DNA from: Escherichia virus TH38
Length of the DNA stretch: 64,000 bases
Strand: one strand, 5' to 3'
Sequence record: MT446410.1
The translations under genes were made by a program, and so were the position numbers. Each line of letters begins with the position of its first letter. Within the stretch, counting starts at the first letter, position 1. Below are positions 1 through 64,000 of the stretch, one piece after another. The notes beneath the pieces are model-generated. The model saw nothing but the letters and a program-made list of their open reading frames with translations. It ran no database searches and was not told the origin of the DNA.

Positions 1-172
1 CCTAAGCCCCAAAATATTTAAAGTATATATTATATGGTATATTCATATGAATAGGGTGACACTGGCGCCATTATTGTGCAACCAAAAAAGACTACTCTGA
101 AAACGAGGAAAAGATTTTTTCCTGCCTGAATTAGATACGGAGTTAGCGATATGAAAACCGAACAACGTCATG
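1..172. repeat. Direct repeat copy A (171 bp, one indel near the end versus copy B); plasmid divergent-promoter region
   Basis: 1-166 identical to 3174-3339, then tcatg shared after a 1-nt indel; offset 3173 bp. Confidence 0.9.
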
Positions 173-321
173 ATCTTGTTAAAGATATTGAGGTTTTTGG
201 CGTATCCTTGTCTCTGTTGATTTCCAGAGCGAATGAGAAGTCTGTTACAATGCCATCTGGTCTAAGTCGGGAGCAGAGAAGAGCATGGGCAGCGGAGCAG
301 GCGCGCAAAATCCACAATTGA
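151..321 (+). CDS. Small ORF (56 aa) overlapping the start of the next ORF; possible antitoxin-like partner
   Basis: ATG at 151 with GGAG 8 nt upstream; 37-nt overlap with the 285-713 ORF in another frame; not in ORF track (<60 aa). Confidence 0.25.
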   Translation: MKTEQRHDLVKDIEVFGVSLSLLISRANEKSVTMPSGLSREQRRAWAAEQARKIHN

Positions 322-713
322 ATATTGTCTCATTCTCTGAGACCTTCAACCTTTATTACACATCCAGATATTCTGCAAAAACACTCGATAAAATCGATGA
401 TTTCATTGAGCATTTTGAAAAATACAATCTCTTTGGCGATCCTTTAAAAGGATATCCAGCTTGGACTGGCAAAGTATCGCCATCGTGGAAAGTGCCTGAT
501 CATTACGAAAACAAAGAAGCTATTGAGAAGTATGCTAGAGCTAACAAATTATGGCATGCTCATTTAGGCGATCCGGTTTTTAAAGATACGTTTCATGGGA
601 AATACAAGGTTTCTGACTGGGTTATTCATTTCCAGCGGCTGACACCGAACCATATAAAGCTTTTAGAGCTTGGATACCATGACCCAATGAAGCTACCTCA
701 AAACTTTGAATGA
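285..713 (+). CDS. Hypothetical protein, possibly a toxin-like (YafO-type?) plasmid protein; true start may be internal
   Basis: 142-aa ORF with a WHAHLGDP motif; operon-like overlap with the upstream small ORF; family assignment is a weak recollection. Confidence 0.3.
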   Translation: MGSGAGAQNPQLNIVSFSETFNLYYTSRYSAKTLDKIDDFIEHFEKYNLFGDPLKGYPAWTGKVSPSWKVPDHYENKEAIEKYARANKLWHAHLGDPVFKDTFHGKYKVSDWVIHFQRLTPNHIKLLELGYHDPMKLPQNFE

Positions 714-737
714 TCGAGCGGCAGGCTAAATGAAATC

Positions 738-766
738 TTGAGATTCATTCAGTCTCGTCGTAATCT
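738..766 (+). promoter_or_regulatory. RNA II (replication primer) promoter, -35 TTGAGA / 17 bp / -10 TAATCT
   Basis: Same architecture and near-identical sequence to the pMB1/ColE1 RNA II promoter. Confidence 0.6.
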
Positions 767-774
767 CACTATTG

Positions 775-1330
775 TAAAAACGAAAAAACCACCCTGGCAG
801 GTGGTTTTTCGAAGGTTAGTTAATCCTGGCAGATTCTCTAACCGTGGTAACAGTCTTGTGCGAGACATGTCACCAAATACTGTCCTTTCAGTGTAGCCTC
901 AGTTAGGCCGCCACTTCAAGAACTCTCGTTACATCTCTCGCACATCCTGCTTACCAGTGGCCGTTGCCAGTGGCGTTAAGTCGTGTCTTACCGGGTTGGA
1001 CTCAAGACGATAGTTACCGGATAAGGCGCAGCGGTCGGGCTGAACGGGGGGTTCGTGCACACAGCCCAGCTTGGAGCGAACGACCTACACCGAACCGAGA
1101 TACCAACAGCGTGAGCTATGAGAAAGCGCCACGCTTCCCGAAGGGAGAAAGGCGGACAGGTATCCGGTAAGCGGCAGGGTCGGAACAGGAGAGCGCACGA
1201 GGGAGCTTCCAGGGGGAAACGCCTGGTATCTTTATAGTCCTGTCGGGTTTCGCCACCTCTGACTTGAGCGTCGATTTTTGTGATGCTCGTCAGGGGGGCG
1301 GAGCCTATGGAAAAACGCCTCCCGCGCGCC
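775..1330 (+). ncRNA. RNA II pre-primer of ColE1-type origin; RNA-DNA switch expected near 1320-1330
   Basis: Long near-identical stretch to the pMB1/ColE1 ori (e.g. ccagtggcg...taagtcgtgtcttaccgggttggactcaagacgatagttaccggataaggcgcagcggtcgggctgaacggggggttcgtgcacacagcccagcttggagcgaacgacctacaccgaac). Confidence 0.8.
779..886 (-). ncRNA. RNA I antisense copy-number control RNA (approximate ends)
   Basis: Antisense to the RNA II 5' end; hairpin aaaaaaccaccctggcaggtggttttt corresponds to the RNA I terminator; loop sequences differ from pMB1. Confidence 0.6.
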
Positions 1331-1547
1331 CTTCTTCTGGGTCTTTGTCTTTTGCTCACATGTTCTTTCCGGTTTTATCCCCCGATTCTGTGGATAACCG
1401 TATTACCGCCTTTGAGTGAGCTGACACCGCTCGCCGCAGTCGAACGACCGAGCGTAGCGAGTCAGTGAGCGAGGAAGCGGAAGAGCGCCTTATGTGACAT
1501 TTTCTCCTTACGCTCCTCTATGCCGTTCTGCATCCTGTCCGGATGCG

Positions 1548-1742
1548 TTATATCCCGGTAAGATTTTCCGCTTCAAAGCGTGTCTGTATGCTGTTCTGGA
1601 GTTCTTCTGCGAGTTCGTGCAGTTTCTCACACATGGCGGCCTGTTCGTCGGCATTGAGTGCGTCCAGTTTTTCGAGCAGCGTCAGGCTCTGACTTTTTAT
1701 GAATCCCGCCATGTTGAGTACGGCTTGCTGCTGCTTATTCAT
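1548..1742 (-). CDS. rop: Rop/Rom RNA I-RNA II modulator protein
   Basis: 64 aa, MNKQQQAVLNMAGFIKSQSLTLLEKLDALNADEQ... closely matches ColE1 Rop; convergent with RNA II as in pBR322. Confidence 0.9.
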   Translation of the reverse strand: MNKQQQAVLNMAGFIKSQSLTLLEKLDALNADEQAAMCEKLHELAEELQNSIQTRFEAENLTGI

Positions 1743-2001
1743 CTTTTCGTTTTCTCCGTTCTGTCTGTCATCTGCGTTGTGTGATTATATCGCGTACCAC
1801 TTTTCGACTGTTTTGCTGCCGCTATTCTGCCGCTTGGCTTTTTGACGGGCATTTCTGTCAGACAACACTGTCACTGCCAAAAAACTGCCGTGCCTTTGTC
1901 GGTAATTCGAGCTTGCTGACAGGACAGGATGTGCAATTGTTATACCGCGCATACATGCACGCTATTACAATTGCCCTGGTCAGGGCTTTGCCCCGACACC
2001 C

Positions 2002-2349
2002 ATGTCAGATACGGAGCCATGTTTTATGACAAAACGAAGTGGAAGTAATACGCGCAGGCGGGCTATCAGTCGCCCTGTTCGTCTGACGGCAGAAGAAGAC
2101 CAGGAAATCAGAAAAAGGGCTGCTGAATGCGGCAAGACCGTTTCCGGTTTTTTACGGGCGGCAGCTCTCGGTAAGAAAGTTAACTCACTGACTGATGATC
2201 GGGTACTGAAAGAAGTTATGAGACTGGGGGCGTTACAGAAAAAACTCTTTATCGACGGCAAGCGTGTCGGGGACAGGGAGTATGCGGAGGTGCTGATCGC
2301 TATTACGGAGTATCACCGTGCCCTGTTATCCAGGCTTATGGCAGATTAG
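2002..2349 (+). CDS. MobC-like ribbon-helix-helix mobilization accessory protein (no relaxase gene seen)
   Basis: 115 aa; RLTAEEDQEIRKRAAECGKTVSGFLRAAALG resembles the MobC family motif. Confidence 0.45.
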   Translation: MSDTEPCFMTKRSGSNTRRRAISRPVRLTAEEDQEIRKRAAECGKTVSGFLRAAALGKKVNSLTDDRVLKEVMRLGALQKKLFIDGKRVGDREYAEVLIAITEYHRALLSRLMAD

Positions 2350-2569
2350 CTTCCCGGAGAGAAAACTGTCGAAAACTGACGGTATGAACACCGTAAGCTC
2401 CCAAAGTGATCACCATTCGCTTTCATGCATAGCTATGCAGCGAGCTGAAAACGATCCTGACGCATCCTTCCTGTTTTTCCGGGGTAAAACATCTCTTTTT
2501 GCGGTGTCTGCGTCAGAATCGCGTTCAGCGCGTTTCAGTGGTGCGTACAATTAAGGGATTATGGTAAAT
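2350..2569. promoter_or_regulatory. cer-like multimer resolution site; XerC/XerD core at 2540-2569
   Basis: Exact ColE1 cer core GGTGCGTACAA-TTAAGGGA-TTATGGTAAAT at 2540-2569; accessory region assumed upstream. Confidence 0.8.
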
Positions 2570-2737
2570 ATATGAGCTATGCGATAACTTTAACTGTGAA
2601 GCGATGAACCCATTACAGGCAAAGCCAATTACTCCTGACAGTGGTTTAGCCAGAAGCAGGGCTACCAAGACCAATGCAATAAGTAATATATCGTTTTGCT
2701 ATCGTGCATCGCTCGCGCTCAGTTCCATTGTGCTTTT

Positions 2738-3166
2738 TTAAGCTGTCGTTTTTCTTACGGTATATACCGGTTTTTTATGGCGTGGTTTCTTAACTTGTTC
2801 AGCTACTGATGGACCCATTGTATCTAGGTAGTCAACTAGCTTTGTTAGATCATAAATATTGCGACCACCATATCGGCGATCACTCTTCGATGTTGGTTTC
2901 TTGTCCAAGAGATTAGCTTTTTCAAGATCATTGATAGCTCTCTGAACAGTCCGTACAGAAACCCCCATACGTATGGCTAGACTTTCCATTGACGGATGCG
3001 GCCACTCTTGCAAACTCCACCAGTGAACGATCAGGTTAAGTAGTGTGTTAAAGGCCACTGAAGTTAGCTTTTTCTCGTTTTGTATAAAAAACAATACGGT
3101 AGGCACTGCTGTCCAGCCAAGAGACAAACCGCCAGCTTTCCATTTATTCTTAACGGAGTAAGTCAT
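2738..3166 (-). CDS. Winged-helix/HTH DNA-binding protein (plasmid-borne, function unknown)
   Basis: 142 aa; LAIRMGVSVRTVQRAINDLEKANLL HTH; start 8 bp from the repeat. Confidence 0.45.
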   Translation of the reverse strand: MTYSVKNKWKAGGLSLGWTAVPTVLFFIQNEKKLTSVAFNTLLNLIVHWWSLQEWPHPSMESLAIRMGVSVRTVQRAINDLEKANLLDKKPTSKSDRRYGGRNIYDLTKLVDYLDTMGPSVAEQVKKPRHKKPVYTVRKTTA

Positions 3167-3173
3167 TGATTTT

Positions 3174-3344
3174 CCTAAGCCCCAAAATATTTAAAGTATA
3201 TATTATATGGTATATTCATATGAATAGGGTGACACTGGCGCCATTATTGTGCAACCAAAAAAGACTACTCTGAAAACGAGGAAAAGATTTTTTCCTGCCT
3301 GAATTAGATACGGAGTTAGCGATATGAAAACCGAACAACTCATG
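3174..3344. repeat. Direct repeat copy B; plasmid/phage junction at about 3340-3345
   Basis: Identity with 1-172 ends at 3344, after which sequence is phage-like. Confidence 0.9.
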
Positions 3345-3557
3345 GTTGAGGTTCTGAAGACGCTCATTTCTGTCTTCAACTTGCATAATAAGATCATTAA
3401 GTGTTACTTTAACTTTCTCATTATACATCTCATCCACTCGGACTAGAGATTTATACATTCTCTCCCAGCTTGCTGCTTTGTTTCTGAGAACAATAAACCC
3501 TATAACGCTGATAGTTAAACAGCTTACAAAAAGGAATTTATATACCTCTAAAGTCAT
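3216..3557 (-). CDS. Junction-spanning chimeric ORF: about 71 N-terminal residues phage-encoded (TM helix + coiled coil), C-terminus read from the plasmid repeat
   Basis: ORF crosses the repeat boundary at about 3343; N-terminus FLFVSCLTISVIGFIVL is hydrophobic. Confidence 0.35.
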   Translation of the reverse strand: MTLEVYKFLFVSCLTISVIGFIVLRNKAASWERMYKSLVRVDEMYNEKVKVTLNDLIMQVEDRNERLQNLNHELFGFHIANSVSNSGRKKSFPRFQSSLFWLHNNGASVTLFI

Positions 3558-3756
3558 ATTATTTACCCTTTATCAGAGATTAAAAGTAATATTATTTAAG
3601 TAAGTTATATTTAGTAAACTTATTTTCTAAGAAATTTTCAAAGGGTCTATATACAGAGCATTACCCATAGTCCCAGAATACTACCATCTTTTTCAATAAA
3701 TTTACTAAGTGGTTGGTTTATAAAGGAATTTAGTTTGTCAAATCTGGCACTAGTGA

Positions 3757-4146
3757 TTATTCCCTAGAGCTATTATCGAACACTAAATCACCACAATACA
3801 TAGGATTGGCATACCATTTTGGCACCCCTTCGCTCTTACTCTGAAAGTAAGTCCCACTGTACAGCGGAACATAATTCTTCTTAAGGGCACGTTTAGCTAG
3901 CCGCTCGCTTTCTCCAATGGCTTTCTTAGTCATCGGATTTTTATCACGAATCAGCTTTACATAACGTTTATAAGGTTTCTCCTGTTTTAATAGTACCGGA
4001 ATCCACTCAAACTGGTTCTTTTGTCTTATCACCTGTTCAGCGGTCAGTTTTCGTTGGGCCATTCTATTTATTACGGTATCCGCAACTAGGGCTTTACATG
4101 CGGTTGGCTGATTCCCTGCCTCATAATAAATAGTCAATGTCAACAT
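3757..4146 (-). CDS. Cell wall hydrolase, SleB/CwlJ-like (Hydrolase_2 domain)
   Basis: YYEAGNQP...ALVADTVINR...QKNQFEW motif pattern. Confidence 0.5.
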   Translation of the reverse strand: MLTLTIYYEAGNQPTACKALVADTVINRMAQRKLTAEQVIRQKNQFEWIPVLLKQEKPYKRYVKLIRDKNPMTKKAIGESERLAKRALKKNYVPLYSGTYFQSKSEGVPKWYANPMYCGDLVFDNSSRE

Positions 4147-4193
4147 TAGCTGTGCCGTTGTTATCAGAACTTGATACCTCCTGTTTTACGGGC

Positions 4194-4221
4194 ATAAAAA
4201 AGCCCCAGCCGTAGCCGGGGC
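4194..4221 (-). terminator. Rho-independent terminator (minus strand)
   Basis: Hairpin gccccggctacggctggggc followed by a T-run on the minus strand. Confidence 0.55.
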
Positions 4222-4284
4222 AAACCTGAAAGCAACGCATGACCGTTGCTATAAATACACTCGCAAATGCACTTACAGCAACGC

Positions 4285-4306
4285 AAAAAGCCGCTCAAAG
4301 GCGGCT
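4285..4306 (-). terminator. Rho-independent terminator (minus strand)
   Basis: Hairpin agccgcctttgagcggct plus T5 on the minus strand. Confidence 0.55.
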
Positions 4307-4362
4307 ATGCGGAAGCTTCAAATGGGGAGAGGGCATGACACTACAGAAAGAGCGTCATAGTA

Positions 4363-4545
4363 CTAAAAGAGAGGGGTGCTATTCCATAATGATTTCCTAT
4401 CCCTTTCTCTACTTCTAGATTCTATCTCCTTCTTTAGCAAATCGTTTTCTTCTTGCAAGGATGCTACCAGATGAACCAGAACATCAACTACTGCATCACC
4501 TTGCCGCATCTCTCTGACTTTATTTAGAATCTCTGAATAAATCAT
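4363..4545 (-). CDS. Hypothetical protein (60 aa)
   Basis: ORF; ATGA start/stop overlap with the upstream gene. Confidence 0.4.
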   Translation of the reverse strand: MIYSEILNKVREMRQGDAVVDVLVHLVASLQEENDLLKKEIESRSRERDRKSLWNSTPLF

Positions 4546-4985
4546 TTTACCCTCGCCTCTTTGATGGGGTCGATGTATTTCTCAACGCCCCACTTGTGTT
4601 TACTATCTGCGTAGAAAACATCAGGTGCACATTGGCTTGTTTTAGGGAAGGCTTGCGGGTCTTTCGTGCTCCCCTTAAACTTCTGTTTACCTCGAGTGCG
4701 ACCATTACAGAAGATTTCTAACTTCTTCTCTTCTTCTGTTTTAGCGCCCCCGCTCTGTAACAAAGAACGTTTATGATCGGCTAATAATAACGCATCAGCA
4801 CGATGGACACGATGGCCTACGCGCTTAGGTATACTAGAAGGAACATGAGATTCAGCCTCAGCCTTTGCAGCACGACGTTTTAAACTGCGCTTGCTGACGT
4901 GATTGGTTGCCTTCGGCTTCTCTTTCTCCAGTTCAGAGATAGAAAAACAACGCCCGCCCTTCATGCTGATTTTAGATTTAGCCAC
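4542..4985 (-). CDS. Hypothetical basic protein (147 aa)
   Basis: ORF with a Lys/Arg-rich sequence. Confidence 0.45.
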   Translation of the reverse strand: MAKSKISMKGGRCFSISELEKEKPKATNHVSKRSLKRRAAKAEAESHVPSSIPKRVGHRVHRADALLLADHKRSLLQSGGAKTEEEKKLEIFCNGRTRGKQKFKGSTKDPQAFPKTSQCAPDVFYADSKHKWGVEKYIDPIKEARVK

Positions 4986-5054
4986 AATCTTATTCCTTCC
5001 AGTGATAAGTTATATCGGGCAAGCCCATCAAGTCGATAGGCTTGAACAAATAAC

Positions 5055-5264
5055 TTAATCAAGTAAACTAAACGATTTCCAACTGCGTAGCAGGATTGTA
5101 CCGTCATCCATAGCTACGCATAACTTTAACAGTTTCTTGTTAGCACTACTCACCGTTGTAATTCGTCCAGTTGTACATTTACCTTTGTTGCTATAAAGAT
5201 ATATAACACGACGGCCTAACAGACGAGAAGGTGCTTTCTTAAATTCTGAAATGTTAGTGATCAT
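5055..5264 (-). CDS. Hypothetical protein (69 aa)
   Basis: ORF; ATGA overlap with the upstream gene. Confidence 0.4.
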   Translation of the reverse strand: MITNISEFKKAPSRLLGRRVIYLYSNKGKCTTGRITTVSSANKKLLKLCVAMDDGTILLRSWKSFSLLD

Positions 5265-5485
5265 AATGCTTGATACCTTTGAATGTGTTCAATACGGGTG
5301 GATTGAGCAAATGACGCTTTAACAGCCATTTTCCTAACTTCTTCTTTACGCTGGTTAGTGTGTACAGTATCCCAATGATTGTTATCACGTTGGCGCTGTA
5401 ATATCTTACTGCATTTGCGATGGTTTCCCGTGCTGCGATGTTTCTCACAAATAGGACACTTGCCAAAATTATTACTGAATATCAT
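5261..5485 (-). CDS. Hypothetical small protein with CPIC...H...H putative zinc-binding motif
   Basis: ORF; coupled ATGA overlaps on both sides; preferred over the overlapping 5254-5466 frame. Confidence 0.4.
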   Translation of the reverse strand: MIFSNNFGKCPICEKHRSTGNHRKCSKILQRQRDNNHWDTVHTNQRKEEVRKMAVKASFAQSTRIEHIQRYQAL

Positions 5486-5709
5486 TTTCTCAATCCCAAC
5501 TTTCTTAAGATACGGCCTAACGTTGTTTCTTGCGTGATAATATAGCTGATCGCTTCACGTTCCAACGTTTCAATCTTCATTGGTGACGGATACCATTCAC
5601 CGGTAATAACACATTTACATTCAACGCCATACTTTTTAGATAGGCGGTAATGTTGACCATTGACAAGATTCCGATAAATCGTGGTATGTGTAATTAACAT
5701 GATCATCAC
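5482..5709 (-). CDS. Hypothetical protein (75 aa)
   Basis: ORF. Confidence 0.4.
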   Translation of the reverse strand: MMIMLITHTTIYRNLVNGQHYRLSKKYGVECKCVITGEWYPSPMKIETLEREAISYIITQETTLGRILRKLGLRK

Positions 5710-5753
5710 CTTTGATTAGATTCTTTGATTAATGCACTGAATCAATGCACTGA

Positions 5754-5787
5754 TAAAAGAAAAGGCGCTACCCGTTAAGATAGCGCC
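5754..5787 (-). terminator. Rho-independent terminator (minus strand)
   Basis: Hairpin ggcgctatcttaacgggtagcgcc plus T-rich tail on the minus strand. Confidence 0.55.
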
Positions 5788-5811
5788 TTATGTTTATTTA
5801 AATTGTCTTAC

Positions 5812-6720
5812 TTATGCCGCCTGACGTGCCGCCATAATTTCAGCCGCTTTACGCAATACCTCTTCCTCTTCTGCTTTCGCCGCTTGTTCGGTACGGGTAG
5901 CAACCGTTGAAGAGATACGACCGCGCAGACTCTCTAACTTCTCCTGCATAGCTGCAACAGTCTTTTCCATTTCATCAGCGTATGAATCGAGTGATTCTAA
6001 TTCCTTGCTTGATGCGTTCATCAGGTAGTTATCAGAGATCGCTACCGTTGAGGCCGTGACTTTCTTGATGAGTGAATCAAAAGATTTCTTAACCTTTCCT
6101 ACTTCTTCACTCAGGGCGATAGTGTTATCACTAGTTGCGCCGTTGCGCTCATCAGCCAGTAATTTGGCTTCAATACGGATTGCATTCAAGCGTTCAACCA
6201 AAGCGTAAATATCTTGGTTAAAGTCTTCCTTGTTTTTCGCCGGGATTTGCAGGTGTGCCGCCACATTGTCATTGCAACCCTTGTAAAAGTTAGGGTTATC
6301 GACTTCAATTTCACGGCCTAAAGCAAAGTTTTCGAAAGCGTTTGACCAGCGAGCGCGGTTTTGTTCCATTTTGGTTTTAATTTGCGCTTCTTTCGCGTCT
6401 TCTTTAGCTTTCGCCTCACCTTCCAGATTAATCCACTTTTTACGACCATTTGCCGCATCAGTGTTAAACTTGATAGGAGTTAAGAAAGTAATTGCAGTGG
6501 CAATCACATCCATATCACGAAAACGTTCAGTTAACAAGAAGTCAACCGCCGTCTGCAATACGTCCAGCTTTTTACCGTTACTGCGGAAGTGCTGTAAGTG
6601 CCCTAACAGGAAGTTAGAAACATCTTGTTTGATCGCCGCGTTATTGCTACGAATGTTGTTAGCCAGTGCATTAAAACCAGATTCGTTAACCAGAGTAAAA
6701 ACTTTAGCCATGATATTCAC
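5812..6720 (-). CDS. Hypothetical early protein (302 aa)
   Basis: Long ORF, first gene downstream of the promoter-rich AT region. Confidence 0.55.
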   Translation of the reverse strand: MNIMAKVFTLVNESGFNALANNIRSNNAAIKQDVSNFLLGHLQHFRSNGKKLDVLQTAVDFLLTERFRDMDVIATAITFLTPIKFNTDAANGRKKWINLEGEAKAKEDAKEAQIKTKMEQNRARWSNAFENFALGREIEVDNPNFYKGCNDNVAAHLQIPAKNKEDFNQDIYALVERLNAIRIEAKLLADERNGATSDNTIALSEEVGKVKKSFDSLIKKVTASTVAISDNYLMNASSKELESLDSYADEMEKTVAAMQEKLESLRGRISSTVATRTEQAAKAEEEEVLRKAAEIMAARQAA

Positions 6721-6780
6721 CTTTCAATTGTAAGGGCGCTATTGCCCCGCTCTCTATGAGCTTGTTTAAGTCACTATTAA

Positions 6781-6820
6781 CTTATCAATAACCACTCATT
6801 GTTAAGTAATTATTGATAAG
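6781..6820. promoter_or_regulatory. Perfect 11-bp inverted repeat CTTATCAATAA / TTATTGATAAG (18-bp spacer), with a third CTTATCA nearby; candidate operator
   Basis: Seen directly, about 60-100 bp upstream of the 5812-6720 gene start. Confidence 0.4.
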
Positions 6821-7627
6821 CGGGGCGGTCTTATCAGGAGTTAAACTTGCCGCCCCCTTATCCGTGATGTTTCATCTGGTATCTTTAATTAGTCGCTATA
6901 AACGAAGCCGACCTGATAGCGATGATCAATCATCACAATAAGGCAGTGCGTCCGACTCTAATTAGTTACATTTATTGTAACCGTCGGCAATATCGTCTAC
7001 TTTGCTTTCGCTCTCGCCTATCCTTTTGTATCAACTCTCAATCACTAGCCATCGCCCACAACGGGATGCTATTGTGAAAGAGTCATTGACCGTCTAATGT
7101 TCTGACGTTTTATATCTTTCGGCAAGTTTACTACATAAACTGACTATGTACGCCATCGATAGTGGCCTCAAATCATTCACATCGTAAACGTTCACACTAA
7201 ACCTTATTGTTAAATAGCAATTTGCCACTTTTTAACCACTCCCCGCCGCCCTCAATTGAGCGTTAATTCTTCGGGCTTGCCTACCCTGATTAACTTCTTT
7301 CACTGTAGCGCCTTGTTAGCGATGACCGCCGCTACCCTTAACCGTGGGCGATTAGCTTAAGTCTTTGCGTACACTCAATGAATCCGTTTATCAGTGGTGA
7401 CGTTTCCAGTAAGGGATTGTAAGATTGTTTACTCTGATAACTTAGAGAATCTTACACCGTTTTATCTGGTATGCTATCCGATGGTTATTATCATCTAGCA
7501 TATTCAACCGATATATGAGAATGTTTAAATTGTTAAAGAGCGGTAAATCTGTCAGTGTGCTTTCTCACACTACGCAACTGTTAGCCGTTGTTACGCTTTC
7601 CTTAAGCGATGATTTGCTTAAGTGTGC

Positions 7628-7656
7628 TCATTATGAATCATGTTGTTTTCGCTGTC
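7628..7656 (-). promoter_or_regulatory. Sigma70-consensus early promoter (TTGACA-17 bp-CATAAT), leftward
   Basis: Minus strand ttgacagcgaaaacaacatgattcataat; A/T-rich UP-like sequence upstream. Confidence 0.6.
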
Positions 7657-8118
7657 AACCACTTTTTTAATCTTTTTCGTCGTTCCCTTTATTGGGAGGA
7701 TATATCAATCAGCTATATTTGATTGAAGATTAAGCGGCAAGGCTTAAACTTATGATTCATATTTTTAAAGAGCGGTTACTACACTTTCAGCTTAACACAT
7801 CGTGTTAACTTGTCAAACTCTTTTTTATCATCTTCTTTTATTCCGTTCCCTTATCTCGCTTGAATCTATGCGAAAGGGCAAGATGATAAGTCTGATTTGT
7901 CTTTTAGGAATCTAGTGCGCTTTCAAGCATCGACCATTTGAAAGTATCGAACAAATGAGGCTTATTTTGTTGCTCATCGTCCGCCTGTTCACGTATGAAT
8001 CAGGAATCAATTCTAGTGGTCAACTAAGCGCCTTATAGTAATGACGTTCCCGCCACCTGTAAGACAAATCATATTTTTAAAGAGCGGGATTTTTTAAGTC
8101 ATCGCTGACTGAGTGCTT

Positions 8119-8147
8119 ATTATGAATCAGGCTGTTTTCGGTGTCAA
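8119..8147 (-). promoter_or_regulatory. Sigma70-consensus early promoter (TTGACA-17 bp-CATAAT), leftward
   Basis: Minus strand ttgacaccgaaaacagcctgattcataat; paralogous to the 7628-7656 promoter. Confidence 0.6.
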
Positions 8148-8557
8148 TACTCTTTTTAAGAATATTTTCACTTTCTAGCCTGATTTTTAAAGAGCGTAGC
8201 ACCTTCATTGTGCGTCTTACTGTCGGTATTCCTACCGCTCCCCGTTGAAGCCTTTTACCGTGATGCTAATCACCTATCGAGGAGTTTTTACTACTTGTTG
8301 TTACTTACTGCTTACTACGGGATTCATATTACTATAAAGGAAAATCATGTCAATACCCTTTTTTCAAATTATTTTTCATCTCACTGTTTTATAAAGGAAT
8401 TTATTTTATTGTCGGTAGGACACCGGAAGAAATCAGGAGGTAAAAGAGCGGGGGCGCGTGATACATCATAGAAAACGGCTTGTAAAGCAATAATAAGCGG
8501 CCTGAAACGCACTGTAGCGAGCTAAAAGGGAGTAAGCCATACAATCACCCTAGAAAT

Positions 8558-8580
8558 GAAAAAAGCCTCATAGCGAGGCT
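8558..8580 (-). terminator. Rho-independent terminator (minus strand)
   Basis: Hairpin agcctcgctatgaggct plus T6 on the minus strand. Confidence 0.6.
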
Positions 8581-8657
8581 TATAGGAAGGTTTTAAAGTA
8601 TCAGATAAATTATGACCATAGGCATGACCACGGCACAATAAAGCAGAAATAGTAACC

Positions 8658-9035
8658 CTATGGATTTACACATTGACCGTTACCGGATTCAATTTCATTC
8701 ATGGACTCATCAAAGAGCGTTAACGATGAGCGCATCAAGTGATCAATCATGACTTGTTTACCGGTTGTTTCATTTACCAGTTGAACAGTTTTATCATATG
8801 ATTGCACATGATCGAAATCATTTACATGCAAAATAATAACTTTAGGTGACTTTTTACCGGTTTCATAGTTTTCTACAAGATAAGTACATTGCAAGCCGTC
8901 AACCGTAGCAGGGGAGAATGTTGCAGCCTTAACGCTACCCATAGCCGATAGGAGCACACCCAGCAGGAGAACGACAAGGAAGAAGCCCACGAATACTTTT
9001 ACTACAAATTTGATAATACCCATGATAATAATCAC
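8658..9035 (-). CDS. Hypothetical membrane-anchored early protein
   Basis: ORF with an N-terminal hydrophobic segment. Confidence 0.45.
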   Translation of the reverse strand: MIIIMGIIKFVVKVFVGFFLVVLLLGVLLSAMGSVKAATFSPATVDGLQCTYLVENYETGKKSPKVIILHVNDFDHVQSYDKTVQLVNETTGKQVMIDHLMRSSLTLFDESMNEIESGNGQCVNP

Positions 9036-9127
9036 CTATAGTTAGAGAATATAAGAATAAAGCATATCAGCGACGAATAACGCCACTGTAACAACGAACA
9101 AGCAACGCCAAAAATAATCATGAATCA

Positions 9128-9382
9128 CTAGTTGCTATCCTCGCCAAAAAATGCTACGCTAACCTGTTCCACTTCTTCCAGCGACAGAAGAATCCCGCGT
9201 TGGGCTAAATACTTCCCAATAGTGAGATAATCCTGTACTAAATAGACCGCAGGAAAGCTAATAGTTTTTATTTCACCCTTAGTTAGAAAGGACAAATAAG
9301 TGTAGTCGATTGACTCATCAAAGGAGAGCGTAACGCCACCGTAATTGTGCGTGTCAATCAGTGCGATTGTTTCATTACCCAT
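9128..9382 (-). CDS. Hypothetical protein (start adjusted to internal ATG coupled to the upstream stop)
   Basis: GGAGGTGG RBS and ATG overlapping the stop of the 9375-9638 ORF. Confidence 0.4.
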   Translation of the reverse strand: MGNETIALIDTHNYGGVTLSFDESIDYTYLSFLTKGEIKTISFPAVYLVQDYLTIGKYLAQRGILLSLEEVEQVSVAFFGEDSN

Positions 9383-9638
9383 TAGTGCCACCTCCAACAA
9401 GGCCATGATTGAGCAGGTTAGCCAGTGACAAGCCACCGTCAAAATATATAGAACGAAAATCATCACGGTTAATTTCAACGCCGATAGCAGATAGCCAATT
9501 TTTAGCCTGTTTAAAATCCATAACGCAGAAAGTAACAACAGGCAACGTTAACTGACCATGACGCAGATTAAACGTGATAGCGGTATCGCCAACAAAAACA
9601 GAATAGCCATTAGATAATCTAACTTCTTTGATAGCCAT
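9375..9638 (-). CDS. Hypothetical protein (87 aa)
   Basis: ORF. Confidence 0.4.
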   Translation of the reverse strand: MAIKEVRLSNGYSVFVGDTAITFNLRHGQLTLPVVTFCVMDFKQAKNWLSAIGVEINRDDFRSIYFDGGLSLANLLNHGLVGGGTNG

Positions 9639-9663
9639 TTTTACACTCCTGAAAATAGGTTAT

Positions 9664-10536
9664 TTACTTACTAGCCTTAATACAGTTGGCTAAATTAACG
9701 TGAACGGTATAAACAGCGTTATCAGCGTTATTGTAAACAGTTGTAGCAATCATCGACTCATTGATCGGGCCATAGCTCACTAGGTTGGTTACAGCTTTAA
9801 CGTCTTCGTAACGTTGTACAGTGCCAAATGTCACCATATCCGCATCGTTATCAGTACGCTTGAGAACTAGATCACTGTTAGGCTGATTATCTAACGTTTT
9901 AGATTGAAAGAGAACGCCATCATTTGTTACGTTGCTAAATTTCATCTTTAGCACGATATTATTGCTGTCACTATCCGCACCGTTGCAAATCATCCAACCC
10001 TTATTGATGGAACTAGAGAAGACACTAGCCGCATCAGTTGCAGGAGCAGGACTAGCGATAGCCTTATCAGAAAGAGATGTGACCAGTGCACTAACACCGA
10101 TAGCTGCAACCAGTGCATAACTTGCCAGATTAACAGACTTCATAATCTTACTTGCAACAGTAGGCTTGATTGGCTGTTTCTTGTTTTTCTTGTTCCATGC
10201 TTCAACCATGACAGACAAGCGGGATAATTCAGCTTTCACATCACGGCATGACTCAGGCCAATCTTTCTGATTCCAGCTATCCAAATTCGCTTGAATGTAA
10301 CAATTGATAGCGTCCTGCATATCGGTAAAACCGTTCTCTTTGAACGTGCTTTCATCTTCACACTGTAAAGCGTTCGCAGTAGAATTAATGATCAAGCAAG
10401 CCAGCATTACAGAGTTTTTGAATCCTTTACGTGCGCTTTCGTTTTCCATCCACGCATCAGGACTACCAACAGTTAAGCCTAAAGAGGAAAGACTTTCGTT
10501 TGCTTTGTTCAAGTGGTTAATTGCTACTTTAGACAT
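9664..10536 (-). CDS. Hypothetical early protein (290 aa) with a central hydrophobic segment
   Basis: ORF with AAGGAA RBS; first gene leftward of the divergent region. Confidence 0.5.
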   Translation of the reverse strand: MSKVAINHLNKANESLSSLGLTVGSPDAWMENESARKGFKNSVMLACLIINSTANALQCEDESTFKENGFTDMQDAINCYIQANLDSWNQKDWPESCRDVKAELSRLSVMVEAWNKKNKKQPIKPTVASKIMKSVNLASYALVAAIGVSALVTSLSDKAIASPAPATDAASVFSSSINKGWMICNGADSDSNNIVLKMKFSNVTNDGVLFQSKTLDNQPNSDLVLKRTDNDADMVTFGTVQRYEDVKAVTNLVSYGPINESMIATTVYNNADNAVYTVHVNLANCIKASK

Positions 10537-10580
10537 TTGATATTCCTTATGGTTGATGAAAACTACAAATTACAATCGCA

Positions 10581-10608
10581 ACTATATAATAAAGGAAAAA
10601 CCTGTCAA
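10581..10608 (-). promoter_or_regulatory. Sigma70-like promoter (TTGACA-16 bp-TATAGT), leftward
   Basis: Minus strand ttgacaggtttttcctttattatatagt about 40 bp upstream of the 10536 start. Confidence 0.5.
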
Positions 10609-10719
10609 CCATTTATTTTCTAACTTTCTTATAACTCACTGAAAACTAAAGGAATTTAATTTACTAAACTTTCCATACTCAGAGAATCAGCTTACTAGCT
10701 ATTGTTACTTTATAACACT

Positions 10720-11190
10720 AATCCTACGGGTGTTACGCTGGTGCTACGGGTAGCAGACCAACAGACCAGGGCAAACGGGGAACACACAACCGCAGAACAG
10801 ACCACGGGGAAACATAGCAAGATAGTGCGGTAATAATATACCACTTAAATAATTGTATAACTCAAACATCAAAGACGTTCGCTACGCTCACAAAGGCACG
10901 CTGAAAAAGAAAAGAATAAAAGAAACACAATCATCCACTTAATTAATACATATATCATTATTGCACTCATAATCATTACTATTGAAACTATTATCAACGT
11001 AACTATGGGGGAATGGGGTAGTAACTAGGGGTATTATTAGACCTGTTATTATCACGCCTTAACAGACCGTTATCAGAGTATAGCCTTTCTCTCACTCTCT
11101 AAAGGGGAACTAAATAAACGGGTAGCTAATGTATTGGGTAGTATACACGGGGAAATAATTACGGGGAGTAGGCACGGGGAAAAGTGGAAC
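10720..11190. repeat. Iteron-like short direct repeats (ACGGGGAA about 7 copies; CAGACCA 3 copies) in the divergent intergenic region
   Basis: Seen directly, e.g. aaacggggaacac, ccacggggaaacat, acacggggaaataattacggggagtaggcacggggaaaag. Confidence 0.5.
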
Positions 11191-11589
11191 GTTGAAAAGG
11201 AAGGTAAAGGCATTGCCAATAACCCTTTTTTAAATGAGGACTCCCCCCTTTTAGGAAACGCGCGGGAAGCGGCTAGCCCCATTCGGTCAAATTGAAATTT
11301 TAAACTGTTATATATAAGGTTGAAAGAGAACTTATGTGGAAAATTAAGTTAATCATTAAGCAATTTAAATGTGATCATGAGTACTATCGGATTCGTAAAG
11401 CTTACGGGGATGAAAGAGTTCACACCCTTTATAAGTCCACTTGGAGATGTAGTAAGTGTGGTAAGCTTAAACACAGCACATGGATGGATAGGTCTTAATG
11501 GAATGGATATTCTGGTTAGTAATAGTCTTCTGTTTATTCATCTGCTTCTCTATAGCAAGATGTATCAAGTATGATTAAGGAACATTAGT

Positions 11590-11725
11590 GACTGACTAAG
11601 CCTTAACATGACATGGCCTTTATGTGAGGGTGCCTTAACATGAAGTCCCCTTTACATCAGCGTACACGGGTTGCTAGTATGAGGATGCCTTTACGGGTTG
11701 GATATGACTAGCCCTTTATACTTTT
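11590..11725. repeat. Array of about 6 GCCTT(T/A)A-type repeats just upstream of the first rightward gene
   Basis: gccttaacatga occurs twice, plus gcctttatgtga, cccctttacatc, gcctttacgggt, gccctttatac. Confidence 0.45.
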
Positions 11726-11743
11726 ATTCAGAGGAGAAGAATT

Positions 11744-11998
11744 ATGAATTTAGTATTAGACTTTTTATCAGAGATGGTGCCTCGGTTCAGAACGGAGACA
11801 TACGCTTTCGTAATCAACAGTGACTCTGAAGATGGGATGGAAGCTACGTGCTTAGGTCGACTTGTTGACTTAGATGATGATGACGATTTCGATATTACAA
11901 TTGACGTGAGTAGCTTAGGTTGGCTCTTCTTCAGAGCATTCCGCACTTACAAAGTAGAAACATACAAAGATTATAGCAAGGGAGATACAAATGAATAA
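11744..11998 (+). CDS. Hypothetical acidic protein (84 aa)
   Basis: ORF with RBS. Confidence 0.45.
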   Translation: MNLVLDFLSEMVPRFRTETYAFVINSDSEDGMEATCLGRLVDLDDDDDFDITIDVSSLGWLFFRAFRTYKVETYKDYSKGDTNE

Positions 11999-12623
11999 TC
12001 CAATAATCGCAGTTAATATGGAAGGTGTTTATGGAGGTAGCTTCCCTTCTGGTTCTCCTTTCCACATTAAAGCAATGGACATAGTTGATTACAATTCACA
12101 GCTATGTCGTTCTGGTTGTAGCTTACAGCATTTAGAAACTATGGGAAATATTTCAGGACTAGCTGTACAAGATTTATATAGTGGAAGTATTCTTAAACCA
12201 AATATTACGGAGAACAAAAACATGTTAGATTTGATTCATACTACTCGCCCTGATTCTAAAACTAAAACACAACCATCTACTCTGGAAGTAATTGAATACG
12301 AATCTACTAAACATGATCACCTCCCTGACTATGCTCGTGCAATGATTGAGATGATTGAAGAAGCTGAATATGAAATGCTCCATGATTACATTACCTCCAA
12401 AGATGAATGGCATCGTGATGTTCGAATTGAAGAAGATGGTACAGAAACAATTACGTGGATTCACAAGAGTGAGTTAGTAGACGACGCACTGCGAGACTAC
12501 GAAAAATTTTTGGTCGACGGCTCTATTCTTTTAGAGGAAGAGAAGGGTGCAGACCTTCCGTGGGAAGGTGAGACGATTGCTCTTGGTAAGACGTTTAACC
12601 TGTCCATTGGTGATTGTAAGTAA
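11991..12623 (+). CDS. Hypothetical protein (210 aa)
   Basis: ORF with AGGGAG RBS. Confidence 0.5.
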   Translation: MNNPIIAVNMEGVYGGSFPSGSPFHIKAMDIVDYNSQLCRSGCSLQHLETMGNISGLAVQDLYSGSILKPNITENKNMLDLIHTTRPDSKTKTQPSTLEVIEYESTKHDHLPDYARAMIEMIEEAEYEMLHDYITSKDEWHRDVRIEEDGTETITWIHKSELVDDALRDYEKFLVDGSILLEEEKGADLPWEGETIALGKTFNLSIGDCK

Positions 12624-12628
12624 TATTT

Positions 12629-12650
12629 GCCTCCGTTGGGAGGCTTTTTG
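12629..12650 (+). terminator. Rho-independent terminator
   Basis: gcctccgttgggaggc followed by ttttt. Confidence 0.6.
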
Positions 12651-12679
12651 TGTTGTTGATAATGTAGAAGGAGTATAAA

Positions 12680-13153
12680 ATGTTTGGAGAAAACGGAGAA
12701 CTCACGCCTGCACAGGTAGCTGAGATTACAGGAAGATTACCCGGAGTAACGGAAGAACTTGAAGGACGTGGTATGAACCCAAGCAATGGGAAGTTTCAAA
12801 AGGGAAATAAATTCGGACGACCCAGAGGTAGTAGAGGTAAACTGACACAATTAATGTTGGACCGTGTTGCTGCAAGTCATTTGTCTCCTGATGAAGTGTT
12901 AATTCAAATTTACGAAGATCCTAATATTCCACCTGATCTTAGATTCAAGGCTGCATCAAAAGTTGCAGATCTGGTATATCCTAAGGCGGCCTCTGTTGAA
13001 GTTAAGATTGAGGAAGAGAATGTAATCAACGAAGAATCATTGAATGCACAAATCAAGGACTTCTTGACTGGAGCACTTGGTATCGACGTTATGCCTCCAG
13101 AAGAAGACAACTCTGAAGAAAATGAAACGAACAGTCAAGATGAGCAGGTTTAA
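12680..13153 (+). CDS. Putative terminase small subunit (by position; N-terminal HTH-like, acidic C-terminus)
   Basis: Immediately upstream of the large terminase; GAAGGAG RBS. Confidence 0.4.
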   Translation: MFGENGELTPAQVAEITGRLPGVTEELEGRGMNPSNGKFQKGNKFGRPRGSRGKLTQLMLDRVAASHLSPDEVLIQIYEDPNIPPDLRFKAASKVADLVYPKAASVEVKIEEENVINEESLNAQIKDFLTGALGIDVMPPEEDNSEENETNSQDEQV

Positions 13154-13289
13154 GGAATCCTCTCGTTAAACTAACAAACCTTAGAAGTGATAGAGGAGAT
13201 TTCATTTATTCAAGAGTTAATTAAAGGAAAGAAGGGGAGGTTCTTTGACGAAGGGACTTTCCCTTTTCTATTTTTAAACTGGAGGAAGT

Positions 13290-14831
13290 ATGTCATTAGA
13301 TAAACAAATTTATGAAGCTCTAACTGGTAACAACCTTAGTGTAGAGGAAAAGAAAGCACTATTGAATATGTTGAAAGAGCGTGACCAATGGAGGAAGTAT
13401 AATAGGATTTTGTCTTTCAAGGCGTATGACTTCCAAAAGAAATTTTATGCAGCAGGATTGAAGCATCGCTTTAGATTCTTGTGTGCAGCGAACCGTGTTG
13501 GTAAATCTTATAGTGAGGCATACGAGTTTGCTTGTCATGTCACAGGTCGCTACCCAACTTGGTGGACAGGATATAAATTTAAAAGACCTATCTTAGCATG
13601 GGCAGTTGGTATTACAGGGGATTCCACAAGGAAAGTATTGCAAAAGGAATTGTTTGGTACACCTATCGGAAAGGATACAAATTTATTGGGGACAGGTGTC
13701 ATTCCTCGTGATGCTATCGTCATTGACACGATAGAACGAGATGGTAACAAACTTCAAATCGTACAAATCAAACATCAAAACGAAAGAGGAGAGTTTGACG
13801 GTTTAAGTACATTAGAATTCCGTTCAACCCAACAGGGTGAACACACATTGATGGGTGCAACAGTTGACTACATTTGGTTAGACGAAGAAGATCCATACGA
13901 GTCTATGGCTATATTCGCACAGTGCGTCACACGTACACTCACAACTAAAGGTCTAGTTACAATTACAGCTACACCAGAGAACGGTTTAACTGAACTGGTA
14001 GATAAATTTATGAAAGGTGAAGGGGATGAGAACACAGGTTCTCTATATTTCCAGAATGCTTCTTGGTGGGATGCTCATGCAGACCTAGGTGGACATATCA
14101 CTGACCAAGATATAAAAGATATGACTGAAGGTATTCCAGCGTGGCAGTTAGAGATGCGTTCGAAAGGTATGCCATTGTTAGGAAGTGGTTTGATTTATGA
14201 TGTATCGGATGACACAATTAAATGTGAACCATTCGAAATTCCTGATACGTGGAAACGTGTCTGTGCAATTGATATTGGTATTGATCACCCAACTGCTGCT
14301 GTTTGGACAGCTTACGACGCAAACACGGATACTATCTATGTTTACGACTCATATAAAGAAGGTGGCTTTACTCCAGTGTATCATGCCCCAGCTATTAATG
14401 GTCGTGGTCAGTGGATTCCTGTCATCCTACCGCACGATGCGGACAATATTGAGAAAGGTAGTGGCTCATCTGTTGCTCAATTCTATAAGAATGCAGGAGT
14501 TAACGTGCAGAGTGAGACCTTCTACAACAAAATTGGAATGGATGGTAAAAAGAACTTCTTTGTAGAACCGGGAATCACAGATATCCGAGAAAGAATGATG
14601 AGTGGACGCTTTAAAATCTTTAACACAGCCGCTAACGCTAAGCTATTCGAAGAGAAAGCTAGATATCACCGTAAGGTTGGTAAGATTATTAAAGAACATG
14701 ATGACTTAATGGATGCAATGCGCTATTCAGCGTGCTCTGTTACACATCGTGGTCGCTCTAAACATGACGTTAGCTACGGAAGTGCTTCTCTGTATGAGGC
14801 AAACGTAAGCAGATGGAATCAGAGTTACTAA
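13290..14831 (+). CDS. Terminase large subunit
   Basis: 513 aa; Walker A-like AANRVGKS, Walker B-like DYIWLDEED, C-terminal nuclease-like region. Confidence 0.75.
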   Translation: MSLDKQIYEALTGNNLSVEEKKALLNMLKERDQWRKYNRILSFKAYDFQKKFYAAGLKHRFRFLCAANRVGKSYSEAYEFACHVTGRYPTWWTGYKFKRPILAWAVGITGDSTRKVLQKELFGTPIGKDTNLLGTGVIPRDAIVIDTIERDGNKLQIVQIKHQNERGEFDGLSTLEFRSTQQGEHTLMGATVDYIWLDEEDPYESMAIFAQCVTRTLTTKGLVTITATPENGLTELVDKFMKGEGDENTGSLYFQNASWWDAHADLGGHITDQDIKDMTEGIPAWQLEMRSKGMPLLGSGLIYDVSDDTIKCEPFEIPDTWKRVCAIDIGIDHPTAAVWTAYDANTDTIYVYDSYKEGGFTPVYHAPAINGRGQWIPVILPHDADNIEKGSGSSVAQFYKNAGVNVQSETFYNKIGMDGKKNFFVEPGITDIRERMMSGRFKIFNTAANAKLFEEKARYHRKVGKIIKEHDDLMDAMRYSACSVTHRGRSKHDVSYGSASLYEANVSRWNQSY

Positions 14832-14835
14832 AGTA

Positions 14836-14866
14836 AGGGGGAGGTTTGTCCTCCCTTCTTTTATTT
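14836..14866 (+). terminator. Hairpin plus T-run (possible terminator or attenuator)
   Basis: gggaggtttgtcctccc then cttcttttatt. Confidence 0.45.
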
Positions 14867-14892
14867 AAGCTATCAACCGAGGGAGAGAATCG

Positions 14893-17136
14893 ATGGCTAA
14901 GCAAAAATATAGTGAAGAGGTGTTGGACGAGTTACGTGTTGACCTTCAACGTCGTTTTAATTATGCTCAAGGCTACGTGGACATGGCTGTTAAGGGCTAT
15001 GCTCGTGAAGCTTGGGAATATTTCTATGGTAACTTACCTGCACCAGTAACTGCTGGCAGCTCTAGTTGGGTAGATCGTACTGTTTGGGAATCTGTTAACG
15101 GTACATTGCAAGATATTATTAACGTATTCTGTTCTGGTGATGAAGCAGTTACTTTCGTAGCTGACAACCAACAGGATTCTGATGCTGCTGATGTAGCAAC
15201 TAAATTAGTTAACCAAATTCTTCTGCGTGATAATCCGGGATACAATATTATCTCTTCTGCTGCACAAGAATGTCTGGTTACTCGTAACTCTTTTATCAAG
15301 TATTATTGGGATGAGCAAACTTCTACTCAAACTGAAGAGGCTGAAGGTGTACCACCGGAAGCATTGGCTGCATATGTTCAGGGATTAGAAGCTGGTGGAC
15401 TCAAGAATCTGGAAATCTTCACTGAAGAAAATGAAGATGGTACAGTAGATGTTAAAGTTACTTACGAACAAACTGTTAAACGTGTGAAAGTTGAATATGT
15501 TCCTTCAGAGCAAATCTTTGTTGATGAACATGCTACCTCTTTCGCAGATGCACAATATTTCTGTCATCGTGTACGTCGCTCTAAAGAAGATCTGGTTGCT
15601 ATGGGCTTCCCTAAAGATGAGATTGAAGCATTCAACGACTGGACAGACACGATGGATACCACTCAATCTACAGTTGCTTGGTCTCGTACTGACTGGCGTC
15701 AGGATATTGATGCTGATATTGGTACAGATACCGAAGATATCGCTTCTATGGTTTGGGTTTATGAGCACTATATTCGTACTGGTGTTCTAGATAAGAATAA
15801 AGAGTCTAAACTCTATCAGGTTATTCAAGCTGGTGAGCATATCCTTCACACTGAAGAAGTAACTCACATTCCGTTTGTAACCTTCTGTCCGTATCCGATT
15901 CCGGGTTCCTTCTATGGTCAATCGGTCTATGACATTACGAAAGATATTCAAGATTTACGTACCGCGTTAGTTCGTGGTTATATTGATAACGTCAACAATG
16001 CTAACTATGGTCGATACAAAGCTCTTGTTGGTGCATACGACCGTCGCTCTCTGCTTGATAACCGTCCCGGTGGAGTGGTTGAAATGGAACGTCAGGACGC
16101 TATTGACCTGTTCCCATACCATAACCTACCTCAAGGTATTGACGGCCTTCTAGGCATGTCTGAGGAGCTTAAAGAGACACGTACCGGTGTAACCAAACTA
16201 GGCATGGGTATCAACCCTGATGTGTTTAAGAATGATAACGCTTATGCAACCGTAGGCTTGATGATGAATGCTGCACAGAACCGCCTCCGTATGGTATGTC
16301 GTAACATTGCTCACAACGGTATGGTTGAACTGATGCGTGGTATTTACAATCTTATCAGAGAAAATGGTGAAGTTCCTATTGAGGTACAAACCCCTCGTGG
16401 TATGATTCAGGTAAATCCAAAACAATTACCAGCTCGTCACAACCTCCAAGTTGTTGTAGCTATCTCTCCTAATGAGAAAGCAGAACGTGCACAGAAACTG
16501 ATTAGCTTGAAACAGCTGATTGCAGCAGATGCACAGTTAGCACCCCTCTTTGGTTTGGAGCAAGACCGTTACATGACTGCACAGATCTTTGAGTTGATGG
16601 GTATTAAAGATACACATAAATACCTTCTGCCTCTGGAACAGTATCAGCCTCCAGAACCTTCTCCGATGGAAATCCTCCAGCTCGAGATGACTAAAGCTCA
16701 GGTTGAGAACGTACAGGCTTCTTCTCAGAAGATGATTGCTGATGCATTCGACCAACGTGAACGTACTACATTCGAACAGCAGAAAGCTGCGGATGAATTA
16801 AGTCTGCGTCAGGAAGAGTTGCAGTTCAAGCAAGAAAATGCAGCAGATGCAATGACTCTGGAAAACCGTAAAGAAGATAACAATGCTACTCTGGAACAAG
16901 CTAAGCACAAGTTAGCTCTTATGCAACAGCAGGTCCGTCAGTATGAATCTGTACTGAAAGAATTGCAGATGGTTATGTCTCATCAGGTAGACCAAGAGAA
17001 GATTGTTCAGCAAGCTCGTGTTCAGGACAAAACTTTGGAACTCCAAAAGAAAGAAGCTAATGTAACTAAGAAAGAGCAACAAGCTTCTCTCAAAGATTCA
17101 CGGATTCCAGGCAAACGTCTTGGAAGTAAAAAGTAA
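14893..17136 (+). CDS. Portal (head-tail connector) protein with C-terminal coiled coil
   Basis: 747 aa, directly after the large terminase. Confidence 0.7.
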   Translation: MAKQKYSEEVLDELRVDLQRRFNYAQGYVDMAVKGYAREAWEYFYGNLPAPVTAGSSSWVDRTVWESVNGTLQDIINVFCSGDEAVTFVADNQQDSDAADVATKLVNQILLRDNPGYNIISSAAQECLVTRNSFIKYYWDEQTSTQTEEAEGVPPEALAAYVQGLEAGGLKNLEIFTEENEDGTVDVKVTYEQTVKRVKVEYVPSEQIFVDEHATSFADAQYFCHRVRRSKEDLVAMGFPKDEIEAFNDWTDTMDTTQSTVAWSRTDWRQDIDADIGTDTEDIASMVWVYEHYIRTGVLDKNKESKLYQVIQAGEHILHTEEVTHIPFVTFCPYPIPGSFYGQSVYDITKDIQDLRTALVRGYIDNVNNANYGRYKALVGAYDRRSLLDNRPGGVVEMERQDAIDLFPYHNLPQGIDGLLGMSEELKETRTGVTKLGMGINPDVFKNDNAYATVGLMMNAAQNRLRMVCRNIAHNGMVELMRGIYNLIRENGEVPIEVQTPRGMIQVNPKQLPARHNLQVVVAISPNEKAERAQKLISLKQLIAADAQLAPLFGLEQDRYMTAQIFELMGIKDTHKYLLPLEQYQPPEPSPMEILQLEMTKAQVENVQASSQKMIADAFDQRERTTFEQQKAADELSLRQEELQFKQENAADAMTLENRKEDNNATLEQAKHKLALMQQQVRQYESVLKELQMVMSHQVDQEKIVQQARVQDKTLELQKKEANVTKKEQQASLKDSRIPGKRLGSKK

Positions 17137-17145
17137 GGACGTCGA

Positions 17146-17382
17146 ATGAACATTAGGCATCAATTCAATAAAGAGCACGCCGCCGCTTTGGCGGCTCTCA
17201 ATCTTAACGGCAGTCTTGACGCAGCATTAGAGGCATTGAAAGAAAGACTCATGACAGAGATAGTTCAAACCGAACCTCATGAGAATAAGAAACGCGAAGA
17301 TTGTTATCAAAAGTATAAAATGGTGGGTAGCTTAAAAGAGGTCATAAAAGCTGCTATCAATAGTGCAGGAGATGTTTCATAA
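17146..17382 (+). CDS. Hypothetical protein (78 aa)
   Basis: ORF. Confidence 0.4.
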   Translation: MNIRHQFNKEHAAALAALNLNGSLDAALEALKERLMTEIVQTEPHENKKREDCYQKYKMVGSLKEVIKAAINSAGDVS

Positions 17383-18467
17383 TGCCACAAGATAATTATA
17401 TTGACCCGAACGATTTTAAATCTTTCCTCCAACTGGATGACCTGAAAGGTTCTTTCAAAGAAGAACTCGGTCGATTAGAATCTGAACAAGAACCAGAAGT
17501 GGACATTGACGATGAGTTCCCGGAAAAAGACGGTGACGATTTCGACTTTGATACCGACCTTCTCGGTGAAAGCGATGAGCTTAAGTTCGAAGATGAAGAT
17601 GGTTGGGAAGATCATGAAGAGGAAGGCGAAGTCGAAGAAGATGAGGAAGAATTTGATGAATCAGACGAAAGCTCTGAAGCAGATGAGGACGACTCAAGCG
17701 ATGCAGGATATGAAGATGATTCTGCTGACGGTGAAGGTGAAGTCTTTGATGTAGACTACGAAACCGTTATCACCCTTCCTGATGGACGTGAGATGACTAT
17801 TGAAGAACTTTCTAATGGCTATCTTACTGGTGCTGATATGACAGAACGAGAATCAACTCTTCAGCGTCATATGGAAGCATTCGAGGAACGTGTAGTAGGT
17901 TTGAAGGATGTATTAGAACTAGCGTCTTTAGAAGCAGACCGAGTAATTGAAGATTATAACGGTTTTGATTGGGACAAGCTTGCAGTAGAAGATCCTCAAG
18001 CGTATGTTGAAAACAAACGTTTCCTAGAGAAGTACACAGCTCGCCGTCAACAGCTTGAACAGGCTCAGATGCGTGTTAAGCAGGAAGCAGCAGCTAAAGA
18101 GCAGGAAGCTTTCCAAGCCAAGAGCATTGAATGTGTTAATATTCTGAAACGTGAGATTCCAAATTGGGATGAAAACTTATATCAAAACTTAATGCAATAC
18201 GCAATTGACTTAGGTGCTACTGAAGAAGAAGTATTGAAGGAAAACCGTCCGTCTATTTTCCTAGCTCTCCATAAAGCATACCAATTTGATAAAGGTAAGC
18301 AACAGGTGATGGCTAAGATTAAACGTCCCGGTGCTCCACGCAAGGTTGTGAAGTCTGATGCTGCAAAGTCTCGCACTTCCAATAAGCCCGACAACGCTAA
18401 GGTTGCCAAGGCATTCGCAGAGGGTCGCGTTAGTCACGAAGATGCATTCAAATTCCTCGTAGATTAA
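17382..18467 (+). CDS. Scaffolding protein
   Basis: 361 aa, very acidic N-terminal half, coiled-coil-like, between portal and capsid. Confidence 0.6.
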   Translation: MPQDNYIDPNDFKSFLQLDDLKGSFKEELGRLESEQEPEVDIDDEFPEKDGDDFDFDTDLLGESDELKFEDEDGWEDHEEEGEVEEDEEEFDESDESSEADEDDSSDAGYEDDSADGEGEVFDVDYETVITLPDGREMTIEELSNGYLTGADMTERESTLQRHMEAFEERVVGLKDVLELASLEADRVIEDYNGFDWDKLAVEDPQAYVENKRFLEKYTARRQQLEQAQMRVKQEAAAKEQEAFQAKSIECVNILKREIPNWDENLYQNLMQYAIDLGATEEEVLKENRPSIFLALHKAYQFDKGKQQVMAKIKRPGAPRKVVKSDAAKSRTSNKPDNAKVAKAFAEGRVSHEDAFKFLVD

Positions 18468-18507
18468 TCGACAAATTAATTATTAATAGTATAGGAGCTA
18501 ACATAAC

Positions 18508-19566
18508 ATGGCTAATCCAACTTTATTTGTATCGTATGACCAGAATGGTAAAAAACTTTCTTTTGCTAACTGGATTTCTGTTCTGTCCCCTCAGGATACC
18601 CCGTTCGTATCTATGACCGGTAAAGAGTCTATCAACCAGACTATCTTTAGCTGGCAGACCGATGCACTGGCAAGCGTTGACGGTAATAACGCACACGTCG
18701 AAGGCTCTCGTGCTGAAGACGGCGAAATGAAACCGACTGTTATCAAATCTAACGTTACTCAGATTCTGCGTAAGGTTGTTCGTGTTTCTGATACTGCTAA
18801 CACCACCGCTAACTACGGGCGTGGTCGTGAACTGATGTATCAGCTGGAGAAGAAAGGTAAAGAGATCAAGCGTGACCTCGAGAAAATCCTTCTGTCCGGT
18901 CAGGCTCGTACCGATGTTCTGGCTGACCAGTATCTGACTAACTCGGCAACTGATCCTGCTGTTGTTGGTCTGAATGACACCCATGCAGCTCGTAAGACTG
19001 GTGCATTCCAGTTCCTGTGTGCTCACGGTGGTCTGGCTGGTGGCGTTGTTGACAAGACCAAGAATGGTCCTGCTGACCCGGATACTGGTGCAGTAACTGT
19101 TAAAGTTGCACAGAATGCTTCTAACCCGACCACTAACATTGGTTTCGACGAAGCTGATATCTTTGATATGACTCTGCAACTGTATACCGCTGGTTCTGAA
19201 GCAGATATCATCATGATTAACCCGGCTCATGCTAAGATCTTCGCTGGTCTGCAAGAAAATACTCAGGGTTCACGTAAGCGTATCTTTGAGAACACCAAGC
19301 AGTTCATCTACGAAGTTAACAGCATCACTGACCCGCTGGGCCAGAGCTACAAAATCATCGTTAACCGTTGGATGCCTACTGATGCAGTTTACTTCTTCCG
19401 TAGCGCTGACTGGACTCAGATGGTTCTGCGTGCTCCGAAACGTACTGAACTGGCTAAAGACGGTTCTTACGAGAAGTGGATGATTGAAATGGAAGTTGGT
19501 CTGCGTCACCGCAACCCGTATGCTTCCGGAGTTCTGTTCACTGCTGCGGGAAAGGTGGTGGCGTAA
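18508..19566 (+). CDS. Major capsid protein
   Basis: 352 aa ORF with strong RBS, position after the scaffold. Confidence 0.7.
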   Translation: MANPTLFVSYDQNGKKLSFANWISVLSPQDTPFVSMTGKESINQTIFSWQTDALASVDGNNAHVEGSRAEDGEMKPTVIKSNVTQILRKVVRVSDTANTTANYGRGRELMYQLEKKGKEIKRDLEKILLSGQARTDVLADQYLTNSATDPAVVGLNDTHAARKTGAFQFLCAHGGLAGGVVDKTKNGPADPDTGAVTVKVAQNASNPTTNIGFDEADIFDMTLQLYTAGSEADIIMINPAHAKIFAGLQENTQGSRKRIFENTKQFIYEVNSITDPLGQSYKIIVNRWMPTDAVYFFRSADWTQMVLRAPKRTELAKDGSYEKWMIEMEVGLRHRNPYASGVLFTAAGKVVA

Positions 19567-20090
19567 CAGTAGACAGTGTGACTGTTAGCCCTGCGTCTTT
19601 AGCAAGCCTAGAGACAGGGGCTACTCGGCAGTTCACTGCAAGCGCGGAGAAAAGTGATGGTTCTACCGAAACAACTGGCTTTACTTGGTCAGTGACAGGA
19701 GGTGGTTCTATCACTCAGTCGGGTTTGTATACTGCTCCGAGTGCGTCTCAATCCACTGATGTATCCATTACTGCAACTTTAGAAGGTGTTTCTGGTACAG
19801 CAACAATTTCAGAAATTGTTGCTCCTGCTCCTACTATTGTAGCTAAGGGTCCTATTACGGGTAAAACTGGTGGTTCCTCCACTAATTTCACTACCATGTT
19901 TACTGTAACTAACTCTGCTGCTGCGGATTACACGTTTGTTGTAACTCCTAAAGAAGCCGGTACAGTAAGCGCCGCTGGTGCGTTAACCTTAGATGCTGCT
20001 GCAAGTGGCGAAGTTACTGTTCAAGCAAGTTTGACAGCTGACCCGTCCATCAATGCAACATGCACTTTTACTGGTGTAACACCTGCTTAA
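19548..20090 (+). CDS. Capsid C-terminal Ig-like (Big_2-type) extension reached by programmed -1 frameshift at G_GGA_AAG
   Basis: Slippery heptamer gggaaag at 19548-19554, 10 nt before the capsid stop; -1 frame open to 20090; no RBS for an independent start. Confidence 0.6.
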   Translation, partial: GKGGGVTVDSVTVSPASLASLETGATRQFTASAEKSDGSTETTGFTWSVTGGGSITQSGLYTAPSASQSTDVSITATLEGVSGTATISEIVAPAPTIVAKGPITGKTGGSSTNFTTMFTVTNSAAADYTFVVTPKEAGTVSAAGALTLDAAASGEVTVQASLTADPSINATCTFTGVTPA

Positions 20091-20095
20091 AACTA

Positions 20096-20122
20096 GACCC
20101 TGCCTTCGGGCGGGGTTTTTTC
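20096..20122 (+). terminator. Rho-independent terminator
   Basis: ccctgccttcgggcgggg followed by tttttt. Confidence 0.7.
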
Positions 20123-20149
20123 GTTTTAAGACCTATACAAGCCAGTGTG

Positions 20150-20158
20150 TAATGTATA
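20150..20158 (+). promoter_or_regulatory. TAATGTATA motif, candidate phage-sigma-dependent promoter element
   Basis: 34 nt upstream of the 20192 start; same 9-mer recurs upstream of other genes. Confidence 0.4.
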
Positions 20159-20191
20159 TTCTTTGTCTACATATAACAAGGAGGACAACCT

Positions 20192-20704
20192 ATGGCAATG
20201 CCAGATTTCAGAGGAGCTTTTACATATAACCCAAATACAGGGCATCTTTTCTGGTCTATGAGTAATATATTCAATAAACAGAAAGGGCAACGTGCTGGAT
20301 GTATTAATAATAAGGGATATCGTGTACTAACCTTCAAGAAGAAATCATACCTAGAGCACAGGGTCATAGCTGAACTCTTTCTTCCTAAAGTAGAAGGGAA
20401 GGACTATGTCAACCATAAGAATGGAATAAAAGATGACAACAGGATTGAGAATCTAGAGTGGTGTACTCAACAAGAAAACTGTGTACATGCTTATGAAACA
20501 AAACTCTCAACACCAAGGAATCTTGAGGATAACCCTAATTCCAAGCTTACTAAAGAACAAGTTCTTTTCTGTTTAGAGAACTATAAACCGAGGGACAGAC
20601 AGTTCGGAGCTAGAGCTTTAGCTAGGAAGTTTGGAGTCTCTTCAAGTACAATAAGCCTGATAATCAATGGCACAAACTGGAAGGAGGTATCCTATGTTGC
20701 CTGA
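20192..20704 (+). CDS. HNH homing endonuclease (free-standing)
   Basis: KNGIKDDNRIENLEW HNH-type motif. Confidence 0.65.
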   Translation: MAMPDFRGAFTYNPNTGHLFWSMSNIFNKQKGQRAGCINNKGYRVLTFKKKSYLEHRVIAELFLPKVEGKDYVNHKNGIKDDNRIENLEWCTQQENCVHAYETKLSTPRNLEDNPNSKLTKEQVLFCLENYKPRDRQFGARALARKFGVSSSTISLIINGTNWKEVSYVA

Positions 20705-21443
20705 CGTTCAATACCCCATCAATACCTATGGGTGGCTAAAGAAGGCCGTGGCCCTCTGGGCAGATAGGGACGATGACGAATTTGTTAATCAAATTCCAAA
20801 CTTTATTAACTTTGCAGAGAAAGAGATTTATCGTAACTTACGTATTCCTCCTCTGGAAAAAGAAGTGTATTTAGATATTAAAGATGGAGTAGCTTACATT
20901 CCTCCTGATTACTTAGAAGCTCAATGGATGATGAGAGCCAAAGATGGCACAATCTTCCAAGTAACCTCTCCTGAAGAGATTAGCTATCGTAGACAGCATG
21001 GAACAATTAACCCATCTCACTGGAATAACCAACCTGTCAACTTTGCTCGTTTCGGTAGTCGTTTCATTTTCTACCCTAGCATCGAAGCAGATACTCCGTA
21101 CTACCCTGATGATGGAAGCCCTTTGATTCCAGCAGAAAACTCAGTGATTCTTAGCTATTATGCAGACCCACCGGAATTCCATGAAGATACAGATACTAGT
21201 ACTATTCTTACTATAGCACCAGAACTTCTTCTGTACTTCACCCTACGTCATGCTTGTCTCTTTGTTCAAGATGATAATGGTGTTCAGAAATGGTCAGCAT
21301 TAGGAAAAGCTATCCTTGATGAAATGGTAGAACAGAATAAGAAACAAGAGTACTCAGGTTCACCTATCGCAATTCCGAATAACATGACTCGACTTCAGAG
21401 CAGCTTGCCTGATATTTATGGTATTCGTACTTCTCGTGTATAA
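20694..21443 (+). CDS. Virion structural protein (function unassigned), start adjusted
   Basis: GGAGG RBS before the ATG at 20694. Confidence 0.45.
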   Translation: MLPDVQYPINTYGWLKKAVALWADRDDDEFVNQIPNFINFAEKEIYRNLRIPPLEKEVYLDIKDGVAYIPPDYLEAQWMMRAKDGTIFQVTSPEEISYRRQHGTINPSHWNNQPVNFARFGSRFIFYPSIEADTPYYPDDGSPLIPAENSVILSYYADPPEFHEDTDTSTILTIAPELLLYFTLRHACLFVQDDNGVQKWSALGKAILDEMVEQNKKQEYSGSPIAIPNNMTRLQSSLPDIYGIRTSRV

Positions 21444-21452
21444 GGAGATAAT

Positions 21453-24233
21453 ATGATCGTTTATAATAACCAAGCACCTGATGCAGTGAATAACGTTGGG
21501 CAGTTTGGTGCTACTGAAGGCTCTATTGGAGCTTATAAGCAAGCCGCAGAATATGCAGCTGACTCCAAATATTGGGCACTGTTAGCAGAGTCTAAGTTTG
21601 GTACAATTGATGACCTGATCGCTGAAGTAGAACGTTTGTATCAGCAAGGTGTTCTGATGAAGCAGGATATCGAAGATCTTAAGCAGGACTTTAAAGATCA
21701 AGATGCTCGTCTGATGAGTTTGATTGCTCAAACTAACGCAGCGGTATCAGATGCGAATAATGCTGTAGCTCTAATTAATCAGAAACTTATTGAAGTCCAG
21801 AACCAGCTTGACGTTCTGTTAGGAATGTCCGTTGATGTAACCACACTTCCTCCGGGAACTCCGGCTACTGGCTCTTTTAATCCGAACACTGGTGTAATCT
21901 CTCTAGGTATCCCAGAAGGTGATCCCGGAAAGGATGGTTCTGTTAAGGATTTGGATACAGCACCTACCGGTGTTCCAGAGTTAGGTGACTTGGGTTTCTA
22001 TGTTGACAAAGATGATAATACTGTCCACAAGACTACTCTAGAGAACATTGCCAACTTAATCCCGTCTATTCGTTCTGTTTCTATTAACGGTGGTCCAGCT
22101 CTTGATGGAGAGGTTGCCTTAACAATCAACAAAGAGACGGTAGGTTTAGGGAATGTTCTGAACGTTGCTCAGTATAGCCGTCAAGAGATTAACGACAAGT
22201 TTGACAAAACTACCAAGACATACCAATCAAAAGCAGAAGCTGATGCTGACGCTCAGTATCGTCAAGTTGGTGAGAAAGTCTTAGTCTGGGAAGCTACTAA
22301 GTATGAGTTCTACACTGTTGCTGCTAACAAAACATTAACTCCTGTTAAAACTGAAGGTAGGATCCTTACTGTTAACTCCCGTTCTCCAGATTCCAGTGGT
22401 AACATTGACGTTACTATTCCAACAGGAAACCCTTCTCTGTATCTTGGTGAGATGGTGATGTTCCCTTATGACCCAACGAAGAATATCTCCTATCCGGGTG
22501 TTCTTCCAGCTGACGGTCGTCTAGTATCTAAAGAATCTGCTTCAGACTTAGGTCCATCTCTTGTCAGTGGACAACTTCCTGTTGTTTCTGAAACTGAATG
22601 GCAATCTGGTGCTCGTCAATATTTCTCTTGGGGTAAGCTGGCTGATGGTATAACTGATGCAGATTCTACTAACTTTATAAGTATCCGACTTCCTGACTGG
22701 ACTGGTGGTGAGGCTATCAGGTCTCCTGATTCAGATAAAGATGCTAATTACAAAGGTCGTGTTCAATCTCAGATTCCTTACATTGTAACCGTAAACGGAA
22801 AAGCCCCTGATGACGCTAATGGTAATGTAGTCCTCACAGCTGCTAATGTTGGGGCAGCATCTTCAGGCGCTAACTCTGATATCACATCCCTTAGTGGATT
22901 GACTACCCCTCTTTCTGTTGCTCAGGGTGGTACAGGTGTTACCGATATTGGCTCGCTTCGTAGGTCGGCGTTGGTCCAGGGGGTTTTATGTAATGATCAG
23001 GCTGATCCTCAATCTTATAACAGTTATAGATCTCCTAACGGGGAGTATGCTTTCAAAGTGGATAACTCGGGACTTGTTGCTTCTATTAATGCAGGGACGG
23101 AAGAAGTTGTACCTTTTGCTATAGAATCAGGTGGTACGGGAGCAACCACATTAAACGATGCTCGAATTAGCTTAAATTTGGAGAGATTTTTACAGCCTAG
23201 CAATGAAACCATAGTTATGGCTCCTAGTAAATCTTCATATTTAACAATTTCAGACACCTCTTGGGGGGCTTATAGTTCTGCTGACTCAGCATGGAGAGCT
23301 TTAGGGGTAGGACAAGGTGGTACAGGAGCGACCTCTGAGGCTGCTGCTCGTGTCAATCTGAAGGTGGATAAGCTTGTTCAAAGTTCAACAGACACAAAAC
23401 TGCTGGATGGTTCTGGAGAACATACCTTCTTTATTACAGATGCAGATTGGGGGTATTTCAATAACTCTGATTCTTCTAGAATAGCCTTGCCAGTAATAAG
23501 TGGTGGTACTGGAGGGAAAACACCAGCTGAAGGTTCTGAAAAATTAGGAGCCATGCATTGTCAGTATGGTCAATCAACTTTTTATGGCAGTGAAGATTTA
23601 CCAACAGGTATTGGGTTCTATAGTCAAGACGTTTCCCCTTTCCCCGGAGGTAATGGAGCGCCTTATTCTTATGCAGAGATTATGACTATATCAGAAGGAG
23701 GTCGCGGTGGTAACTGGTCTCAGATTGGTTTCTCTACTATTACCAACCAAGCTCCTCGGTATCGTCAAAGAACCAATGACCCAGCTTTGATTACTAACTG
23801 GAGAGATTTCTTAGTACGGGACTTGAACACCACTGTAGATGTTAATGGTTTTGTTAAAATTGCATCCCCTATAGTCAAACTAAAATCTGACGGGTCTTCT
23901 GAAGCTAATGACCAAGCCCAAGGAGTGACAACCGAAAGATTAGATGTTGGTGTCTATAAAATCTCAGGAGTCTTAGGGTTTAACTCAGATGCCTCTTGGG
24001 GTGGTAATGACGGTGGTTTTTCTATTCCTCAGAACTCTAACGGATTACCTCTTCTTTGGGTTGATTATGAAGTTGATGAAGAAGGTGATATTACTCTGAA
24101 AACTTACCATCGAACTCACGAGGGAGTTCCTTCTTTTGCAAGTAATGTAATAGAAGGTGTGGTGGATGGTGAACCAATTGATATCCCTTCTGGAAGATGG
24201 ATTGACCTTCGTGTTGAGATGCCTTCTAAATGA
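21453..24233 (+). CDS. Tail fiber protein with repeated GGTG-type fiber repeats
   Basis: 926 aa; repeats AQGGTGVTDIGS, ESGGTGATTLNDAR, GQGGTGATSEAAARVNLK, ISGGTGGKTPAEG. Confidence 0.6.
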   Translation: MIVYNNQAPDAVNNVGQFGATEGSIGAYKQAAEYAADSKYWALLAESKFGTIDDLIAEVERLYQQGVLMKQDIEDLKQDFKDQDARLMSLIAQTNAAVSDANNAVALINQKLIEVQNQLDVLLGMSVDVTTLPPGTPATGSFNPNTGVISLGIPEGDPGKDGSVKDLDTAPTGVPELGDLGFYVDKDDNTVHKTTLENIANLIPSIRSVSINGGPALDGEVALTINKETVGLGNVLNVAQYSRQEINDKFDKTTKTYQSKAEADADAQYRQVGEKVLVWEATKYEFYTVAANKTLTPVKTEGRILTVNSRSPDSSGNIDVTIPTGNPSLYLGEMVMFPYDPTKNISYPGVLPADGRLVSKESASDLGPSLVSGQLPVVSETEWQSGARQYFSWGKLADGITDADSTNFISIRLPDWTGGEAIRSPDSDKDANYKGRVQSQIPYIVTVNGKAPDDANGNVVLTAANVGAASSGANSDITSLSGLTTPLSVAQGGTGVTDIGSLRRSALVQGVLCNDQADPQSYNSYRSPNGEYAFKVDNSGLVASINAGTEEVVPFAIESGGTGATTLNDARISLNLERFLQPSNETIVMAPSKSSYLTISDTSWGAYSSADSAWRALGVGQGGTGATSEAAARVNLKVDKLVQSSTDTKLLDGSGEHTFFITDADWGYFNNSDSSRIALPVISGGTGGKTPAEGSEKLGAMHCQYGQSTFYGSEDLPTGIGFYSQDVSPFPGGNGAPYSYAEIMTISEGGRGGNWSQIGFSTITNQAPRYRQRTNDPALITNWRDFLVRDLNTTVDVNGFVKIASPIVKLKSDGSSEANDQAQGVTTERLDVGVYKISGVLGFNSDASWGGNDGGFSIPQNSNGLPLLWVDYEVDEEGDITLKTYHRTHEGVPSFASNVIEGVVDGEPIDIPSGRWIDLRVEMPSK

Positions 24234-24240
24234 AACAATA

Positions 24241-24262
24241 ATGCTCCCTTCGGGGAGCTTTA
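24241..24262 (+). terminator. Hairpin (weak terminator)
   Basis: gctcccttcggggagc followed by ttt. Confidence 0.45.
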
Positions 24263-24273
24263 AGGAGAAATAA

Positions 24274-26442
24274 ATGTCTAGAGAATTAATGCCCAAATCT
24301 GGCATAATGATGCCCCACGTAGTTGTGACCAGAGATGCGGCAGTTGTTGGTGTTTCTACAGTAGATGGTCAGGCAGGGGCTGTGAATCTGACTGATAAGT
24401 ACTTACAGAAAACCGATGCAGCTGCTACATACCAAACTAAAACAGAAGGTGCATCTAAGGACTACGTGTTAGATTCAATTCAACCTCTTATGTCTGGTGC
24501 TTTATTCAGAGCAGACCCTTGGGTTGTGAATGATACACCTTTCCGATCTACTGGTGCTAATGGTGTAGAGTCTGTGGATATGATGAAGGTTACTCCCGAT
24601 AACTCAATCAAGATTGGTAGCTATGCCTCTTCAGTTCAAGGTGTAGAGATTCATTCTGCTGGTCGTCTTCAAGTAGTAGACCAGAACGACTCTGGAGTAG
24701 AAACTAAATATCCGGTCTATTCTAAACGGTATCGTCCAGAGATTGAGGATTTGCCTTTTGCTGCAATTGGTTCTTATGTCAAAGATTCCAAAGGTCGGAC
24801 TATTGGTGTTACTCGTACAGGGATTAACTCTGATATCAAACAACTTACCCAGAAGGTAACCTTCACTCAACCCGTTACTGTTCCTGATGCAGTTGGAGAT
24901 TATGATGCGGTTACACTGAGACAGCTCCGAAATAGTGGTGGTGGTTCTGGTGGTCCTACCATGAGTGGTATTTCTAACTTTGGTATTGGTGATTTCCACT
25001 TACGTGATAGTCGAGCTTTCATCCCAGCTTTTGAGGTTGTGTCGGATGGGCAGCTTTTGAATCGTGCTGACTACCCAGATTTATGGGCTTATGCACAACT
25101 GCTATCCCCAATTGAAGACTCTCTTTGGTTGTCTAATATCTATCAGAGGGGTAGGTATTCTACCGGAAACGGTACAACAACTTTCCGTGTTCCTGACCGA
25201 AATGGCATCCAAGAGGGGTCACTGAGAGCTTTATATGGCCGTGGTGATGGTGGTAATTCTGCTGCAAACGGTCAAGTGTTTGATTCTGCTGCACCGAACA
25301 TCACATATGCGTCCCCTCACACAATGGTAACACTAGCCTCCGCTCCTGGGCAGGTGGCGACTGACGGGGCAATTCAATCAATCACCTCTACAGACGATGT
25401 GGCTCCAGTGGGGACTGGAGGTAAATACATATCCACAAACTTTGACGCATCGCGTTCCAGTCCTATTTATGGTCGCTCCACTGAGGAGATTCTGACCCGT
25501 AACTTTGTAGGTGTTTGGACTATTCGTGCGCATGGTGGTTTTACTGCTGCTAACACCTCTTGGTCAGTTATTAACAGTGATGCAAACCGTCCTGCTGGTG
25601 GAACTAGGGTAACTAGCGGTTCAGTTGTTTCTGAATATAAAATAGGTTCAGAAGTAGAAGCCTCTACTACGCTCCAAACTGATGCTTATATCGACGGAGC
25701 TTATTATGGGATTATCAATGTTTATAATAAAACCAAAGGAGTTACCAAGCAATTAGCTTTTGACGATTCTGGAACCCTGAACTCTGATAGATATGTTGCT
25801 CGGTCTAGAACATTGATGTCTTGGAGTGAAACAGGAAGTCGCAGAGGGACGTTTTCTATAGACAACCAAGGGGTTGGTGCTAACTACTCTTTTAACTCTA
25901 TACTGAGTGCTTCCCAAGCATCCCGAGGTGGATACAAAACTACTACCCATGTAGGGATGATTCACAATGATGCTGGATCTTTTGCTGATTCCTGTTGGCA
26001 TGTTTTGGGAGATGAAGACAACAAATATGGTTGTCGTTTAACTCTCCGACCAAACAGGAACGAGATTTACTACTACACTTGGCAGCCAAGTTCAACCGGA
26101 ACTTATACTCTTGCTATGAATCCTGTGTCAGATGAAAGGTTGAAACACAACATTCAAGATCTCTCGCCTGATGAAGCAATTCGTGCGATTAAAGGTTTGG
26201 ACTTCAAATCATTCGTGTACAACAATGACGAACAAGGAAGAACTCGTCGTGGTATTATCGCACAGCAAGCAGAAAAGGTAGAACCTCTTTATGTTAAGAC
26301 TCGTAAGTTCCATGACAACGACGGTGTAGAACAAGAACAGAAAGAGCTAGACTCAGCTCCAATGCTCCTCGACACCATGCAAGTTGTTCAAGACCTGTTG
26401 AAACGTATTGAAGTTCTAGAAGCTAAGTTAGCAGAGAAGTAA
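24274..26442 (+). CDS. Tail fiber/spike with C-terminal intramolecular chaperone (peptidase S74-like) domain
   Basis: C-terminal DERLKHNIQDLSPDEAIRAIKGLDFKSFVYNNDEQGRTRRGIIAQQAEKVEPLYV. Confidence 0.6.
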   Translation: MSRELMPKSGIMMPHVVVTRDAAVVGVSTVDGQAGAVNLTDKYLQKTDAAATYQTKTEGASKDYVLDSIQPLMSGALFRADPWVVNDTPFRSTGANGVESVDMMKVTPDNSIKIGSYASSVQGVEIHSAGRLQVVDQNDSGVETKYPVYSKRYRPEIEDLPFAAIGSYVKDSKGRTIGVTRTGINSDIKQLTQKVTFTQPVTVPDAVGDYDAVTLRQLRNSGGGSGGPTMSGISNFGIGDFHLRDSRAFIPAFEVVSDGQLLNRADYPDLWAYAQLLSPIEDSLWLSNIYQRGRYSTGNGTTTFRVPDRNGIQEGSLRALYGRGDGGNSAANGQVFDSAAPNITYASPHTMVTLASAPGQVATDGAIQSITSTDDVAPVGTGGKYISTNFDASRSSPIYGRSTEEILTRNFVGVWTIRAHGGFTAANTSWSVINSDANRPAGGTRVTSGSVVSEYKIGSEVEASTTLQTDAYIDGAYYGIINVYNKTKGVTKQLAFDDSGTLNSDRYVARSRTLMSWSETGSRRGTFSIDNQGVGANYSFNSILSASQASRGGYKTTTHVGMIHNDAGSFADSCWHVLGDEDNKYGCRLTLRPNRNEIYYYTWQPSSTGTYTLAMNPVSDERLKHNIQDLSPDEAIRAIKGLDFKSFVYNNDEQGRTRRGIIAQQAEKVEPLYVKTRKFHDNDGVEQEQKELDSAPMLLDTMQVVQDLLKRIEVLEAKLAEK

Positions 26443-26445
26443 GAT

Positions 26446-26466
26446 AAGCCCCTTCGGGGGCTTTAG
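26446..26466 (+). terminator. Rho-independent terminator (weak T-run)
   Basis: agcccccttcgggggct followed by tt. Confidence 0.45.
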
Positions 26467-26534
26467 TAGTAAGTACCCTTAGTAAGTAATGAAACTAATA
26501 TATCCCAAGAGGTTAATTTATAGGAGACACTCAA

Positions 26535-26753
26535 ATGAAAATGATGAAACAAGCTGTATATGGTTTAGTTTGTTTAGGTGCAGGAGTCGTGGTATCTACT
26601 GCAATCCCTGTAAGCGCAGTTCATCCATTAGTTACAGCACCTGCTCCAGTAGAGAAACTTAGTTCTCAATGTAAGCAGCGAACCATTCAAAATAATCTAG
26701 TTGTTATTTGTCCTGATGCTGAATCTAACGCTCTGAGAAAGATACTACCTTAA
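26535..26753 (+). CDS. Small membrane/secreted protein upstream of the lysozyme (holin candidate)
   Basis: 72 aa, one N-terminal hydrophobic helix, AGGAG RBS. Confidence 0.35.
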   Translation: MKMMKQAVYGLVCLGAGVVVSTAIPVSAVHPLVTAPAPVEKLSSQCKQRTIQNNLVVICPDAESNALRKILP

Positions 26754-26782
26754 TTTAAAGGGACCACAAAAGGAGGTTAGAA

Positions 26783-27274
26783 ATGGATAACGCCGCATTG
26801 CCACCTGTACAACTAAACTTAAGCCCAGCTGGAATGGAATTCATCATGAAGCATGAGGGTATGAGAACCAAGGCTTATAAAGATTCCGCAGGTATCTGGA
26901 CTATATGTGTAGGGGCTACGCGCGATATGAATGGTTATCCGGTTAGACAAGGATTAACGTATTCTATAGAGGATTGTCTAGCTCTGCTAGATAGAGACAC
27001 ACAAGACTCTGTTCGTGCTACTCAGAAGAACATAAAGGTTCCTTTACTAGTTCATGAGTTTGATGCACTCACTTCTTTCAACTTCAACGTTGGCAGTGGT
27101 GCTTTGAGCACATCTAAGTTAAGGAAAGTAATCAATGGAGATGTTAAGGGGGATGTTTATTCCGAATTTCTTCGTTGGGATAAAATAACGGTCAAGGGAG
27201 AGAAGCAGAGAAGTCAGGGTCTTCATAATAGAAGAGTTGCAGAAGCTAATCTTTACACCGAAGGTAAATATTAA
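26783..27274 (+). CDS. Endolysin, GH24 phage lysozyme
   Basis: E...D...T spacing in MKHEGMRTKAYKDSAGIWTICVGAT. Confidence 0.7.
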   Translation: MDNAALPPVQLNLSPAGMEFIMKHEGMRTKAYKDSAGIWTICVGATRDMNGYPVRQGLTYSIEDCLALLDRDTQDSVRATQKNIKVPLLVHEFDALTSFNFNVGSGALSTSKLRKVINGDVKGDVYSEFLRWDKITVKGEKQRSQGLHNRRVAEANLYTEGKY

Positions 27275-27286
27275 TGGAGGTGCCTT

Positions 27287-28090
27287 TTGGCTATCGAAAC
27301 TAATGCGGTAGTTATTACCGATTTAAACCCACTCTATCCTAGAGACAGGGATTACATCTACGAAGGGGCGGCTCAAATCCGCCTCATTAAACAAACACTA
27401 CAGAACACATTCCCCAATGTCACAGAGCCAGTTGATATTGATTCTGACACCTTTAAGATTATGTCAGAGAAGCTCAAGTTTACTGGTGATGCAATGGATG
27501 TTGGTGGTCTTATGATCAAGAACGTTACTCCGGGAACTGGTGACAAGGACGTTGTCACTAAAGGTCAGATGGAAGCGTTCATGAAGAACTGGATGGAGAA
27601 TAAGCTCTATCGAATTGGCTCTTACTACATCACTGAAGAAGATATTAACCCCGGTGATTCTATCTCCTTAGGGTTTGGTTCTTGGGCTAAAGTGACTGGT
27701 GTCATTATGGGTACTGGTGTAGTAAACCCTGATGGCTCTGTCCCTAATGCTCAGAGAGTTGAGTTCCAAGCAGGTGGTACTGGTGGTCGTGTCTTCAATA
27801 CCATTCGAACAGAGAACGTACCTTTGATGACAGTTAATGGCTCCAGCTTCTCCTTATCCAGTAACACCCACAGTCACAATATGGTATTTGGTCGTGGAGA
27901 TGCTAGTGGTCATAACAGCTCACCAAACTGGTATAGTCCGGGTGGTGGTTACAGTCAGAGAACTGATAACGACACGCATACTCATACAATCTCTGGTAGT
28001 GTAAGTCTTGGTCGTGATGATATCTCTCGTCAACCTATTAACACTTTGCCACCATTCAGAGCAGCTCACATTTGGAGACGTATTAGCTAA
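27287..28090 (+). CDS. Tail-associated structural protein (TTG start)
   Basis: 267 aa; GGAGGTG RBS; Gly/Ser/Thr-rich fiber-like sequence. Confidence 0.45.
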   Translation: MAIETNAVVITDLNPLYPRDRDYIYEGAAQIRLIKQTLQNTFPNVTEPVDIDSDTFKIMSEKLKFTGDAMDVGGLMIKNVTPGTGDKDVVTKGQMEAFMKNWMENKLYRIGSYYITEEDINPGDSISLGFGSWAKVTGVIMGTGVVNPDGSVPNAQRVEFQAGGTGGRVFNTIRTENVPLMTVNGSSFSLSSNTHSHNMVFGRGDASGHNSSPNWYSPGGGYSQRTDNDTHTHTISGSVSLGRDDISRQPINTLPPFRAAHIWRRIS

Positions 28091-28099
28091 GGAGGAATT

Positions 28100-31000
28100 A
28101 TGGCGCTGTATCCAATAAAGTCATTAGGTGCTGTAGGCGTTATCGCTGATCAGGCTCCGACAGACTTAGCTCCTAATGCTTTCTCTAATGCTATAAATGC
28201 TCGGTTTGTTGAGCAGAGAGTATTTAAGACGGGGGGCAATGCCCCTCTTTCTTATGTAGATGAAGATAAGGATTTAACCCCTCTGTCTTTCATTTCTATG
28301 CCTTTCGATTATTATAGCGCAGGTAATAGCTTTCTTGTTGTAGGTACGGATAAGAAGTTATATAAACTGACAGATGAAAGCTTGACTGATATTAGCCGTA
28401 AGGTTGCTACAGTCACTAAAAAGGCTTCTGCCTCAATTAAGATTTATCCGGTTGTTTCTCAGATTGTTCCTAAAGAATCAACCATCTCAATGAACTTCAA
28501 TCAGACCAAGAATCTAGAGGTTTCTCTTCTTCCTGCTGATGCCAACAATACTGATCTTGTTTGGGAGGTTAGTAACTCATCTTATGGAAGTATTACAGTA
28601 GACCCTAGTGACTCTAAACTTGCTACTCTAACATCTTTTGAGAAAGAGGGTAATCTTGTAGTAACTATCTCTACTGCCAATGAATCCGTAGTGGCTCAGA
28701 TTGCTGTTAATATCATAGATGGTGATTCAGGCATCTTCTTGAGTCAAGATACTGTTACAATTCGTAAGGGAGGGACTACTACTCTCACGGCTGTTACTGG
28801 CAAGACTCCTGTAACTTGGTCCAGCAGTAACGCTTCTATTGTATCCGTAACCCCTAACGCCAACTCTTTAACTGCTGTCATTACAGCGAATGGAGAAGGT
28901 AATGTAACAATCACTGCTGATAACGGGACTAAGACTGCTTCTTGTGAGATTGTTTCTATCCCTCAGATTGATAGTATCTCTTTAAGCCAGTCAGATGTTA
29001 CTGTGAGTAGAGGTTCTCAGTACATCTTAACTGCTACCCTTTCTCCTGCTAACGCCCCTAATCAAAATATTACTTGGACCTCTTCTAATCCAAATATTGC
29101 AACAGTATCAGGGACTAGTACACAAGGGACGATCAACGCTCTACTTGCTGGTTTTACTGAGATTACAGCTACCACTGAAGAAGGTAACAGAGTTGCTGTC
29201 TGTATTGTACGTGTGGATTTAGCTGGAAGGACAATGAGAACAAGTGCTATGGCATTTGCCGCTCCTGTGTCAGAGTCAGTAGAAACTCAAGAGGAAGAAG
29301 TAGTAACTCCTCCTGAAAGTGAAGAGACGGTTTATTTTGCTGAGCCTACATCCGGTATTGATACGTCAGGGATGTATGAAGGTAACAACTTCTACGACTA
29401 CTCTAACGTGAATGACATTGAAGGTTTTGCAAGAGCTTCTTTACTCGCAACTCCTTTGTCATCTGTCACCTTAGATATTGTCAGCGCTTCTCTTGATGTT
29501 GGTGAAGAGATTGTTGTTACAGCCACAGCTTCTCCGGAAGGTGAGTACTCCTATCAGTGGTCTGTTGATAAGACTGGTTATGTTTCTACAACCTCAGTTA
29601 CTGGTAAATCTATCAAACTGGTTGCTCTTCGTAAAGGAGAGATTAACGTAACTTGTACTGTTAGTCAGATGACTCAAAAAGATTACGATGCTTTTGATGA
29701 CTATCCTTGGTATCATGCTGTTATCTCTAACTGTGCAGTTGCTACAACTCACTATGAAACTCCTCAGGTAAAAGAATTCGAATCAGAATACTTTGTAGAT
29801 CTTCCGGGATGGGGTGAGCAAACAGTTGTGGATAATGATGGAAACCCTTCAGTCAAGAAGTTTAACTGGAAATGTGAGAGAGTGAGATCTTTTAACAACC
29901 GTCTTTTTGCTCTGAATATGAGAGAAGCTAATGCTTCTGGTGTTACCACTAACTATCCGCTTCGTCTTCGTTGGTCTAACTTTGCCAATGAGAACAAGGC
30001 TCCTACACTGTGGGATGACTTTGCCTATGATCGAGTTGTGTCTTCGGACTTAGCTTCTAACATCGTAGGTCAGACTCAGGCTCTAGAGAATGGGTATGCT
30101 GGTTATATTGATCTAGCAGATTCTAATGGTAGCTTGATTGATATCCTACCTCTTAAAGATTACTTGTTCGTTTATACAGAGTTTGAAACGTATATTGGTT
30201 CTCCGACTAATAACACGTACCAACCTCTAATGTTCAAGAAGCTCTTTAACGACTCTGGTATCCTTGCTCCTGAGTGCGTGGTTGAAGTAGAAGGTAGTCA
30301 TTTCGTAGTTACTCAGAATGATGTAATCTTGCATAATGGTGCAACCAAGAAGTCAATTGCATCTAACCGTGTCAAGAATATGCTGATTAACGAGGTGTGT
30401 CTGGTTAACCCTCTAGCAACTCGAGTGCACTTGCATCAGGATAAGAAAGAAGTTTGGGTTCTCTATGTAGGACCGGGGGAGCCAAAAGAAAGCTTCGCTT
30501 GTACTAAAGCTGCTGTATGGAACTACGAGTTTGATACTTGGTCTTTCCGTACTATACCATATGCTCAGTGTATTGGTCTGGTTGATCCTCCTGTTTTAGA
30601 AAGAGGTCCAATCTGGTCTGACTTCCAAGAAATCACTTGGGATGACCCATCTATTAAAGAACTCGTTTGGAGAAAGGATGCAACAAACTTTAGACAGAGG
30701 GTTACGATAGTAGGTTCATTCTTGAAGGGATTCTATCAAGTGGATGTAGGTGCTCTTGATTATTTCTATGACAGGCTAAATGATGTTGTTATAGAGAAGC
30801 CTCTGGAAATGAGGTTGGAGAGGACTGGTATAGATTTTGATAATGTGACTAATGAGTGGAATCAGAAGCATATTAACAGGTTCCGGCCTCAGACAACCGG
30901 TTCAGGTACTTACATATTTGAAGCTGGTGGTAGTCAATTCTCAAATGAATACGGACACCCACACACATCGAAGACTTATACAATTGGTGTTGACAGGCAT

Positions 31001-31117
31001 GTCTCGGTGAGACTGAACCATCCATACCTTTTCTATAATGTTATAGATAATGATGTTAACAGTAATGCTGCTATCAATGGTTTAACGATAGAGTTTGCTG
31101 TTGGCGGGCGGAGATAA
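28100..31117 (+). CDS. Large structural protein with tandem Ig-like (Big_2-type) domains
   Basis: 1005 aa with repeated Ig-like segments. Confidence 0.55.
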   Translation: MALYPIKSLGAVGVIADQAPTDLAPNAFSNAINARFVEQRVFKTGGNAPLSYVDEDKDLTPLSFISMPFDYYSAGNSFLVVGTDKKLYKLTDESLTDISRKVATVTKKASASIKIYPVVSQIVPKESTISMNFNQTKNLEVSLLPADANNTDLVWEVSNSSYGSITVDPSDSKLATLTSFEKEGNLVVTISTANESVVAQIAVNIIDGDSGIFLSQDTVTIRKGGTTTLTAVTGKTPVTWSSSNASIVSVTPNANSLTAVITANGEGNVTITADNGTKTASCEIVSIPQIDSISLSQSDVTVSRGSQYILTATLSPANAPNQNITWTSSNPNIATVSGTSTQGTINALLAGFTEITATTEEGNRVAVCIVRVDLAGRTMRTSAMAFAAPVSESVETQEEEVVTPPESEETVYFAEPTSGIDTSGMYEGNNFYDYSNVNDIEGFARASLLATPLSSVTLDIVSASLDVGEEIVVTATASPEGEYSYQWSVDKTGYVSTTSVTGKSIKLVALRKGEINVTCTVSQMTQKDYDAFDDYPWYHAVISNCAVATTHYETPQVKEFESEYFVDLPGWGEQTVVDNDGNPSVKKFNWKCERVRSFNNRLFALNMREANASGVTTNYPLRLRWSNFANENKAPTLWDDFAYDRVVSSDLASNIVGQTQALENGYAGYIDLADSNGSLIDILPLKDYLFVYTEFETYIGSPTNNTYQPLMFKKLFNDSGILAPECVVEVEGSHFVVTQNDVILHNGATKKSIASNRVKNMLINEVCLVNPLATRVHLHQDKKEVWVLYVGPGEPKESFACTKAAVWNYEFDTWSFRTIPYAQCIGLVDPPVLERGPIWSDFQEITWDDPSIKELVWRKDATNFRQRVTIVGSFLKGFYQVDVGALDYFYDRLNDVVIEKPLEMRLERTGIDFDNVTNEWNQKHINRFRPQTTGSGTYIFEAGGSQFSNEYGHPHTSKTYTIGVDRHVSVRLNHPYLFYNVIDNDVNSNAAINGLTIEFAVGGRR

Positions 31118-31121
31118 CAAC

Positions 31122-31144
31122 AAGGGGCTTCGTGCCCCTTTTAT
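31122..31144 (+). terminator. Rho-independent terminator
   Basis: aaggggcttcgtgcccctt followed by ttatt. Confidence 0.55.
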
Positions 31145-31160
31145 TGTTTTGGAGGAACTT

Positions 31161-32129
31161 ATGGGTGCAGGTGGTTTTCGTAAGAATACTGGTCGCAACA
31201 ACACCACACTCCCGTACAACGTTGGGTTTCTCAATAATGTACAGGACACAGAAACATATAACGTAGCCGTGTATGATGAATTACAAAAAGTTAGCACAGC
31301 TACTAACCAAATGTTCCAAGCTATAGATGAAATTCACGAAGAGATTGATGTTCGTATTAAAGCTCTTAATGCAATGAATCTACAATTTGATGAGCTTGAG
31401 AATAGAATTACTACAGAGATAGAAACAGCTATTGCAGATATCCAAACCCAGATGGGGAACCTGTCCACTGAGGACATTTGGGATAATTCTGTTCAACCCC
31501 CTGTGAAGCTAGAAAGCACTGTATCTGGTTTTAAGACCAGCATCGAAGGTAACACAACTAAAATTCAGACAGTAGAAGGTATTGTTAACGATCAAGGTCA
31601 AGAGATTGCTCTTGTTCAGACAGAACTACAAAATATCAACGGAAGCCTTTCTCAGTATATGAAACTCTCTGAGTATGAAGCTACGTGGGGTATTAACTCT
31701 ACAGTCAACGGAAGATATGCTGGGGTCAAGTTAACTAATAATGGTACAAACAGTCAATTCCAAGTAACAGCTAACAAATTTATTGTTGGTGATGGTAGCT
31801 CTGGGAATACTCCCTTCGTGTTTGAGGGTGGGCGAGCTAGGATGGAATTTGCTGATATAAAGAATGTCAATATCACAACAGCTCAGATTGCTAACGCTAG
31901 AATCCAATGGGCACAGATCGATAACGTATCCATCTCCAATGCTCAGATTCAGAACTTGTCAGCGGATAAGATTACTGCTGGCTCTATGTGGGGTTCTAAC
32001 TGGAGACTTACTGTTGGTGGGGACTTTGTTATGGGTGGCACAGGTGGGGCACAATTGTGGATGAATGGTAACAGAATAGACTTCTACGATGGAAGCGGTG
32101 CTCTGAGAATCAGGATAGGGAGTTGGTAA
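31161..32129 (+). CDS. Virion structural protein (start adjusted downstream of terminator, GGAGG RBS)
   Basis: ORF. Confidence 0.45.
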   Translation: MGAGGFRKNTGRNNTTLPYNVGFLNNVQDTETYNVAVYDELQKVSTATNQMFQAIDEIHEEIDVRIKALNAMNLQFDELENRITTEIETAIADIQTQMGNLSTEDIWDNSVQPPVKLESTVSGFKTSIEGNTTKIQTVEGIVNDQGQEIALVQTELQNINGSLSQYMKLSEYEATWGINSTVNGRYAGVKLTNNGTNSQFQVTANKFIVGDGSSGNTPFVFEGGRARMEFADIKNVNITTAQIANARIQWAQIDNVSISNAQIQNLSADKITAGSMWGSNWRLTVGGDFVMGGTGGAQLWMNGNRIDFYDGSGALRIRIGSW

Positions 32130-32130
32130 T

Positions 32131-33162
32131 ATGGCATACGGAATATGGACACAACCAGTAGGGCCGGGGCCAGCAACCCCCGCTCCCTTATTTATTGATA
32201 GCGGAAGCACTTTCCCTCAGTTCAAGAATAGTATAAGAGGGAGTTTTAACTTTAATGGGGCTGGGAGATCTTTCCCTATTAGTGGATGGGATGGCAGTGG
32301 TCAGATAGTTATTGTTCCTACCGGTTCTTTATGTTGGCAATGGGAAGTCCCTCCTAACCTAGTTCCTGATGTTTATTGTGTGAATAATATCTACGTAGAA
32401 AACAGTTCCTCTTTTAGAGTTACTCTGAATCAGAACCCCGGCAGTAACCCCTTATTTGACTGTGGGTTCAACGTATATCAAATATGGCCTAGAGCGGATA
32501 GGAATTACGGAATTACCTTTTCTAATACAGCAGACTACTTCTCGATATCTGATAGTGGGGTCGTCGGTCAATGTATTTGGGCTTGGCAGGGGACCATAAA
32601 CAATGCCCTTCAGATACCAAATATCGGTGGGTTCAATATGACCAATGCTGTTGTGTTTGCTAATTGGTCTGATGGAGGGATAGGACTATCTTATACCTCT
32701 GATGACAGGGTTATTCGTGTTTATCAGAACAGACCTTACATAAACGGCAACACTAATGAGGGTGGTTCTGTCTTTGCGAGGGTTGCCGTATTCTGTAACG
32801 GAGCTGGTGTTCCTGAGCATAATGGAGGTTTGAATATTTACTCTCCGGGTACCACGCAATGTGTCTTCTCTACTAACAGAACACCTTTCACTGTTGATAC
32901 TTTTATAGGCTCAGGAGGTGGTAACACAGGAATGGCATACCCCATGATACCTCTTACCTCTGGAATAGGTGCAATAAAAGGACAAGGCAGTGGATGGAGA
33001 TATCAGCAAATGAGATCTCACACCATGAGTGGTTCTACGATAGGAACTGGCTATGGAAGGTATCTGTTTCAGTGGGATCAAAATTACGACCTAGGAGCTG
33101 ACACTGTAGTTAATTTATCAGTTCCTGTAATAAATGCAGCTAAGGTTTTTGCTGGACTATAA
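32131..33162 (+). CDS. Virion structural protein (343 aa)
   Basis: ORF with RBS. Confidence 0.45.
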   Translation: MAYGIWTQPVGPGPATPAPLFIDSGSTFPQFKNSIRGSFNFNGAGRSFPISGWDGSGQIVIVPTGSLCWQWEVPPNLVPDVYCVNNIYVENSSSFRVTLNQNPGSNPLFDCGFNVYQIWPRADRNYGITFSNTADYFSISDSGVVGQCIWAWQGTINNALQIPNIGGFNMTNAVVFANWSDGGIGLSYTSDDRVIRVYQNRPYINGNTNEGGSVFARVAVFCNGAGVPEHNGGLNIYSPGTTQCVFSTNRTPFTVDTFIGSGGGNTGMAYPMIPLTSGIGAIKGQGSGWRYQQMRSHTMSGSTIGTGYGRYLFQWDQNYDLGADTVVNLSVPVINAAKVFAGL

Positions 33163-33174
33163 CAAGGAGATATT

Positions 33175-33957
33175 ATGGCAATTAAAATGGGTATTGAAGA
33201 ACTAGACCCAATGGTTCAACAGGCTTCAAAGAAGTATGGGATTCCTGCTGCTTTGATTCATGCTGTAATCCAAAGGGAGTCTAGTGGTCGTCCTACAGTG
33301 GCTTCTGGAACTGGTCCTGTAGGTTTAATGCAGATCAGTAAAGGGTTGGCTAAAGACTATGGTTATAAGCTGGAAGATAGACTTGACCCAGCAAAGAATA
33401 TCGATATGGGTGCTCGTTACATAAGAGATAACCTGAAAGCTTTCAATGGTGATGTTAAGAAGGCAATGGTAGGTTACTCAGAAGGAACCGGTGGTGCTAA
33501 ACAAATGTTCGCTGGTAAGAAAGGGTTTACTCCACAAGCTCTTGACTCCATGAACAATAAACACTTTCTTCCTTTCTACGGTGATGCAGCTTCTCAGATT
33601 GCTAACCCTATTGGAGCTTTGCAAGCTGTTCAACCAGTCAACCAATTTAGTCCTGATACTCTTGATAGAGAGAAGGCTGCTCAAGCTCCAACTCAGGCAG
33701 AAATTGCTGCTTCTAAGACTGGTGCTTTAGGTGGTAATCCAGTAGAGTTTTACTCTGATGAAGTGCAGGAAGGGGAAGATCAGAAGCCTCAGCAGAACTT
33801 TGGTAATGCAGTATTAGGAGTAGCTGCTATGCTTGCTGGTAAACCTCCTACTTCTCAAACAGTTCAGAGGGCAAGTGCACCACATGCAGCAGGTTCTCAG
33901 TACAGTCCACAAACACAAGCAGTGCTCAGGCGTTTGGCTAGCATTGGTATAAAGTAA
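33175..33957 (+). CDS. Virion-associated lytic transglycosylase (SLT domain) protein
   Basis: LIHAVIQRESSGRPTVASGTGPVGLMQI. Confidence 0.6.
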   Translation: MAIKMGIEELDPMVQQASKKYGIPAALIHAVIQRESSGRPTVASGTGPVGLMQISKGLAKDYGYKLEDRLDPAKNIDMGARYIRDNLKAFNGDVKKAMVGYSEGTGGAKQMFAGKKGFTPQALDSMNNKHFLPFYGDAASQIANPIGALQAVQPVNQFSPDTLDREKAAQAPTQAEIAASKTGALGGNPVEFYSDEVQEGEDQKPQQNFGNAVLGVAAMLAGKPPTSQTVQRASAPHAAGSQYSPQTQAVLRRLASIGIK

Positions 33958-33976
33958 TAATCTTTAAGGAGGACTT

Positions 33977-35029
33977 ATGTCTTTATTTGGAAAATCAGCT
34001 TCTAGCAAAACCACAGTGGCCCCTTCCTCTCAGGTTGATGCCCTGCTGAAGCAGATTGTTGCTAATGCTCAGAATATGCAGAACAACGATCCGGGATTCA
34101 TCTCCCAACAGCTGGCTGGGTTTAATGGCAATCAACAAGGTGCTCTGAACAACTTAGCAGCTTCTACTACTCAGAAGCAATTGGCTGATATGTACACGCC
34201 TCGTACACAGCAAGGGTTAGACCAATTAAACTCTCTTGCACAGCAGTATCAGAATATTGTCAACGGTGGTGGTTTAACTGCTGATGGTGTTAATAACTTC
34301 AGTAAAGGATTGAATAGCTCGGCTCTTGCTCAAGCGACCAGTAAGGCAGCTTCCAATGTATCTCTCGGAAATGGTTCTGATTCAGGCTCTCTCCGTAGAG
34401 CTGCTGCTCAAGGTGCTGCTCTGAACAGTGCTAATACAAACTTAGCTCGTACTATCAGTGGCAAGAATATGGGAATCAGTGCTCTTCAACAAGACCAAAA
34501 CTTCCAGAGAGGTTTACTTGGTGCTCAGTCAGGATTGGCTGGACAGAATCTCAACCTAGGTGCTCAAGGTGTTCAGGCAACTCAACAAGCTATCCAGAAT
34601 CAACTCATGGCTGGTAATCTACAACAGCAACAAGCCCAAGCTCAAGCTGATATTAATTGGCAGAACGCTATTGGCTCTCAGCAGTATGGGTGGAATCAGC
34701 TTAACAACCAACTTAATGTATTAAATAGTGTAAGCCCAATGGCTGGGTATACAATTAAGAATGCTGCTCCGGGTGTTAATACTGGACAACAGCTCCTAGG
34801 TGCTGGTATCACTGGTTTAGGTATTGCAGGTCGTATGGGTGCTTTCTCTCCTAATCAACAGACTCAGAATGCTTGGAGTTCCTATAACAACTCAGGTGGG
34901 CAATCTGGAATGGCTGGACCTATGATTGGAGGTTCTAATCTTTCTCAACAGAGAGGTCAGTCTAACTGGTTATCCACAGCAGGTAGTAATATCTTAGGTG
35001 GTGTCTTAGGGGCATTTGGAGCAAACTAA
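33977..35029 (+). CDS. Gln/Asn/Gly-rich internal virion protein (paralog 1)
   Basis: FNGNQQGALNNLAAST motif and Gly-rich hydrophobic C-terminus. Confidence 0.45.
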   Translation: MSLFGKSASSKTTVAPSSQVDALLKQIVANAQNMQNNDPGFISQQLAGFNGNQQGALNNLAASTTQKQLADMYTPRTQQGLDQLNSLAQQYQNIVNGGGLTADGVNNFSKGLNSSALAQATSKAASNVSLGNGSDSGSLRRAAAQGAALNSANTNLARTISGKNMGISALQQDQNFQRGLLGAQSGLAGQNLNLGAQGVQATQQAIQNQLMAGNLQQQQAQAQADINWQNAIGSQQYGWNQLNNQLNVLNSVSPMAGYTIKNAAPGVNTGQQLLGAGITGLGIAGRMGAFSPNQQTQNAWSSYNNSGGQSGMAGPMIGGSNLSQQRGQSNWLSTAGSNILGGVLGAFGAN

Positions 35030-35041
35030 AGGAGATTTGAT

Positions 35042-36010
35042 ATGGGACTTTTCGGAGGCGGGGGTAGTAAAACTACTTCCCAAATGATTCGCCCTGAATA
35101 CATTCAACAGTATATTGACCAGCTTAACCAGCAGATCGGTAATACTAGTTCAGGGGATTATGTTTATCGAGATAATGTAGGGTTTAATAATAATCAGACA
35201 GAGGCACTTAACAACCTAGCACAATCTGGCGCTTTGGGCACTCTCTCACAGCAATACATGGATGCAGCAGGTCAAGGCTTGGGTTATCTAGATAATGCCT
35301 ATAAAGGCTATCAGAGCCTCTCTGGACAAGGTGGGATTACTGGAGAACAGATTGGTGCTCTCGCTGGTCAACTGTATGATGATGACGCTGTGCAAGCAGC
35401 CATTACAGCTAATAATGAACAGGTTCAACAGAACTTGGCACGTAATGCTCTTCCTCAGTTAGCTCAACAGTTTGCTGGTCAACAAGGTTCAGGTGCTCGT
35501 ATGGCTAAATCTTTTGCCCAAGGTGATGCTCTGAATCAGATGCAAGGCCAAGCAACAGATATTACCAATAGTGCCTATAACTCGGCTATTAGCCAAGCTG
35601 AAAGCATCCTCTCTGGTAATCGACAGAATCAGGCAGCTGCTCTCTCTGGTCTTTCTAATATTGGTTCTAACCTTTCTAACCTAGGTCAGCAGGGTGCTAA
35701 TTTGTCTCAACAGCAAATAATGAATCAATGGAATGCAGGGTTGCAGCAACAACAGCAACAACAGAATGAATATGATAATGCCTACCAGAATGCTCAGAAC
35801 GCAGCTAATTGGGGATGGCAAGATATCAATAACCAACTCGGTGCAGCAGGTGTACTTAACGGTGCTCTCGGACAAACTACAACTACTAAAACATCTGGTG
35901 GCAAAGGTGGTTTCCTTGGTGGAGCTATGAGTGGTGCAGCAGCTGGCTCTTCCTTTGGGCCTTGGGGTGCATTAGCTGGGGGTGTAATCGGTGGGTTGGC
36001 TAGTACTTAA
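35042..36010 (+). CDS. Gln/Asn/Gly-rich internal virion protein (paralog 2)
   Basis: FNNNQTEALNNLAQSGA motif; C-terminus GGVIGGLAST. Confidence 0.45.
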   Translation: MGLFGGGGSKTTSQMIRPEYIQQYIDQLNQQIGNTSSGDYVYRDNVGFNNNQTEALNNLAQSGALGTLSQQYMDAAGQGLGYLDNAYKGYQSLSGQGGITGEQIGALAGQLYDDDAVQAAITANNEQVQQNLARNALPQLAQQFAGQQGSGARMAKSFAQGDALNQMQGQATDITNSAYNSAISQAESILSGNRQNQAAALSGLSNIGSNLSNLGQQGANLSQQQIMNQWNAGLQQQQQQQNEYDNAYQNAQNAANWGWQDINNQLGAAGVLNGALGQTTTTKTSGGKGGFLGGAMSGAAAGSSFGPWGALAGGVIGGLAST

Positions 36011-36023
36011 TTAGGAGATAAAT

Positions 36024-37673
36024 ATGCAACAGACAACTTACGCTCAGGTCAGAAGTCGTGACCCGAGAAATACTTTCTATGGTGTTAATCCGGGAGCGGC
36101 TTCGGCCTCTCCTTATATGGCTAGACCAACTCAGACAGCAGATATTTCTATGTATCAACGTCCTGCTATACCTGCTGGGCTTTCCTCTCTTGTAGGTCAA
36201 ACTTCAGTAGATTATCAGAATATGTTGAATCCTGTTCAGAGTAATGGTCTTCCTTCTGATATCCCAAATGATGTACAACCTCAAGCACAACAGGATGTAA
36301 CTCTTCCTGAGTTTGAGAATCAAGAAACCATGCAAGCTGCTGGACTTTCTCCTTCTTCTATTCCTCCAGAATCAGAACCTCTTCCGGTAACACCTCCTAC
36401 TAAACCGTTAGAAGCTGGTCCTATGGAGTTTACTCCTTCTCAGGTTGAACAGGCACAAGGTGTGATTAATACTCTTGCTCAAGGACAAGACGCTGGTGAT
36501 GGAATGACTGCTGCTACTCGTGCTAAAGATCAGGAACGTGTTAACAACGATATCTTGCAAGTTGCGAAAGCTAAAGACCCTTCGGAAGCTTGGAACAAAC
36601 TACAGAAAGAACCATTCTATCAGAACTCTAGTTTCTACACAGGTTTGATGGGTGTAGGTCTTTCCATTATGTCAGGTAAGTCTCCTATTGAAGCTTTCCA
36701 GATTGGTCAGGGAATGGCTAATCAAGATGAGACTAAGAAGCAACTTGAAGCTAACCGTGATGCTCTGATTGAACAAGGCTTCTCTCAAGACTCGATCGCA
36801 GCTGCTATTGCTAACGGAGACCCATCTCTACTGAAGATGAGAGCTGTAGACCCTGCTCAGAAAGAAGCACTGTATGCTGCTCGTGAAGAACGACAAAATG
36901 CTGAATGGGATAGACGTCAACAGATTCAAGAGCAAACTATGCGTGAGCGTGCTGATGAAACTCGTCGTGCCGCTGAAGAAAGGGCTAACATGAACTTTGA
37001 ACGTCAGAAAGAGTTGATTGGTTATCGTGATAAGGTTAAGGCTGAACGTGCTGAGCAAGCTGCTCAGAGTTTTAACTTTAACCCGAAAGAAGTTCGTCTT
37101 GCTCAGAACACAGCTGAAGGTACGGTTGCTAAGCAGTGGGCAGAGAAAGGTGGCCTGTTTAACCAGTCTAACAAAGACTTGGATTTGGCTGATAAGGCTG
37201 TTAAGGATAAAGACTATCAGACAGCTCGTTCTGCTTACATGCAGGCTATCATGAACTCCGCAAGGGCTGAAATCGGTGCTACTCGTTCTCTTACCGAAGA
37301 AGACTTAGGGCACTTTGCAGAAGACCCATCAATCTTCGTTCGTGTTGGCAACAAGTTTGCACTGAAATCTGGATGGCGTCCTACTGACTCTGCTCTTGCT
37401 TATGCTCGTAAGCAAGCTAACGTTGGTCACACCTCTGCAATGAAAGGTGTTGCTGATGCTAAGAGAGCTACGATTGAAGCTTACATCGGTTCTGGTATGG
37501 ATAAGAAGAGAGCTACTGCATTGGTTAACCGTGCAATCCCTTCTGGTGGTTTCTATGACCCTCTAGGTGTTTTCTCTGAACAAGCAGAAGAAGCAGTTGG
37601 TGGTGCAGCAACCAATCCTAAGCTTAATGGTGCTTTATCAGCTGTCGAAGACACTAGCTGGTTTACTCAATAA
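36024..37673 (+). CDS. Internal virion protein (549 aa)
   Basis: ORF with RBS. Confidence 0.45.
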   Translation: MQQTTYAQVRSRDPRNTFYGVNPGAASASPYMARPTQTADISMYQRPAIPAGLSSLVGQTSVDYQNMLNPVQSNGLPSDIPNDVQPQAQQDVTLPEFENQETMQAAGLSPSSIPPESEPLPVTPPTKPLEAGPMEFTPSQVEQAQGVINTLAQGQDAGDGMTAATRAKDQERVNNDILQVAKAKDPSEAWNKLQKEPFYQNSSFYTGLMGVGLSIMSGKSPIEAFQIGQGMANQDETKKQLEANRDALIEQGFSQDSIAAAIANGDPSLLKMRAVDPAQKEALYAAREERQNAEWDRRQQIQEQTMRERADETRRAAEERANMNFERQKELIGYRDKVKAERAEQAAQSFNFNPKEVRLAQNTAEGTVAKQWAEKGGLFNQSNKDLDLADKAVKDKDYQTARSAYMQAIMNSARAEIGATRSLTEEDLGHFAEDPSIFVRVGNKFALKSGWRPTDSALAYARKQANVGHTSAMKGVADAKRATIEAYIGSGMDKKRATALVNRAIPSGGFYDPLGVFSEQAEEAVGGAATNPKLNGALSAVEDTSWFTQ

Positions 37674-37680
37674 GACCTAA

Positions 37681-37715
37681 GTCCTGCCTTCTATAATGTA
37701 TATAGGGGGTAGGAC
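37681..37715 (+). promoter_or_regulatory. Hairpin gtcctgcc...gggtaggac enclosing TAATGTATA (37694-37702); terminator-promoter element
   Basis: 8-bp stem, T-rich tail, motif 39 nt before the 37741 ATG. Confidence 0.4.
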
Positions 37716-37740
37716 ATTTTTATTTATAAAAGGAGACGTT

Positions 37741-40700
37741 ATGGCTAACATTAAACCGTGGGAAGAAGCTTCCAAAGCTCCTGCGTATCTGAATGCCTCT
37801 CCGGAGCAACAAGCTCAAATGAGAGAACAATATAAGGCAGCAGGTGGCTCTATTCCTGAGGAACAACCAGTAGCACAACCACAACAAGAAGAACGTGGTG
37901 CTATAGGTGAGTTTGCTCAAGGTGTGTCAAATGCTCTTCAATCTGGTGGTGCAAATATTGCAGCTAGTGCTGCTAAAGGTATTGGTGGTTTAGTTGAGAT
38001 TGGTGAGAATCTAGCTGGAGCACAAACTAGTTATGGTAAGCGTATCCAAGAGAACTCTCAGAACCTTCTGAAAGAACGTATGGATAAGATTGAGGATGGG
38101 ATTGGTAAAACTGTCGGTCAGTATGCTGGCGTTGCTGGTGATATCGGTTTGACAGTTGCTAACCCATTGGCTGCTGCTGCTATCATCGCAGGTCGTGAGA
38201 CAGGTCGTGCATATGCAGACCAAACCCCTGAAGAGGGAGAAGATAAGTCTATTCTAGATGCAGCCTTAGTTGGTGGTGCTAACTATGCGGCTCAGAGAAT
38301 CCTTCCAGGTGCTGTCGGTACAGCTGAGTCCACACTTGGACGTATTGGTCAGAACGTTGCTAGTAACGCAGTGGCTGGTGCTAAAGGTGGTGCTCTTGTG
38401 GGTGCTGCTGAAGCTCAGAATAAGCACGGAGATGACACAACCTTTGCCAATGTATTAGAAGGTGCTATCGAAGAAGGTGCTATGGGTGCTGCATTCGGTG
38501 GTGCAGTTGGTGGGGTTCATGGTTTGATTAGCCGTCCGGATTCTGCTGTCTTCAAGAATACTCCAGAGTATGCGAAGACTGATATTGCTGCTGATGATGA
38601 ACTAATTCGTAGTGCTAAGAATATTGATGAACTGAAAGAAGCTTACTCTAAAGCTGAAACTGCTAACGCTGCTTCTGCTCTTAACCTTCTGGATGAGAAT
38701 GGATTCCGTATTACAGATGCTGTTGCTGTAGATTCTCCTGCTGCTCAGCGTATTCTTAATACTGACCAAGTTCGTGCTGAGAAAGCTGCTTCTGTTCAGA
38801 AAGAACATTCCAACATTCCGGGCCTTAATCCTTTAGCTTCTCCTGCTAAGACTCGTGGTAAAGCATTTGCTGATAATGAGCACAACCAGAAGCAGGCTGT
38901 TGCTATGAAGGATGCAATGGCTGACTACACCAAAGACAACACGAAAGCTCTTACAGATGTTCTAGATAACCTAGACCGTGAATTAACTTCTCTCCGAGCT
39001 TCTGGTGATTTTACTGGTAGTCCGATTGATATTAAGAATCGTACACAAGCTGACCGTGATTTCATTGATGCTTACAAGACTTTCTACAATGAAGCAAATC
39101 GATTCAAAGCTCGTGAAGGTGAAGATTTTAATAACTTTGTAGAGAAAGCTACTGAACTACAGAAGATGGCTGATAATGTTTCTCCAGAGATGAAGAAAGC
39201 TATCGGTGGGTTGAAGAAACTGAAAGGTATGCCTGAAGGTTTTAATCCTATTCAAGATGCTTACACTCTGAACAATACAGCTAAATTCATGAGCAACCAA
39301 GATCGTGGTTGGACTTCCTTGACTGATGATGGATTCCGTGAGGCTTCTTCTCCTAGTCTGGTGATGAACACTCTCGGTGCTGCTAAATATGCTCTGAATC
39401 GCTTCTCTTCTCAGCGTGCCCGTTCTCAACGTGTTAAGCAACAAGAGTCTAATAGTGAAGCTATCCGCTCTCTGGCTCGTGGTGATTTGGAAGTTGCTCG
39501 TGCTAAATCTACTGCTGATGAAGCTCGTGCTAAGATGGAAGAAGAACCAGTTGTTGATGACATTAAATTTAAGACGCAAAATGACGTGGAAACCGAACCG
39601 GTTCGGGAGCCTTCTTCTAGTACTGTGACGGAAGAAAATCTTCCTTCTTCTACTCCTCAAGAAACCCCTCTCACAGCTCGTGATTTAGTTGCGCAAAGAC
39701 GCGCTATCCGTCAGGCTGAACAGCGTCGCGCTGAAGAAGAGGCAGCAGCAGCTCAAGAAGCTCCGGTCGAACAAGCTCCACAGGCTGAACCTCTCCCTGC
39801 TCGTAACCCTCTAGAGGAGCGTCGTGCAATGGAACAGCAACGTGCTCAAGAAGAGGCCGCACAGGCTCCAGAACCAACCGTAGAGGAACCAACAGTCAAA
39901 GCTGAGCCATTACCTGCTCGTGCTCCTAAAGCTCCTAAGGAAGCTGTACAGGACGTTAAACCGGCAAGTGGTGTAGAACGTTTAGCTGCTATGTCTAGTG
40001 CTGCTCGTCAGGCTACTAAAGATCGTGCAGAACGCTTTGCTCGTTCTCTGTACTCTAAGGCTGCTAAAGCTAAAGCTACTGCTGAAAACTTCTTGGCTTA
40101 TAAAGGCGATCCTAAGGAACTGATGCGTCGTATTCGTCAGGAAGATAATGCTATCAACACTGAACGTCATGAAGAAATGGCTCGTAACCAGCTGGCCTCT
40201 CAGCAAGGTATTGCTACTGCTAAGAACAACACTGTACGAACTAATTTTGCTGAATGGGTTAAAGAACGTGGTCTGCCAGAAGACATTGCTACTAAGGCAT
40301 TACGTGCTGAAGAGAAAGGTTTAGGTGGGAACGTAACTAACTTGGATAGTCTGAAACGTCGTGCTGAAAGGTTGTATCAGAAGCAGCGTGAGGATGAGTT
40401 TGATAGACTGTACCAACAAGCTCTAGAAGAGAACAAAGCTTTCGATAAGAAAGATGCTCCTAAACTGGTTGATCAGAAGAAAGAGCTTCAGTCTGAGATT
40501 GATGCTTTGATTGATTCAGAACCTTTACGTCCTGCTCAGAAAGATGCTATGCGTAAGCTGATGAATGACTTTGTAGATGGGAAGTTTAAATCTTCAGAGA
40601 AGGCTGGTAGGGAAGAGGCTTTGGAAGTTGGTCAGATGAAGGATATTTGGGATGGGTTTATTAACACCTACAACAGAGAAGTGAATGCCTTCAACAAAGC

Positions 40701-42162
40701 TAACAAGAACTCTCAGTACGAAGCTGCTGCTAAGCACTTACAGGCTCGTGAAGAACGTCTTGCTACTCTGAAAAACAAAGCTCAGGCTCGTTCAGATGCT
40801 AAGGCTGCTGTTGAGAATGAACGTAAAACTCTAGAGGCTATTGCAGCTCAGAAGAGTGAGATTGAGAAGATGATGGAAGGTTTACCTAAACCTGTTCGTG
40901 AGGCTCAGGAATCTCGTACATTGAAACAGTTGGCTGCTCACCATGACAAGAACTCTCCAGTTCCTCCAGAGAAGTTCCGTAGTTACATTGAACGTATCCA
41001 CAACGCCGAGTCAGATTACCTTGATCGTCAGCGTCGTTTAACTGATGCAGAGGAAGATGCTCGTCAGGCCAAGTGGAACAAGATGTATGAGCAAGCGGAA
41101 GAAATGAACCGTAAGTTTGATGTGGACAAGAGAGTTAAGCGCAGTGAAGAGCTTAAAGCGGCCCAAGAGCGTGAGAATGACCTTATGGCAGTACAACGTC
41201 AACGTGATGACATTCATCGCCGCCTGATGCGTACTATGGAAGATAAGGGCATATCTAGAGAGGATGCTGAAGCATTTGCTGGTTCCTATATGGATAACCG
41301 TTATGCACTTCTTGAGAAGCCTATGACTCCTACTGAACATCAGAATGCTCGTTCTCGTATCGAAGCTGATGTTGAGAAGTTTGCTAAGAAGTATGAATCA
41401 ATGACCCCTATCGAGAAAGAGATTGTTAAGGTTACTGGAGATACTGAAGGTAAGCTTGATAACTTGGATGCGGATACCAGGAAGGCTATTGAGGAGGCTC
41501 AGAAGGTTGACTCTGATATTAAGAAACTGCAAGAGGAAGAGTTGGAGATGGAGAAGATTCGTTCTGCTCTGCCTGATGATGAAAGATCTCAAGCAAATTC
41601 TGATATCTTGGAAAGCATTAAACAACAGGAAGAGGTCTTTGCTGATAAAGTAGAGAAAGCTTTCTTGAGTGGGAAAAGCTTGGATGAGTTGGTTAGTGTG
41701 GCTGAAGTTTTAGACAGGGTTCATGGTGCAGATAAGGCTGGTAACAACCGTCGCTTTGTACGTGCATTGCAGACTGCTGCTGAAAACAAGAAGAAGTATG
41801 GTGATAATCCAGTAGCTTGGTTTAGTGCTGATGATTACTCTGCCATTGCTAAACTTGGTGCTTCTTCCGCAGGTGGTAACAAATCCAGAGCACTGGAGAA
41901 AATCTTTGGTTCTACAGCTGAACAGGCTAAGAGTAAGTTGCTTGGTAGGGATGATGTAGCGAAGATGAGACGTGTAATTGAAGAGAACCCTGATATTAAG
42001 ATTCCTTCTTACAAGACAACCAATCGTACTGAGTACTTGCAGTTCTTGGAGAAGTTTAATGACGAAGGGAAGCCGAAGATTAAACGTGGCTCATTGTCAG
42101 AGAAGCTTGAACGCAGTAAGCGTCAATCGAGACTCCGTGTAAGAGTTCGACCTAAGGAGTGA
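37741..42162 (+). CDS. Giant internal virion/ejection protein (start adjusted to ATG with AAGGAG RBS)
   Basis: About 1470 aa, Ala/Glu/Lys/Arg-rich coiled coil, last gene of the virion block. Confidence 0.55.
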   Translation: MANIKPWEEASKAPAYLNASPEQQAQMREQYKAAGGSIPEEQPVAQPQQEERGAIGEFAQGVSNALQSGGANIAASAAKGIGGLVEIGENLAGAQTSYGKRIQENSQNLLKERMDKIEDGIGKTVGQYAGVAGDIGLTVANPLAAAAIIAGRETGRAYADQTPEEGEDKSILDAALVGGANYAAQRILPGAVGTAESTLGRIGQNVASNAVAGAKGGALVGAAEAQNKHGDDTTFANVLEGAIEEGAMGAAFGGAVGGVHGLISRPDSAVFKNTPEYAKTDIAADDELIRSAKNIDELKEAYSKAETANAASALNLLDENGFRITDAVAVDSPAAQRILNTDQVRAEKAASVQKEHSNIPGLNPLASPAKTRGKAFADNEHNQKQAVAMKDAMADYTKDNTKALTDVLDNLDRELTSLRASGDFTGSPIDIKNRTQADRDFIDAYKTFYNEANRFKAREGEDFNNFVEKATELQKMADNVSPEMKKAIGGLKKLKGMPEGFNPIQDAYTLNNTAKFMSNQDRGWTSLTDDGFREASSPSLVMNTLGAAKYALNRFSSQRARSQRVKQQESNSEAIRSLARGDLEVARAKSTADEARAKMEEEPVVDDIKFKTQNDVETEPVREPSSSTVTEENLPSSTPQETPLTARDLVAQRRAIRQAEQRRAEEEAAAAQEAPVEQAPQAEPLPARNPLEERRAMEQQRAQEEAAQAPEPTVEEPTVKAEPLPARAPKAPKEAVQDVKPASGVERLAAMSSAARQATKDRAERFARSLYSKAAKAKATAENFLAYKGDPKELMRRIRQEDNAINTERHEEMARNQLASQQGIATAKNNTVRTNFAEWVKERGLPEDIATKALRAEEKGLGGNVTNLDSLKRRAERLYQKQREDEFDRLYQQALEENKAFDKKDAPKLVDQKKELQSEIDALIDSEPLRPAQKDAMRKLMNDFVDGKFKSSEKAGREEALEVGQMKDIWDGFINTYNREVNAFNKANKNSQYEAAAKHLQAREERLATLKNKAQARSDAKAAVENERKTLEAIAAQKSEIEKMMEGLPKPVREAQESRTLKQLAAHHDKNSPVPPEKFRSYIERIHNAESDYLDRQRRLTDAEEDARQAKWNKMYEQAEEMNRKFDVDKRVKRSEELKAAQERENDLMAVQRQRDDIHRRLMRTMEDKGISREDAEAFAGSYMDNRYALLEKPMTPTEHQNARSRIEADVEKFAKKYESMTPIEKEIVKVTGDTEGKLDNLDADTRKAIEEAQKVDSDIKKLQEEELEMEKIRSALPDDERSQANSDILESIKQQEEVFADKVEKAFLSGKSLDELVSVAEVLDRVHGADKAGNNRRFVRALQTAAENKKKYGDNPVAWFSADDYSAIAKLGASSAGGNKSRALEKIFGSTAEQAKSKLLGRDDVAKMRRVIEENPDIKIPSYKTTNRTEYLQFLEKFNDEGKPKIKRGSLSEKLERSKRQSRLRVRVRPKE

Positions 42163-42171
42163 TAAAAGAAA

Positions 42172-42210
42172 AGCCCTCAAGGAGAAATCCAAGAGGGCTT
42201 TATTTGTTTC
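42172..42210 (+). terminator. Terminator at the convergence point of the two blocks
   Basis: agccctc...gagggct hairpin followed by ttatttgtttc. Confidence 0.5.
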
Positions 42211-42527
42211 TAAGTTTTAAAAACCATCAAATTCGTCATACATCCCAATTCTCTTCAGAAGTCTGGATGTTCATCTTCAAAGCATCCTGAGATGCCTCCG
42301 TAGAACCAATCTGATTTACTTCCAAGAATAACAACTTCTTCATTCATATAACTCCCCCTAGATTGTGTTTATAAAATTAGTAAGTTTCTCTTCACTTTCA
42401 TCAAAAGCTTTTCCAGCTGCTTCCATCTCCCAAGTATCGGCATTGTCAATAAAGCTCTGAGCTTCTAGTAGGTCATGGATTAAGTCGAAGAGTTTATTTT
42501 TATCTGCTTGTGTGATCATGTCAGTTC

Positions 42528-42755
42528 CTAGATTAAATCATAATACTGAATAATGTCAGAGAGTTTGAATTCTCGAATCTCATCTTTCTCTACATCTATT
42601 GCTGTCATAATCCAACAAGGTTTGCCACCGTTATGAAAACGGGAGCTAGCAACGGAGGTTCGGAGTGGAATAACGGACCGGTCAGAAACCTCGCCTCTCC
42701 AATTGCGATAGCGAAAGCGAAGCACTTGTTGCGTAGATTTTTGATCATCACTCAT
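42528..42755 (-). CDS. Hypothetical protein (start adjusted to just after the HNH stop)
   Basis: ORF. Confidence 0.35.
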   Translation of the reverse strand: MSDDQKSTQQVLRFRYRNWRGEVSDRSVIPLRTSVASSRFHNGGKPCWIMTAIDVEKDEIREFKLSDIIQYYDLI

Positions 42756-43149
42756 TTCCTTTTTTGAATTGTTTTCTTGCATCATTCTCTTCTTTTGTTT
42801 TAATCTTATGACAAGGGTCTTTACACAGAACCTGAAAACCTTCTTTCTCACACAGAGCACGAGAGATGATCTCATCCCAAGTTGCTTCGTGGTCAAGAGG
42901 AACTATAGGTTCTATGTGGTCAATAGCCATATCCTTTACAGGGTGGTCAGAACCACACATGGCACACTTAAAGTGCATTGCCAGTCTACCTGTCTTTGGA
43001 TTAATCTTCTGCTCTGTCTTGGCGTCTGCTAGTGCATCGAACATGGGCTTCCACTTTCTAGTCAGAGAACGAATCCCTGACTTGATGAAAGAGTTGTAAC
43101 GAGCTTCAGTCCACATTCCACTACAGCGAGTCTTCTCAGACTTCGCCAT
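42748..43149 (-). CDS. Small HNH endonuclease
   Basis: CAMCG...HP...IDHIEPI...CHK. Confidence 0.55.
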   Translation of the reverse strand: MAKSEKTRCSGMWTEARYNSFIKSGIRSLTRKWKPMFDALADAKTEQKINPKTGRLAMHFKCAMCGSDHPVKDMAIDHIEPIVPLDHEATWDEIISRALCEKEGFQVLCKDPCHKIKTKEENDARKQFKKGNE

Positions 43150-43328
43150 AATCAGCTTCTTCCCAAACTCGTTTGTTTACACGATGGCTCACCTTACCCT
43201 CACGAGGAATACGACCAGTTCTCTGATCAAACAGTTGATGTTTAATCTTTTGGTCTTTACGAGATTCACGGTTGGAGTAGTTTTCATCATATGAACGATA
43301 ATCAAATTTACCCATTATAATATCCTTA

Positions 43329-44171
43329 TTACCAAGATTTATCTAACCATGTCCAGTCGAACAGGTCTTCAGGAGTCTGACCAACAAAGAGCAGCCGCGC
43401 ATTCTCAAGCATCTTCTCTTCATCTTCAGTATCGAACTTCTTATAATATTCCATTCGTACTATATGATACATGGTCCACTTATCTGTAACACCAGCTAGT
43501 AATTTAGCTGCTGCCTTCTTCCCTACTCCTTGACGTCGAAGCTGAAGCTTACCACCCCACATGACTTCTTCACGTTCCCCACATCCGGGAATATTATCCG
43601 TACCGTCTCCAATCAACATTTGATAGAAGAAGTTTTGCCATGAGACTAAATCAGATACATAGTGAGGAGGGACTTCTTTCTGCCTTTCTCCACAAGCCCA
43701 GCGATAATGCCATCCGGGAGTTATCAACAAATCCTTGTCTCTGGTACAGATGATAGTATTCTTATCCCTACGTTGCCTTTCAGCTAGTGCATCATCAGCT
43801 TCTCTCCCAAAGACCTCAATGTATTCGTACTTGGCTTTAATGTAATCACCAACGTTTTGCCAATGAAAAGGTCTTTCTCCGGGAGGTCTGTTTGCCTTGT
43901 AGTCTTGTTGCTTAGCAACATCGAAACGGAAGTTACCACCTTCGCTGAAGTAGAATACAACCTTACTGCAACCTGAGCGAGATATGATCGTATCAATCTT
44001 GTACTGAAGTCGTTCAATCATGAAATTGTAATCAACTGGAACACGTCCTGTGTCAAGAAAAGGATGCTCCTGAGTAAGAGCACCCACTTCATATCGAAGA
44101 ACGTCAGCATCCACTAGAGCAACTTCAGGGAGCTTAACTTCTTCCATAAATATCATCCCGAGCTTGATCAA
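43329..44171 (-). CDS. 5'-3' exonuclease / flap endonuclease (FEN)
   Basis: GREADD and GDGTDNIPG motifs. Confidence 0.6.
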   Translation of the reverse strand: MIKLGMIFMEEVKLPEVALVDADVLRYEVGALTQEHPFLDTGRVPVDYNFMIERLQYKIDTIISRSGCSKVVFYFSEGGNFRFDVAKQQDYKANRPPGERPFHWQNVGDYIKAKYEYIEVFGREADDALAERQRRDKNTIICTRDKDLLITPGWHYRWACGERQKEVPPHYVSDLVSWQNFFYQMLIGDGTDNIPGCGEREEVMWGGKLQLRRQGVGKKAAAKLLAGVTDKWTMYHIVRMEYYKKFDTEDEEKMLENARLLFVGQTPEDLFDWTWLDKSW

Positions 44172-44735
44172 TAATCCAATCTAGATCTAACACTGCTGAT
44201 TCAACAGTTGAGTCATTATACAGTAGATATGTTTTTCTCTGCTCACCTTCAATATATGAGCGAGAATCTCCCTCAAAAGAGCAACCATCTCTAAGAACTT
44301 GGACAACTTGGACATGGAAATTCTTTTCTAGTTCTCGTACCTCTGCATCAAAACCTCCGTCAGTAAACACGACAATATCATCCTGACCTAGCCCTTCTTG
44401 TTTGATGCTCTTTACAGCAAGAGTCCCCATATGATTATTGCCAAACATAGGTTTTAAGAAGTCTTCACTTGTAGAAATCATCAGATCTCTTACAGACTTC
44501 CCTCCCCATTCTGATCTAGGTTTTTCTTTCCATTCACGATCTTCATAGCGTGCTAGAAAGTTTTCTAGAGGTATGCCTAGTGCAGCAGCAGCTACCTTAT
44601 ACATTGGCTCCTTGAAGGATTTGGTTAAATAGCCATGATGGTAAGAGTGTGCATTTACCCAAGCACTAGCTATCGTATCTTTACCACAACCCGGAGGTCC
44701 ATTGAGAATTACTACTAAGGGTTTAGACTCACTAA

Positions 44736-44745
<10 letters not shown>
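44134..44745 (-). CDS. Deoxynucleoside monophosphate kinase-like P-loop kinase
   Basis: ILNGPPGCGKDT. Confidence 0.55.
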
Positions 44746-46231
<1,486 letters not shown>

Positions 46232-46232
<1 letters not shown>

Positions 46233-46492
46233 TATTTTATTCCACGCTCTTTCAGAGCTTCTAACAATCCATTGTGATTAGCAGCACATTCTGTGTACTG
46301 GTCCTGATACCACTCCAACGTAGTGGCTAGTGCCTTTCCTTGAGCACTCTCTAAAAGAGGTAGGTCAACCCTACATTCAGCTTTTAGGTTTGTTGGTAAG
46401 GGCATTGATTGCCTGCTGTTGTCGCTCATTGAACAAGCTGACATACTCATCACTAGCGCAGACATTATAAAAAACTGGTTTAGTTTTCTCAT
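46232..46492 (-). CDS. Putative lipoprotein-like small protein (o-spanin-like candidate), overlapping the upstream gene
   Basis: Internal start MRKLNQFFIMSALVMSMSAC (signal peptide + Cys); Pro-containing mature part. Confidence 0.3.
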
Positions 46493-46727
46493 AATGCATC
46501 TCTTTATAAACGGTTTCCGTGTTCTTCTTCCAGTTAGATATACCGGTAAGAACCCTCTGAGCAACTTCATCAGCTGCCCTACTTCTTTCAATCTCTAACT
46601 CTTGCTGGTGCTTCTCTTTGTCCAGATTACTGCTATCTGTTCTGTACTCATTAAACTTCATACCACCAAAGAATACAAGAGCTGAGAAGATAACAAATCC
46701 TAGATTATCACTTAAAGTGCTTTGCAT
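46377..46727 (-). CDS. N-terminal TM + coiled-coil protein (i-spanin-like candidate)
   Basis: Start adjusted to ATG with GGAG RBS; TM FVIFSALVFFGG then a charged helical region. Confidence 0.35.
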   Translation of the reverse strand: MQSTLSDNLGFVIFSALVFFGGMKFNEYRTDSSNLDKEKHQQELEIERSRAADEVAQRVLTGISNWKKNTETVYKEMHYEKTKPVFYNVCASDEYVSLFNERQQQAINALTNKPKS

Positions 46728-46740
46728 ATTGACTCCAACG

Positions 46741-46763
46741 AAAAAAGCCACCCGGAGGTGGCT
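46741..46763 (-). terminator. Rho-independent terminator (minus strand)
   Basis: agccacctccgggtggct plus T6 on the minus strand. Confidence 0.6.
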
Positions 46764-46784
46764 AAGCTATAACAAGGAGAGTTA

Positions 46785-47531
46785 TTAGAATGGGCTATCG
46801 TTGTCGTCTTCGTAAGTAGAAGCAGGCTCTTTATCAATCGTAGGGATTGAAGGAGTAGCTTCTTTCTGCTCTGTTTCAGAAGCACGAGTAATTTCACGAC
46901 CAGCCAGAGGCATGTTCTTAGCGTCATTAGCTTGAGTAAGCAGGTTGCGCTGGAACGGGAACATCAGTTGATAGGATGCTACGTTCTCATCGGTTTCAGC
47001 ATACGGTTCGAAGAATACCAGAGGACTACGAGCTTCACCAACTGCTGCACGATATTTGGTTGGGATTGGAGAAATGGTCTTGATGGAGTTTTTAACTTCA
47101 CCAGCTTTGTTAGTGTAAGAGTTAACCAGAATGTTAACAGGCTGACCTAACAGAACATCCTTGAACCAAGACAGATCACCTTTCAGTGCTTGAATACTTG
47201 GGTCAATCATCTTGCAAAGATCAAGAATACCAGAGTTCTTAGCTCGTGGGTTTACATCATAGCTCTTGAACTGGCAAGCCGGACGTGGTTCTAATGCCTT
47301 ACCATCGGAATCTTTACCAGTAGCATCAACACCAATCAGCTCGAAAGCTAAATCCATACGGAAAGCCGGATTCTTAGGAGTTACTGCTTTGGTCTTCGGG
47401 TCAATCCAAGGGTCACGATTGTGAACACCCAAACCTACCACACGAACGATACGTGCTTCGTATTCACCATCAGGGATTACATCGTAGTTGGATTTACGGG
47501 AAGCAGTTGCGATAGTTGGAATCATAGACAT
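46785..47531 (-). CDS. Putative single-stranded DNA-binding protein
   Basis: Acidic C-terminal tail ending YEDDNDSPF, as in SSB C-termini. Confidence 0.45.
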   Translation of the reverse strand: MSMIPTIATASRKSNYDVIPDGEYEARIVRVVGLGVHNRDPWIDPKTKAVTPKNPAFRMDLAFELIGVDATGKDSDGKALEPRPACQFKSYDVNPRAKNSGILDLCKMIDPSIQALKGDLSWFKDVLLGQPVNILVNSYTNKAGEVKNSIKTISPIPTKYRAAVGEARSPLVFFEPYAETDENVASYQLMFPFQRNLLTQANDAKNMPLAGREITRASETEQKEATPSIPTIDKEPASTYEDDNDSPF

Positions 47532-47590
47532 ATTTTAATTTCCTTATTTAATTTGAAAGATTGTTGCTCTCTTTGAGCGGTTATGTATAG

Positions 47591-47599
47591 TATACATTA
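47591..47599 (-). promoter_or_regulatory. TAATGTATA motif (minus strand) upstream of the SSB-like gene
   Basis: Within palindrome tatgtatagtatacatta, 60 nt upstream of the 47531 start. Confidence 0.4.
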
Positions 47600-47662
47600 C
47601 GCTTATACCGATAAGAGTACTATATAATATAAGTATCTTTGGTAGTAGATATAACACACTAG

Positions 47663-47671
47663 TAATGTATA
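47663..47671 (+). promoter_or_regulatory. TAATGTATA motif on the plus strand in the same intergenic region
   Basis: Seen directly; no annotated plus-strand target. Confidence 0.3.
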
Positions 47672-48077
47672 TATTGTATAGCTGATAAAGTTATTGCAGG
47701 CTTGTATATTGGGCAATTCACAGAATCCCTTGCAAGTACCGAAGGGCAGGAGCCACCTGCGAGATAAAAATAGAGAATTAAGGAATCCTTGATTTAGGTT
47801 GTAGGGACTCCTAGGGACTTTGATTCTCTATTTAAAAGAATATTAATTACTTATTACCTAAATAATTAACTAACTTACTTAAACCAAATTCAAGAATAAT
47901 AGATAAAAAGATTATTCCTAAGAAAGCTAAAAAGTAAAGGATATAAGTTACCATTCTAGTAAACCTTTAAAGTTAGTTTGTTCTACTATCCTCTGATAAC
48001 GAAGATTAGAATCAGCTTGTTTCTTTAACATCTCATTATATTGATCTCTGATAGAGTCTTTATGTACTACAGGTTCT

Positions 48078-48581
48078 TTAAATAATGAGATCTTGTTCTT
48101 TTCTTCTTTCATCAAAGACCTTCCTAATCTCTTGCAGAGAAACAGCTTTATAGTTAATTTGCTCCATTGATGTACAGAAATATCTCCAATCATCAATTAC
48201 ATGGTTATGAGTATGAGCATAAATATTAAACTTCCCTCTCATTTCATCAGTGTGAATAGGAATATGAGTTACCCAAAACTCTTTATATTTATAATCACCA
48301 GAGATTCTACGGAAGACTTTCATCATATCAGGGAGAAGTTCTAACCTGTCATGGTTCCCTAAGACTAGATGCTTCTCTCCTTTTACTTCAGCGATGATAT
48401 CAAGGGCATACTTTTCAAACACCCAATCACCGGTAAAGAAGATTTTGTCTCGCTTAGTTACATGATCAAATGCAGCTAGAATTGCTTTGTCATGTTCTTC
48501 GATGGTTTTAAATTGCTTACGAAAACTACAGATGTTGCGATGACCTAAGTGACCATCTCCTGCAAAATAAACTTCAGCCAT
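48078..48581 (-). CDS. Calcineurin-like metallophosphoesterase
   Basis: GDGHLGH, GDWVF and GNHD motifs. Confidence 0.6.
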   Translation of the reverse strand: MAEVYFAGDGHLGHRNICSFRKQFKTIEEHDKAILAAFDHVTKRDKIFFTGDWVFEKYALDIIAEVKGEKHLVLGNHDRLELLPDMMKVFRRISGDYKYKEFWVTHIPIHTDEMRGKFNIYAHTHNHVIDDWRYFCTSMEQINYKAVSLQEIRKVFDERRKEQDLII

Positions 48582-48590
48582 AAAGACCTC

Positions 48591-48806
48591 TTAGATAGTA
48601 CACCCATCACAAGTTAAGTCACCTAGCAGGGACAGGGAAAGTAATCTGGATTGCTCATCGCTGTATAGTTGATCAATCTCTTCTTTAAGTTTTGCCAACT
48701 CCATAAAGTTAATGAGCTGACCATGTTCGAGGCAGTCTGTTTTTAGTACGAACAAAACTTCAGCGTTGGTTGAGTCTTCGCTTGAGTATTTATCGATATA
48801 TTCCAT
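48591..48806 (-). CDS. Hypothetical protein (71 aa)
   Basis: ORF. Confidence 0.35.
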   Translation of the reverse strand: MEYIDKYSSEDSTNAEVLFVLKTDCLEHGQLINFMELAKLKEEIDQLYSDEQSRLLSLSLLGDLTCDGCTI

Positions 48807-48962
48807 TTTACACTCCCTATCATTATGACCAAGATTTAGCTTTTACTTCAACATATGTTTTAACTTCACCTTTCAATACTTCCTGAGAGGCATTTGCACT
48901 TTCTTCAGAGTGATGTACAACGGTGATCTCTTTCTTTCCAATCTTATAAGTGTGAATCCAAA

Positions 48963-49163
48963 TCATACCTCTTCCTCATATTCCCAATTTCTTTCATAAT
49001 ACCCAGAGTTGTAGTTTAGGGCGCACTTCTCGGCCTCTTCTATGTCGTCAGTGTTTAGGATATTTACCCATCCTCCAACTTCATCAAAACCTTCTTCTAC
49101 TTCGTTAAACCATACACTATACTTTTTCATCGAGAAGTTCTTCCCCAATCTTTTACATAGCAT
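48963..49163 (-). CDS. Hypothetical protein (66 aa)
   Basis: ORF. Confidence 0.35.
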   Translation of the reverse strand: MLCKRLGKNFSMKKYSVWFNEVEEGFDEVGGWVNILNTDDIEEAEKCALNYNSGYYERNWEYEEEV

Positions 49164-49299
49164 CGACCGTTAACCCACTTTGTCTCTGACTTAAATTCCT
49201 GAGACAATCTCACCTCACAGTCTTCTCTACTGGCATCTCCTCCGATATCAATCAGATACAGGAATAGAGCTATACCTAAAGCCCAAAGAATTATCTTCT

Positions 49300-49710
49300 T
49301 CATCGAATCACCAAAGGCTCTTCAGAGTACACAGGAGCGGCTATTTCTACAGGAGGTGCTGCCCTAAGGTCATTAAGTCTTACGCCCTTCAGCATACCGT
49401 CTAGGTGGTCCTTTTTGGGGATTCCAACAGGGAAGTCGTCAATCCAAACATCGACGAAGAAACCTAGCTGTCGACAGACCTCATCCTTCTGTACACCATT
49501 ACAAAAGATAATAGGAATCTGCAAACACTCTGCATCAATCTTAATGTCGTGGTTATCGTACCCATTAGGCTCTGCAAAGCGATAAGTTACAAAGCGTACA
49601 TCGTAGCCCTTTTCTTGCATTAATGCCACCACAGAGCGCCACAGCTTTTTATCTGAGGTGTAAGTGTCATCGTAATCTAAACCAATATTCATGTCAAATC
49701 CTTTAGACAA
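49300..49710 (-). CDS. HAD-like phosphatase (DxDxT), possibly a 5'(3')-deoxyribonucleotidase
   Basis: IGLDYDDT. Confidence 0.4.
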   Translation of the reverse strand: MSKGFDMNIGLDYDDTYTSDKKLWRSVVALMQEKGYDVRFVTYRFAEPNGYDNHDIKIDAECLQIPIIFCNGVQKDEVCRQLGFFVDVWIDDFPVGIPKKDHLDGMLKGVRLNDLRAAPPVEIAAPVYSEEPLVIR

Positions 49711-49738
49711 GAAAAGCCGCCCGAAGGCAGCTTCTTAT

Positions 49739-49915
49739 TTAACTGTTCACTTTAGCTTCAAGTGTTTCGTTTTCAATACTCAAGTCAATCACTACACCAG
49801 TAAGCTCAACGACTGCTTGGCGAAGGGCATCTTTACCCATAGAGTGTACTTGAGATAAGAAGAAAGCTTTACCTTCTTCAGTGGAGAGGGTTTCTTTTAA
49901 TTCAGAAGCAGTCAT
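49739..49915 (-). CDS. Small protein (58 aa) missing from the ORF track
   Basis: ATG with AAGGAA RBS; MTASELKETLSTEEGKAFFLSQVHSMGKDALRQAVVELTGVVIDLSIENETLEAKVNS; terminator-like hairpin follows. Confidence 0.4.
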   Translation of the reverse strand: MTASELKETLSTEEGKAFFLSQVHSMGKDALRQAVVELTGVVIDLSIENETLEAKVNS

Positions 49916-49924
49916 TGATATTCC

Positions 49925-50119
49925 TTATGCTATGTTATAAATTCGCATGATTGTACCACCATTGGCTTCAATAGCAGCAACCATTTGGTTTCGTTCTTCA
50001 TCCGTGTAAACTAACACACTTCTAAACTCGCCTGTTGCATCAGTATAAAGGATGTTATATTTTGGAGGCGGTTTACGGTAAATACCTTCCATCACTCTTT
50101 CTCCTCTCGTTCTTTCCAC
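49925..50119 (-). CDS. Hypothetical protein (64 aa)
   Basis: ORF. Confidence 0.35.
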   Translation of the reverse strand: MERTRGERVMEGIYRKPPPKYNILYTDATGEFRSVLVYTDEERNQMVAAIEANGGTIMRIYNIA

Positions 50120-50275
50120 AGTTCGGCTAGCTCTAGATAGAACTCAGCCTCATCAGGACGACCTTGTTCATTACAGATGGCGCTCTGACGATAACACCAA
50201 TCCGATGGCATCTCTTCCACTTCAATCTCCTTGTTACGAACCAATCAATAAGAATAGTTCATTCGTCTTATTTAT

Positions 50276-50470
50276 TCACTCTACCAATGCAGGTACTTCT
50301 ATCCTTTTAACTGTGAATGTCTTGTTTGGAAACTTTCGAACTAGCTCTGCTGCTTTGGTTATTGCTAAGTTCTCTGTCTCAAAGATACACAGTTGACCAT
50401 TTAATGCTACGAGAGTGGAGCCACCGCTGAAGACGGCCCAAGATTCATAATAACCACGAACACTCATCAC
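50276..50470 (-). CDS. Hypothetical protein (64 aa)
   Basis: ORF. Confidence 0.35.
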   Translation of the reverse strand: MMSVRGYYESWAVFSGGSTLVALNGQLCIFETENLAITKAAELVRKFPNKTFTVKRIEVPALVE

Positions 50471-50835
50471 TCAACCTCAATACTGTATAGAGTTTTCAGT
50501 GTATCTTTAATCCAAGCCCGTCGTTTTGGATTCTTATGATGTGCCCCGTTTTCCCTATCTCTAAAATATTGATCACATCCGAATGGGTATGTTGGGTCCA
50601 AAAACTTTTCTTGATTAAACATATTCTTCATGTCGTCAATATCTAAATGCTTTGTGAAATAGTAATACCTCTTATAACAGCGAAAGTTGAAGCATAATCC
50701 GTGATCTTCACTAAACCATTTTGGATAAATTCCAGTCTTAGTTATTTCATAATATTGGAGGAGGAAATCCTCCATCCCCCTCTCTTTAGCTAAACATCTC
50801 AATGTTCTGTAGATGATATTGGTTTCTTTCATCAC
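50467..50835 (-). CDS. Hypothetical protein (122 aa)
   Basis: ORF. Confidence 0.4.
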   Translation of the reverse strand: MMKETNIIYRTLRCLAKERGMEDFLLQYYEITKTGIYPKWFSEDHGLCFNFRCYKRYYYFTKHLDIDDMKNMFNQEKFLDPTYPFGCDQYFRDRENGAHHKNPKRRAWIKDTLKTLYSIEVE

Positions 50836-50840
50836 TCACC

Positions 50841-52685
50841 TTAGTGTGTATGCATCCAGTTAAGTCCAATCTGACAATCAGATGCCAGAGGACATTCCAT
50901 GTTCAGATACTCGCCAGCTTTCTTAACACAAAGCTCAGTGTGCTCTTTGAGTTTCTGTACATCATTACGGTTTACTGAGAATTGACCTTCATCGTGCATA
51001 TCAATTACCTTAGCACAACGAACCTTATCTTTCTCAATCCACTTGTTAAGGAACATCATAGCATATTTCATAACAACAGCACCAGCACATTGCAGGAGTG
51101 TGTTAAGGGCTTTATGAACCATAACCTTACCAGTGGCATCCCGTCTCATTGTAATCTTACGACCATCAACTCCAATCAAGTATCCTTGAGCAGCTTTCTC
51201 TGTCATACGATCAATGAGGATTGCAATACATGGGTTCTCTGCTAAGAAACGTGCTCGCATCACTGAACCTTCGTCAGCCCCACCACCTACAATTGAACCA
51301 AGCTTAGCATCGCCAGCACCGTAGTTGAATGCATAGATAAATGTCTTAGCGTTGTCACGAGTAGGAAGACCAGCAAGTTTCTGGTTGTGGGAGTGGATAT
51401 CACCTTCAAGGAGAATATCACGATACATAATAGCAGAAGCTAAACCACGTTCTGCCAGAGCTTTCTTAGCTGGGTTGTTCTCTTCAATTGCTTCAGCAAG
51501 CATATCCCTACACTCTTTAATGAGGTAGTGAGCGAGCATACGAAGTTCCAGTCCAGAACCATCATACCCTAAGAATACTTCTTTACCAGCGGGTATGTAA
51601 TATTTGTAAGCGCCTACAGGTTTGTCTTTCTTCCCCGGCTTACCTTTCTCGTAAATTACGTTAGTACCTTTTCGTATATAACAACCATCAGGAACAACGT
51701 TAGTAATAACGAAAGGACGAGAGTGATCACTGTCTGAGTTATAGTCAGACTCAAACAAACTGCGACACTCGTGACCAAACAGACCACGGGAGGGAATATT
51801 AACCACGATACGATGTTTGAATCGAAAAGTCGGCGTAGCGCAGCTGTTAGCTTCTGCCGAAAGTTTACCATCTTCGCGTTCCTTTGCTATGAGTCCACTG
51901 ATAAGACCTAGCCTGTGAGCCGCCACAACGCGTCTCTTAAGCAAACTTCCGACACTCCCTAGCTCACCCCCTAACCCTTCTTCAAGAGTCTCCTCGAGGT
52001 TTGTAGGAGCTGTAGGCCACTTGTTTGATGTGGCTAGTGCTTTCTTAATCTCATCAAACGTTACAGGATTACGGCGATTAGGGTTTAATCCCAAACCAAA
52101 TACGTAAGCCTTCATATAATTCTTAGTTTTAAACCTGAAATGCTTTTCTAAGAACTTCTTAATATCAGCGTCAACCATCTCGGCTGTCTGCTTCTGCTTA
52201 GCATTGCCTCGCATCCAAGCAGTATACCATGCTTGGTATGTTCCATACTTTCTCATATCTTTCTTAATTTCGAAAGTATTCCAAGGCTTCTTAGATACGT
52301 TAAACTCTGGAGGAAGAAAGCCCTCATCCATAAGAGCTTCTTTAACTCGTGCATCTTTCGATGGGTCAAAGTCTACGTATTCGACACAGGTGAAAGCTCC
52401 ACCAATATCTTCTCTCTTCAGCCCAACCCTATCACAATAGGATTGAGGCCACTTCTGTAAAGCTCCAGACTTCTTAAATGGCTTCATATAAGTAGAGCCA
52501 TCTAATCTCATCTTAGGTAAGAGAGGAATCAGTTCTTTGTCAATATTAACAATAATCTCTTTAAGGAGGTGAACATACCACCGAGCATTTCTTCGGTTGA
52601 AACTCACTCCGTGCTTCGCTTGCTTAGAGATTATATCAGCGACAGTCATCTCTGTCAAAAATGGGAGAGCGTCCGGGTTGCTCAC
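50841..52685 (-). CDS. DNA polymerase, family A polymerase domain only
   Basis: Motif A GYDGSGLELRMLAH, motif B KTFIYAFNYGAG, motif C MHDEGQ; no exonuclease motifs. Confidence 0.7.
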   Translation of the reverse strand: MSNPDALPFLTEMTVADIISKQAKHGVSFNRRNARWYVHLLKEIIVNIDKELIPLLPKMRLDGSTYMKPFKKSGALQKWPQSYCDRVGLKREDIGGAFTCVEYVDFDPSKDARVKEALMDEGFLPPEFNVSKKPWNTFEIKKDMRKYGTYQAWYTAWMRGNAKQKQTAEMVDADIKKFLEKHFRFKTKNYMKAYVFGLGLNPNRRNPVTFDEIKKALATSNKWPTAPTNLEETLEEGLGGELGSVGSLLKRRVVAAHRLGLISGLIAKEREDGKLSAEANSCATPTFRFKHRIVVNIPSRGLFGHECRSLFESDYNSDSDHSRPFVITNVVPDGCYIRKGTNVIYEKGKPGKKDKPVGAYKYYIPAGKEVFLGYDGSGLELRMLAHYLIKECRDMLAEAIEENNPAKKALAERGLASAIMYRDILLEGDIHSHNQKLAGLPTRDNAKTFIYAFNYGAGDAKLGSIVGGGADEGSVMRARFLAENPCIAILIDRMTEKAAQGYLIGVDGRKITMRRDATGKVMVHKALNTLLQCAGAVVMKYAMMFLNKWIEKDKVRCAKVIDMHDEGQFSVNRNDVQKLKEHTELCVKKAGEYLNMECPLASDCQIGLNWMHTH

Positions 52686-52701
52686 TTTATACTCCTTTAA
52701 A

Positions 52702-53124
52702 TTATTGGTAAAGTAAATCTGTAAATGCTTGGTTATCTTCTATCACATCTAACACGGTAGCTTCATAACTGTAAGCCCTAACCGCCCCGTTAACAACTAT
52801 CCGAGGAGTAGGTGGAGGTGGTGCATGATTAGCCCTAGCTTCACGAGGTTGCTCTCGTACTAAATGAGCCACAACCCTTTGGTTAGCGACTTCTTCTCTT
52901 TCTCGGATAGCTCTCTGGATATAAGCCAACTTCATACCCCAAGCTTCTTCAAACTCTTGAGGGTGCTTATCACTGATAACTACATACTGACGTTCAGAGA
53001 TACCAGATCGAATTTCTGATAAAAGTTCATGGAACAAGTCCAGTTCATGTTCAGTGAGATTCATTTCAATATCATCCCACTTTAGAACTAGGAAACGGTT
53101 TTGGTGTCTAGCTGGTAATGGCAT
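52702..53124 (-). CDS. Hypothetical protein (140 aa)
   Basis: ORF. Confidence 0.4.
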   Translation of the reverse strand: MPLPARHQNRFLVLKWDDIEMNLTEHELDLFHELLSEIRSGISERQYVVISDKHPQEFEEAWGMKLAYIQRAIREREEVANQRVVAHLVREQPREARANHAPPPPTPRIVVNGAVRAYSYEATVLDVIEDNQAFTDLLYQ

Positions 53125-53127
53125 AAC

Positions 53128-53412
53128 TCAACCTCTTGGGAATGGCATCAAAAATTCCACAGCAGATTTAATTTCATTATTGATTCTTGAATCACGATAA
53201 GAGATAAACTTACCTTTGCTATCACGTAACATCACATTAGTTCTGGCTGTTTTGTGAGGGAGTAATGTGACACTAGTTGGAATAGTATCAATCCCTACAG
53301 CGTATTTGTCAATAGTCTTACTTTCAGCCAACAGATAAGACCAAGTACGCGGTTTCTGCTCCGGGCGGTTAGGGTATGTGTCCCGAATTTGAACCATAGC
53401 TAACTTATTCAT
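53128..53412 (-). CDS. Small protein, tandem paralog 2 of 2 (TARTNV.LR...GKFISY...PFP.G family)
   Basis: Shared motifs with the 53414-53668 ORF. Confidence 0.5.
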   Translation of the reverse strand: MNKLAMVQIRDTYPNRPEQKPRTWSYLLAESKTIDKYAVGIDTIPTSVTLLPHKTARTNVMLRDSKGKFISYRDSRINNEIKSAVEFLMPFPRG

Positions 53413-53413
53413 A

Positions 53414-53668
53414 TTAAACTCCTTTAGGGAATGGGATGAGATTTTCTACTGCAACACGGAAAGATTTTTCTACGTTCTTATTCTTATAAGAGATAAATTT
53501 TCCATCAGCTCCGCGAAGGAGTACGTTAGTGCGAGCTGTATTTGGGTTTTGTTGAATCATAGAACGAATGATGTTCTCTGAACCTCTATGCTTATTGGTG
53601 AATTTCCAACTGATAGTTTTACCGGTACGAGTTACATCAATAATATTTACAATTTTTACAATAGACAT
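53414..53668 (-). CDS. Small protein, tandem paralog 1 of 2
   Basis: Shared motifs with the 53128-53412 ORF. Confidence 0.5.
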   Translation of the reverse strand: MSIVKIVNIIDVTRTGKTISWKFTNKHRGSENIIRSMIQQNPNTARTNVLLRGADGKFISYKNKNVEKSFRVAVENLIPFPKGV

Positions 53669-53701
53669 ATTTATTACCTAAGAAATTTAATTTGGTTTAT
53701 A

Positions 53702-53732
53702 TAAAAGAAAAGGCCACCCATTTGGGTAGCCT
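53702..53732 (-). terminator. Rho-independent terminator (minus strand)
   Basis: ggctacccaaatgggtggcc plus T-rich tail on the minus strand. Confidence 0.5.
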
Positions 53733-53736
53733 CATA

Positions 53737-54054
53737 TTACGATGAGCTTAAAGCTCCTTTGCGTGCTCCAGCTGCTTTTCCAGCTCGATCACCACTTTTG
53801 CCGCCGTTTGAACGGTTTGAGCTGACTGATTCAACACGTAAGTTGCTTGACGCATTAGAACCTCCAGACTTGACAGCTCGTTTGTGTCCAACGTCTTTAC
53901 CTCTGACAGCAGCTTTTCCATCGCGCTTTTCAACGATGCGACGTGCACGGTGGCGCTGAGCATCTCCGCTCTTGCTCCCAACGCCTGTCTCACCACGGGC
54001 AATTGCGGTACGTCTTTCTTGTGCATAATCTCTCTTTCCTACATGATCTGCCAT
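53737..54054 (-). CDS. Basic Gly/Lys/Arg-rich protein (KGG-repeat-like); an alternative frame, 53748-54026, is also open
   Basis: AAGGAG RBS 7 nt before the ATG at 54054. Confidence 0.4.
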   Translation of the reverse strand: MADHVGKRDYAQERRTAIARGETGVGSKSGDAQRHRARRIVEKRDGKAAVRGKDVGHKRAVKSGGSNASSNLRVESVSSNRSNGGKSGDRAGKAAGARKGALSSS

Positions 54055-54090
54055 TTAAAACTCCTTAATATATCAGTGTACACTAAGGAG

Positions 54091-54099
54091 TATACATTA
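54091..54099 (-). promoter_or_regulatory. TAATGTATA motif (minus strand) between PhoH stop and the next gene
   Basis: About 40 nt upstream of the 54054 start. Confidence 0.4.
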
Positions 54100-54110
54100 T
54101 AAGTTACTGT

Positions 54111-54848
54111 TTAAGCTTTCTTTTCCATTGCTTTAACAATCGCCTTACAGAAACCAGAACGAACAATATCATCTGATTCACCATCTACAATCTCAGCAAA
54201 CTCATACAGATCATGTTCATCAATAAAGTTAGTAGCCCAAGTAAGACCACTCTCACGACCACGCATATCATGCTGGTTAGTATCACCCATGCAGAACAGC
54301 TGAGAGGTTTCTCCCAATCGAGTCATGATCGAGAAGGCTTCATCTTTAGTGGTGTTCTGGAATTCATCAACAATAACAATAGCATCATTGAAAGAACGAC
54401 CACGGAGATATTCCAGAGGTACGAACTCAATGTTACTATTACCGAGCTGGCATTCATAGAACCCCTTACCATATCGCTGAGTAATAACATCAATTATAGG
54501 CATCAGGTAAGGTTCAAACTTCTCACGCATTCCTCCCGGAAGTAACCCAAGAGAATTGCCCATGCCAACTGAAGGGCGACTCAGAATGATCTTCTGAATC
54601 TTACCGCTCTTCAGTGCATCAATAACTGTGGAAGTGATTACAAAGGTCTTACCACAGCCCGCAGGAGCGTCTGTGAACACAACTTGTTTAGTCTTGATAG
54701 CATTGAGTAGCTCAGACTGAAACTGGTTCTGAGGGACTACAGGCTTTGCTAAAACCACCTCTTCATACTCTCGCTTACCCTTACGAGTAACAAGTGCTTC
54801 TCGACGAAGGTCTTTCCGTGATTCTTTCCGTGATTGACGACGACTCAT
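54111..54848 (-). CDS. phoH: PhoH-like ATPase
   Basis: Walker A DAPAGCGKTF; PhoH-like LPGG...PY...P..D pattern. Confidence 0.7.
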   Translation of the reverse strand: MSRRQSRKESRKDLRREALVTRKGKREYEEVVLAKPVVPQNQFQSELLNAIKTKQVVFTDAPAGCGKTFVITSTVIDALKSGKIQKIILSRPSVGMGNSLGLLPGGMREKFEPYLMPIIDVITQRYGKGFYECQLGNSNIEFVPLEYLRGRSFNDAIVIVDEFQNTTKDEAFSIMTRLGETSQLFCMGDTNQHDMRGRESGLTWATNFIDEHDLYEFAEIVDGESDDIVRSGFCKAIVKAMEKKA

Positions 54849-55030
54849 TTACGCTCTCCAATTTCTTCGTAATGACACTCAGTAGTTAAACAGTCTTTAC
54901 AGATTGCTGTATAAACCCTGACGTTAGTAAATCGTTTGTTCTTCCCTTTGGTTGGAGAGCCTTTGGCAAGCTCTCTGATAATCTTGTTACTTAAATGAAG
55001 GTTTGTTCCTTCACATTTAGAGCACTTCAT
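54845..55030 (-). CDS. Small zinc-ribbon protein
   Basis: CxxC...CxxC. Confidence 0.4.
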   Translation of the reverse strand: MKCSKCEGTNLHLSNKIIRELAKGSPTKGKNKRFTNVRVYTAICKDCLTTECHYEEIGERK

Positions 55031-55346
55031 GGTTCATATCTTTATGAATCCTGTAAACAGCTGTCGCCATACAAGCAACAGCCTCATTGTGTGGGAGATG
55101 CATTCCTGTAGAACCATCCCAATCTTTGAACTCATTGTCAAAGACTCCGGTAGGCTCTGGATACAGAGCTTGCAGCTCCACTAGATCATTAGCAACTTGT
55201 TGCCATTTATCATCAGACCAGATAGGGTCATCCAACCAGTAATACAAATAGGAATGGATGATCAATTGCCTTCTATGCCGATTGATTACTTCAGCGGGAC
55301 TTATTTCACTTCCATTTGAAGTCCTAAATGTATTACTGTCAATCAT
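55017..55346 (-). CDS. Small protein resembling the N-terminal Ia region of NAD-dependent DNA ligase
   Basis: HSYLYYWLDDPIWSDDKWQQVANDLVELQALYPE. Confidence 0.3.
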   Translation of the reverse strand: MIDSNTFRTSNGSEISPAEVINRHRRQLIIHSYLYYWLDDPIWSDDKWQQVANDLVELQALYPEPTGVFDNEFKDWDGSTGMHLPHNEAVACMATAVYRIHKDMNHEVL

Positions 55347-55591
55347 TTCACAACCTTAAATTTGAATGTTGTTGGGTGATAATAATGCAATCTATTGATA
55401 GTGTGTTTTGTTTCAAGATATATCCTGCAAGAGTGGCACATGACATGGGTCAGACCAGTTACAGGATTAGGTTTAAAGTTGGCGACAGTCTTCTCTTTAT
55501 TACAGAAGCTACAGACTTTCTTTTCCATCTTTTCTCCAGTGGTCAACGAATTGCTGAAACACTTTACGATCAAATGTGAAATTACGAGCAA
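55343..55591 (-). CDS. Small zinc-ribbon protein
   Basis: CSFCNKEK...CHSC. Confidence 0.4.
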   Translation of the reverse strand: MLVISHLIVKCFSNSLTTGEKMEKKVCSFCNKEKTVANFKPNPVTGLTHVMCHSCRIYLETKHTINRLHYYHPTTFKFKVVK

Positions 55592-55742
55592 TTCCGCATT
55601 CTCTAAAAGTGGCAGGCATATAATCTACATCACCTTCAGATGTATGACCATAGACTTGAATAAGCTTCTTAATCTTATCTTTCTCTCTTCGAGGAAGCAT
55701 TCTAAATGCCTCCTGAATATCTGTAATATGTTTTATCTTCAT
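55509..55742 (-). CDS. Hypothetical protein (77 aa)
   Basis: ORF. Confidence 0.35.
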   Translation of the reverse strand: MKIKHITDIQEAFRMLPRREKDKIKKLIQVYGHTSEGDVDYMPATFRECGIARNFTFDRKVFQQFVDHWRKDGKESL

Positions 55743-55888
55743 AAGGAATTCCTGCTAATCCTCTGAGTTGTGGGAACAGCAATATTCACATACTCCGCAA
55801 CATGGACAAATTTCTACACTTGGGTCATATGCATCATCAACTGTCATCCCACACTTGGTGCAGAACACATCGTCGTCTTCTTCCAACA

Positions 55889-56137
55889 TTAATTCTCCAA
55901 ACAAGAATCATTCATCAGTAGCTCCAAACTATCAAGTGTGTAGTAATAACCAAAGAATGGGGCTGTTGACTTGGAAACCTTTTTATCAAAAAGAGATTGA
56001 GAAAGATTTATTTCTACTCCAGCATCTTCAAGCTGTTGTTTTGTGGGGTATGTAATGAAAGAGCAAAGCACTTCTGTGTACTCCCCTCTGTCTGTCTCTT
56101 CAACACGACTCAGAATCCAAATACTTTTACTAGCCAT
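55889..56137 (-). CDS. Hypothetical protein (82 aa)
   Basis: ORF. Confidence 0.35.
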   Translation of the reverse strand: MASKSIWILSRVEETDRGEYTEVLCSFITYPTKQQLEDAGVEINLSQSLFDKKVSKSTAPFFGYYYTLDSLELLMNDSCLEN

Positions 56138-56138
56138 T

Positions 56139-56795
56139 TTAACTCTCCAAAGTTTTCTTCAGAGCTGCCCACGAGATTGGGTAGAGTTTAGCCATCTCTT
56201 CATCTAGAGATTTAGCAAACACTCGAACTTCATATTGAGCGTGAGAGGAGAGTCGCTGACGGCACAACTCAAACCAGCCATACAAAGAACCAGTCCACAC
56301 CCACTCAGTGATCATCCCCTGAGGAAGAACAAATCGAGCTTGCTCTGGTGCAATAAATTCAATCAACTTGTCATATGCTGCTAGAGAAGCTTCATATGCA
56401 TCATTAATCAACATTAATGCTTCAGCTCGCTCTCCGTCGAGGAGTTGAATCCCTGAACCTGCATGGAGGTCCGAAGGTCTCGCAAAAATCTCTTTAGGGA
56501 TGAAGACTTCAACTGCTCCATCTTTATACCGCCGGGACATTTCGTTCCACGAGAATCCAACCTGATGCTTGCCCAACTGTCTCGCAATTGCGATAGGTGC
56601 TTTGCATCGGAAACTGACTTGCGGGTGTCGGAATGGAGTACAGTGTTTTTCCCGTGCAAGGAAGTTGATAAGTTTTGTGTCTCTCTCATTTAAGTCGCCT
56701 TCTCGAACAACACCGAAAGATACTCTAGCTGCATTGACTACAGATTTGTCACTACCCATTGCTTCAATCAGTGTTGCTTGTAGTTGTTCGTTCAA
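56139..56795 (-). CDS. ThyX-like flavin-dependent thymidylate synthase (divergent motif)
   Basis: HCTPFRH and GKHQVGFSWNEMSRRY resemble the ThyX signatures, with KH in place of RHR. Confidence 0.5.
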   Translation of the reverse strand: MNEQLQATLIEAMGSDKSVVNAARVSFGVVREGDLNERDTKLINFLAREKHCTPFRHPQVSFRCKAPIAIARQLGKHQVGFSWNEMSRRYKDGAVEVFIPKEIFARPSDLHAGSGIQLLDGERAEALMLINDAYEASLAAYDKLIEFIAPEQARFVLPQGMITEWVWTGSLYGWFELCRQRLSSHAQYEVRVFAKSLDEEMAKLYPISWAALKKTLES

Positions 56796-57234
56796 TTAAA
56801 AGTTCCTTTTTTCGATTCATGTAAACTTGATGAGCTTCTTCGGCAGTTCCATACATACCTAGATGTATATCTACTTTATCAATACAAATAACAGCCCTAT
56901 ATCTGATAGTTCCTGATCTGTATTTGACAACCTTAACACCTTGAAGCCCTGTTTCCTTGTTTGATACTCTAGCCCCGAACTGGTTGTGGCAGTTTGTCGA
57001 GGTGTCCACCAATCTCAAGTTCTGTATTGAGTTGTTCTTCTTATTTCTATCGATATGATCTATCTGAGAAGAAGGCCATTCTCCATAATAAAAGAACCAT
57101 GCCACTTTATGAGCTTTGTGTACTTTCCCTTTAAACCGCAGGGTTATGTACTTACTTCGAGTTCCTCCTAATTTCTTACCTTTTCGAAAGAACTCTCCAG
57201 TCTCAGGGATATACTCTAAATCATCGATTACCAT
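56764..57234 (-). CDS. HNH homing endonuclease with AP2-like DNA-binding domain
   Basis: IDHIDRNKKNNSIQNLRL and GVKVVKYRSGTIRYRAVICI. Confidence 0.6.
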   Translation of the reverse strand: MVIDDLEYIPETGEFFRKGKKLGGTRSKYITLRFKGKVHKAHKVAWFFYYGEWPSSQIDHIDRNKKNNSIQNLRLVDTSTNCHNQFGARVSNKETGLQGVKVVKYRSGTIRYRAVICIDKVDIHLGMYGTAEEAHQVYMNRKKELLIERTTTSNTD

Positions 57235-57499
57235 TCAGAGCTGTATCTAAAAATGCTTTCAGGTTTGCTTCAGTCTGCATACCAGAGAGGCTGTAGTGTG
57301 TACCGCTGTTACGGTCAGGCACAACGAAAGCAGGGATACTTCGTACACCATACTTAACAGCTTGTTCACGACCATCACCTTCAAGGATGTTAATCTCTTC
57401 CACTTCTACATCAAACTCCTTAACAACCTTCTCAAAGGTAGGAGCCATTGCTTTACATGGAGCACACTGATCGCTATAAAACTTAATTACTTTAGACAT
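57221..57499 (-). CDS. Thioredoxin
   Basis: CAPC active site, 92 aa. Confidence 0.7.
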   Translation of the reverse strand: MSKVIKFYSDQCAPCKAMAPTFEKVVKEFDVEVEEINILEGDGREQAVKYGVRSIPAFVVPDRNSGTHYSLSGMQTEANLKAFLDTALNGNR

Positions 57500-57517
57500 G
57501 TAAATCCTTATGCAGTC

Positions 57518-57687
57518 AAGAGGTGAAGCAGGAACGGGATAACAACAGCTACGATAACCATGATAGTTGATGCTGTTTGAATCTCACCTTTCTTATCAGG
57601 AGTTTCTTCAATAAGCTTACCAGAAGCCCAATAAATACCACCACCAATAAAGATAGCCCAAATACCCCATACGATTGCTGATAACAT
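57518..57687 (-). CDS. Small two-TM membrane protein (56 aa) missing from the ORF track
   Basis: ATG with AAGGA RBS; MLSAIVWGIWAIFIGGGIYWASGKLIEETPDKKGEIQTASTIMVIVAVVIPFLLHLLTA. Confidence 0.4.
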
Positions 57688-57747
57688 ATATCTATATCCT
57701 TATAAATAAGTTCTCCCCACCTCGGGTTAGGAGACAGGGCGGAGGTT

Positions 57748-58359
57748 TTAGTAAGACACATCACCACTTGAATGGGACATGTTGCTCTTGACGAAGTAGC
57801 AATACTTGCCAAGACCTTCATTAATTTCTTGAAGCATACTCTGATCGACAGGGTAGGTGGCTAAATCACCATCAAACTCATCCATCTTCTCAATAATACA
57901 CATCAAGGTCATGCACATATCAGAGAGCATACCGTCCATGTCTAGATCAGCATTACCCTCTGAGAACCAAGCATGGGAGAGATAATTAGCTGCTGTAGCA
58001 TCCACTTTAACGCAGTGGTAACGCATACGTTCAGCAATACGATCTCCTACCTGTCGTGCGTAATCTTCCAGCTCATCAAACATACCATGAACACCCTGAA
58101 ATCCTGCACCAGAGACGTTCCAGTGGTAGTTTTTAGCTTTGATATGCAATAGTTCCATGTTAGCTTGTAAGCAGCTCAGGATGTGTTCTAGGCTGTTTCC
58201 ACTAATCATACCTTGCATTGTTTCAAGGCGAGAGATTGATAGGTCGGACCGGTCTAACATGCTATAACTATCACGACCAATCTCAGGTAAATCAAAAACA
58301 TTCTTATGCATTTGGGTTTTCTCCATCAAGTTCAACTGAGTTAGCAACGTTACGTGCAA
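57748..58359 (-). CDS. Dps-like ferritin (DNA-binding ferritin-like protein)
   Basis: NYHWNVSGAGFQGVHGMFDEL matches the Dps ferroxidase-site signature. Confidence 0.55.
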   Translation of the reverse strand: MHVTLLTQLNLMEKTQMHKNVFDLPEIGRDSYSMLDRSDLSISRLETMQGMISGNSLEHILSCLQANMELLHIKAKNYHWNVSGAGFQGVHGMFDELEDYARQVGDRIAERMRYHCVKVDATAANYLSHAWFSEGNADLDMDGMLSDMCMTLMCIIEKMDEFDGDLATYPVDQSMLQEINEGLGKYCYFVKSNMSHSSGDVSY

Positions 58360-58633
58360 TATTATCCATTACCTGCTGGGTAATTACGATGCAGTTCTGT
58401 GGGTCTACTGACTTAGAACGCCCCATTTCAGGGTCATACACCTTAACTCGCTTAGCAGTTGAGCCTGTAACCTGAAGAACCTTCAACAGATATCCCTGAT
58501 TACCAATAGACCAAGCAACAACATCACGATTCTTGATAAAGCGACCAAGCATATCACGATGATAAAACTGTTGCATCACCTTGGATTTTGTAATCTCTTC
58601 AGTGGGCGGGGCCACTTTACTCAAATCTAACAT
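58304..58633 (-). CDS. Hypothetical protein (109 aa)
   Basis: ORF. Confidence 0.4.
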   Translation of the reverse strand: MLDLSKVAPPTEEITKSKVMQQFYHRDMLGRFIKNRDVVAWSIGNQGYLLKVLQVTGSTAKRVKVYDPEMGRSKSVDPQNCIVITQQVMDNIARNVANSVELDGENPNA

Positions 58634-58705
58634 AACTCTCTCCTGTAAAATACAAATTCTTATTGTACTCTATATACATTTGAGAGTTATCATATCTACT
58701 ACCAA

Positions 58706-58915
58706 TCAGTAGTAAATTACTTTAGACATAAAAGAACCAGTGTTAGGGTCTTCATACCAGCGATGTATGTCAGCGCTTTTTACTATTGTGCCCAGAGTCT
58801 TCAACTGTTTCTTAGCAATACGAGCCTCTTTGCGAGTGTCAAACAATTTGATGTTATCTTTTCTCATGTGTTGCTCAAGATCCCAAACAACATGAATAGC
58901 CCACATCTTTTTCAT
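58706..58915 (-). CDS. Small basic protein, tandem paralog 3 of 3 (C-terminal ...KVIYY)
   Basis: Shares the TR..AR..KK ... SKV.YY pattern with its two neighbours. Confidence 0.5.
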   Translation of the reverse strand: MKKMWAIHVVWDLEQHMRKDNIKLFDTRKEARIAKKQLKTLGTIVKSADIHRWYEDPNTGSFMSKVIYY

Positions 58916-59124
58916 TAGTAATGTACCTTTCCGCTGATATAAACACGACCAGAAGAATACTCCTTGGCCTTATGAATACTGATGCTCTTAGTTAAGTCTA
59001 CATTGAACATAGACTTTTTAAAATCTCGAGCCTGTTGACGAGTGGGTAGTGCAGTCATAGTCATACCACCTGATGCCCACTTAATCTTTGCTAACCAAAA
59101 TTGTCTCATAGTGATCGGTCTCAT
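58915..59124 (-). CDS. Small basic protein, tandem paralog 2 of 3 (C-terminal ...KVHY)
   Basis: 1-nt start/stop overlaps with neighbours. Confidence 0.5.
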   Translation of the reverse strand: MRPITMRQFWLAKIKWASGGMTMTALPTRQQARDFKKSMFNVDLTKSISIHKAKEYSSGRVYISGKVHY

Positions 59125-59321
59125 TAATAATAAACCTTACTGTTAACACAAAAAGCACCTTCACTATTCACGATAGCTTTTCCTAGTGTAACCTTATTAA
59201 GTCTAAAAGTAGATTTGTATTGATTTTTGACCCTACGTGCGTGCTCTCGAGTCTTAACAAAATCTACAGCTACTAACTCTCCAGTCGTGTTATCATGTAC
59301 ACGAACAATCCACTTTTTCAT
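59124..59321 (-). CDS. Small basic protein, tandem paralog 1 of 3 (C-terminal ...KVYY)
   Basis: As above. Confidence 0.5.
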   Translation of the reverse strand: MKKWIVRVHDNTTGELVAVDFVKTREHARRVKNQYKSTFRLNKVTLGKAIVNSEGAFCVNSKVYY

Positions 59322-59855
59322 TTACACACCTTTAGATGCAACTACACCTTCAGAGTTATTATAACGACCCTTCACTGCATAGGAGTGCTCCCCTGCATGA
59401 GAGTGCTCAAACATAACCATCTGACCAACACGCATACCAGCACGAACTCGTAAGCTATGATGCTTGGTTACGTTATGGAATTCAAATGTCAGCTTACTGC
59501 TATTAAACCCTGCGTCTGCCCACCCAGCGTGGAGATGGTTCAAACCACAACGAGCCATAGATGAACGCAGAACAAACAGACTTGAGATGTTATCTGGAAG
59601 ATTAAACTCCTCCATAGAGTGAGCCAAGAAGAACTGACCCGGAGTGATAACCAAACCCTCTTCAGGAATCTTTACTTCCTTCCACTGAAGATTCTCTTTC
59701 GCATCAATATCAACGATGCCATCAGCCTGTTCTTCAACAAGGATAGTATCACCAATACGGATATCCACACTAGCAGCGTTAACATACTTATGCTCCGCAT
59801 CCAGATAGCCATTGTCAATTACATCGTGCAGTTCAACACTTCCTAGTAAACTCAT
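59322..59855 (-). CDS. dCTP deaminase / dUTPase-superfamily enzyme
   Basis: ASVDIRIGD, ITPGQFFLA and RSSMARCGL...HAGWADAGF motifs. Confidence 0.55.
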   Translation of the reverse strand: MSLLGSVELHDVIDNGYLDAEHKYVNAASVDIRIGDTILVEEQADGIVDIDAKENLQWKEVKIPEEGLVITPGQFFLAHSMEEFNLPDNISSLFVLRSSMARCGLNHLHAGWADAGFNSSKLTFEFHNVTKHHSLRVRAGMRVGQMVMFEHSHAGEHSYAVKGRYNNSEGVVASKGV

Positions 59856-59864
59856 TCTTATTCC

Positions 59865-61226
59865 TTAGTTGTTTGTTTCCATGTCAAAAGAGATTCCACG
59901 ACCCGCTTCATCGGCAAACCGAACTGTGCGGGTTTGAGGTTCTAATACTTCAGGGTTGTTAGCAACAAAGCGGTCAGCGAGATTTCGACTGATGGTCTCA
60001 GCAAGTTCCTCATGAGAAGGAACATCAAGACTACCTGCCACATCTTGGGCCACACCTTCATCAGTCCACACAGCCCTAACAGGTGCGTTGATATCACCAA
60101 CAGCAAAACCCTGACCAGAGAACTGACGTGCGCTAACAGTTAAACCATTTGGACGACCACGAGAAGGACTAGCCATCCATCTCTCCATAGAATCACTTGT
60201 AATACCAAGAGCTTCTTCAAAAGATGTTCTACGAGTAGGGCTTACTCTTCGTGACTCTTGTGCTCGGCGCATTGCAGGGGCTACAAACACCCCTTCAATT
60301 GCATTGTGCCGATTAGGTTCATCTTCTCGACCAAGGAGATCTCCTCCTGTATTAGTTGTTAAGTTTGTCAACCCTTCAGACCAATATGCACGAATCTGGC
60401 TAGAGCCATGAATGCTTGACATTAACTGAATCTCTTCATAAGGGATTCCAAAGAATCGACTCATGTCTCGGTTAACACAATATTGAGCACTTGTTGTATC
60501 CTCAATAAGAGAAACCTGACCTAATCCATTAACCAGATGACTAACCGGCTGGGGTGTGGGAAGATATCGAGTTTGGGCCATGTATTGATGTGCAACTGCT
60601 GGAGAGGAAAATCTCAATACTTGCGAGTTAGGCCACTTCTTGTGAACGTATCTGATTTCACGACTAGAAACAACCACTGGACAGGGGGCGGTCATAGCCA
60701 AATACCCATGAGAAGTCATGAATAAATTGTCAAGAGTCATCGCACCACGACACATCATAGGAAAATTATCCAATACCTCTTCAATAGAAGTAGGATAATT
60801 AAACATGAATTGGATACGAACCCCATTCCACTGAAACTCAATAATATCAGTGAATGTTAATTGAGAACCCCCAGCATAGGATTCGTTCGTAGCTTCAGCA
60901 AGAAGGGATGCATACTCGATATCTTGTGACTCTAGCCATTCCTTCACATTACTTTCAATCTCTCTTCCAAGAGCTTGCCAACGGTCAGTTGGGATGGATA
61001 TGTTTTGAGTTCTTGGTGTTTGTCCTCTGACAATAAAGATATCAATGTCATGTGGAGCTGTGTTATTAAGCACAGCATCTCGAACAGCCCCACCAGTAAT
61101 GATGGGACAGATACCGTCTGGAATTAAGTTGTTATTAATCAATTGCTCAATGAAGTGACGACCAACAGTGATATCAGGTTGTTGAGAAACCTTATCTTCA
61201 ATTTGGTTAATCGGGATAACAATCAT
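59865..61226 (-). CDS. Pol-beta superfamily nucleotidyltransferase (tRNA CCA-adding / poly(A) polymerase head-like) with about 330-aa extension
   Basis: ITGGAVRDAVLNNTAPHDIDIF; start taken at the ATG one nt after the exonuclease stop. Confidence 0.5.
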   Translation of the reverse strand: MIVIPINQIEDKVSQQPDITVGRHFIEQLINNNLIPDGICPIITGGAVRDAVLNNTAPHDIDIFIVRGQTPRTQNISIPTDRWQALGREIESNVKEWLESQDIEYASLLAEATNESYAGGSQLTFTDIIEFQWNGVRIQFMFNYPTSIEEVLDNFPMMCRGAMTLDNLFMTSHGYLAMTAPCPVVVSSREIRYVHKKWPNSQVLRFSSPAVAHQYMAQTRYLPTPQPVSHLVNGLGQVSLIEDTTSAQYCVNRDMSRFFGIPYEEIQLMSSIHGSSQIRAYWSEGLTNLTTNTGGDLLGREDEPNRHNAIEGVFVAPAMRRAQESRRVSPTRRTSFEEALGITSDSMERWMASPSRGRPNGLTVSARQFSGQGFAVGDINAPVRAVWTDEGVAQDVAGSLDVPSHEELAETISRNLADRFVANNPEVLEPQTRTVRFADEAGRGISFDMETNN

Positions 61227-61227
61227 T

Positions 61228-61785
61228 TTACATTTTCCAATATAATGAAGGTGGGTCGTAAGGGTCGAATCCTGTGAGTTCACACAAGTATTTATAAACC
61301 TTAACGGTTAAGTTAACGTCCTGTTCACAATAAGTAAACATATCTTCAGTGAAAGCATCCCATGCTTCCTCTTGCTCACCGTAATCTCCTTTAAGTTCCT
61401 CTAAGAACTCACCCCACTGCTTCAAGCCATGACCTCTTGGGCCATGTCTAGGGTCGCCTTTCGGATACTCAGGACTGTCACCAATACGGTCAGGTTTAAG
61501 ATATCGACTAAGACATAGAGTGTCAAAGACGTTAAAATGATATTTAATCAAAGAAGGATACATCTTCTTCAGAGCAGGTAAGTCGAAGTCAATAATGTTA
61601 TGACCAACGAGCACATCAGCTTCTGTAAGTTTACGAATCCCGTCTTCAATTTGGTGAGGCCGATAGCCCCACCTTTCACCAGTTTCAACATTGAAGATGT
61701 AAATACACCATACTTTAGTTATGTCATCGTACAGTGCATTACTCTCGATATCGAATGCAAACACTTTCTTCTTTTTCTTTACCAC
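61228..61785 (-). CDS. Stand-alone DEDDy 3'-5' exonuclease domain protein
   Basis: FDIES (Exo I), HNIIDFD (Exo II), YCEQD (Exo III). Confidence 0.6.
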
Positions 61786-63569
61786 GGTGAAGCTCCATCT
61801 GCTTGGTTGACGAGAGAAGCTGCATCCTCTCCGTTAGTTAAAACGAATGGATTATCTTCATCAACTTCAAAGTCTTCCCTTTCTACAAGTCTACCGGTTT
61901 CACTGATATACTTAGTATAGCAGACACCCGTCTGACCGTAGTTACGTTCTTTCAGTAATCGAATGACTGAGAGGTTCTTAGCTAAGCCATCAGCTTGCTT
62001 GTCGCGCTCAAAGCCAATGATACACTGACACCAACGCATAAGGGAACGAGAACCAGTGAACTGCACTTCACGTACCTGTCCACCTTCTTCATGAGGAGCA
62101 CCACCTGCCGGAGCATTAAGGTGAGATAGCACGAAAGCGGTAAAGTCTAACTCTTTACACATACCAGCAAGCTCGGAAGCAATCTTACTGATTTCAGTGT
62201 TAATCTCTGAAGGTGTTAAATGAGATACCAGAGCGGTAATGTTATCAAGGATGATAAACTTACACTGGTTTTCAACTACCCAGAAACGGATACACTGTTT
62301 AATGTCTTCCCATTCGTTCTGTCCGAAGTTGTCATACAAGAAGAATTTGTCTGCATAACGAAGTGCTTCATTACGCAAATCCTCCTCATCATATTCAACA
62401 TCAGGTCGGTGGAAAGGAATTGATGCTGACTTACCAGCAATGTTCTTAACAGACATGCCTACCTTCTCTTCCAAGAAGAAGCCACCTCCATTAAAACCAT
62501 GCTCTAAGCACAGATGGGCAACCAGCTCGTGAGCAATGAGTGTTTTACCACTCCCTACTCCACCACCAATTGCTACCACCTCTCCCCATCGAATACCGAA
62601 GGTCATCTCATTCAGAGTCTTCCACGGATATGGGATACCCCACTCCGCTTTCTTCAGAGCATCATCAAGACAATCAAAGATTGTTACAGCTCCAGCAGGA
62701 GATTCCCGCTTTGCTGAGTACTTGAGAATGTTGAATAACTCTTGACCACGACCAGACAGAAGCATGTCATTCGCATCCTTAATCTCTTTCTCCACACCGT
62801 TGTATGGGAAAGTTCCTTTAGGAATACGAGCAAACTTAACATGAGGGAATAAAGAACGACCTTTTGTTAAAGCTATCTCACCTGCATCATCGTTGTCCAT
62901 GCAGAGCACAACCTCCTCAAAACCATTTACGAAGTCTCGGTTACGAGACAACACAGAAGAGATTGAACCTGCACCGAACGGTAAAGAAACACATGCTGGT
63001 TTAATGTTTGTTGCATTTGTAAAAGCTGTAAGGACATGGAAACCTGACATACAGGATAGCGGGTCTTCAAAAATGAACAGCTTCTTGTTGTACACATCTC
63101 CACGTTGAGCTTGTGCCATACCGAACAAATCTGCTTCTTTCACACTGCCGACGTAATAGAACTTCTTACTATCTAGCAGCTTAACCTCATATCCGACAAT
63201 GTTTCCATCACGTTCACGAGGAAAGAAGTAACTGTCTGGTGTCTGACCATCAGTTTGACTGAGGCCAATACGACACTCAAAACGCTCTGATACAGCTTTT
63301 GGGATTAAACGGCGAGTAAGTTCACCCTGAGGAAGCTCTAAGCAATCATCTAAGACTTCTCTCAACTCTTCAGGGGATAACTCTTTCTTCTCGTTTGGAG
63401 TAGGTGTAGTGCCCTTTTCGAACACTTCGTAATTCCCACAACGGTTACAACTTCCCCACTCCTCACCAGTCTCTTCGTTACGGAAGAGAATCATGTGGTT
63501 GTGGGTTTTATCACGACCATGAGAGATACATTCCTTACAACCTGTGTCTCCCAAAATGATCTTTGACAT
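61779..63569 (-). CDS. T7 gp4-like primase-helicase
   Basis: N-terminal zinc finger CKEC...CNRCG; DnaB-like Walker [10 protein letters not shown]. Confidence 0.7.
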
Positions 63570-63595
63570 GCTCTTCCTCCTTGGAATCCTTGAGC

Positions 63596-63799
63596 TTAGT
63601 AGAACGAACGAATTTCATCCCACACTTGTTCCTGTTCTTTCCTATAAAAAGAAAGTTGGGTCTTGAACATCTCCACTGATGATTCAAAGTTTTTAGATTG
63701 TGCAGCTTCAACGAAACGTTCATGTCGATTGATTTTGCACCGTAGCATTAAATACTTGGCTTCAAGTCTCCGAAGAGCCTGTCTTTTCTCAAGATTCAC
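63596..63799 (-). CDS. Hypothetical protein (67 aa, non-ATG start)
   Basis: ORF; an overlapping alternative frame 63535-63723 also exists. Confidence 0.3.
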   Translation of the reverse strand: MNLEKRQALRRLEAKYLMLRCKINRHERFVEAAQSKNFESSVEMFKTQLSFYRKEQEQVWDEIRSFY

Positions 63800-64000
63800 T
63801 TTTCAGATACTCTGACCAGTCGCCAGATTCAACCAGAACATCTTGTTCTTCGTCGATATGATAAATCCAAGCGATAACAGTTTCACCTGAGTCCAGCTTA
63901 ACGGCAATCTGAGTACGCTGATAGAAGCTGTCTTCAGGGCTACGTTTATTGTAACCTTCCAGACGGTCATACGGACCTTCCAGACCTGCTTTGTCAGTAG
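63789..64000 (-). CDS. C-terminal fragment of a gene running off the window
   Basis: Open minus-strand frame to the window edge, ending ...IAWIYHIDEEQDVLVESGDWSEYLKSES. Confidence 0.4.
   Translation of the reverse strand, partial: TDKAGLEGPYDRLEGYNKRSPEDSFYQRTQIAVKLDSGETVIAWIYHIDEEQDVLVESGDWSEYLKSES

What the first reader, a model, noticed from the sequence alone, without database searches (positions are those of the whole stretch)
6730..8650. AT-rich 1.9-kb region with two sigma70-consensus promoters and a five-copy motif-plus-hairpin repeat
There are almost no long ORFs here. Two paralogous minus-strand promoters (TTGACA-17 bp-CATAAT at 7628-7656 and 8119-8147) resemble strong early promoters of the T7 A1/A2/A3 kind. 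Five copies of TTTTAAAGAGCGG, each followed by a short hairpin, lie in the transcribed regions and could be RNA processing sites, small-ORF leaders or regulator binding sites.
Basis: seen in the sequence. Interest (0 to 1): 0.55.

Follow-up and report, generated by a model that had tools for sequence, protein, structure and literature searches.

The report
Phage rRNA-style antitermination sites, structured RNA
The gene-free 1.9 kb of this phiEco32-like coliphage holds four host-type early promoters, each followed by a hairpin and a perfect copy of the BoxA signal that E. coli uses in its ribosomal RNA operons. These lead into a conserved, heavily folded untranslated RNA of about 900 nt that matches no described RNA family.

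Summary
The window is a phiEco32-like Kuravirus, preceded by an unrelated plasmid. The finding covers the known gene-free spacer between phi32_125 and phi32_124, which is transcribed on the minus strand.

- **Promoters:** both are real, but they were already listed for SU10 and phiEco32.
- **Repeated motif:** read on the transcribed strand, it is BoxA (GCTCTTTAAAA or GCTCTTTAACA). The window has four perfect matches to the published consensus GYTCTTTAANA. One shares 16 nt with the E. coli rrnB leader. Every one of 24 relatives, and four distant metagenomic relatives, keeps 2-5 perfect copies. All are on the sense strand, and only the N position varies. A hairpin precedes each copy in the RNA, which is the rrn order, not the lambda order.
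the ~900 nt from the last promoter to gp124 form a structured RNA. It has 248 predicted pairs, 75 with compensatory changes (34 in shuffles, 6-11 in slid controls), and 99% of cells are paired. It has no Rfam match and no conserved ORF.

Best reading: tandem sigma70 promoter, hairpin and BoxA cassettes recruit the host Nus factors, as at rrn operons. This lets RNA polymerase transcribe, and perhaps helps fold, a long untranslated RNA. Nus binding, transcript ends and the RNA's function are untested.

The parts
8563..8581 (-). Intrinsic terminator closing the upstream early operon (phi32_128-125 homologs)
   Evidence: Stem of 8 pairs plus a T-run. Annotated as a terminator in SU10.
8326..8353 (-). 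Promoter-like module P(a): TTGACA-16-TAATAT, preceded by an A-tract
   Evidence: 10/12 match. Present at the same relative position in many relatives. Not listed in the SU10 table.
8185..8195 (-). BoxA-1, GCTCTTTAAAA, about 124 nt downstream of the predicted P(a) start. Hairpins lie at 8237-8224 and 8213-8199, upstream in the RNA.
   Evidence: Perfect match to GYTCTTTAANA. Hairpins.
8119..8147 (-). Promoter P(b): TTGACA-17-CATAAT with an upstream A-tract
   Evidence: 11/12 match. Listed for SU10.
8098..8109 (-). Short hairpin GUCA-GCGA-UGAC, 12 nt upstream of BoxA-2 in the RNA
   Evidence: (I9).
8075..8085 (-). BoxA-2, GCTCTTTAAAA, about 27 nt downstream of the predicted P(b) start
7789..7816 (-). 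Promoter-like module P(c): TTGACA-16-TAAGCT, a weak -10
   Evidence: Read. Listed for SU10 with 'alt -10?'. Distant Kuravirus relatives have TAAGAT here.
7763..7773 (-). BoxA-3, GCTCTTTAAAA, preceded in the RNA by the hairpin UUAACAC-GAU-GUGUUAA
7630..7658 (-). Promoter P(d): TTGACA-17-CATAAT. It is the most conserved promoter. Predicted start near 7622.
   Evidence: The -10 is kept in 23 of 24 relatives. Equivalent promoters sit ~75-85 nt upstream of the last BoxA in distant relatives.
7553..7572 (-). boxB-like hairpin (GUGUG-AGAAAG-CACAC core), 12 nt upstream of BoxA-4
   Evidence: Helix 5: 3 of 7 pairs have compensatory changes, and one position shows four pair types. Distant relatives carry a hairpin of unrelated sequence at the same place.
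7531..7541 (-). BoxA-4, GCTCTTTAACA, followed by ATTTA. It shares 16 nt exactly with the E. coli rrnB leader.
   Evidence: It lies in the most conserved 30-nt block of the leader, with 27/30 columns invariant.
6721..7622 (-). Untranslated, structured leader RNA of about 900 nt, running from the P(d) start to the gp124 start codon. At least three domains are predicted: 7529-7231, 7210-6935 and 6913-6733.
   Evidence: - RNAalifold gives 248 pairs, 75 of them with compensatory changes.
- No Rfam match.
- No conserved ORF.
7208..7218 (-). BoxA-like GCTATTTAACA (C4 replaced by A). It is part of a long-range helix, not a BoxA.
   Evidence: Its 3' part pairs in helix 7210-7201 with 6944-6935. Its N position covaries in TH34. 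Absent from distant relatives.
8439..8449 (-). Degenerate BoxA-like GCTCTTTTACC, between the terminator and P(a)
   Evidence: Present in only 7 of 24 relatives. Probably not functional.
5812..6720 (-). The only gene of the unit: the phi32_124 homolog (299-302 aa), of unknown function
   Evidence: Matches phrog_13018, unknown function, with no Pfam domain above cut-off. Always found directly downstream of the leader.
5762..5789 (-). Strong intrinsic terminator directly after the phi32_124 homolog, closing the unit
   Evidence: Stem of 12 pairs plus a T-run. Terminators are annotated at this place in SU7 and 4E8.

Best explanation
The spacer is an early transcription unit built like the leader of a ribosomal RNA operon.

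**What the sequence shows**
- Host sigma70 RNA polymerase would start at up to four tandem strong promoters. Each carries an A-tract upstream of TTGACA.
- Each transcript soon displays a hairpin followed by a consensus BoxA.

**What is inferred from established knowledge of rrn operons, CRISPR arrays and suhB**
- NusB-NusE(S10) bind BoxA on the nascent RNA.
- Together with NusA, NusG and SuhB they convert the polymerase into a Rho-resistant, processive complex that can also chaperone RNA folding.
- This allows transcription through 0.9-1.6 kb of untranslated RNA and into the single downstream gene (the phi32_124 homolog), ending at the terminator at 5789-5762.

**The leader RNA**
- Shown here: the last ~900 nt of the leader is a conserved, multi-domain structured RNA of the minus strand.
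- Not known: what the RNA does. I consider a structured cis-acting leader or RNP partner for gp124 expression somewhat more likely than a free-standing trans-acting RNA.

The promoters themselves were already described.
For: **BoxA identity**
- Four perfect matches to the published gamma-proteobacterial consensus GYTCTTTAANA (PMC5725501), all on the transcribed strand within 660 bp.
- BoxA-4 shares the 16-mer GCTCTTTAACAATTTA with the E. coli K-12 rrnB leader. SU7 and Bas88 copies extend the identity to 18-19 nt.

**BoxA conservation**
- All 24 relatives have 3-5 perfect copies. All are on the sense strand and inside the spacer, with none antisense. Only the N position varies.
- The copies persist although the promoter half of the spacer is mosaic, at 49-97% identity.
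- Four metagenomic relatives, whose gp124 homolog is 46-70% identical, keep 2-3 perfect sense copies. The last one sits at -901 to -936. Two of them show no blastn similarity to the window's leader.

**Architecture**
- Each promoter module has its own BoxA.
- The translated upstream operon has none.
- A hairpin of variable sequence precedes BoxA by 3-26 nt (8-12 nt at the last copy). This is the rrn order of boxB then boxA.

**Structured RNA**
- 248 pairs. 75 have changes on both sides, against 34.2 +/- 3.2 in shuffles (0 of 500 reach it) and 6-11 when partners are slid. 99.1% of cells are paired, against 33-47% when slid.
- Column-shuffled alignments give 10-13 compensatory pairs and -83 to -99 kcal/mol, against 79 pairs and -254.8 kcal/mol for the real alignment.
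- The same structure on the opposite strand loses 675 cells to non-standard pairs, because 638 cells are G-U pairs. The RNA is therefore the minus strand.
- Held-out distant sequences keep 53-75% of the pairs, with 34-50 pairs changed on both sides.

**Literature basis**
- BoxA protects long untranslated RNAs from Rho at CRISPR arrays (PMC7665894).
- The rrn complex resists Rho and aids RNA folding (abstracts of PMC6614801 and PMC10250234).
Against: - There are no transcript ends, no Nus binding data and no functional data for this phage. The primary phiEco32 transcription paper (Pavlova 2012) could not be read.
- The leader RNA has G > C (210 against 163) and is heavily paired. It may therefore be a poor Rho substrate anyway, which weakens the anti-Rho rationale and favours a speed or folding role.
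- No boxC-like GU-rich element follows BoxA.
- The related Salmonella phage 7-11 has no consensus BoxA at its early end, so the device is not general to all phiEco32-like phages.
- BoxA can also mediate repression, as at suhB (PMC5725501).
- P(a) and P(c) are weaker predictions.
- The covariation comes from related sequences, and many changes are shared by clades.
Confidence: 0.62

Rival explanations
1. These are lambda-type nut sites. BoxA plus the adjacent hairpin (boxB) would be bound by a phage-encoded N-like protein, giving antitermination that also reads through intrinsic terminators such as the one after gp124.
For: A hairpin lies next to every BoxA. Lambda nutL reads CGCUCUUAAAAAUUAA (my own knowledge), which resembles CGCUCUUUAAAAAU. 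Many small early proteins here have unknown function.
Against: - The hairpin is 5' of BoxA, not 3'.
- Its sequence and loop differ between modules and between phages, so there is no common protein-binding boxB.
- The BoxA copies are full rrn-type consensus, not the weakened lambda form that needs N.
- No N-like family was detected.
Confidence: 0.08
2. The BoxA array works against the host or as a brake, not for read-through. Abundant early RNAs with several consensus BoxA copies would soak up NusB-NusE and SuhB and starve the host rrn operons. Alternatively, BoxA would repress gp124 expression, as at suhB.
For: There are four consensus sites per region behind very strong promoters. BoxA-mediated repression exists at suhB (PMC5725501). 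A sequence complementary to BoxA lies near the gp124 ribosome binding site (6756-6746; I11).
Against: The layout of one BoxA per promoter, placed upstream of a long untranslated RNA, is the one seen at rrn operons and CRISPR arrays. The phage already shuts off sigma70 transcription through gp79 (PMC12276001). The proposed anti-SD or anti-BoxA pairings show no covariation and are not kept in distant relatives.
Confidence: 0.12
3. The repeats act at the DNA level. They would be iterons or operators for a phage or host DNA-binding protein, for example at a replication origin activated by the strong promoters.
For: This is a long gene-free region with repeated motifs, strong promoters and inverted repeats. 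No replication origin has been defined for these phages, to my knowledge.
Against: - The motif equals the RNA element BoxA down to its one free position.
- It is strictly co-oriented with transcription in 28 phages, and in unrelated phages with divergent transcription.
- The neighbouring sequence evolves by RNA-type compensatory changes with G-U pairs, on one strand only.
Confidence: 0.06
4. The motif-plus-hairpin units are RNA processing or stability signals (RNase III or RNase E sites, or 5' stabilisers), as in the T7 early transcript.
For: Hairpins followed by an A/U-rich single strand resemble RNase E contexts. The long helices of the leader could be RNase III substrates. This is compatible with the main explanation.
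Against: It does not explain the exact 10-position identity to BoxA or the freedom at N. The hairpin sequences are not conserved. There are no processing data.
Confidence: 0.1

Closest known systems
Antitermination leader of E. coli rrn operons (tandem P1/P2 promoters with UP elements, then boxB hairpin, BoxA and boxC, bound by NusB-NusE, NusA, NusG, SuhB and S4)
   Same: - Tandem strong sigma70 promoters with upstream A-tracts.
- A hairpin followed by BoxA.
- A BoxA identical to the rrn form over 16 nt, and over 18-19 nt in SU7 and Bas88.
- A position in front of a long, untranslated, highly structured RNA.
   Different: - No boxC-like element.
- Four cassettes in series instead of one leader copy and one spacer copy.
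- The RNA product is unrelated to rRNA and is followed by a protein gene.
- It sits in a virulent phage.
- Binding of Nus factors is untested.
BoxA elements upstream of CRISPR arrays and in the suhB 5' UTR (Stringer 2020, PMC7665894; Baniulyte 2017, PMC5725501)
   Same: A consensus BoxA that works without lambda N, placed near the start of a long untranslated transcript. Here the match to the same consensus, GYTCTTTAANA, is perfect.
   Different: Those cases have a single copy in the host chromosome. Here there is an array of 2-5 copies, each tied to its own promoter, in a phage.
Phage lambda nutL and nutR (BoxA plus boxB, dependent on N)
   Same: A phage early transcript that carries BoxA next to a hairpin directly downstream of early promoters.
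   Different: The order of hairpin and BoxA is reversed. The BoxA is full consensus, not the weak lambda variant. There is no conserved boxB loop, and no N homolog was found.
Large structured non-coding RNAs associated with phages (GOLLD, ROOL and similar; my own knowledge, present in Rfam)
   Same: Size class (about 0.6-0.9 kb), many covarying helices, phage-borne, unknown function.
   Different: No match to any Rfam 15 family, even at E <= 1. It is placed as a 5' leader of a protein gene behind BoxA cassettes. So far it has a narrow distribution: Gordonclarkvirinae-like coliphages and a few metagenomic relatives.
T7 A1/A2/A3 early promoter cluster
   Same: Several near-consensus host promoters clustered a few kb from the genome end that carries the early genes. 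Here that is 2.9-3.6 kb from the right end, which maps near window 11274.
   Different: In T7 they lead directly into translated early genes with RNase III sites. Here they lead into an untranslated structured RNA with BoxA.

Membership tests
BoxA (NusB-NusE binding RNA element, rrn type) | Sequence match to the gamma-proteobacterial consensus GYTCTTTAANA | tested here: met
   Four perfect matches at 8195-8185, 8085-8075, 7773-7763 and 7541-7531 (minus strand). The consensus is taken from PMC5725501.
BoxA (NusB-NusE binding RNA element, rrn type) | Lies on the transcribed strand, downstream of a promoter, so that it appears in nascent RNA | tested here: met
   All copies are on the strand of the flanking genes. 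Each is 9-124 nt downstream of a predicted start. The starts are predicted, not mapped.
BoxA (NusB-NusE binding RNA element, rrn type) | Purifying selection on the specified positions, with freedom at N | tested here: met
   In 24 relatives and 4 distant relatives every copy is perfect. Only N varies (A, C, T or G). No antisense copies.
BoxA (NusB-NusE binding RNA element, rrn type) | Single-stranded in the RNA | tested here: inconclusive
   In the consensus fold BoxA-4 is unpaired except for two positions, which sit in an unsupported long-range helix. The other copies were not modelled across phages.
BoxA (NusB-NusE binding RNA element, rrn type) | Binds NusB-NusE and recruits SuhB, NusA and NusG to RNA polymerase | not testable with these tools
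   Needs EMSA or anisotropy measurements, or ChIP.
BoxA (NusB-NusE binding RNA element, rrn type) | Confers resistance to Rho, or read-through, on downstream transcription | not testable with these tools
   Needs BoxA mutants, with and without bicyclomycin.
rrn-type antitermination leader (boxB-boxA-boxC) | Hairpin (boxB) upstream of BoxA | tested here: met
   Hairpins lie 3-26 nt upstream of every copy. The one before BoxA-4 covaries, and in distant relatives it is replaced by hairpins of other sequence.
rrn-type antitermination leader (boxB-boxA-boxC) | GU-rich boxC downstream of BoxA | tested here: not met
   rrnB has ...ATTTATCAGACAATCTGTGTGGGCAC. The phage has ...ATTTAAACATTCTCATATATCGG.
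Lambda-type nut site | A boxB hairpin 3' of BoxA, with a conserved loop bound by an N protein | tested here: not met
   The hairpin is 5' of BoxA, and the loops differ (AGAAAG, GCGA, GAU, AUAAAA, UUAAG ...).
Lambda-type nut site | A phage-encoded N-like antiterminator | tested here: inconclusive
   Eight neighbouring early proteins have no Pfam hit above cut-off and only unknown-function or doubtfully named PHROGs. Short arginine-rich proteins could escape detection.
Structured RNA (evolutionarily conserved secondary structure) | Compensatory base changes above controls, specific to one strand | tested here: met
   - 75 pairs with changes on both sides, against 34.2 +/- 3.2 in shuffles and 6-11 when slid.
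- 10-13 in column shuffles.
- The antisense strand loses 675 cells to non-standard pairs.
- A held-out test on distant relatives supports the structure.
Any described RNA family (Rfam 15) | Covariance-model match | tested here: not met
   No match at gathering score anywhere in the region. None at E <= 1 except one chance miRNA hit.
Sigma70 early promoters | Near-consensus -35 and -10 elements with 16-18 nt spacing, conserved, in front of early genes | tested here: met
   Predicted earlier for SU10 and phiEco32.
Sigma70 early promoters | Mapped transcription start and dependence on the sigma70 holoenzyme | not testable with these tools
   The primary paper (Pavlova 2012, PMC3275717) is not held.

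The most novel reading that the evidence does not exclude
The phage copies the logic of a ribosomal RNA operon. It borrows the host's rRNA antitermination and chaperone machinery, through tandem promoter, hairpin and BoxA cassettes, to make and fold a new ~0.9-kb structured RNA. That RNA, possibly together with gp124, would act in host takeover.

Arrays of consensus BoxA may also be a general, so far undescribed feature of the host-polymerase-transcribed leading ends of virulent phages. They also occur in T5-like Proteus phages, upstream of the pre-early genes A1 and A2, and at the left end of a T7-like Vibrio phage. There they might speed or protect early transcription, and with it transcription-coupled genome entry.
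Probability: 0.3. Interest if true: 0.85.

Novelty: new variant of a known kind. Interest (0 to 1): 0.72.

Why it matters
BoxA-mediated antitermination without lambda N is known for rRNA operons, CRISPR arrays and a few host genes. Among phages it is textbook only for lambdoid nut sites, where it depends on N.

If this reading is right, a virulent coliphage carries serial rrn-type cassettes in front of a large structured RNA. That would show phages exploiting the host's rRNA transcription and folding machinery directly.

It would also add a new, experimentally tractable large RNA, since the host is E. coli, phiEco32 biochemistry is established and BASEL collection isolates exist. It may explain how phiEco32-like phages carry host polymerase through about 1 kb of untranslated sequence.

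The same arrays in T5-like and T7-like phages hint at a broader rule for immediate-early transcription.

Tried and rejected
- **Primary papers not readable.** The phiEco32 papers (Pavlova 2012, Savalia 2008) are not held. Whether they mention BoxA or the leader could not be checked. No held paper contains both 'boxA' and 'phiEco32', or both 'boxA' and 'pre-early'. One literature query was badly designed and gave only noise.
- **Few new relatives from collections.** A protein-based search of IMG/VR gave 5 loci, metagenome contigs gave 8 close ones and bacterial genomes gave none. The useful distant relatives came from the protein search plus contig look-ups.
- **No BoxA in phage 7-11.** The early end of Salmonella phage 7-11 has no consensus BoxA, so the idea that this explains 7-11 read-through was dropped.
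- **Small ORFs rejected.** Only ORFs of 15-44 codons with non-ATG starts exist, and none is convincingly conserved.
- **Two BoxA-like copies rejected.** The copy at 7208-7218 is part of a covarying helix. The copy at 8439-8449 is poorly conserved.
- **Long-range pairing not supported.** A pairing between the 5' flank of BoxA-4 and the gp124 Shine-Dalgarno region (7548-7538 with 6725-6715) is predicted, but it is invariant and absent from distant relatives.
- **Covariance model gave little.** A model of the 7401-7279 arm found only a weak hit in one distant relative (20 bits, E 0.01) and none in three others.
- **No tRNAs.** None in the window.
Full report
**Identity of the sequence**

Bases 6700-8700 match 97-100 phage records. 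All are Escherichia or Shigella phages of the phiEco32 group (Gordonclarkvirinae: Kuravirus, Suseptimavirus, Nieuwekanaalvirus). The best matches are TH06 at 97% and SU10 and phiEco32 at about 93%.

The finding is the ~1.95-kb gene-free spacer between phi32_124 (window 5812-6720) and phi32_125 (window 8658-9035). Both genes are on the minus strand. Every relative fetched has an equivalent gap of 1.8-2.2 kb.

Window 1-3173 is not phage. It is plasmid pMUT1 of E. coli Nissle 1917 at 100% identity. The phage starts near 3340, and its right physical end maps near 11274.

**Checking the observation**

- **ORFs.** The region is ORF-poor.
- **Composition.** It is only marginally AT-rich: GC 0.396 against 0.420 for the phage part.
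- **Promoters.** The two TTGACA-17-CATAAT promoters are at 8147-8119 and 7658-7630 on the minus strand.
  - They are paralogous.
  - They are two of only four matches of 11/12 or better in the 60.7-kb phage part, where simulated sequences give a mean of 1.2.
  - Two more modules share the same A-tract plus TTGACA design: 8353-8326, and 7816-7789 with a poor -10.
- **Prior description.** These promoters are not new. The SU10 paper lists three sigma70 promoters in this spacer and a terminator after the upstream gene, 'like phage phiEco32' (PMC4281155). The primary phiEco32 papers are not in the held library.

**The repeated motif is BoxA**

All flanking genes and promoters are on the minus strand. 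Read there, TTTTAAAGAGCGG becomes CCGCTCTTTAAAA.

- The published gamma-proteobacterial BoxA consensus is GYTCTTTAANA (PMC5725501). The window has four perfect matches, all on the minus strand between 7531 and 8195.
- The core GCTCTTTAA occurs five times in the whole 64 kb, against 0.93 expected. Four of those copies are here.
- BoxA-4 with its flank, GCTCTTTAACAATTTA, is identical over 16 nt to the E. coli K-12 rrnB leader. In SU7 and Bas88 one copy reads GCTCTTTAACAATTTATC(A), which is 18-19 nt of identity.

**BoxA conservation**

- Each of the 24 relatives has 3-5 perfect copies. All are on the sense strand and inside the spacer. There are none antisense and none in the translated upstream operon. 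Only the unspecified N position varies.
- This holds even though the promoter half of the spacer is mosaic, at 49-97% identity with large indels.
- A protein search for the downstream gene found relatives at 46-70% amino-acid identity on 43-100-kb metagenomic contigs. Their loci have a gene-free gap of up to ~3 kb.
- Those loci carry 2-3 perfect sense-strand BoxA copies. The last one is at -901 to -936, against -821 in the window, and sits ~75-85 nt downstream of a TTGAC(A/T) promoter. This holds even for the two loci whose leaders show no blastn similarity to the window.

**Architecture of the cassettes**

- Each promoter module has its own BoxA, 9-124 nt downstream of the predicted start.
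- A hairpin precedes each BoxA in the RNA (3-26 nt upstream; 8-12 nt at the last copy).
  - The hairpin before BoxA-4 (7572-7553) covaries, with four pair types at one position.
  - In distant relatives it is replaced by hairpins of unrelated sequence at the same distance.
- Hairpin then BoxA is the rrn order, as the rrnB leader read shows. It is not the lambda nut order.
- The hairpins share no common loop, and no N-like protein family was found among eight neighbouring early proteins. I therefore file these as rrn-type BoxA cassettes that do not need N, not as nut sites. No boxC-like element follows BoxA.
- Two weaker BoxA-like copies were rejected.
  - 7208-7218 is part of a covarying long-range helix.
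  - 8439-8449 is present in only 7 of 24 relatives.

**The 3' half is a large structured RNA**

The stretch from the P(d) start (about 7622) to the gp124 start is conserved at 72-97%, similar to the adjacent coding sequence at 82-99.7%. It has no conserved ORF.

- **Predicted structure.** RNAalifold on 24 phages gives 248 pairs, 75 of them with changes on both sides.
- **Controls.**
  - Shuffling 3' partners gives 34.2 +/- 3.2 such pairs, and 0 of 500 shuffles reach 75.
  - Sliding partners by 1-3 columns gives 6-11 such pairs and 33-47% of cells paired, against 99.1% for the real structure.
  - Refolding column-shuffled alignments gives 10-13 compensatory pairs and -83 to -99 kcal/mol, against 79 pairs and -254.8 kcal/mol.
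- **Strand.** The structure contains 638 G-U cells. Evaluated on the opposite strand it drops to 88.6% standard pairs. The RNA is therefore the minus-strand transcript.
- **Held-out test.** A profile of the alignment detects the leader in the distant relatives, with E-values from 1e-108 to 4e-11. Those sequences keep 53-75% of the predicted pairs, against 28-47% when slid, and 34-50 pairs are changed on both sides. The lower values partly reflect sequence-only alignment at about 50% identity.
- **Covariance model.** A model of one arm gave only a weak hit in one distant relative.
- **Known families.** No Rfam family matches, even at E <= 1.
- **Promoter half.** It also shows some covarying hairpins, on a gappier alignment.

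**The unit as a whole**

A terminator (8581-8563) closes the upstream operon. Then come the four promoter, hairpin and BoxA cassettes, the ~900-nt structured leader and a single gene of unknown function (phrog_13018, no Pfam domain). A strong terminator follows at 5789-5762, and terminators are annotated at that place in SU7 and 4E8. The leader and this gene are always adjacent.

**Mechanism**

- **Shown here:**
  - the sequence identity to BoxA;
  - its strand, position and conservation;
  - the RNA structure.
- **Inferred from established knowledge:**
  - NusB-NusE bind BoxA on the nascent RNA and assemble the Nus complex.
  - That complex makes RNA polymerase resistant to Rho on untranslated RNA, as at CRISPR arrays (PMC7665894).
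  - At rrn operons it also assists RNA folding (abstracts of PMC6614801 and PMC10250234).
- **Caveat:** the leader is rich in G and heavily paired. It may be a poor Rho target, so the speed or folding role may matter more than protection from Rho.
- **Unknown:** what the RNA does.

**Rivals**

These are scored separately in the report:
- N-dependent nut sites;
- a Nus-factor sponge or BoxA-mediated repression;
- DNA-level iterons or a replication origin;
- RNA processing signals.

**Side observation**

The 16-mer GCTCTTTAACAATTTA occurs in at least 120 IMG/VR contigs, and only 2 of them have a 16S gene downstream. That number is not clearly above chance for a collection of this size.

Several contigs, however, hold co-oriented clusters of 3-4 consensus BoxA copies without any gp124 homolog.
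- **T5-like Proteus phages PM135 and Stubb.** The clusters lie in the 1.6-kb divergent gene-free region upstream of the pre-early genes A2 and A1. The copies point outward on both strands.
- **T7-like Vibrio phage VEN.** The clusters lie at the left end, upstream of the RNA polymerase gene.

BoxA arrays may therefore be a wider feature of immediate-early, host-transcribed phage regions. I found no paper in the held library that says so.

**Verdict**

- The promoters are real but already known.
- The region also contains a previously undescribed large structured RNA.
- I could find no earlier description of the BoxA arrays or of the RNA. Their functions remain inferred.

Noticed in passing
window 1-3344: The first 3173 bases are the complete cryptic ColE1-type plasmid pMUT1 of E. 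coli Nissle 1917, at 100% identity, including RNAI at 780-881. Bases 3174-3344 repeat bases 1-172. The phage sequence starts near 3340. The window is therefore a concatenation or chimera of a plasmid and a phage contig, and the host was probably Nissle 1917.
   Followed up: yes
L162 (Proteus phage PM135, NC_042090.1 95124-99524) about 1348-2735; L161 (Vibrio phage VEN, NC_047903.1) 682-1288: Co-oriented clusters of 3-4 perfect BoxA consensus sites occur in unrelated virulent phages. In T5-like Proteus phages they lie in the 1.6-kb gene-free divergent region upstream of pre-early genes A2 and A1, and the copies point outward on both strands. In a T7-like Vibrio phage they lie at the left end, upstream of the RNA polymerase gene. 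This suggests a wider use of BoxA in immediate-early phage transcription.
   Followed up: partly
L036, L037, L039 (metagenomic contigs) 950-4000: Distant relatives, whose gp124 homolog is 46-70% identical, have a gene-free gap of about 3 kb upstream of that gene. The neighbouring genes are on the opposite strand, so there the BoxA and leader unit heads a divergent gene cluster.
   Followed up: partly
window 7474-7461 and 6884-6871 (minus strand): An invariant 14-nt repeat, AUACCAGAU(A/G)AAAC, occurs twice in mostly unpaired parts of the leader RNA. It could be a protein-binding or tertiary-contact motif.
   Followed up: no
window 6746-6756: AGAGAGCGGGG, close to the gp124 ribosome binding site, is complementary to the CCCGCUCU(U)U of the BoxA copies. 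It could act as an 'anti-BoxA'. It is invariant, so covariation gives no test.
   Followed up: partly
window 8658-9035, 9375-9638 and their homologs in RefSeq records: Small early proteins of 87-125 aa are labelled 'terminase', 'polymerase' or 'tail protein' in RefSeq and PHROG annotation of this phage group. They have no Pfam support, so these names look like propagated misannotations.
   Followed up: partly
window 52658 (minus strand): This is the only perfect 12/12 sigma70 consensus in the phage part (TTGACA-17-TATAAT), lying far from the early region.
   Followed up: no
L026 (Salmonella phage 7-11, 83000-89916): The related phage 7-11 has no consensus BoxA near its validated early promoters. 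It does carry a gene annotated 'anti-termination protein Q-like' (gp136). Read-through in that phage is probably achieved differently.
   Followed up: partly

Follow-up and report, generated by a model that had tools for sequence, protein, structure and literature searches.

The intergenic region and the ends of the genome

The window, by which is meant the whole 64-kb stretch of DNA that was analysed, is the genome of a Kuravirus, a phiEco32-like phage of E. coli, with up to 96% identity to phage TH06 and matches to 95 phage records. Kuraviruses (Gordonclarkvirinae) use the host RNA polymerase together with a phage sigma factor (PMC12276001). The gap at 10540-11743 lies between a leftward early block, whose first gene occupies 9664-10536, and a rightward gene at 11744-11998, and its features are collected in Table 1 along with the two terminase genes further to the right. 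Described in the initial annotation as a 1.2-kb gap, it is not wholly non-coding, as it holds a 54-aa early gene, which that annotation missed, and a 26-aa ORF on a cassette that is missing from SU10 and phiEco32 and found in phage ev_rybdy8. A search for tRNAs in the region found none, and no Rfam match was obtained at E up to 1.

Table 1. Features of the terminal region and the terminase genes (window coordinates)
Feature	Position	Strand	Remarks
Leftward sigma-70-type early promoter (TTGACA, 16-nt spacer, TATAGT)	10581-10608	-	Consensus scan 11/12
Right-end flank array	10726-10812	+	AYGGG heptamers at 10726, 10746, 10775, 10804; CAGACC at 10754, 10762, 10798, interleaved
Conserved block ACGCTGAAAAAGAAA	10898-10912		11 columns identical in 21/21 genomes (alignment)
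Conserved block ATACATATATCATTATTGCACTCATAA	10946-10972		Within A+T-rich segment
Conserved AACTATGGGG, then G-tract motifs ATGGGGG, ATGGGGT, TAGGGGT	11001-11031	+	50-80 bp left of DTR
Direct terminal repeat (DTR), 193 bp	11082-11274	+	Homology to phiEco32/SU10 DTRs; one copy in permuted assembly
In-DTR A-Y-GGG-K-A heptamer array	11118-11180	+	11118, 11147, 11161, 11174; plus TTGGGTA at 11134
Near-invariant block AATGAGGACTCCCCCCTTTT near right DTR boundary	11233-11252		DTR positions 152-171; kept in 21/21 genomes
Conserved region upstream of gene 1 (GGTCAAAT...TTTTAAAC...TATATATAA)	11286-11320	+	Predicted rightward early promoter
Small early gene (gene 1), 54 aa, C-x-H...C-x2-C pattern	11334-11498	+	SU10 gp001 / phiEco32 gp1 homologue; phrog_7696, E 1e-16
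26-aa hydrophobic ORF (MEWIFWLVIVFCLFICFSIARCIKYD)	11498-11578	+	Cassette inserted beside first array unit
Left-end flank array	11600-11718	+	Six SCCTTWA units, between gene 1 and gene 11744-11998
Candidate small terminase subunit	12680-13153	+	Weak profile matches
Large terminase subunit	13290-14831	+	Pfam Terminase_6N + Terminase_6C; 99.8% identity to annotated Kuravirus TerL

The leftward promoter (10608-10581), which drives the early block, is identical in sequence to the SU10 promoter 'upstream of CDS125' and is kept in those relatives that retain the gene. A rightward promoter, missed by the consensus scan, is predicted upstream of gene 1, where TATATATAA is invariant in 21 genomes; it appears as a potential sigma-70 promoter in SU10 Table S2, and a promoter is annotated here in the 4E8 record. 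With the predicted rightward one at ~11290-11320, host-type early promoters would face outward on either side of the DTR. Beyond the gap, the large terminase has its nearest relatives in the 7-11, PaP3 and P22 groups, T7-like phages being absent among the matches listed. When the family profile of the small terminase candidate was compared with PDB sequences, the best two matches were small terminases (7joq, E 0.0025; 6w7t, PaP3 TerS, E 0.041), both weak and spanning only the oligomerisation core, and Foldseek gave no significant match for a weak monomer model (pLDDT 69). The gp3 protein of YF01 has likewise been assigned as small terminase (PMC9965538).

The 193-bp DTR of phiEco32, present as the same sequence at both ends of its record, aligns to 11082-11274, and the window is therefore a permuted assembly that carries one copy of the repeat. 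In alignments with phiEco32, 10075-11274 corresponds to the final 1200 bp of that phage and 11082-11498 to its first 417 bp, so that the left flank of the repeat is continuous with the right ends of phiEco32 and SU10 and the right flank with their left ends. Identity over the full 193 bp is 92.3% to phiEco32 and 93.3% to SU10, and 90.8% to the 'direct terminal repeat' annotated at this position in the YF01 record; the region is matched by 92 phage records, many of which begin exactly at base 11082. By homology, the left virion end would lie at ~11082 (AGCCTTTC...) and the right end at ~11274 (...GCGGCT), and the gap is, on this alignment, where the linear Kuravirus genome begins and ends. The suggestion of genome ends in the initial annotation is thus correct, but already published for this genus: the DTR of phiEco32 was mapped experimentally by restriction mapping and primer walking, and the ends of YF01 and Paul were obtained from full-length nanopore reads and from PhageTerm, respectively (PMC9965538). 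Compared with the Kuravirus DTRs of phiEco32, SU10, YF01 and Paul (92-96% identity, equal 193-bp length, the same boundaries and flanking genes), the repeat itself shows no substantive difference in the window.

The right boundary of the repeat reads CT/AGCC (the slash marking the boundary), and the left one AT/AGCC in the window and CT/AGCC in most relatives. The same cut-site boundary, ..CT/AGCC or ..CT/AGGC, is found in four phages with repeats of 193 (phiEco32), 193 (SU10), 206 (4E8) and 250 bp (NC-B). Near the right boundary, the block at 11233-11252 corresponds to the 'highly conserved region ~130-170' described previously (PMC9965538), and a cross-family comparison located its CCCCCTTTT core in phages P59 and 7-11 as well.

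Repeated motifs in and around the terminal repeat

Three clusters of short motifs had been reported in the gap by the initial annotation, and they occur there far above chance; of its counts of about seven, three and six copies, the clusters themselves are real (six ACGGGGA in 10775-11410, three CAGACCA, six SCCTTWA), with the qualification that one ACGGGGA copy (11404) lies inside the small gene and is coding. ACGGGGA would be expected 2.97 times in the 64-kb window and is found eight times, and the six that cluster are all on the + strand; the exact sequence ACGGGGAA occurs four times (10775, 10804, 11147, 11174). The more general A[CT]GGG[GT]A is found in seven copies on the + strand of 10700-11200, against 0.11 expected per strand (Poisson 4e-11), and in none on the - strand of that interval, and the CAGACCA copies (10754, 10762, 10798) fall within 50 bp. 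These motif-enrichment P values are post hoc; evidence independent of them comes from 20 related genomes, in which the motifs are conserved but the spacers are not. The motifs are interspersed at variable spacers rather than repeated in tandem, and Tandem Repeats Finder reported nothing for the region.

On the left flank, CAGACC and ACGGGG form one composite unit, AGACC(A)ACGGGGAA, which the initial annotation did not recognise as such. Motif copies, always on the + strand, precede the DTR on its left by 277-355 bp in the window and by 276-453 bp in 20 relatives. A Chi site was considered and rejected here, as GCTGGTGC at 10737 matches 7/8 bases and is present only in the window and TH06. Between this array and the repeat, GC at 10900-10999 is 0.25, and a cross-family comparison found blocks related to that at 10898-10912 in Proteus phage P59 and Salmonella phage 7-11.

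Within the DTR, the heptamers lie at +37, (+53 TTGGGTA), +66, +80 and +93 from its start. Seventeen of the 21 genomes share these offsets with a deviation of no more than 1-2 bp; in a divergent clade, the positions +37, +66, +94 and +109 are occupied by ATGGGTAG. Two other interpretations of the repeat were discarded. An unusual single-strand DNA structure scored z = +1.19, and the GGGGAGT/ACTCCCC pairing is not kept in divergent clades, while a late promoter for the phage sigma factor gp36, represented by TAATGTAT at 11127, is not a conserved feature because phiEco32 and SU10 have TAATGAAT there.

The array on the right flank of the repeat, on the side of the left virion end, is of another kind. 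Its six SCCTTWA copies (11600, 11616, 11632, 11648, 11687, 11712; 0.026 expected there) are all on the + strand, the first four exactly 16 bp apart. What the initial annotation gave as a GCCTTWA repeat is a bipartite 15-mer, RTGR-N4-SCCTTWA, with only five matches when both strands of the window are scanned, each of them on the + strand in 11608-11718 (11608, 11624, 11640, 11679, 11704). The unit is present in 5-9 copies in 20/20 genomes covering the site, on the + strand only and with a modal spacing of 14 or 16 bp. Among 118 array units T is found at -7 in 112 and G at -6 in 114, the N4 positions vary, and the RTGR half-site (-8 to -5) is 95-97% conserved though it was not used to select the units; the centres of the two conserved half-sites are separated by ~10 bp, which would place both on one face of the helix. 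A coding repeat was rejected, as the 14/16-bp periods shift the motif frame and the array sits downstream of a stop codon and ahead of the next ribosome-binding site.

Salmonella phage 7-11, a member of another family, has a related array of four ATGA-N3-SCCATCWA copies on one strand, in 1.7 kb of unannotated sequence that immediately precedes its small-terminase homologue. Proteus phage P59 carries a different one-strand motif, ACTATG, in 12 copies in the same gap, and in 7-11 as well as in P59 the small-terminase homologue is only 50% identical; across the Kuravirus clades SCCTTWA is unchanged and the small terminase candidate 90-100% identical. The ACTATG repeats of P59, together with the related terminase, were the reason for considering nick sites of the LUZ24/tf type (TACT/RTGMC, on one strand), which were rejected at 36 matches with up to 1 mismatch on both strands against 45.7 expected, none of them in the region.

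Comparison with known systems and alternative roles

The initial annotation compared the region with T7, an apt analogy in architecture drawn from the wrong class of phage, as Kuraviruses use host RNA polymerase plus a phage sigma factor. In T7, C[CA]TAAAG occurs 19 times on the + strand and not at all on the - strand, with three copies in the 160-bp repeat, 12 at +175 to +355, and three within 150 bp on the other flank. These end arrays were reportedly named SRL and SRR by Dunn and Studier in 1983 and, to our knowledge, have no established function; the analogy therefore carries over architecture, not mechanism. In both phages a 7-bp motif recurs on one strand, at ~13-16 bp spacing, in the terminal repeat and on both its flanks, and early promoters flank a short DTR, of 160 bp in T7 and 193 bp in the window. 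In the window the repetition is likewise confined to one strand (AYGGGKA 7/0, RTGR-N4-SCCTTWA 5/0 on +/-), the DTR and its left flank carrying heptamers and the right flank 15-mers. Unlike T7, which has one motif family, the window has two, one per side, and the unit on the right flank is a bipartite 15-mer. The motif sequences are unrelated (CCTAAAG in T7 versus AYGGGKA and RTGR-N4-SCCTTWA here), the transcription strategies are unrelated, and the terminase is closer to the PaP3/LUZ24 and P22 types. Neither a motif sequence shared with T7 nor common descent was found, the motifs being different and TerL grouping with 7-11, PaP3 and P22.

Packaging sites with repeated elements for the small terminase include the R elements of lambda cosB and the pac boxes of SPP1 (PMC7672466). 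As at those sites, several short candidate elements adjoin the cleavage sites, and the nearby candidate small terminase gene is related to that of the sequence-specific PaP3 protein; the exact direct terminal repeats differ from cohesive ends or headful cuts, as do the number and spacing of the elements.

Other roles for the arrays have to be weighed against packaging. In the replication origin raised by the initial annotation, the A-Y-GGG-K-A and CAGACC motifs would be iterons and the A+T-rich segment at ~10850-11000 the unwinding element, and it is true that, as in plasmid and phage iteron origins, clustered direct repeats adjoin a segment of GC 0.25, that highly conserved blocks lie within that segment, and that the cumulative GC skew has its minimum at ~11 kb. 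That minimum, however, coincides with a switch in transcription direction, which is sufficient alone to account for it, and low GC at 10900-10999 is also ordinary for promoter-bearing intergenic DNA. The repeats have 7-bp cores at an irregular spacing of 13-29 bp rather than the 17-22-bp units (~20-bp core) of iterons, and half of them, at fixed offsets in the terminal repeat, are tied to the genome ends. The eight neighbouring gene products that were tested matched no initiator family, and the sole DnaA-box-like sequence (TCATCCACT, 7/9, 10931-10939) is not kept in divergent clades. An origin is left without specific support and appears quite improbable. The arrays may instead be binding sites for a regulator, either as operator-like sites through which a phage or host protein controls the divergent early promoters or, on the right flank, as a protein-bound intercistronic mRNA element that tunes the downstream early genes. 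Each heptamer cluster lies 110-200 bp upstream of an outward promoter, and the 15-mer array separates gene 1 from the gene that follows it within the rightward early unit, which may imply a role at the mRNA level; an RNA element would also be confined to one strand. Early shut-off in phiEco32, however, is brought about by gp79 binding RNA polymerase, not DNA (PMC12276001), the right-flank array shows no stable RNA structure (fold z = -0.44 versus shuffled sequence), the related array of 7-11 is not between early genes, and both the 14/16-bp periods and the distance of the motifs from the promoter hexamers would be unusual for operators, all of which makes transcription control unlikely.

Stepwise delivery of the genome has been proposed to involve an injection-stop region in phage T5, and the arrays here might likewise lie on the first-entering DNA and act as a stop or hand-over signal. 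They are within ~650 bp of either end, and there are early promoters and tiny early genes at both ends, but no sequence feature tested here specifically favours such a signal, and we regard the chance that it exists as slim. The right-flank repeats might also lack a function of their own, being scars left by recombination, or substrates for it, at the edges of small gene cassettes. Differences between genomes do map to unit borders: the window and ev_rybdy8 have the 26-aa ORF, phiEco32, TH06, ShigP1 and Bas89 a small acidic ORF, and five relatives a 15-bp hairpin at differing positions in the array, and the array has between 5 and 9 units. These indels are equally well accounted for by unequal crossing-over between functional repeats, however, and the half-sites stay 95-100% conserved as the intervening 4 bp drift, which is not expected of neutral scars; together with the persistence of a related 15-mer in another virus family, this renders the absence of any function very improbable.

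A proposed role in packaging

The arrays are most likely protein recognition elements for the cutting and packaging of concatemers. That the region is the Kuravirus terminal region, or concatemer junction, with the arrays acting as recognition elements in packaging is the reading we favour, at a probability of roughly 0.55. Replication would yield head-to-tail concatemers with one copy of the repeat per junction, as in T7, and the terminase, composed of the candidate small subunit (12680-13153) and the large subunit (13290-14831), would recognise this junction and nick both boundaries, the repeat being duplicated during packaging through strand-displacement synthesis. The one-strand arrays would be the elements by which proteins mark the junction and give it polarity, namely RTGR-N4-SCCTTWA on the right flank and the A-Y-GGG-K-A heptamers, which occupy the left half of the repeat as well as its left flank.

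It is reasonable, from the sequence comparisons, to infer that the terminase recognises these arrays, and the candidate product of 12680-13153 would be their most plausible binder. The heptamers differ between clades (ACGGGGA versus ATGGGTAG) in which the candidate small terminase is 90-92% identical, and they are for this reason a poor fit to being read by that protein. A more specific and tentative proposal, which we hold to be possible but on balance doubtful, is that the arrays are the polarity-defining terminase recognition system of short-terminal-repeat phages in two families of elongated-head podophages, the 15-mers being read by successive DNA-binding domains of the small terminase ring and the heptamers by a second factor. 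Such a system would share its design, and part of its sequence (ATGA...SCC-T-WA), between the two families.

The heptamer and 15-mer arrays are not described in PMC9965538, PMC4281155, PMC8399022 or PMC7881722, which treat the DTR and its core only; the original phiEco32 papers (Savalia 2008; Pavlova 2012) may hold an earlier description. A literature search for a prior account of the arrays, or for the T7 names SRL and SRR, returned nothing usable.

Kuraviruses are widely isolated therapeutic phages of E. coli whose deposited genomes often start arbitrarily, and with the ends placed at 11082 and 11274 this genome can be oriented correctly. As candidates for the marks by which a short-terminal-repeat phage labels its concatemer junction, the arrays are concrete and can be mutated. 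For engineering, the cloning and rebooting of such genomes and the design of packaging-competent vectors would need the full signal, the repeat alone being insufficient. If the arrays do form a polarity-defining system, a defined packaging signal would become available for a class of phages whose only mapped signals are those of T7 and T3.

A genome terminus between divergent early units

The region 10540-11743 matches 95 phage records (best TH06, 96%), of which all but three bear Escherichia or Shigella phage names; those examined were without exception phiEco32-like (Gordonclarkvirinae; Kuravirus and allies). In the phiEco32 record, as in that of SU10, the first and last 193 bp are identical, and these repeats align full-length to 11082-11274 at 92.3% and 93.3% identity, respectively; of phiEco32, the last 1200 bp correspond to 10075-11274 and the first 417 bp to 11082-11498. 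From these end alignments, the assembly of the window is circularly permuted and retains a single, collapsed copy of the direct terminal repeat (DTR). They bear out the genome-end reading of the initial annotation, make the placement of the ends here near certain by homology, and would put the virion ends at 11082 (AGCCTTTC...) and 11274 (...GCGGCT). Many deposited genomes start at precisely the base equivalent to 11082, and the segment is annotated as a direct terminal repeat in the YF01 record. The ends of YF01 were mapped by full-length nanopore reads and those of Paul by PhageTerm, and 30 phages have recognised 192-193-bp repeats with a highly conserved region at repeat positions ~130-170 (PMC9965538). 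The location of the repeat is correct, but already known for the genus.

The junction was assembled from 20 relatives and aligned with the window to give 21 genomes. In 16 relatives it was an internal locus; in phiEco32, SU10, NC-B (250-bp repeat) and 4E8 (206-bp repeat) the two ends of the record were joined to rebuild it. Boundary sequences ..CT|AGCC or ..CT|AGGC are common to both ends of the four rebuilt junctions, and the differences in repeat length among them are internal insertions. Conserved blocks are collected in the table; the one near the right DTR boundary is, as aligned, the counterpart of the published conserved DTR core. The Chi-like GCTGGTGC, present in the window and TH06 only, is probably a chance match and was rejected as a Chi site.

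Features of the junction and neighbouring genes (window positions), with hairpin positions in fetched loci (L-numbers) of related phages
Feature	Position	Description
Leftward sigma-70 promoter	10608-10581	TTGACA, 16-nt spacer, TATAGT; near-consensus
GCTGGTGC	10737-10744	7/8 bases of E. coli Chi; near right genome end
TATAATGT(A)	~10800-10816 (aligned)	~300 bp left of DTR, directed toward it; in EP335, Bas89, 4E8, MLP3, Bas88, 101114BS3, NC-B
ACGCTGAAAAAGAAA	10898-10912	11 columns identical in 21/21 genomes; untranscribed A+T-rich segment left of DTR
ATACATATATCATTATTGCACTCATAA	10946-10972	27-bp block, well conserved; inside the same A+T-rich segment
AACTATGGGG	11001-11010	Well conserved across alignment
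TAATGTAT	11127-11134	Inside DTR, rightward
AATGAGGACTCCCCC(C)TTTT	11233-11252	Near right DTR boundary; nearly invariant, 21/21 genomes
Gene 1	11334-11498	54 aa; homologue of SU10 gp001 and phiEco32 gp1
Hydrophobic ORF	11498-11578	26 aa (MEWIFWLVIVFCLFICFSIARCIKYD), strongly hydrophobic; directly after gene 1, adjoins first array unit
Candidate small terminase gene	12680-13153	
Large terminase gene	13290-14831	
15-bp hairpin, L023	1657-1671	
15-bp hairpin, L026	1659-1673	
15-bp hairpin, L030	1772-1786	
15-bp hairpin, L033	1873-1887	
15-bp hairpin, L035	1925-1939	

The region had been described as a gap between a leftward and a rightward gene block. Its location stands, with the leftward block on one side (first gene 9664-10536) and rightward genes on the other; it is not wholly non-coding, as gene 1 and the hydrophobic ORF lie inside it. 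The leftward sigma-70 promoter has the sequence of the early promoter upstream of the last gene in the list of the SU10 authors. Upstream of gene 1 the block GGTCAAAT...TTTTAAAC...TATATATAA is kept in all genomes compared, appears in the SU10 list as a potential sigma-70 promoter and is annotated as a promoter in the 4E8 record; because a consensus promoter scan gave this block no score, the rightward promoter is termed predicted. The junction thus lies between two outward-facing early promoters, with ~680 bp (10609-11290) outside both early units, and homology shows it to be a genome terminus that has a 193-bp repeat and such promoters.

Matches to the middle/late promoter core of the phage sigma factor (gp36) were also observed. 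TAATGTAT is an exact match, found also in Bas91, ev_rybdy8 and XT18, and replaced by TAATGAAT in phiEco32 and SU10. In divergent relatives TATAATGT(A) matches the core AATGTA, so that late transcription may cross the junction there, an arrangement reminiscent of T7, whose promoter phiOR precedes the junction.

One-strand arrays in and around the repeat

The three motif clusters listed in the initial annotation were all found. ACGGGGA has eight copies in 64 kb against ~3 expected, six of them in 10775-11410 and all six on the + strand; CAGACCA has three copies within 50 bp (10754-10804), and SCCTTWA six (11600-11718) with an exact 16-bp period among the first four. Compared with the remainder of the window, both A[CT]GGG[GT]A (7 copies, 0.11 expected) and SCCTTWA (6 copies, 0.026 expected) are extremely enriched locally, with all copies on the + strand. 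Tandem Repeats Finder reported no tandem repeat in the region, so the arrays are made up of short motifs separated by spacers of variable length.

In 17 of the 21 genomes A-preceded Y-GGG motifs stand at DTR offsets +37, +66, +80 and +93 (±1-2 bp), and one divergent clade has ATGGGTAG at +37, +66, +94 and +109. Additional copies of these heptamers (A-Y-GGG-K-A) occur 276-453 bp left of the DTR, often joined to CAGACC as AGACC(A)ACGGGG. The A at -1, though outside the search pattern, is present in 189 of 201 units, and there are almost no heptamers on the opposite strand across the 21 genomes.

On the right flank all 20 genomes in which the site is covered have the GCCTTWA array, in 5-9 copies that lie on the + strand throughout, with spacing modes at 14 and 16 bp. 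Alignment of 118 units reveals a conserved upstream half-site (T at -7 in 112, G at -6 in 114) separated from SCCTTWA by four freely variable positions, and the full unit is therefore the 15-mer RTGR-N4-SCCTTWA. Since the half-site centres are ~10 bp apart, both would lie on the same helix face, the geometry needed by a DNA-binding protein. The array also looks like a hot spot for the exchange of tiny gene cassettes: the 26-aa ORF is an insertion in the window and ev_rybdy8 (L025 ~1750-1830) that SU10 and phiEco32 do not have, and a small acidic ORF sits between later units in phiEco32, TH06, ShigP1 and Bas89. A perfect 15-bp hairpin, GTCATC-WWW-GATGAC, found at differing spots inside the array in five relatives and not in the window, may be a small element that is mobile or arose by recombination.

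The T7 junction, rebuilt from NC_001604, has the same design with an unrelated motif. Its repeat is 160 bp long, and C[CA]TAAAG, confined to the + strand, has three copies inside it, a further 12 between +175 and +355, for the most part at 13-bp intervals, and three within 150 bp on the other flank; promoters lie close to the junction. The description of the region as T7-like is thus apt for its architecture and not for kinship. The T7 arrays are known as SRL and SRR, reportedly named by Dunn and Studier in 1983; to our knowledge their function was never established, and no open literature on it was found.

Terminase genes and the Grimontviridae

The large terminase shares 59-62% identity with its counterparts in Proteus phage P59 and Salmonella phage 7-11 (Grimontviridae) and ~39% with those in PaP3/LUZ24-like phages. 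In each of these two Grimontviridae phages the homologue of the candidate small terminase gene is preceded by 1.7 kb in which no gene is annotated. In 7-11 this stretch holds four copies of ATGA-N3-SCCATCWA, 27 bp apart and on the + strand only, and the 8 kb fetched contain no other SCCATCWA; four units of a similar kind occur in P59. P59 further carries ACTATG 12 times on the + strand and never on the other (L045 3428-3868), ~15 bp apart, in two clusters around a CCCCCTTTT block, and the ACTATG core is similar to TACT/RTGMC, the consensus for nick sites in LUZ24/tf-like phages, whose terminase is related. The junction of the window also shares with 7-11 and P59 the CCCCCTTTT core as well as a block ACxCTGAAA(A)AGAAAAG, and relatives of the ACGCTGAAAAAGAAA block were found in both.

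When 39 homologues of the 12680-13153 product were built into a profile and searched against the PDB, the two best matches were small terminases (7joq, E 0.0025; 6w7t, the PaP3 protein, E 0.041), both aligned over the oligomerisation core, and YF01 gp3 received the same assignment by profile comparison (PMC9965538). The AlphaFold monomer model is of middling quality (pLDDT 69), and no Foldseek match to it reached significance; the product is likely, not firmly, the small terminase. The PaP3 protein forms a nonamer, bears nine helix-turn-helix motifs and shows sequence-specific DNA binding in vitro (PMC7672466). The candidate is 90-100% identical across Kuravirus clades, where SCCTTWA is unchanged, and 50% identical in 7-11 and P59, where the second half-site is altered, a pattern compatible with, though no proof of, this protein reading the 15-mer. 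The database names of two small, early minus-strand products without Pfam support, 'terminase' (8658-9035, 125 aa, phrog_13168) and 'polymerase' (9375-9638, 87 aa, phrog_14176), look like propagated labels. The segment 1001-2000, with a GC content of 0.54 against ~0.42 elsewhere in the window, may be acquired DNA.

Possible roles of the arrays

An origin of replication, also proposed in the initial annotation, draws generic support from repeats beside an A+T-rich stretch and from a GC-skew minimum, but the change in gene direction accounts for the latter, the repeats do not resemble iterons and a search of eight neighbouring gene products gave no initiator; this proposal did not hold up well and is distinctly improbable. 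Control of transcription or of mRNA, suggested by the position of the 15-mer array inside the early unit, is unlikely given that the array has no stable RNA fold and the related array in 7-11 is not intercistronic. The right-flank repeats could instead be scars of recombination, as indels between genomes, including the two mini-ORFs and the hairpin with its varying position, fall at unit borders; neutral scars would however not be expected to keep two half-sites around drifting spacers or to persist across families, and we consider this very unlikely. There is only a slim chance that the arrays are a DNA-entry signal.

That the arrays serve packaging stands at roughly even odds. In the Kuravirus literature consulted (PMC9965538, PMC4281155, PMC8399022, PMC7881722) they appear to be undescribed. 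We propose that replication would yield concatemers with one repeat per junction, that terminase would recognise the junction through the one-strand arrays, which would also set direction, and nick two boundary sites, and that the repeat would be duplicated in maturation, as in the T7 model. For the terminus together with concatemer processing by terminase through the arrays, we put the probability at about 55%.

Follow-up and report, generated by a model that had tools for sequence, protein, structure and literature searches.

A probable −1 programmed ribosomal frameshift in the major capsid gene of the phiEco32-like phage TH38

We conclude that the major capsid gene of Escherichia virus TH38 very probably (at a probability of roughly 90%) carries, near its 3' end, the −1 programmed ribosomal frameshift known from this gene in phiEco32-like (Kuravirus) podophages. 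The site lies in a stretch of 64,000 nucleotides from sequence record MT446410.1, which is called the window throughout. Both the capsid frameshift site and the resulting fusion are already published for phiEco32, SU10, Privateer and YF01, and they are ordinary for this phage group.

By the mechanism that we infer for TH38, most ribosomes would read GCG GGA AAG GTG GTG GCG TAA and release a 352-aa capsid protein. A minority, perhaps a few percent, would slip one base back, with tRNA-Gly on GGA and tRNA-Lys on AAG re-pairing with GGG and AAA. The slipped ribosomes would resume at GGT GGT GGC, which encodes a Gly-Gly-Gly linker, and would add 178 residues predicted to form two Ig-like (Big_2-type) domains, giving a minor capsid species of 527 aa and 55.6 kDa. 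Because the long form shares the complete capsid fold, it could co-assemble into the prolate shell, so that virions may incorporate it and the Ig domains would be displayed on the outside of the shell. Weak adhesion to surfaces or carbohydrates is the role proposed for such Ig domains, and those of TH38 may function in the same way.

Results

The window is DNA of a phiEco32-like E. coli phage (Kuravirus, Gordonclarkvirinae), and dozens of Escherichia phages match the 1.8 kb at the site with 98-99% identity. Over these 1.8 kb, DNA identity was 99.0% to EK5, 98.3% to phiEco32 and 98.1% to SU10. The major capsid protein gene is the 0-frame ORF at 18508..19566 (plus strand), which encodes a 352-aa, 38.7-kDa protein of the HK97-fold family SU10_MCP. 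The ORF matched Pfam PF17236 (SU10_MCP) over residues 12-344, with an E-value of 9e-77 and 258.8 bits against a cut-off of 24.1. This full-domain profile match, together with the position of the gene after the portal (14893..17136) and the acidic scaffold (17382..18467), places the protein in that family. Its sequence is 99.7% identical to the capsid proteins of phiEco32 and ShigP1 and 100% identical to that of phage DE5. The gene order (portal, small ORF, acidic scaffold, capsid, SU10-type adaptor) is as in phiEco32 and SU10. An HNH endonuclease gene is inserted just downstream in the TH38 genome and is extra relative to phiEco32 and SU10.

The sole strong intrinsic terminator lies at 20095..20128 (plus strand) and consists of a 10-bp stem with 6 GC pairs followed by a T-tract. 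It stands directly 3' of the stop codon of the −1 ORF, that is, downstream of the −1 ORF and not of the capsid stop, and a homologous terminator is annotated in the SU10 record. We conclude that the capsid transcription unit is closed after the extension rather than after the capsid stop.

The last codons of the capsid gene read GCT GCG GGA AAG GTG GTG GCG TAA, so GGGAAAG at 19548..19554 (plus strand) stands in the register G_GGA_AAG. In the capsid frame this is a slippery heptamer of the form X_XXY_YYZ, and it is the proposed site of a −1 tandem tRNA slip. The original prediction had named this heptamer at the 3' end of the capsid gene, and both its sequence and its register were correct. The heptamer had also been placed 10 nt before the stop codon; it is indeed near the stop, but 9 nt separate it from the TAA at 19564..19566, the difference being one of counting convention. 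The open 0 frame and the open −1 frame overlap over the 79 nt at 19488..19566 (plus strand), and any −1 shift inside this overlap would give the fusion. A heptamer scan of the overlap found no other canonical slip site, and G_GGA_AAG was the only in-register X_XXY_YYZ heptamer in the entire capsid ORF.

The bare motif GGGAAAG was not enriched, occurring 8 times in the 64-kb window against 7.5 expected copies. Among the 67 window ORFs of at least 100 aa, the capsid ORF alone had, within its final 30 codons, an in-register heptamer opening a long −1 frame; where other window ORFs had an in-register heptamer in their last 30 codons, the −1 frame ran for just 4 to 38 codons. At the stop-triplet frequency of the window, 178 open codons would be expected by chance with a probability of about 3e-5. 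A search of IMG/VR with a 17-mer around the heptamer returned five known Kuravirus contigs and seven unrelated chance matches. The seven unrelated contigs served as negative controls, and they had either no extension or a low-complexity −1 reading of at most 46 codons without evident coding character. With these results, we conclude that the heptamer alone is unremarkable but that its combination with the other features goes well beyond chance.

The extension in the −1 frame occupies 19554..20090 (plus strand) and comprises 178 codons and a TAA at 20088..20090, with the Gly-Gly-Gly linker followed by the two tandem Ig-like domains. From this TAA, the open −1 frame reaches back to 19488. An open −1 frame of 181 codons had been claimed before, and the figure agrees with ours, because the 181 triplets counted from 19548 with the stop included amount to 178 sense codons after the slip. 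The full trans-frame product has 527 aa and 55.6 kDa; the short form has 352 aa and 38.7 kDa. After a slip on the heptamer, the protein would read ...TAAGK and then GGGVTVDSVTVSPAS..., and the predicted junction peptide of the capsid-Ig fusion is AAGKGGGVTVDSVTVSPASLASLETGATR. Translation reproduced the junction proposed earlier (...AAGK-GGGVTVDSVTV...).

In the −1 frame, dN/dS of the extension was 0.12-0.37, and that of the capsid gene was 0.03-0.10, as estimated from five diverged Kuravirus-type sequences. The other two frames of this segment are interrupted by 9 and 15 stops. By these comparisons, the extension is under purifying selection in the −1 frame. Codon usage breaks exactly at the slip site, falling from the type of highly expressed genes to an ordinary one: leucine is encoded by CTG in 19 of 23 cases in the capsid gene and in 0 of 7 beyond the slip site, with GC3 at 0.46 in the former and 0.275 in the latter. 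The fall at the slip site fits a segment that is translated by a small fraction of ribosomes.

A Pfam search matched Big_2 (PF02368) to residues 6-83 of the extension with an E-value of 1.5e-5 and 25.3 bits, above the gathering score of 22.8, as expected from the Big_2-like domain that the original prediction had described. The second domain (residues ~90-178 of the extension) had no Pfam match of its own and is called Ig-like from its predicted fold only. An AlphaFold2 model of the extension, built with an alignment of 22 sequences (the window and 21 homologues), reached a pLDDT of 96.7 and contained two tandem beta-sandwich domains. A single-sequence AlphaFold model of the extension was poor (pLDDT 55) and was not used. 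When the model was searched against the PDB with Foldseek, the top match was the tandem Big_2 pair of LigA (8gyr; E-value 3e-11, TM 0.58), and Big_2 domains of the phi29 capsid (6qvk) and of the T5 tail tube pb6 (5ngj) were also matched. From the AlphaFold2 and Foldseek results, we therefore read the extension as two Ig-like domains behind a Gly-Gly-Gly linker. The Ig-like fold claimed earlier was right, but the number of domains was not: the predicted model and the PDB matches point to two in tandem instead of one.

The Ig ORF could instead be an independent gene of 170 aa, read from the GTG at 19578..19580 (plus strand), whose product would be a separate decoration or minor capsid protein held non-covalently on the capsid. 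This GTG stands 8 codons into the extension and is the GenBank start of a separate "Ig domain containing protein" (e.g. phiEco32 gp12); nearly all GenBank records annotate the Ig ORF in this way. The SU10 cryo-EM paper likewise treated gp10 as a possible separate minor capsid protein lost in purification (PMC9509320). However, translation probably does not begin at the GTG at 19578. The codon is GTA or ATA in relatives L005-L007, and no SD sequence was found 4-12 nt upstream of any in-frame ATG, GTG or TTG of the extension in any of 13 relatives. We thus agree with the earlier claim that no plausible RBS is present, and we rejected an independent start for the extension because no SD precedes any in-frame start. 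In addition, the first available start varies between relatives and in many of them falls inside the Big_2 domain, and gene callers choose differing starts across relatives, many of which cut this domain. The frame stays open back through the heptamer in every lineage, in-frame capsid-Ig fusions exist (see below), and mass spectrometry of SU10 reported a capsid form of 55.4 kDa (PMC4281155), all of which argue against a separate gene. Our search for homologues of the extension found no in-frame capsid-Ig protein in close relatives, where all homologues are called as separate ORFs of 110-305 aa. Taken together, we consider an independent gene very unlikely, and the sequence evidence supports a capsid-Ig trans-frame fusion. 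The reading of a minor capsid-Ig fusion, as originally predicted, is supported by the conserved heptamer, the purifying selection, the lack of a conserved start and the in-frame fusions of distant relatives.

The heptamer was in register in all 13 of the 13 Gordonclarkvirinae loci read alongside the window, and also in Proteus phage J3S, in which the stop codon follows GGGAAAG immediately (G_GGA_AAG_TAA). Heptamer and an extension of 178-372 codons occur together in ShigP1, phiEco32, four IMG/VR Kuravirus genomes, SU7, 101114UKE3, EP335 (in which the extension has 372 codons), MN05 and O18-011. Overall, the heptamer and the open frame were both kept in 12 of the 13 Gordonclarkvirinae sequences. 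The deposited SU10 sequence keeps the heptamer and has a 1-nt insertion ~25 nt downstream, with which its −1 frame ends after 11 codons and the Ig ORF comes to lie in the frame of the capsid, behind the capsid stop. Unlike the deposited SU10 sequence, the TH38 window has an intact −1 frame.

Relatives without GGGAAAG have tRNA-Lys sites of the A_AAG type at the same place: Aeromonas-type relatives carry G_GTA_AAG at the equivalent position, and one contig carries A_AAA_AAG. The distant relatives L013 and L016 have no extension at all. In Salmonella phage SeKF_80 and phage PKM.Lu.22.1, tblastn on the loci revealed tandem capsid paralogues, the second of which is a single in-frame protein of SU10_MCP and Big_2 with 589 aa and 778 aa, respectively. 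These in-frame SU10_MCP-Big_2 proteins show that, in this capsid family, the C-terminus is a functional point of attachment for Ig domains.

These sites also bear on how the shift arises. The long form might be made by transcriptional slippage of RNA polymerase on GGGAAA, or by some other recoding event within 19488..19566. The protein outcome would be indistinguishable by sequence analysis, and the overlap is 79 nt long. Nevertheless, the in-register heptamer is the only conserved shift-prone motif in the overlap, and the relatives without GGGAAAG carry G_GTA_AAG or A_AAA_AAG at the same place. Furthermore, transcriptional slippage is known from homopolymer tracts far longer than the three G and three A present here. 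We regard such an origin as having a negligible probability and favor a −1 slip of the ribosome on the heptamer.

We found no convincing stimulatory RNA structure at canonical spacing in single-sequence and alignment folds of the site region. When 19555..19674 and 19530..19620 were folded as single sequences, the structures did not surpass those of shuffled controls (z −1.0 to −1.4). The consensus fold contained a long imperfect hairpin at 19574..19638 (plus strand), which begins 19 nt 3' of the heptamer and whose role in frameshifting is doubtful. The usual spacing of a stimulator from its slip site is 5-9 nt, less than the 19 nt of this hairpin. RNAalifold with 7 sequences gave the hairpin 3 compensatory pairs and a covariation term of only −1.42, from only three lineages. 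We do not claim the downstream hairpin as part of the mechanism because of its uncanonical distance and weak covariation. The consensus fold also contained a small hairpin at 19541..19563 (plus strand) with the heptamer in its loop (CUGCUGC...GGUGGCG), and the SU10 paper describes the same stem-loop around the heptamer (PMC4281155). A stimulatory role of the small hairpin is unlikely, because its 5' arm would sit inside the ribosome at the time of slippage. An upstream SD-like stimulator, GGAG at 19528..19531, was rejected since it is specific to the window and not conserved in relatives. A stimulatory element is not obligatory for −1 frameshifting, and lambda G/GT uses the same heptamer without strong downstream structure. 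The lambda heptamer works at a few percent, and a low-efficiency shift without a stimulator is therefore plausible in TH38.

The primary paper on phiEco32 is that of Savalia 2008. In SU10, capsid forms of 38.5 and 55.4 kDa were identified by mass spectrometry, and GGGAAAG was named "as in phiEco32" (Mirzaei 2014, PMC4281155). The sizes predicted for TH38, 38.7 and 55.6 kDa, match those reported for SU10. Privateer has the same signal and showed two capsid bands by SDS-PAGE with mass spectrometry, the long form being detected in virions; according to the Privateer paper, the frameshifted product had also been seen in phiEco32 and SU10 (PMC7881722). The YF01 paper (Nicolas et al. 2023) describes short and extended isoforms throughout the group, with extended isoforms of ~500-550 aa and up to 892-894 aa (PMC9965538). 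GGGAAAG is named in all three papers (PMC4281155, PMC7881722 and PMC9965538), and the junction peptide is not reported in the SU10 and Privateer papers (PMC4281155, PMC7881722). No band of the extended isoform was seen by SDS-PAGE in the YF01 study (PMC9965538).

We also considered the possibility that the long form is real but dispensable, an essentially non-functional by-product that is made at a low level, is either not in virions or irrelevant to fitness, and is being lost. Such a fate would be consistent with the deposited SU10 sequence, which has lost the −1 reading frame (also PMC9965538), with the SU10 cryo-EM capsid map, in which no density for an Ig-bearing protein was seen although the phage is viable (PMC9509320), and with some distant relatives, L013 and L016, that are without an extension. 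The YF01 authors blame the stop in the SU10 −1 frame for the missing cryo-EM density (PMC9965538). Several observations speak against a by-product. The extension has a dN/dS of 0.12-0.37, indicative of purifying selection, and heptamer and frame persist in 12/13 Gordonclarkvirinae. In addition, the module is extended by further domains in EP335 as well as in YF01 and Paul (PMC9965538), and distant lineages reach the same capsid-Ig product by other means. We conclude that there is only a slim chance that the long form is a by-product.

Discussion

The capsid frameshift of TH38 is of a known kind. Between TH38 and the pairs gp11/gp12 of phiEco32 and gp9/gp10 of SU10 there is no substantive difference: the gene, the position of GGGAAAG and the 178-codon −1 extension are the same. 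Privateer has a capsid protein of the same family, carries GGGAAAG and likewise encodes Ig-like domains (I-set and Big_2) in a −1 extension, and the capsid protein of J3S, a sister phage of Privateer, is ~57% identical to that of TH38. Privateer differs in that its heptamer abuts the stop codon and in that its Ig domains are of other Pfam types and cannot be aligned with the TH38 extension.

The original prediction had drawn an analogy to 10A/10B of T7. In T7 and T3, a −1 shift near the 3' end of the capsid gene likewise yields a minor longer form that co-assembles with the short one. The slip sites are G_GUU_UUC in T7 and C_CCA_AAG in T3, the T7 extension has ~53 aa, and T7 needs distant 3' sequences. 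The capsid proteins of T7 and T3 belong to another sequence family, and no T7-like phage was present among the capsid tblastn matches listed (40 of 308 records). The analogy thus holds for the mechanism and for the outcome, a minor longer capsid form, but does not extend to homology, as the different slip site and the short extension known from T7 also indicate. We conclude that the resemblance to T7 10A/10B is functional only. Slippage in T7/T3 is ~10% as quoted in PMC9965538.

The heptamer itself, G_GGA_AAG, is identical to that of lambda G/GT. That lambda G/GT is without strong downstream structure fits the absence of a stimulator in TH38. Its efficiency is low, ~3.5% as cited in PMC9965538. 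The lambda product differs in being a tail assembly chaperone, where the ratio of the two forms controls tail assembly, rather than a protein of the virion surface.

It is textbook knowledge that programmed frameshifting often appends Ig-like domains to structural proteins of phages (Fraser 2006, cited in PMC9022992), and their incorporation through recoding is substoichiometric (PMC9022992). Like the long form predicted for TH38, SPP1 gp17.1*, phi29 gp8 and T5 pb6 carry a Big_2 or Ig-like domain at the C-terminus of a structural protein. SPP1 differs in using a +1 shift on the tail tube protein, and phi29 and T5 differ in having the Ig domain in frame on every subunit.

Gene callers and nearly all GenBank records split the unit described here into a "major head protein" and an "Ig domain containing protein", the start of which, GTG or ATG, is arbitrary. 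It would be correct to annotate a single gene that yields two proteins, of 352 and 527 aa, and this is the main value of the finding. A modest addition is the comparative series of differing slip sites in relatives, together with the in-frame fusion that followed duplication of the capsid gene. Relatives reach a capsid-Ig product by three other routes, namely G_GTA_AAG, A_AAA_AAG and tandem capsid duplication with in-frame fusion. The hairpin at 19574..19638 might, at its unusual distance, stimulate or attenuate the shift in an unconventional way and so set the capsid:capsid-Ig ratio in Kuraviruses, an idea that we think unlikely. If it were true, these other routes and the hairpin would form a natural series on how the stoichiometry of a surface-display domain evolves. 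In TH38, a coliphage of the therapeutic type, the long form may serve as a surface-adhesion module and may offer a natural site for display on the capsid.

Codon usage across the slip site

Within the capsid-Ig unit (18508..20090), a sharp break in codon usage coincides exactly with the slip site. Codons in the capsid gene follow the pattern of a highly expressed gene: CTG accounts for 19 of 23 leucine codons, none of the 29 threonine codons is ACA, and GC3 is 0.46. The -1 frame extension lacks this pattern, with no CTG among its 7 leucine codons, ACA at 10 of 35 threonine codons and a GC3 of 0.275. An antisense ORF of 243 aa also lies wholly within the capsid gene (18523..19254, minus strand), and this ORF is almost certainly not a gene but a side effect of the strong capsid codon bias.

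An HNH endonuclease ORF follows the capsid-Ig unit

After the capsid-Ig unit and before the adaptor gene comes an ORF on the plus strand (20192..20704) for a 170-aa HNH_3 endonuclease (Pfam E = 4e-13) with an HTH-like tail at its C-terminus. The ORF overlaps the 5' end of the adaptor gene. In phiEco32, SU10 and most relatives, this site holds only a spacer of about 100 nt. The insert was present in just 10 of 85 matching records, and the top match was phage TH06 (99.9%). The ORF looks like a mobile homing-endonuclease insertion.

The Ig extension and the slip site vary among relatives

Comparison of the homologues EP335 (L034), P0003, P0008-P0014 and P0021 led us to conclude that the Ig extension is modular. 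In Escherichia phage EP335 the -1 extension reaches 372 codons (L034 4253..5377): its second Ig-like module is repeated, and one more domain is added at the C-terminus. One metagenomic homologue carries an additional Big_2 domain between the two Ig-like domains, and in others the C-terminus is longer by 60-100 residues.

The heptamer GGGAAAG is absent from L009-L012 and L018, which are Aeromonas-phage-type contigs (e.g. LAh_9), and from L014. In the Aeromonas-phage-type contigs, G_GTA_AAG is found shortly before the capsid stop (~4412..4418), in the same position and register as GGGAAAG, and is followed by a -1 ORF of 90-171 codons with Big_2 or Ig_3 domains. In this non-canonical heptamer, only the A-site lysine tRNA can re-pair well. 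L014 has A_AAA_AAG at the equivalent place and register (~4421), and its -1 extension is just 42 codons.

The deposited SU10 sequence (NC_027395) reads GACACTGTCTACTG at L003 ~2680..2690 (window ~19575..19582), where all relatives have GACAGTGT-GACTG. The difference is a 1-nt insertion with adjoining substitutions. It leaves the -1 frame open for just 11 codons and places the Ig ORF in the capsid 0 frame, behind the capsid stop. This conflicts with the 55.4-kDa capsid form reported for SU10 by mass spectrometry (PMC4281155). The insertion is due either to faulty sequencing or to a mutation that the stock acquired later.

Tandem capsid genes in distant relatives

In distant relatives the SU10-type capsid gene occurs as tandem paralogues, with two copies each in L013, L017 and L019 and four in L014. 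In Salmonella phage SeKF_80 (L017 2484..5270) and phage PKM.Lu.22.1 (L019 3501..6858), the second copy encodes capsid and Big_2 as one in-frame fusion, of 589 aa and 778 aa, respectively, and neither capsid-Big_2 locus contains a slippery site. Judging from these sequences, the two phages appear to obtain two capsid forms through gene duplication in place of frameshifting.

Follow-up and report, generated by a model that had tools for sequence, protein, structure and literature searches.

A pair of overlapping genes far from the endolysin gene is very probably the two-component spanin of a phiEco32-like (Kuravirus) phage

The pair of out-of-frame open reading frames at 46232-46751 in the DNA analysed here (the window, a single stretch of 64,000 nucleotides) raises the question of whether genes lying so far from the endolysin gene can be the spanin genes of the phage. 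Both reading frames were present at the coordinates first proposed, on the minus strand, and we consider it very likely that they encode the two-component spanin of a phiEco32-like (Kuravirus) phage. The source genome is a Kuravirus with ~97% identity to FS2B, ShigP1 and phiEco32, and the DNA of the locus is 96-97% identical to that of phiEco32, Paul, ShigP1 and others; in records of the phiEco32/Paul/ShigP1 type the genes are named 'Rz-like spanin', 'i-spanin' and 'o-spanin'. The pair is already catalogued, both in SpaninDB (Kongari et al., 2018) and through the i-/o-spanin annotation of phage Paul. The SpaninDB entry for PhiEco32 assigns it to the overlapped class, with an i gene of 351 nt, an o gene of 261 nt and an overlap of 116 nt, and the corresponding families are the 'JH2' i-spanins, of which the PhiEco32 i-spanin is a member, and the 'NJ01/ECBP2/KBNP1711/PhiEco32' o-spanins (Kongari et al., 2018; PMC6139136). 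The equivalent locus consists of gp39 and an extended gp38 in phiEco32 and of CPT_Paul_036/035 in Paul. Gene lengths, overlap, strand and neighbours (gene 40, a macro-domain gene and the sigma factor gp36) agree with those found here, and protein identity is 95% for the i-spanin and 98-99% for the o-spanin (98.8% to the phiEco32 counterpart). The proteins are structurally alike and differ at few residues, among them S3, R29 and I63 in the i-spanin and K86 in the o-spanin.

The spanin role proposed for the pair draws on family features and on the paradigm provided by other phages. Scans of Pfam (E<=1) and NCBIfam gave no meaningful match for either protein, and the Rz and Rz1 models of lambda, which we take to be PF03245 (Phage_lysis) and PF06085, were not among the Pfam matches at E<=1. 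A phmmer search of PDB sequences returned chance matches alone (E>0.3), and Rfam and ARAGORN found no match over the window region. As neither Pfam nor NCBIfam linked the proteins to a tested spanin, the assignment rests on architecture together with PHROG and SpaninDB clustering. Our literature search found no report of complementation, lipid labelling or knock-out for the phiEco32-type spanin family, and neither product was detected in the proteomics of SU10. A unimolecular spanin of the T1 gp11 type was also considered and rejected: the o-spanin has no hydrophobic window beyond its signal peptide, and the transmembrane domain is on a separate protein.

The i-spanin gene (46377..46727, minus strand) encodes a protein of 116 amino acids with homologues in phiEco32 (gp39) and Paul (the i-spanin). 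Residues 2-116 matched PHROG 1152, 'Rz-like spanin' (E=1.7e-36), and tblastn matches in FelixO1-like and 9NA-like phages were 31-35% identical over ~89% of the protein. The maximal reading frame (ORF A, 46377..46751, minus strand, 124 amino acids) opens with a GTG that we rejected as a start: it belongs to the 3' arm of the terminator hairpin described below, and relatives carry stop codons there. Because this GTG lies within a terminator stem and is not conserved, the true start is taken to be the ATG at 46727, which has a Shine-Dalgarno sequence, GGAG, 5 nt upstream (46733..46736, minus strand), where the Paul record also annotates a ribosome-binding site. As originally predicted, the product joins an N-terminal transmembrane segment to a charged, helical remainder. 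There is a single hydrophobic segment (residues 9-23, Kyte-Doolittle 2.23), outside which are 15 K+R and 15 D+E, and a low-confidence single-sequence AF2 model (pLDDT 55), used for secondary structure alone, gave helices at 4-21, 34-76 and 93-111. The transmembrane helix is placed at about residues 5-23 (LSDNLGFVIFSALVFFGGM; 46659..46715, minus strand) from Kyte-Doolittle hydropathy, AF2 and the Paul annotation, which records a TMpred transmembrane domain at 8-23. For the PhiEco32 i-spanin, SpaninDB gives a periplasmic domain that is 61% helix, with no coiled coil predicted (PMC6139136). The periplasmic cysteine of the i-spanin, C90, is in a conserved linker between two predicted helices. One feature sits awkwardly with the required topology. 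The flank N-terminal to the membrane segment, MQSTLSDN, has a net charge of -1 and contains no Lys or Arg, so that the positive-inside rule does not predict N-in/C-out insertion. SpaninDB raises the same point for the NJ01 i-spanin (PMC6139136); a basic residue is present in this flank in the i-spanins of ECBP2, 9NA and Moogle.

The o-spanin gene (46232..46492, minus strand; PHROG 2425, E=3.3e-26) encodes a precursor of 86 amino acids, beginning MRKLNQFFIMSALVMSMSAC, with a predicted mature lipoprotein of 67 residues. Its start is an ATG at 46492 within the maximal reading frame (ORF B, 46232..46591, minus strand), and the proposal that a lipoprotein precursor begins at an internal Met held up, since stop codons 5' of the motif M-[RK]-K-L in L013, 9NA and Moogle fix this start in the relatives. 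A Shine-Dalgarno-like AAGAG lies 7 nt upstream, within the i-spanin coding sequence (46500..46504, minus strand); the element is marked for NJ01 in SpaninDB (PMC6139136) and carries a ribosome-binding-site annotation in the Paul record. Starts at TTG 46591, at ATG 46570 and at Met30 were rejected by comparison with relatives. The Met30 start, which yields a gene of 174 nt and loses the signal peptide, is the one used for phiEco32 gp38 and in the ShigP1 records. Many Kuravirus records, including RefSeq phiEco32 gp38, share this start and consequently lack the lipoprotein signal; the internal Met is the correct one.

Signal peptidase II is predicted to cleave between MRKLNQFFIMSALVMSMSA and the following C (signal and lipobox at 46433..46492, minus strand), which is Cys20 (codon 46433-46435), with Ser at position +2. 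The signal peptide conforms to a PROSITE-type lipoprotein rule, with K/R within the first seven residues, Cys at 20, A at -1, S at -2 and M at -3, and the annotators of Paul obtained a LipoP SpII score of 18.03 for an identical peptide. The lipobox had been described as non-canonical. This is right as regards Met at -3, but the rule and the LipoP score indicate that it is not aberrant. The tetrapeptide is MSAC here and LSAC, ISAC or ISGC in relatives, and several o-spanins are known to deviate from [LVI][ASTVI][GAS]C (Kongari et al., 2018; PMC6139136). Cys20 was invariant in 8/8 diverse o-spanin homologues, and residue +2 was Ser or Thr in every homologue aligned, with the Lol-avoidance residue Asp absent. 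The mature part contains three prolines, in agreement with the original prediction of a Pro-containing product, and its periplasmic cysteines are C40 and C69. SpaninDB gives the mature o-spanin a predicted helix content of about 46% (PMC6139136).

The two genes share 116 nt (46377..46492, minus strand), which encode i-spanin residues 79-116 with the stop codon and o-spanin residues 1-39. The o-spanin frame is +1 relative to that of the i-spanin, an offset common to all relatives, and the overlapped spanin architecture recognized at the outset thus recurs in the same arrangement throughout. Purifying selection passed from the i frame to the o frame exactly at the i-spanin stop: pN/pS in the i-only part was 0.08 in the i frame versus 1.7 and 2.3 in the other frames, and in the o-only part it was 0.09 in the o frame versus 20.6 in the i frame and 0.9 in the third. 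Among eight Kuravirus sequences the density of variable sites was 0.11 in the overlap, 0.22 in the i-only part and 0.28 in the o-only part. More distant relatives retain the +1 overlap, as seen in one from IMG/VR (48% and 56% identity for i and o respectively), in phage 9NA (35% and 34%) and in the FelixO1-like phage Moogle (31% and 27%), and i-C90, o-C20 and o-C69 were invariant among homologues down to 19-35% identity. The frame-specific selection is decisive evidence that both frames are coding, and the conservation of the arrangement to about 27-35% identity is also decisive in placing the +1 overlapped pair beyond chance.

These data bear directly on the possibility that the i-spanin-like frame is the only gene, with the second frame either open by chance or encoding a short non-lipoprotein from Met30 or a longer product from TTG 46591. 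Many GenBank and RefSeq records (phiEco32, SU10, ShigP1) do give only a 174-nt 'hypothetical protein' from Met30. The lipobox pattern is weak evidence by itself, as three ATG-initiated reading frames of at least 40 amino acids passed the PROSITE-type rule across the six frames of the window, compared with 0.87 in shuffled sequence. Within the overlap the o-frame pN/pS was also only about 0.7-0.95; such weak constraint is expected, however, where a signal peptide and linker are overlaid on a conserved i-spanin C-terminus, and it gives way to strong o-frame selection immediately after the i-spanin stop. The signal peptide and Cys20 are moreover kept to 27% identity, with the stops of the relatives preceding M-[RK]-K-L, and in the endonuclease-split alleles of KM01, Bas87 and SU7 considered below a new signal peptide is in frame with Cys20. 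We therefore regard this single-gene reading as very unlikely and prefer that of a two-gene spanin locus.

The remaining difficulty is that of position. The presumed functional partners of the pair are a holin gene (26535..26753, plus strand; 72 amino acids; PHROG 11161, E=2.3e-48) and a gene for a T4-type lysozyme as endolysin (26783..27274, plus strand; Pfam PF00959 Phage_lysozyme, E=3.7e-32; PHROG 7). The endolysin is probably not of the SAR type, no N-terminal hydrophobic stretch being visible by eye. It was correctly noted at the start that the pair does not adjoin the lysozyme gene: it lies 19 kb from the holin and endolysin genes, on the opposite strand, in a cluster of middle genes. 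This distance is typical rather than anomalous for Kuravirus, T4 and FelixO1-like phages. In T4, pseT.3/pseT.2 lie apart from e and t, 12 kb separates the spanins and endolysin of Privateer, the spanins of FelixO1-like Moogle are also unlinked from its lysis genes and the layout relative to the endolysin is identical in a published Kuravirus. There was no other spanin candidate beside the endolysin or elsewhere in the 64-kb window.

The transcriptional setting of the pair suggests how it may be expressed. A terminator-like hairpin, AGCCACC-UCCG-GGUGGCU followed by U6, was found by terminator scan between the gene-40 homologue and the i-spanin gene (46741..46763, minus strand; hairpin proper 46746-46763), with a predicted fold of -17.6 kcal/mol (z=-2.8), and a terminator is annotated at the corresponding place in Paul; we infer that it attenuates transcription of the spanin genes. 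The gene-40 homologue is itself preceded by an exact match to the gp36 sigma-dependent promoter motif TAATGTATA (47591..47599, minus strand). The window contains five exact copies of this motif, where 0.65 would be expected, and the motif is conserved in all Kuravirus loci compared. In PMC8948821 the gp36-dependent promoter 5' of phiEco32 gene 40 is described as experimentally mapped, and the expression class of phiEco32 genes 38 and 39 is taken indirectly from the same paper. This gp36-dependent promoter is probably the source of the spanin transcripts, through read-through of the terminator. A sigma-70-like promoter inside the i-spanin gene (46492-46464) was dismissed as chance, there being five such matches against 10.6 expected in shuffles. 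The gene-40 protein had no match by phmmer in the PDB, and its AF2 model was unusable (pLDDT 36). On the downstream side, the o-spanin stop overlaps the start codon of the macro-domain gene (TAATG).

One explanation for this position is that the two proteins are merely spanin-like and form an envelope system acting before lysis, for example a superinfection-exclusion or receptor-masking lipoprotein (compare T5 Llp and the Cor proteins) with a membrane partner. The pair does lie between the gp36 middle promoter and the sigma-factor gene, behind a terminator in the middle-gene cluster and outside any lysis cassette, on the strand opposite to the distant holin and endolysin genes, and, as described above, the database scans and the literature search gave neither homology to experimentally tested spanins nor functional data on the family. 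In 9NA, however, both homologues, likewise overlapped, come immediately after the holin and endolysin genes; the family has the hallmarks of spanins, namely a type II transmembrane protein, a lipoprotein encoded in the +1 frame and periplasmic cysteines that are conserved; and, unlinked spanins being documented for T4 and the window holding no alternative candidate, we judge a non-lysis system very unlikely. In lambda, peptidoglycan holds the spanins in check. Spanins restrained in this manner could be made early and still serve in lysis. A related proposal keeps the lysis function and adds to it: the location behind a gp36-dependent promoter and leaky terminator, with TAATG coupling to the macro-domain gene, would allow the pair to be loaded into the envelope well before the late transcript is made and to have an extra pre-lysis role, for example in envelope remodelling or superinfection exclusion. 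We think that such an additional role is very unlikely.

Taking the pair as a spanin, its action may be sketched on the model of lambda Rz/Rz1 and T4 PseT.3/PseT.2. The i-spanin would be held in the inner membrane, its C-terminal domain projecting into the periplasm. The o-spanin precursor would be cut before Cys20 by signal peptidase II, the Cys lipidated and the protein sorted to the outer membrane by Lol on account of Ser at +2. The C-terminal parts of the two proteins would then bind across the periplasm, and the conserved cysteines may form homotypic disulfides that stabilize the complexes. If read-through from the gp36-dependent promoter holds, the spanins would be made at middle/late times, without reliance on the late transcript for holin and endolysin, and would be caged by peptidoglycan until the holin (26535) releases the endolysin (26783), whereupon the freed complexes could complete lysis by fusing or disrupting the outer membrane.

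The likeness to lambda Rz/Rz1 is one of plan, with a type II inner-membrane protein, a +1-frame outer-membrane lipoprotein, periplasmic cysteines and, by analogy, a presumably shared mechanism. In sequence no homology could be detected (Pfam gave no match at E<=1). Rz1 is wholly embedded in Rz, whereas the o gene here extends beyond the i gene, as in the overlapped class; Rz1 is proline-rich and unstructured, whereas the o-spanin here is predicted in SpaninDB to be about 46% helical; and Rz/Rz1 end the lysis cassette of lambda, whereas the present pair is 19 kb from the endolysin gene. T4 PseT.3/PseT.2 are similarly unlinked from holin (t) and endolysin (e), and the T4 o-spanin resembles the present one in its two periplasmic cysteines and its C-terminal helix. 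The T4 genes are separate rather than overlapped, however, without sequence similarity to the pair here, and the T4 i-spanin has no cysteine, in contrast to the invariant Cys90. True distant homologues (27-35% identity) are 9NA gp59 with an unannotated overlapping lipoprotein ORF, and CPT_Moogle122/121. The 9NA and FelixO1-like spanins share the +1 overlap and the invariant residues, and the lipoboxes of 9NA and Moogle are canonical (ISAC and ISGC), in contrast to MSAC. The 9NA pair closes a holin-endolysin cassette, coming after holin, endolysin and a membrane protein, unlike the unlinked pair here; that of Moogle is unlinked from the lysis genes and ~1.1 kb from a macro-domain phosphatase gene.

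A separate observation concerns relatives in which the overlap is interrupted; the window itself carries the uninterrupted allele. In seven related phages (Kuravirus and Suseptimavirus relatives) an HNH homing endonuclease gene splits the i/o overlap. Translation of three of them (KM01, Bas87 and SU7) showed that the i-spanin receives a substitute C-terminus from the insert, which also encodes a new signal peptide, rich in K, whose lipobox (LSAC or LMAC) runs on into the original Cys; this signal peptide is overprinted on the endonuclease gene, at its 3' end. As the insert replaces both the i-spanin tail and the o-spanin signal peptide, both products are retained despite the broken overlap. 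A group I intron, as implied by the two-piece join in the Bas87 record, was also considered; Rfam found no intron family at E<=1 on the HNH-containing alleles. At its beginning the insert repeats the i-spanin tail, in frame though diverged, and we therefore favour a free-standing endonuclease with duplicated, recoded flanks over an intron. That the overlap serves as a homing site, invaded by HNH endonucleases in at least two diverged forms, is better supported than the pre-lysis role discussed above. There is a precedent in T5, whose spanin genes overlap, and in Shivani and phiR201, in which a GIY-YIG homing endonuclease gene lies between them (Kongari et al., 2018; PMC6139136); as in the HNH-split alleles, the i-spanin C-terminus and the o-spanin signal sequence are changed. 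The endonuclease differs (GIY-YIG in the T5/Shivani case, HNH in the Kuravirus-type relatives), and the phage families are unrelated. The HNH-split alleles thus provide a second independent natural example, after T5 versus Shivani, of overlapped spanin genes becoming separated without loss of a product, and are useful for the study of spanin evolution, of homing endonucleases in dual-coding DNA and of sites for phage engineering. For the phage itself, the assignment would mean that it has a complete set of holin, endolysin and spanins, with the spanins outside the lysis cassette as recorded for phiEco32-like phages.

ORF A, the i-spanin gene, and ORF B, the o-spanin gene, lie on the minus strand of a phiEco32-like podophage genome (Kuravirus, Gordonclarkvirinae), and the 2.1 kb around them was 96-97% identical to Escherichia phages FS2B, phiEco32, SU10 and Paul and to Shigella phage ShigP1. 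The original prediction extended the i-spanin ORF to 46751, and this ORF is indeed present, its maximal extent being 46377..46751 with a GTG start. However, this GTG falls inside the 3' arm of a terminator hairpin (46746-46763) and the frame is closed upstream of the ATG in relatives; the gene is therefore 46377..46727, encoding 116 amino acids from an ATG at 46727 with GGAG ahead of it at 46733-46736. The o-spanin gene (46232..46492; 86 amino acids) begins, as anticipated, at an internal ATG, at 46492, with AAGAG ahead at 46500-46504, and reads in the +1 frame with respect to ORF A, with 116 nt common to both (46377..46492). Its stop overlaps the ATG (TAATG) of a minus-strand macro-domain gene of the Appr-1-p processing type (45792..46232). 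The FelixO1-like myophage Moogle also encodes a macro-domain phosphatase (4124-4918 of its locus, L007), approximately 1.1 kb downstream of the homologous spanin pair, which suggests that this neighbourhood is common to unrelated phage groups; in SU7 and Bas87 a 75-amino-acid ORF takes the place of the macro gene.

The lipobox pattern is not by itself strong evidence. Three ATG-initiated ORFs of at least 40 amino acids conformed to the lipoprotein rule in the six frames of the window, compared with 0.87 in shuffles, and the two other than the o-spanin were antisense or embedded, with no apparent significance. The decisive evidence that both frames are coding is evolutionary. Among eight Kuravirus sequences, pN/pS for the part of the i-spanin gene outside the overlap was 0.08 in the i frame and 1.7 and 2.3 in the other frames (variable-site density 0.22), while the corresponding part of the o-spanin gene gave 0.09 in the o frame, 20.6 in the i frame and 0.9 elsewhere (density 0.28), and the overlap gave 0.17 in the i frame, 0.7-0.95 in the o frame and 1.3 in the remaining frame (density 0.11). 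The frame under selection thus changes precisely at the stop codon of the i-spanin gene. Within the overlap the i frame dominates, as expected for a signal peptide and linker overprinted on a conserved i-spanin C-terminus. The overlapped architecture, correctly recognized at the outset, is also kept, again in the +1 frame, in an 88-kb IMG/VR contig (48% and 56% identity), in Salmonella siphophage 9NA (35% and 34%) and in Moogle (31% and 27%), and the residues invariant across homologues include C90 of the i-spanin and C20 and C69 of the o-spanin. In these three distant relatives stop codons stand immediately upstream of the M-[RK]-K-L start, and a longer TTG-initiated o-spanin product is therefore excluded. 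The conserved o-spanin start predicted from this comparison is the ATG at 46492. A 174-nt CDS from Met30 (46232-46405, minus strand), which omits the signal peptide and lipobox Cys, is given for phiEco32 gp38, SU10 gp034 and ShigP1_00076 'o-spanin' and in the vAPECPW12 paper, and the Met30 start recurs in numerous Kuravirus annotations, among them RefSeq and a 2025 paper.

The expected N-terminal TM helix and charged helical domain were both apparent in the i-spanin, which has a single hydrophobic segment (residues 9-23; Kyte-Doolittle 2.23) and, outside it, 15 K+R and 15 D+E. A low-confidence, single-sequence AlphaFold model (pLDDT 55) placed helices at 4-21, 34-76 and 93-111 and left the stretch around the conserved EKTKPVFYNVCAS motif as a non-helical linker; the PhiEco32 orthologue is recorded as 61% helix in SpaninDB (Kongari et al., 2018; PMC6139136). 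A genuinely unusual feature is the acidic N-terminal flank of the TMD, which has no Lys or Arg at all, so the positive-inside rule does not predict the N-in topology that is required; SpaninDB comments on the same feature for NJ01 (PMC6139136). The o-spanin N-terminus reads MRKLNQFFIMSALVMSMSA and then CSMSD, with basic residues at 2-3, a hydrophobic core, Cys20 and Ser at +2; the protein has three prolines and further cysteines at 40 and 69. Its lipobox, MSAC, had been described as non-canonical, and Met does depart from the narrow [LVI][ASTVI][GAS]C consensus, at -3 only. It is not aberrant, however: on lipoprotein signal prediction, which had been suggested as a check, the signal peptide conformed to a PROSITE-type lipoprotein pattern and rule, and the identical signal peptide of phage Paul is annotated with LipoP SpII 18.03 and cleavage at 19/20 (MN045231). 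Homologues have MSSC, LSAC, ISAC or ISGC at this position, and several non-consensus lipoboxes occur among 528 o-spanins, AWAC having been verified experimentally (Kongari et al., 2018; PMC6139136).

The i-spanin matched PHROG 1152 'Rz-like spanin' (E=1.7e-36) and the o-spanin PHROG 2425, an unnamed family. No Pfam or NCBIfam model matched either protein; neither is therefore related by sequence to lambda Rz/Rz1, and the spanin assignment rests on architecture. Gene context in relatives helps this assignment: the 9NA cassette runs from holin through endolysin and a membrane protein to the homologous spanin pair, with which it ends. In the window, the holin (26535..26753) and the endolysin, a soluble T4-type lysozyme (26783..27274), are encoded among tail genes in the plus-strand late operon, where no lipoprotein or TMD candidate follows them. 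Thus, the best explanation is that the pair is a two-component spanin that would work as spanins do in the lambda and T4 paradigm. Its inner-membrane subunit and its outer-membrane lipoprotein would be joined across the periplasm in a complex probably stabilised by disulfides, and murein would keep this complex inactive until degraded by holin-released endolysin. Literature searches found no experiment on this spanin family, and SU10 proteomics detected neither protein. PhiEco32 is already listed among the overlapped two-component spanins (35417-35768 and 35272-35533; 116-nt overlap), its i-spanin in the 'JH2' family together with FelixO1-like phages and its o-spanin in a family whose other three members are NJ01, ECBP2 and KBNP1711 (Kongari et al., 2018; PMC6139136). 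In phage Paul, CPT_Paul_036 and CPT_Paul_035 are annotated as i-spanin and o-spanin, and the RBSs and terminator annotated there match those of the window in position (MN045231), and RefSeq names gp39 'Rz-like spanin'. The original prediction, confirmed as an observation and supported in its interpretation, is therefore correct but already known, the pair being ordinary and catalogued.

The separation from the lysozyme, also pointed out originally, is documented elsewhere: spanin genes are likewise apart from the endolysin in T4, Privateer and Moogle, and a published Kuravirus has holin and endolysin at 2.2-2.9 kb and o-spanin at 21.8 kb on the complement strand. The minus-strand cluster holding the pair is described for phiEco32 as the middle-gene cluster, with DNA polymerase, nucleotide metabolism genes and sigma factor gp36, and gp36-dependent promoters (consensus tAATGTAtA) have been mapped upstream of genes 6, 13, 26, 40, 58 and 68 (PMC8948821). 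Exact TAATGTATA, the motif of the gene-40 promoter P40, occurs five times in the window (0.65 expected), with one minus-strand copy at 47591-47599, 60 nt upstream of the gene-40 homologue (46785..47531, minus strand; 248 amino acids; PHROG 6599). A strong hairpin (46746-46763) followed by U6 separates gene 40 from the i-spanin gene and leaves no space for a further promoter; the simplest explanation of spanin transcription is therefore read-through from P40. A second exact copy, at 47663-47671 on the plus strand, is 63 nt from the P40 copy; both lie in the intergenic region between the gene-41 and gene-40 homologues (47580-47680), both are abutted by one-mismatch copies, and the divergent pair was kept in 9/9 Kuravirus loci examined. 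The plus-strand copy is directed antisense into the upstream minus-strand genes, with a folding z=-2.7 for the 168 nt downstream, and may be an antisense or small-RNA promoter. Directly downstream of the 35-amino-acid gene-41 homologue, an inverted repeat (47768-47833; 14-nt arms, 93% complementary, 38-nt loop, then UUUUUAU on the minus strand) resembles a terminator that would end the upstream transcription unit before the gene-40 promoter is reached. The gene-40 homologue, which has a gp36 promoter and terminator of its own, ends in an acidic tail (...YEDDNDSPF) that we take to resemble the C-terminal tip of SSB proteins from bacteria and phages, and it may be a phage single-stranded DNA-binding protein; it had no Pfam or PDB sequence matches, and its AF2 single-sequence model was unusable.

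Seven phages carry an insertion of approximately 545 bp with an HNH endonuclease gene inside the i-/o-spanin overlap, exactly between the T and C at which GAGTATGT meets CAGCTTGT (window 46441/46440), three codons before the o-spanin lipobox Cys. The inserts form two groups, KM01/E20-1/EK010 and Bas87/Bas86/SU7/PAS59, approximately 72% identical to each other; those of KM01 (1030-1575 of its locus), Bas87 (1030-1575) and SU7 (850-1345) were translated and the remaining 4/7 matched at the DNA level only. Each of the translated inserts opens with a diverged i-spanin tail in frame, a recoded replacement for the C-terminus (VSLFNQRQKEAERVLKSKE and a stop in KM01, VGLFNERQQQAAEALKLKN and a stop in Bas87 and SU7), and in a by-eye alignment of the first ten codons all differences between the Bas87 copy and the downstream native copy were synonymous in the i frame. 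In the same three alleles a new lipoprotein signal peptide, encoded in the +1 frame over the final ~20 codons of the HNH gene, runs into the old Cys, with LSAC or LMAC as lipobox: from GTG, MHIKKKLLSCTGILLAFSLSA and then C in KM01, and from ATG, MLTKKKQKSCLVILLASSLMA and then C in Bas87, SU7 differing by one residue (IFL for ILL). The overlapped pair is turned into a separated pair, for which T5 and Shivani provide a parallel precedent, there with a GIY-YIG endonuclease (Kongari et al., 2018; PMC6139136). The new o-spanin start is annotated in the SU7 record only; the Bas87 record gives the i-spanin as a two-piece, intron-like join, and Rfam found no group I intron in the HNH-containing alleles. 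SU10 has an HNH gene of another, unrelated kind in the spacer that separates gene 40 from the i-spanin gene (1587-2000 of its locus), with no significant similarity to that of KM01 (E=0.024), so homing endonucleases have targeted this short region more than once. Judged from their sequences, the HNH alleles are a natural experiment in which both predicted spanin products were kept when the overlap was destroyed.
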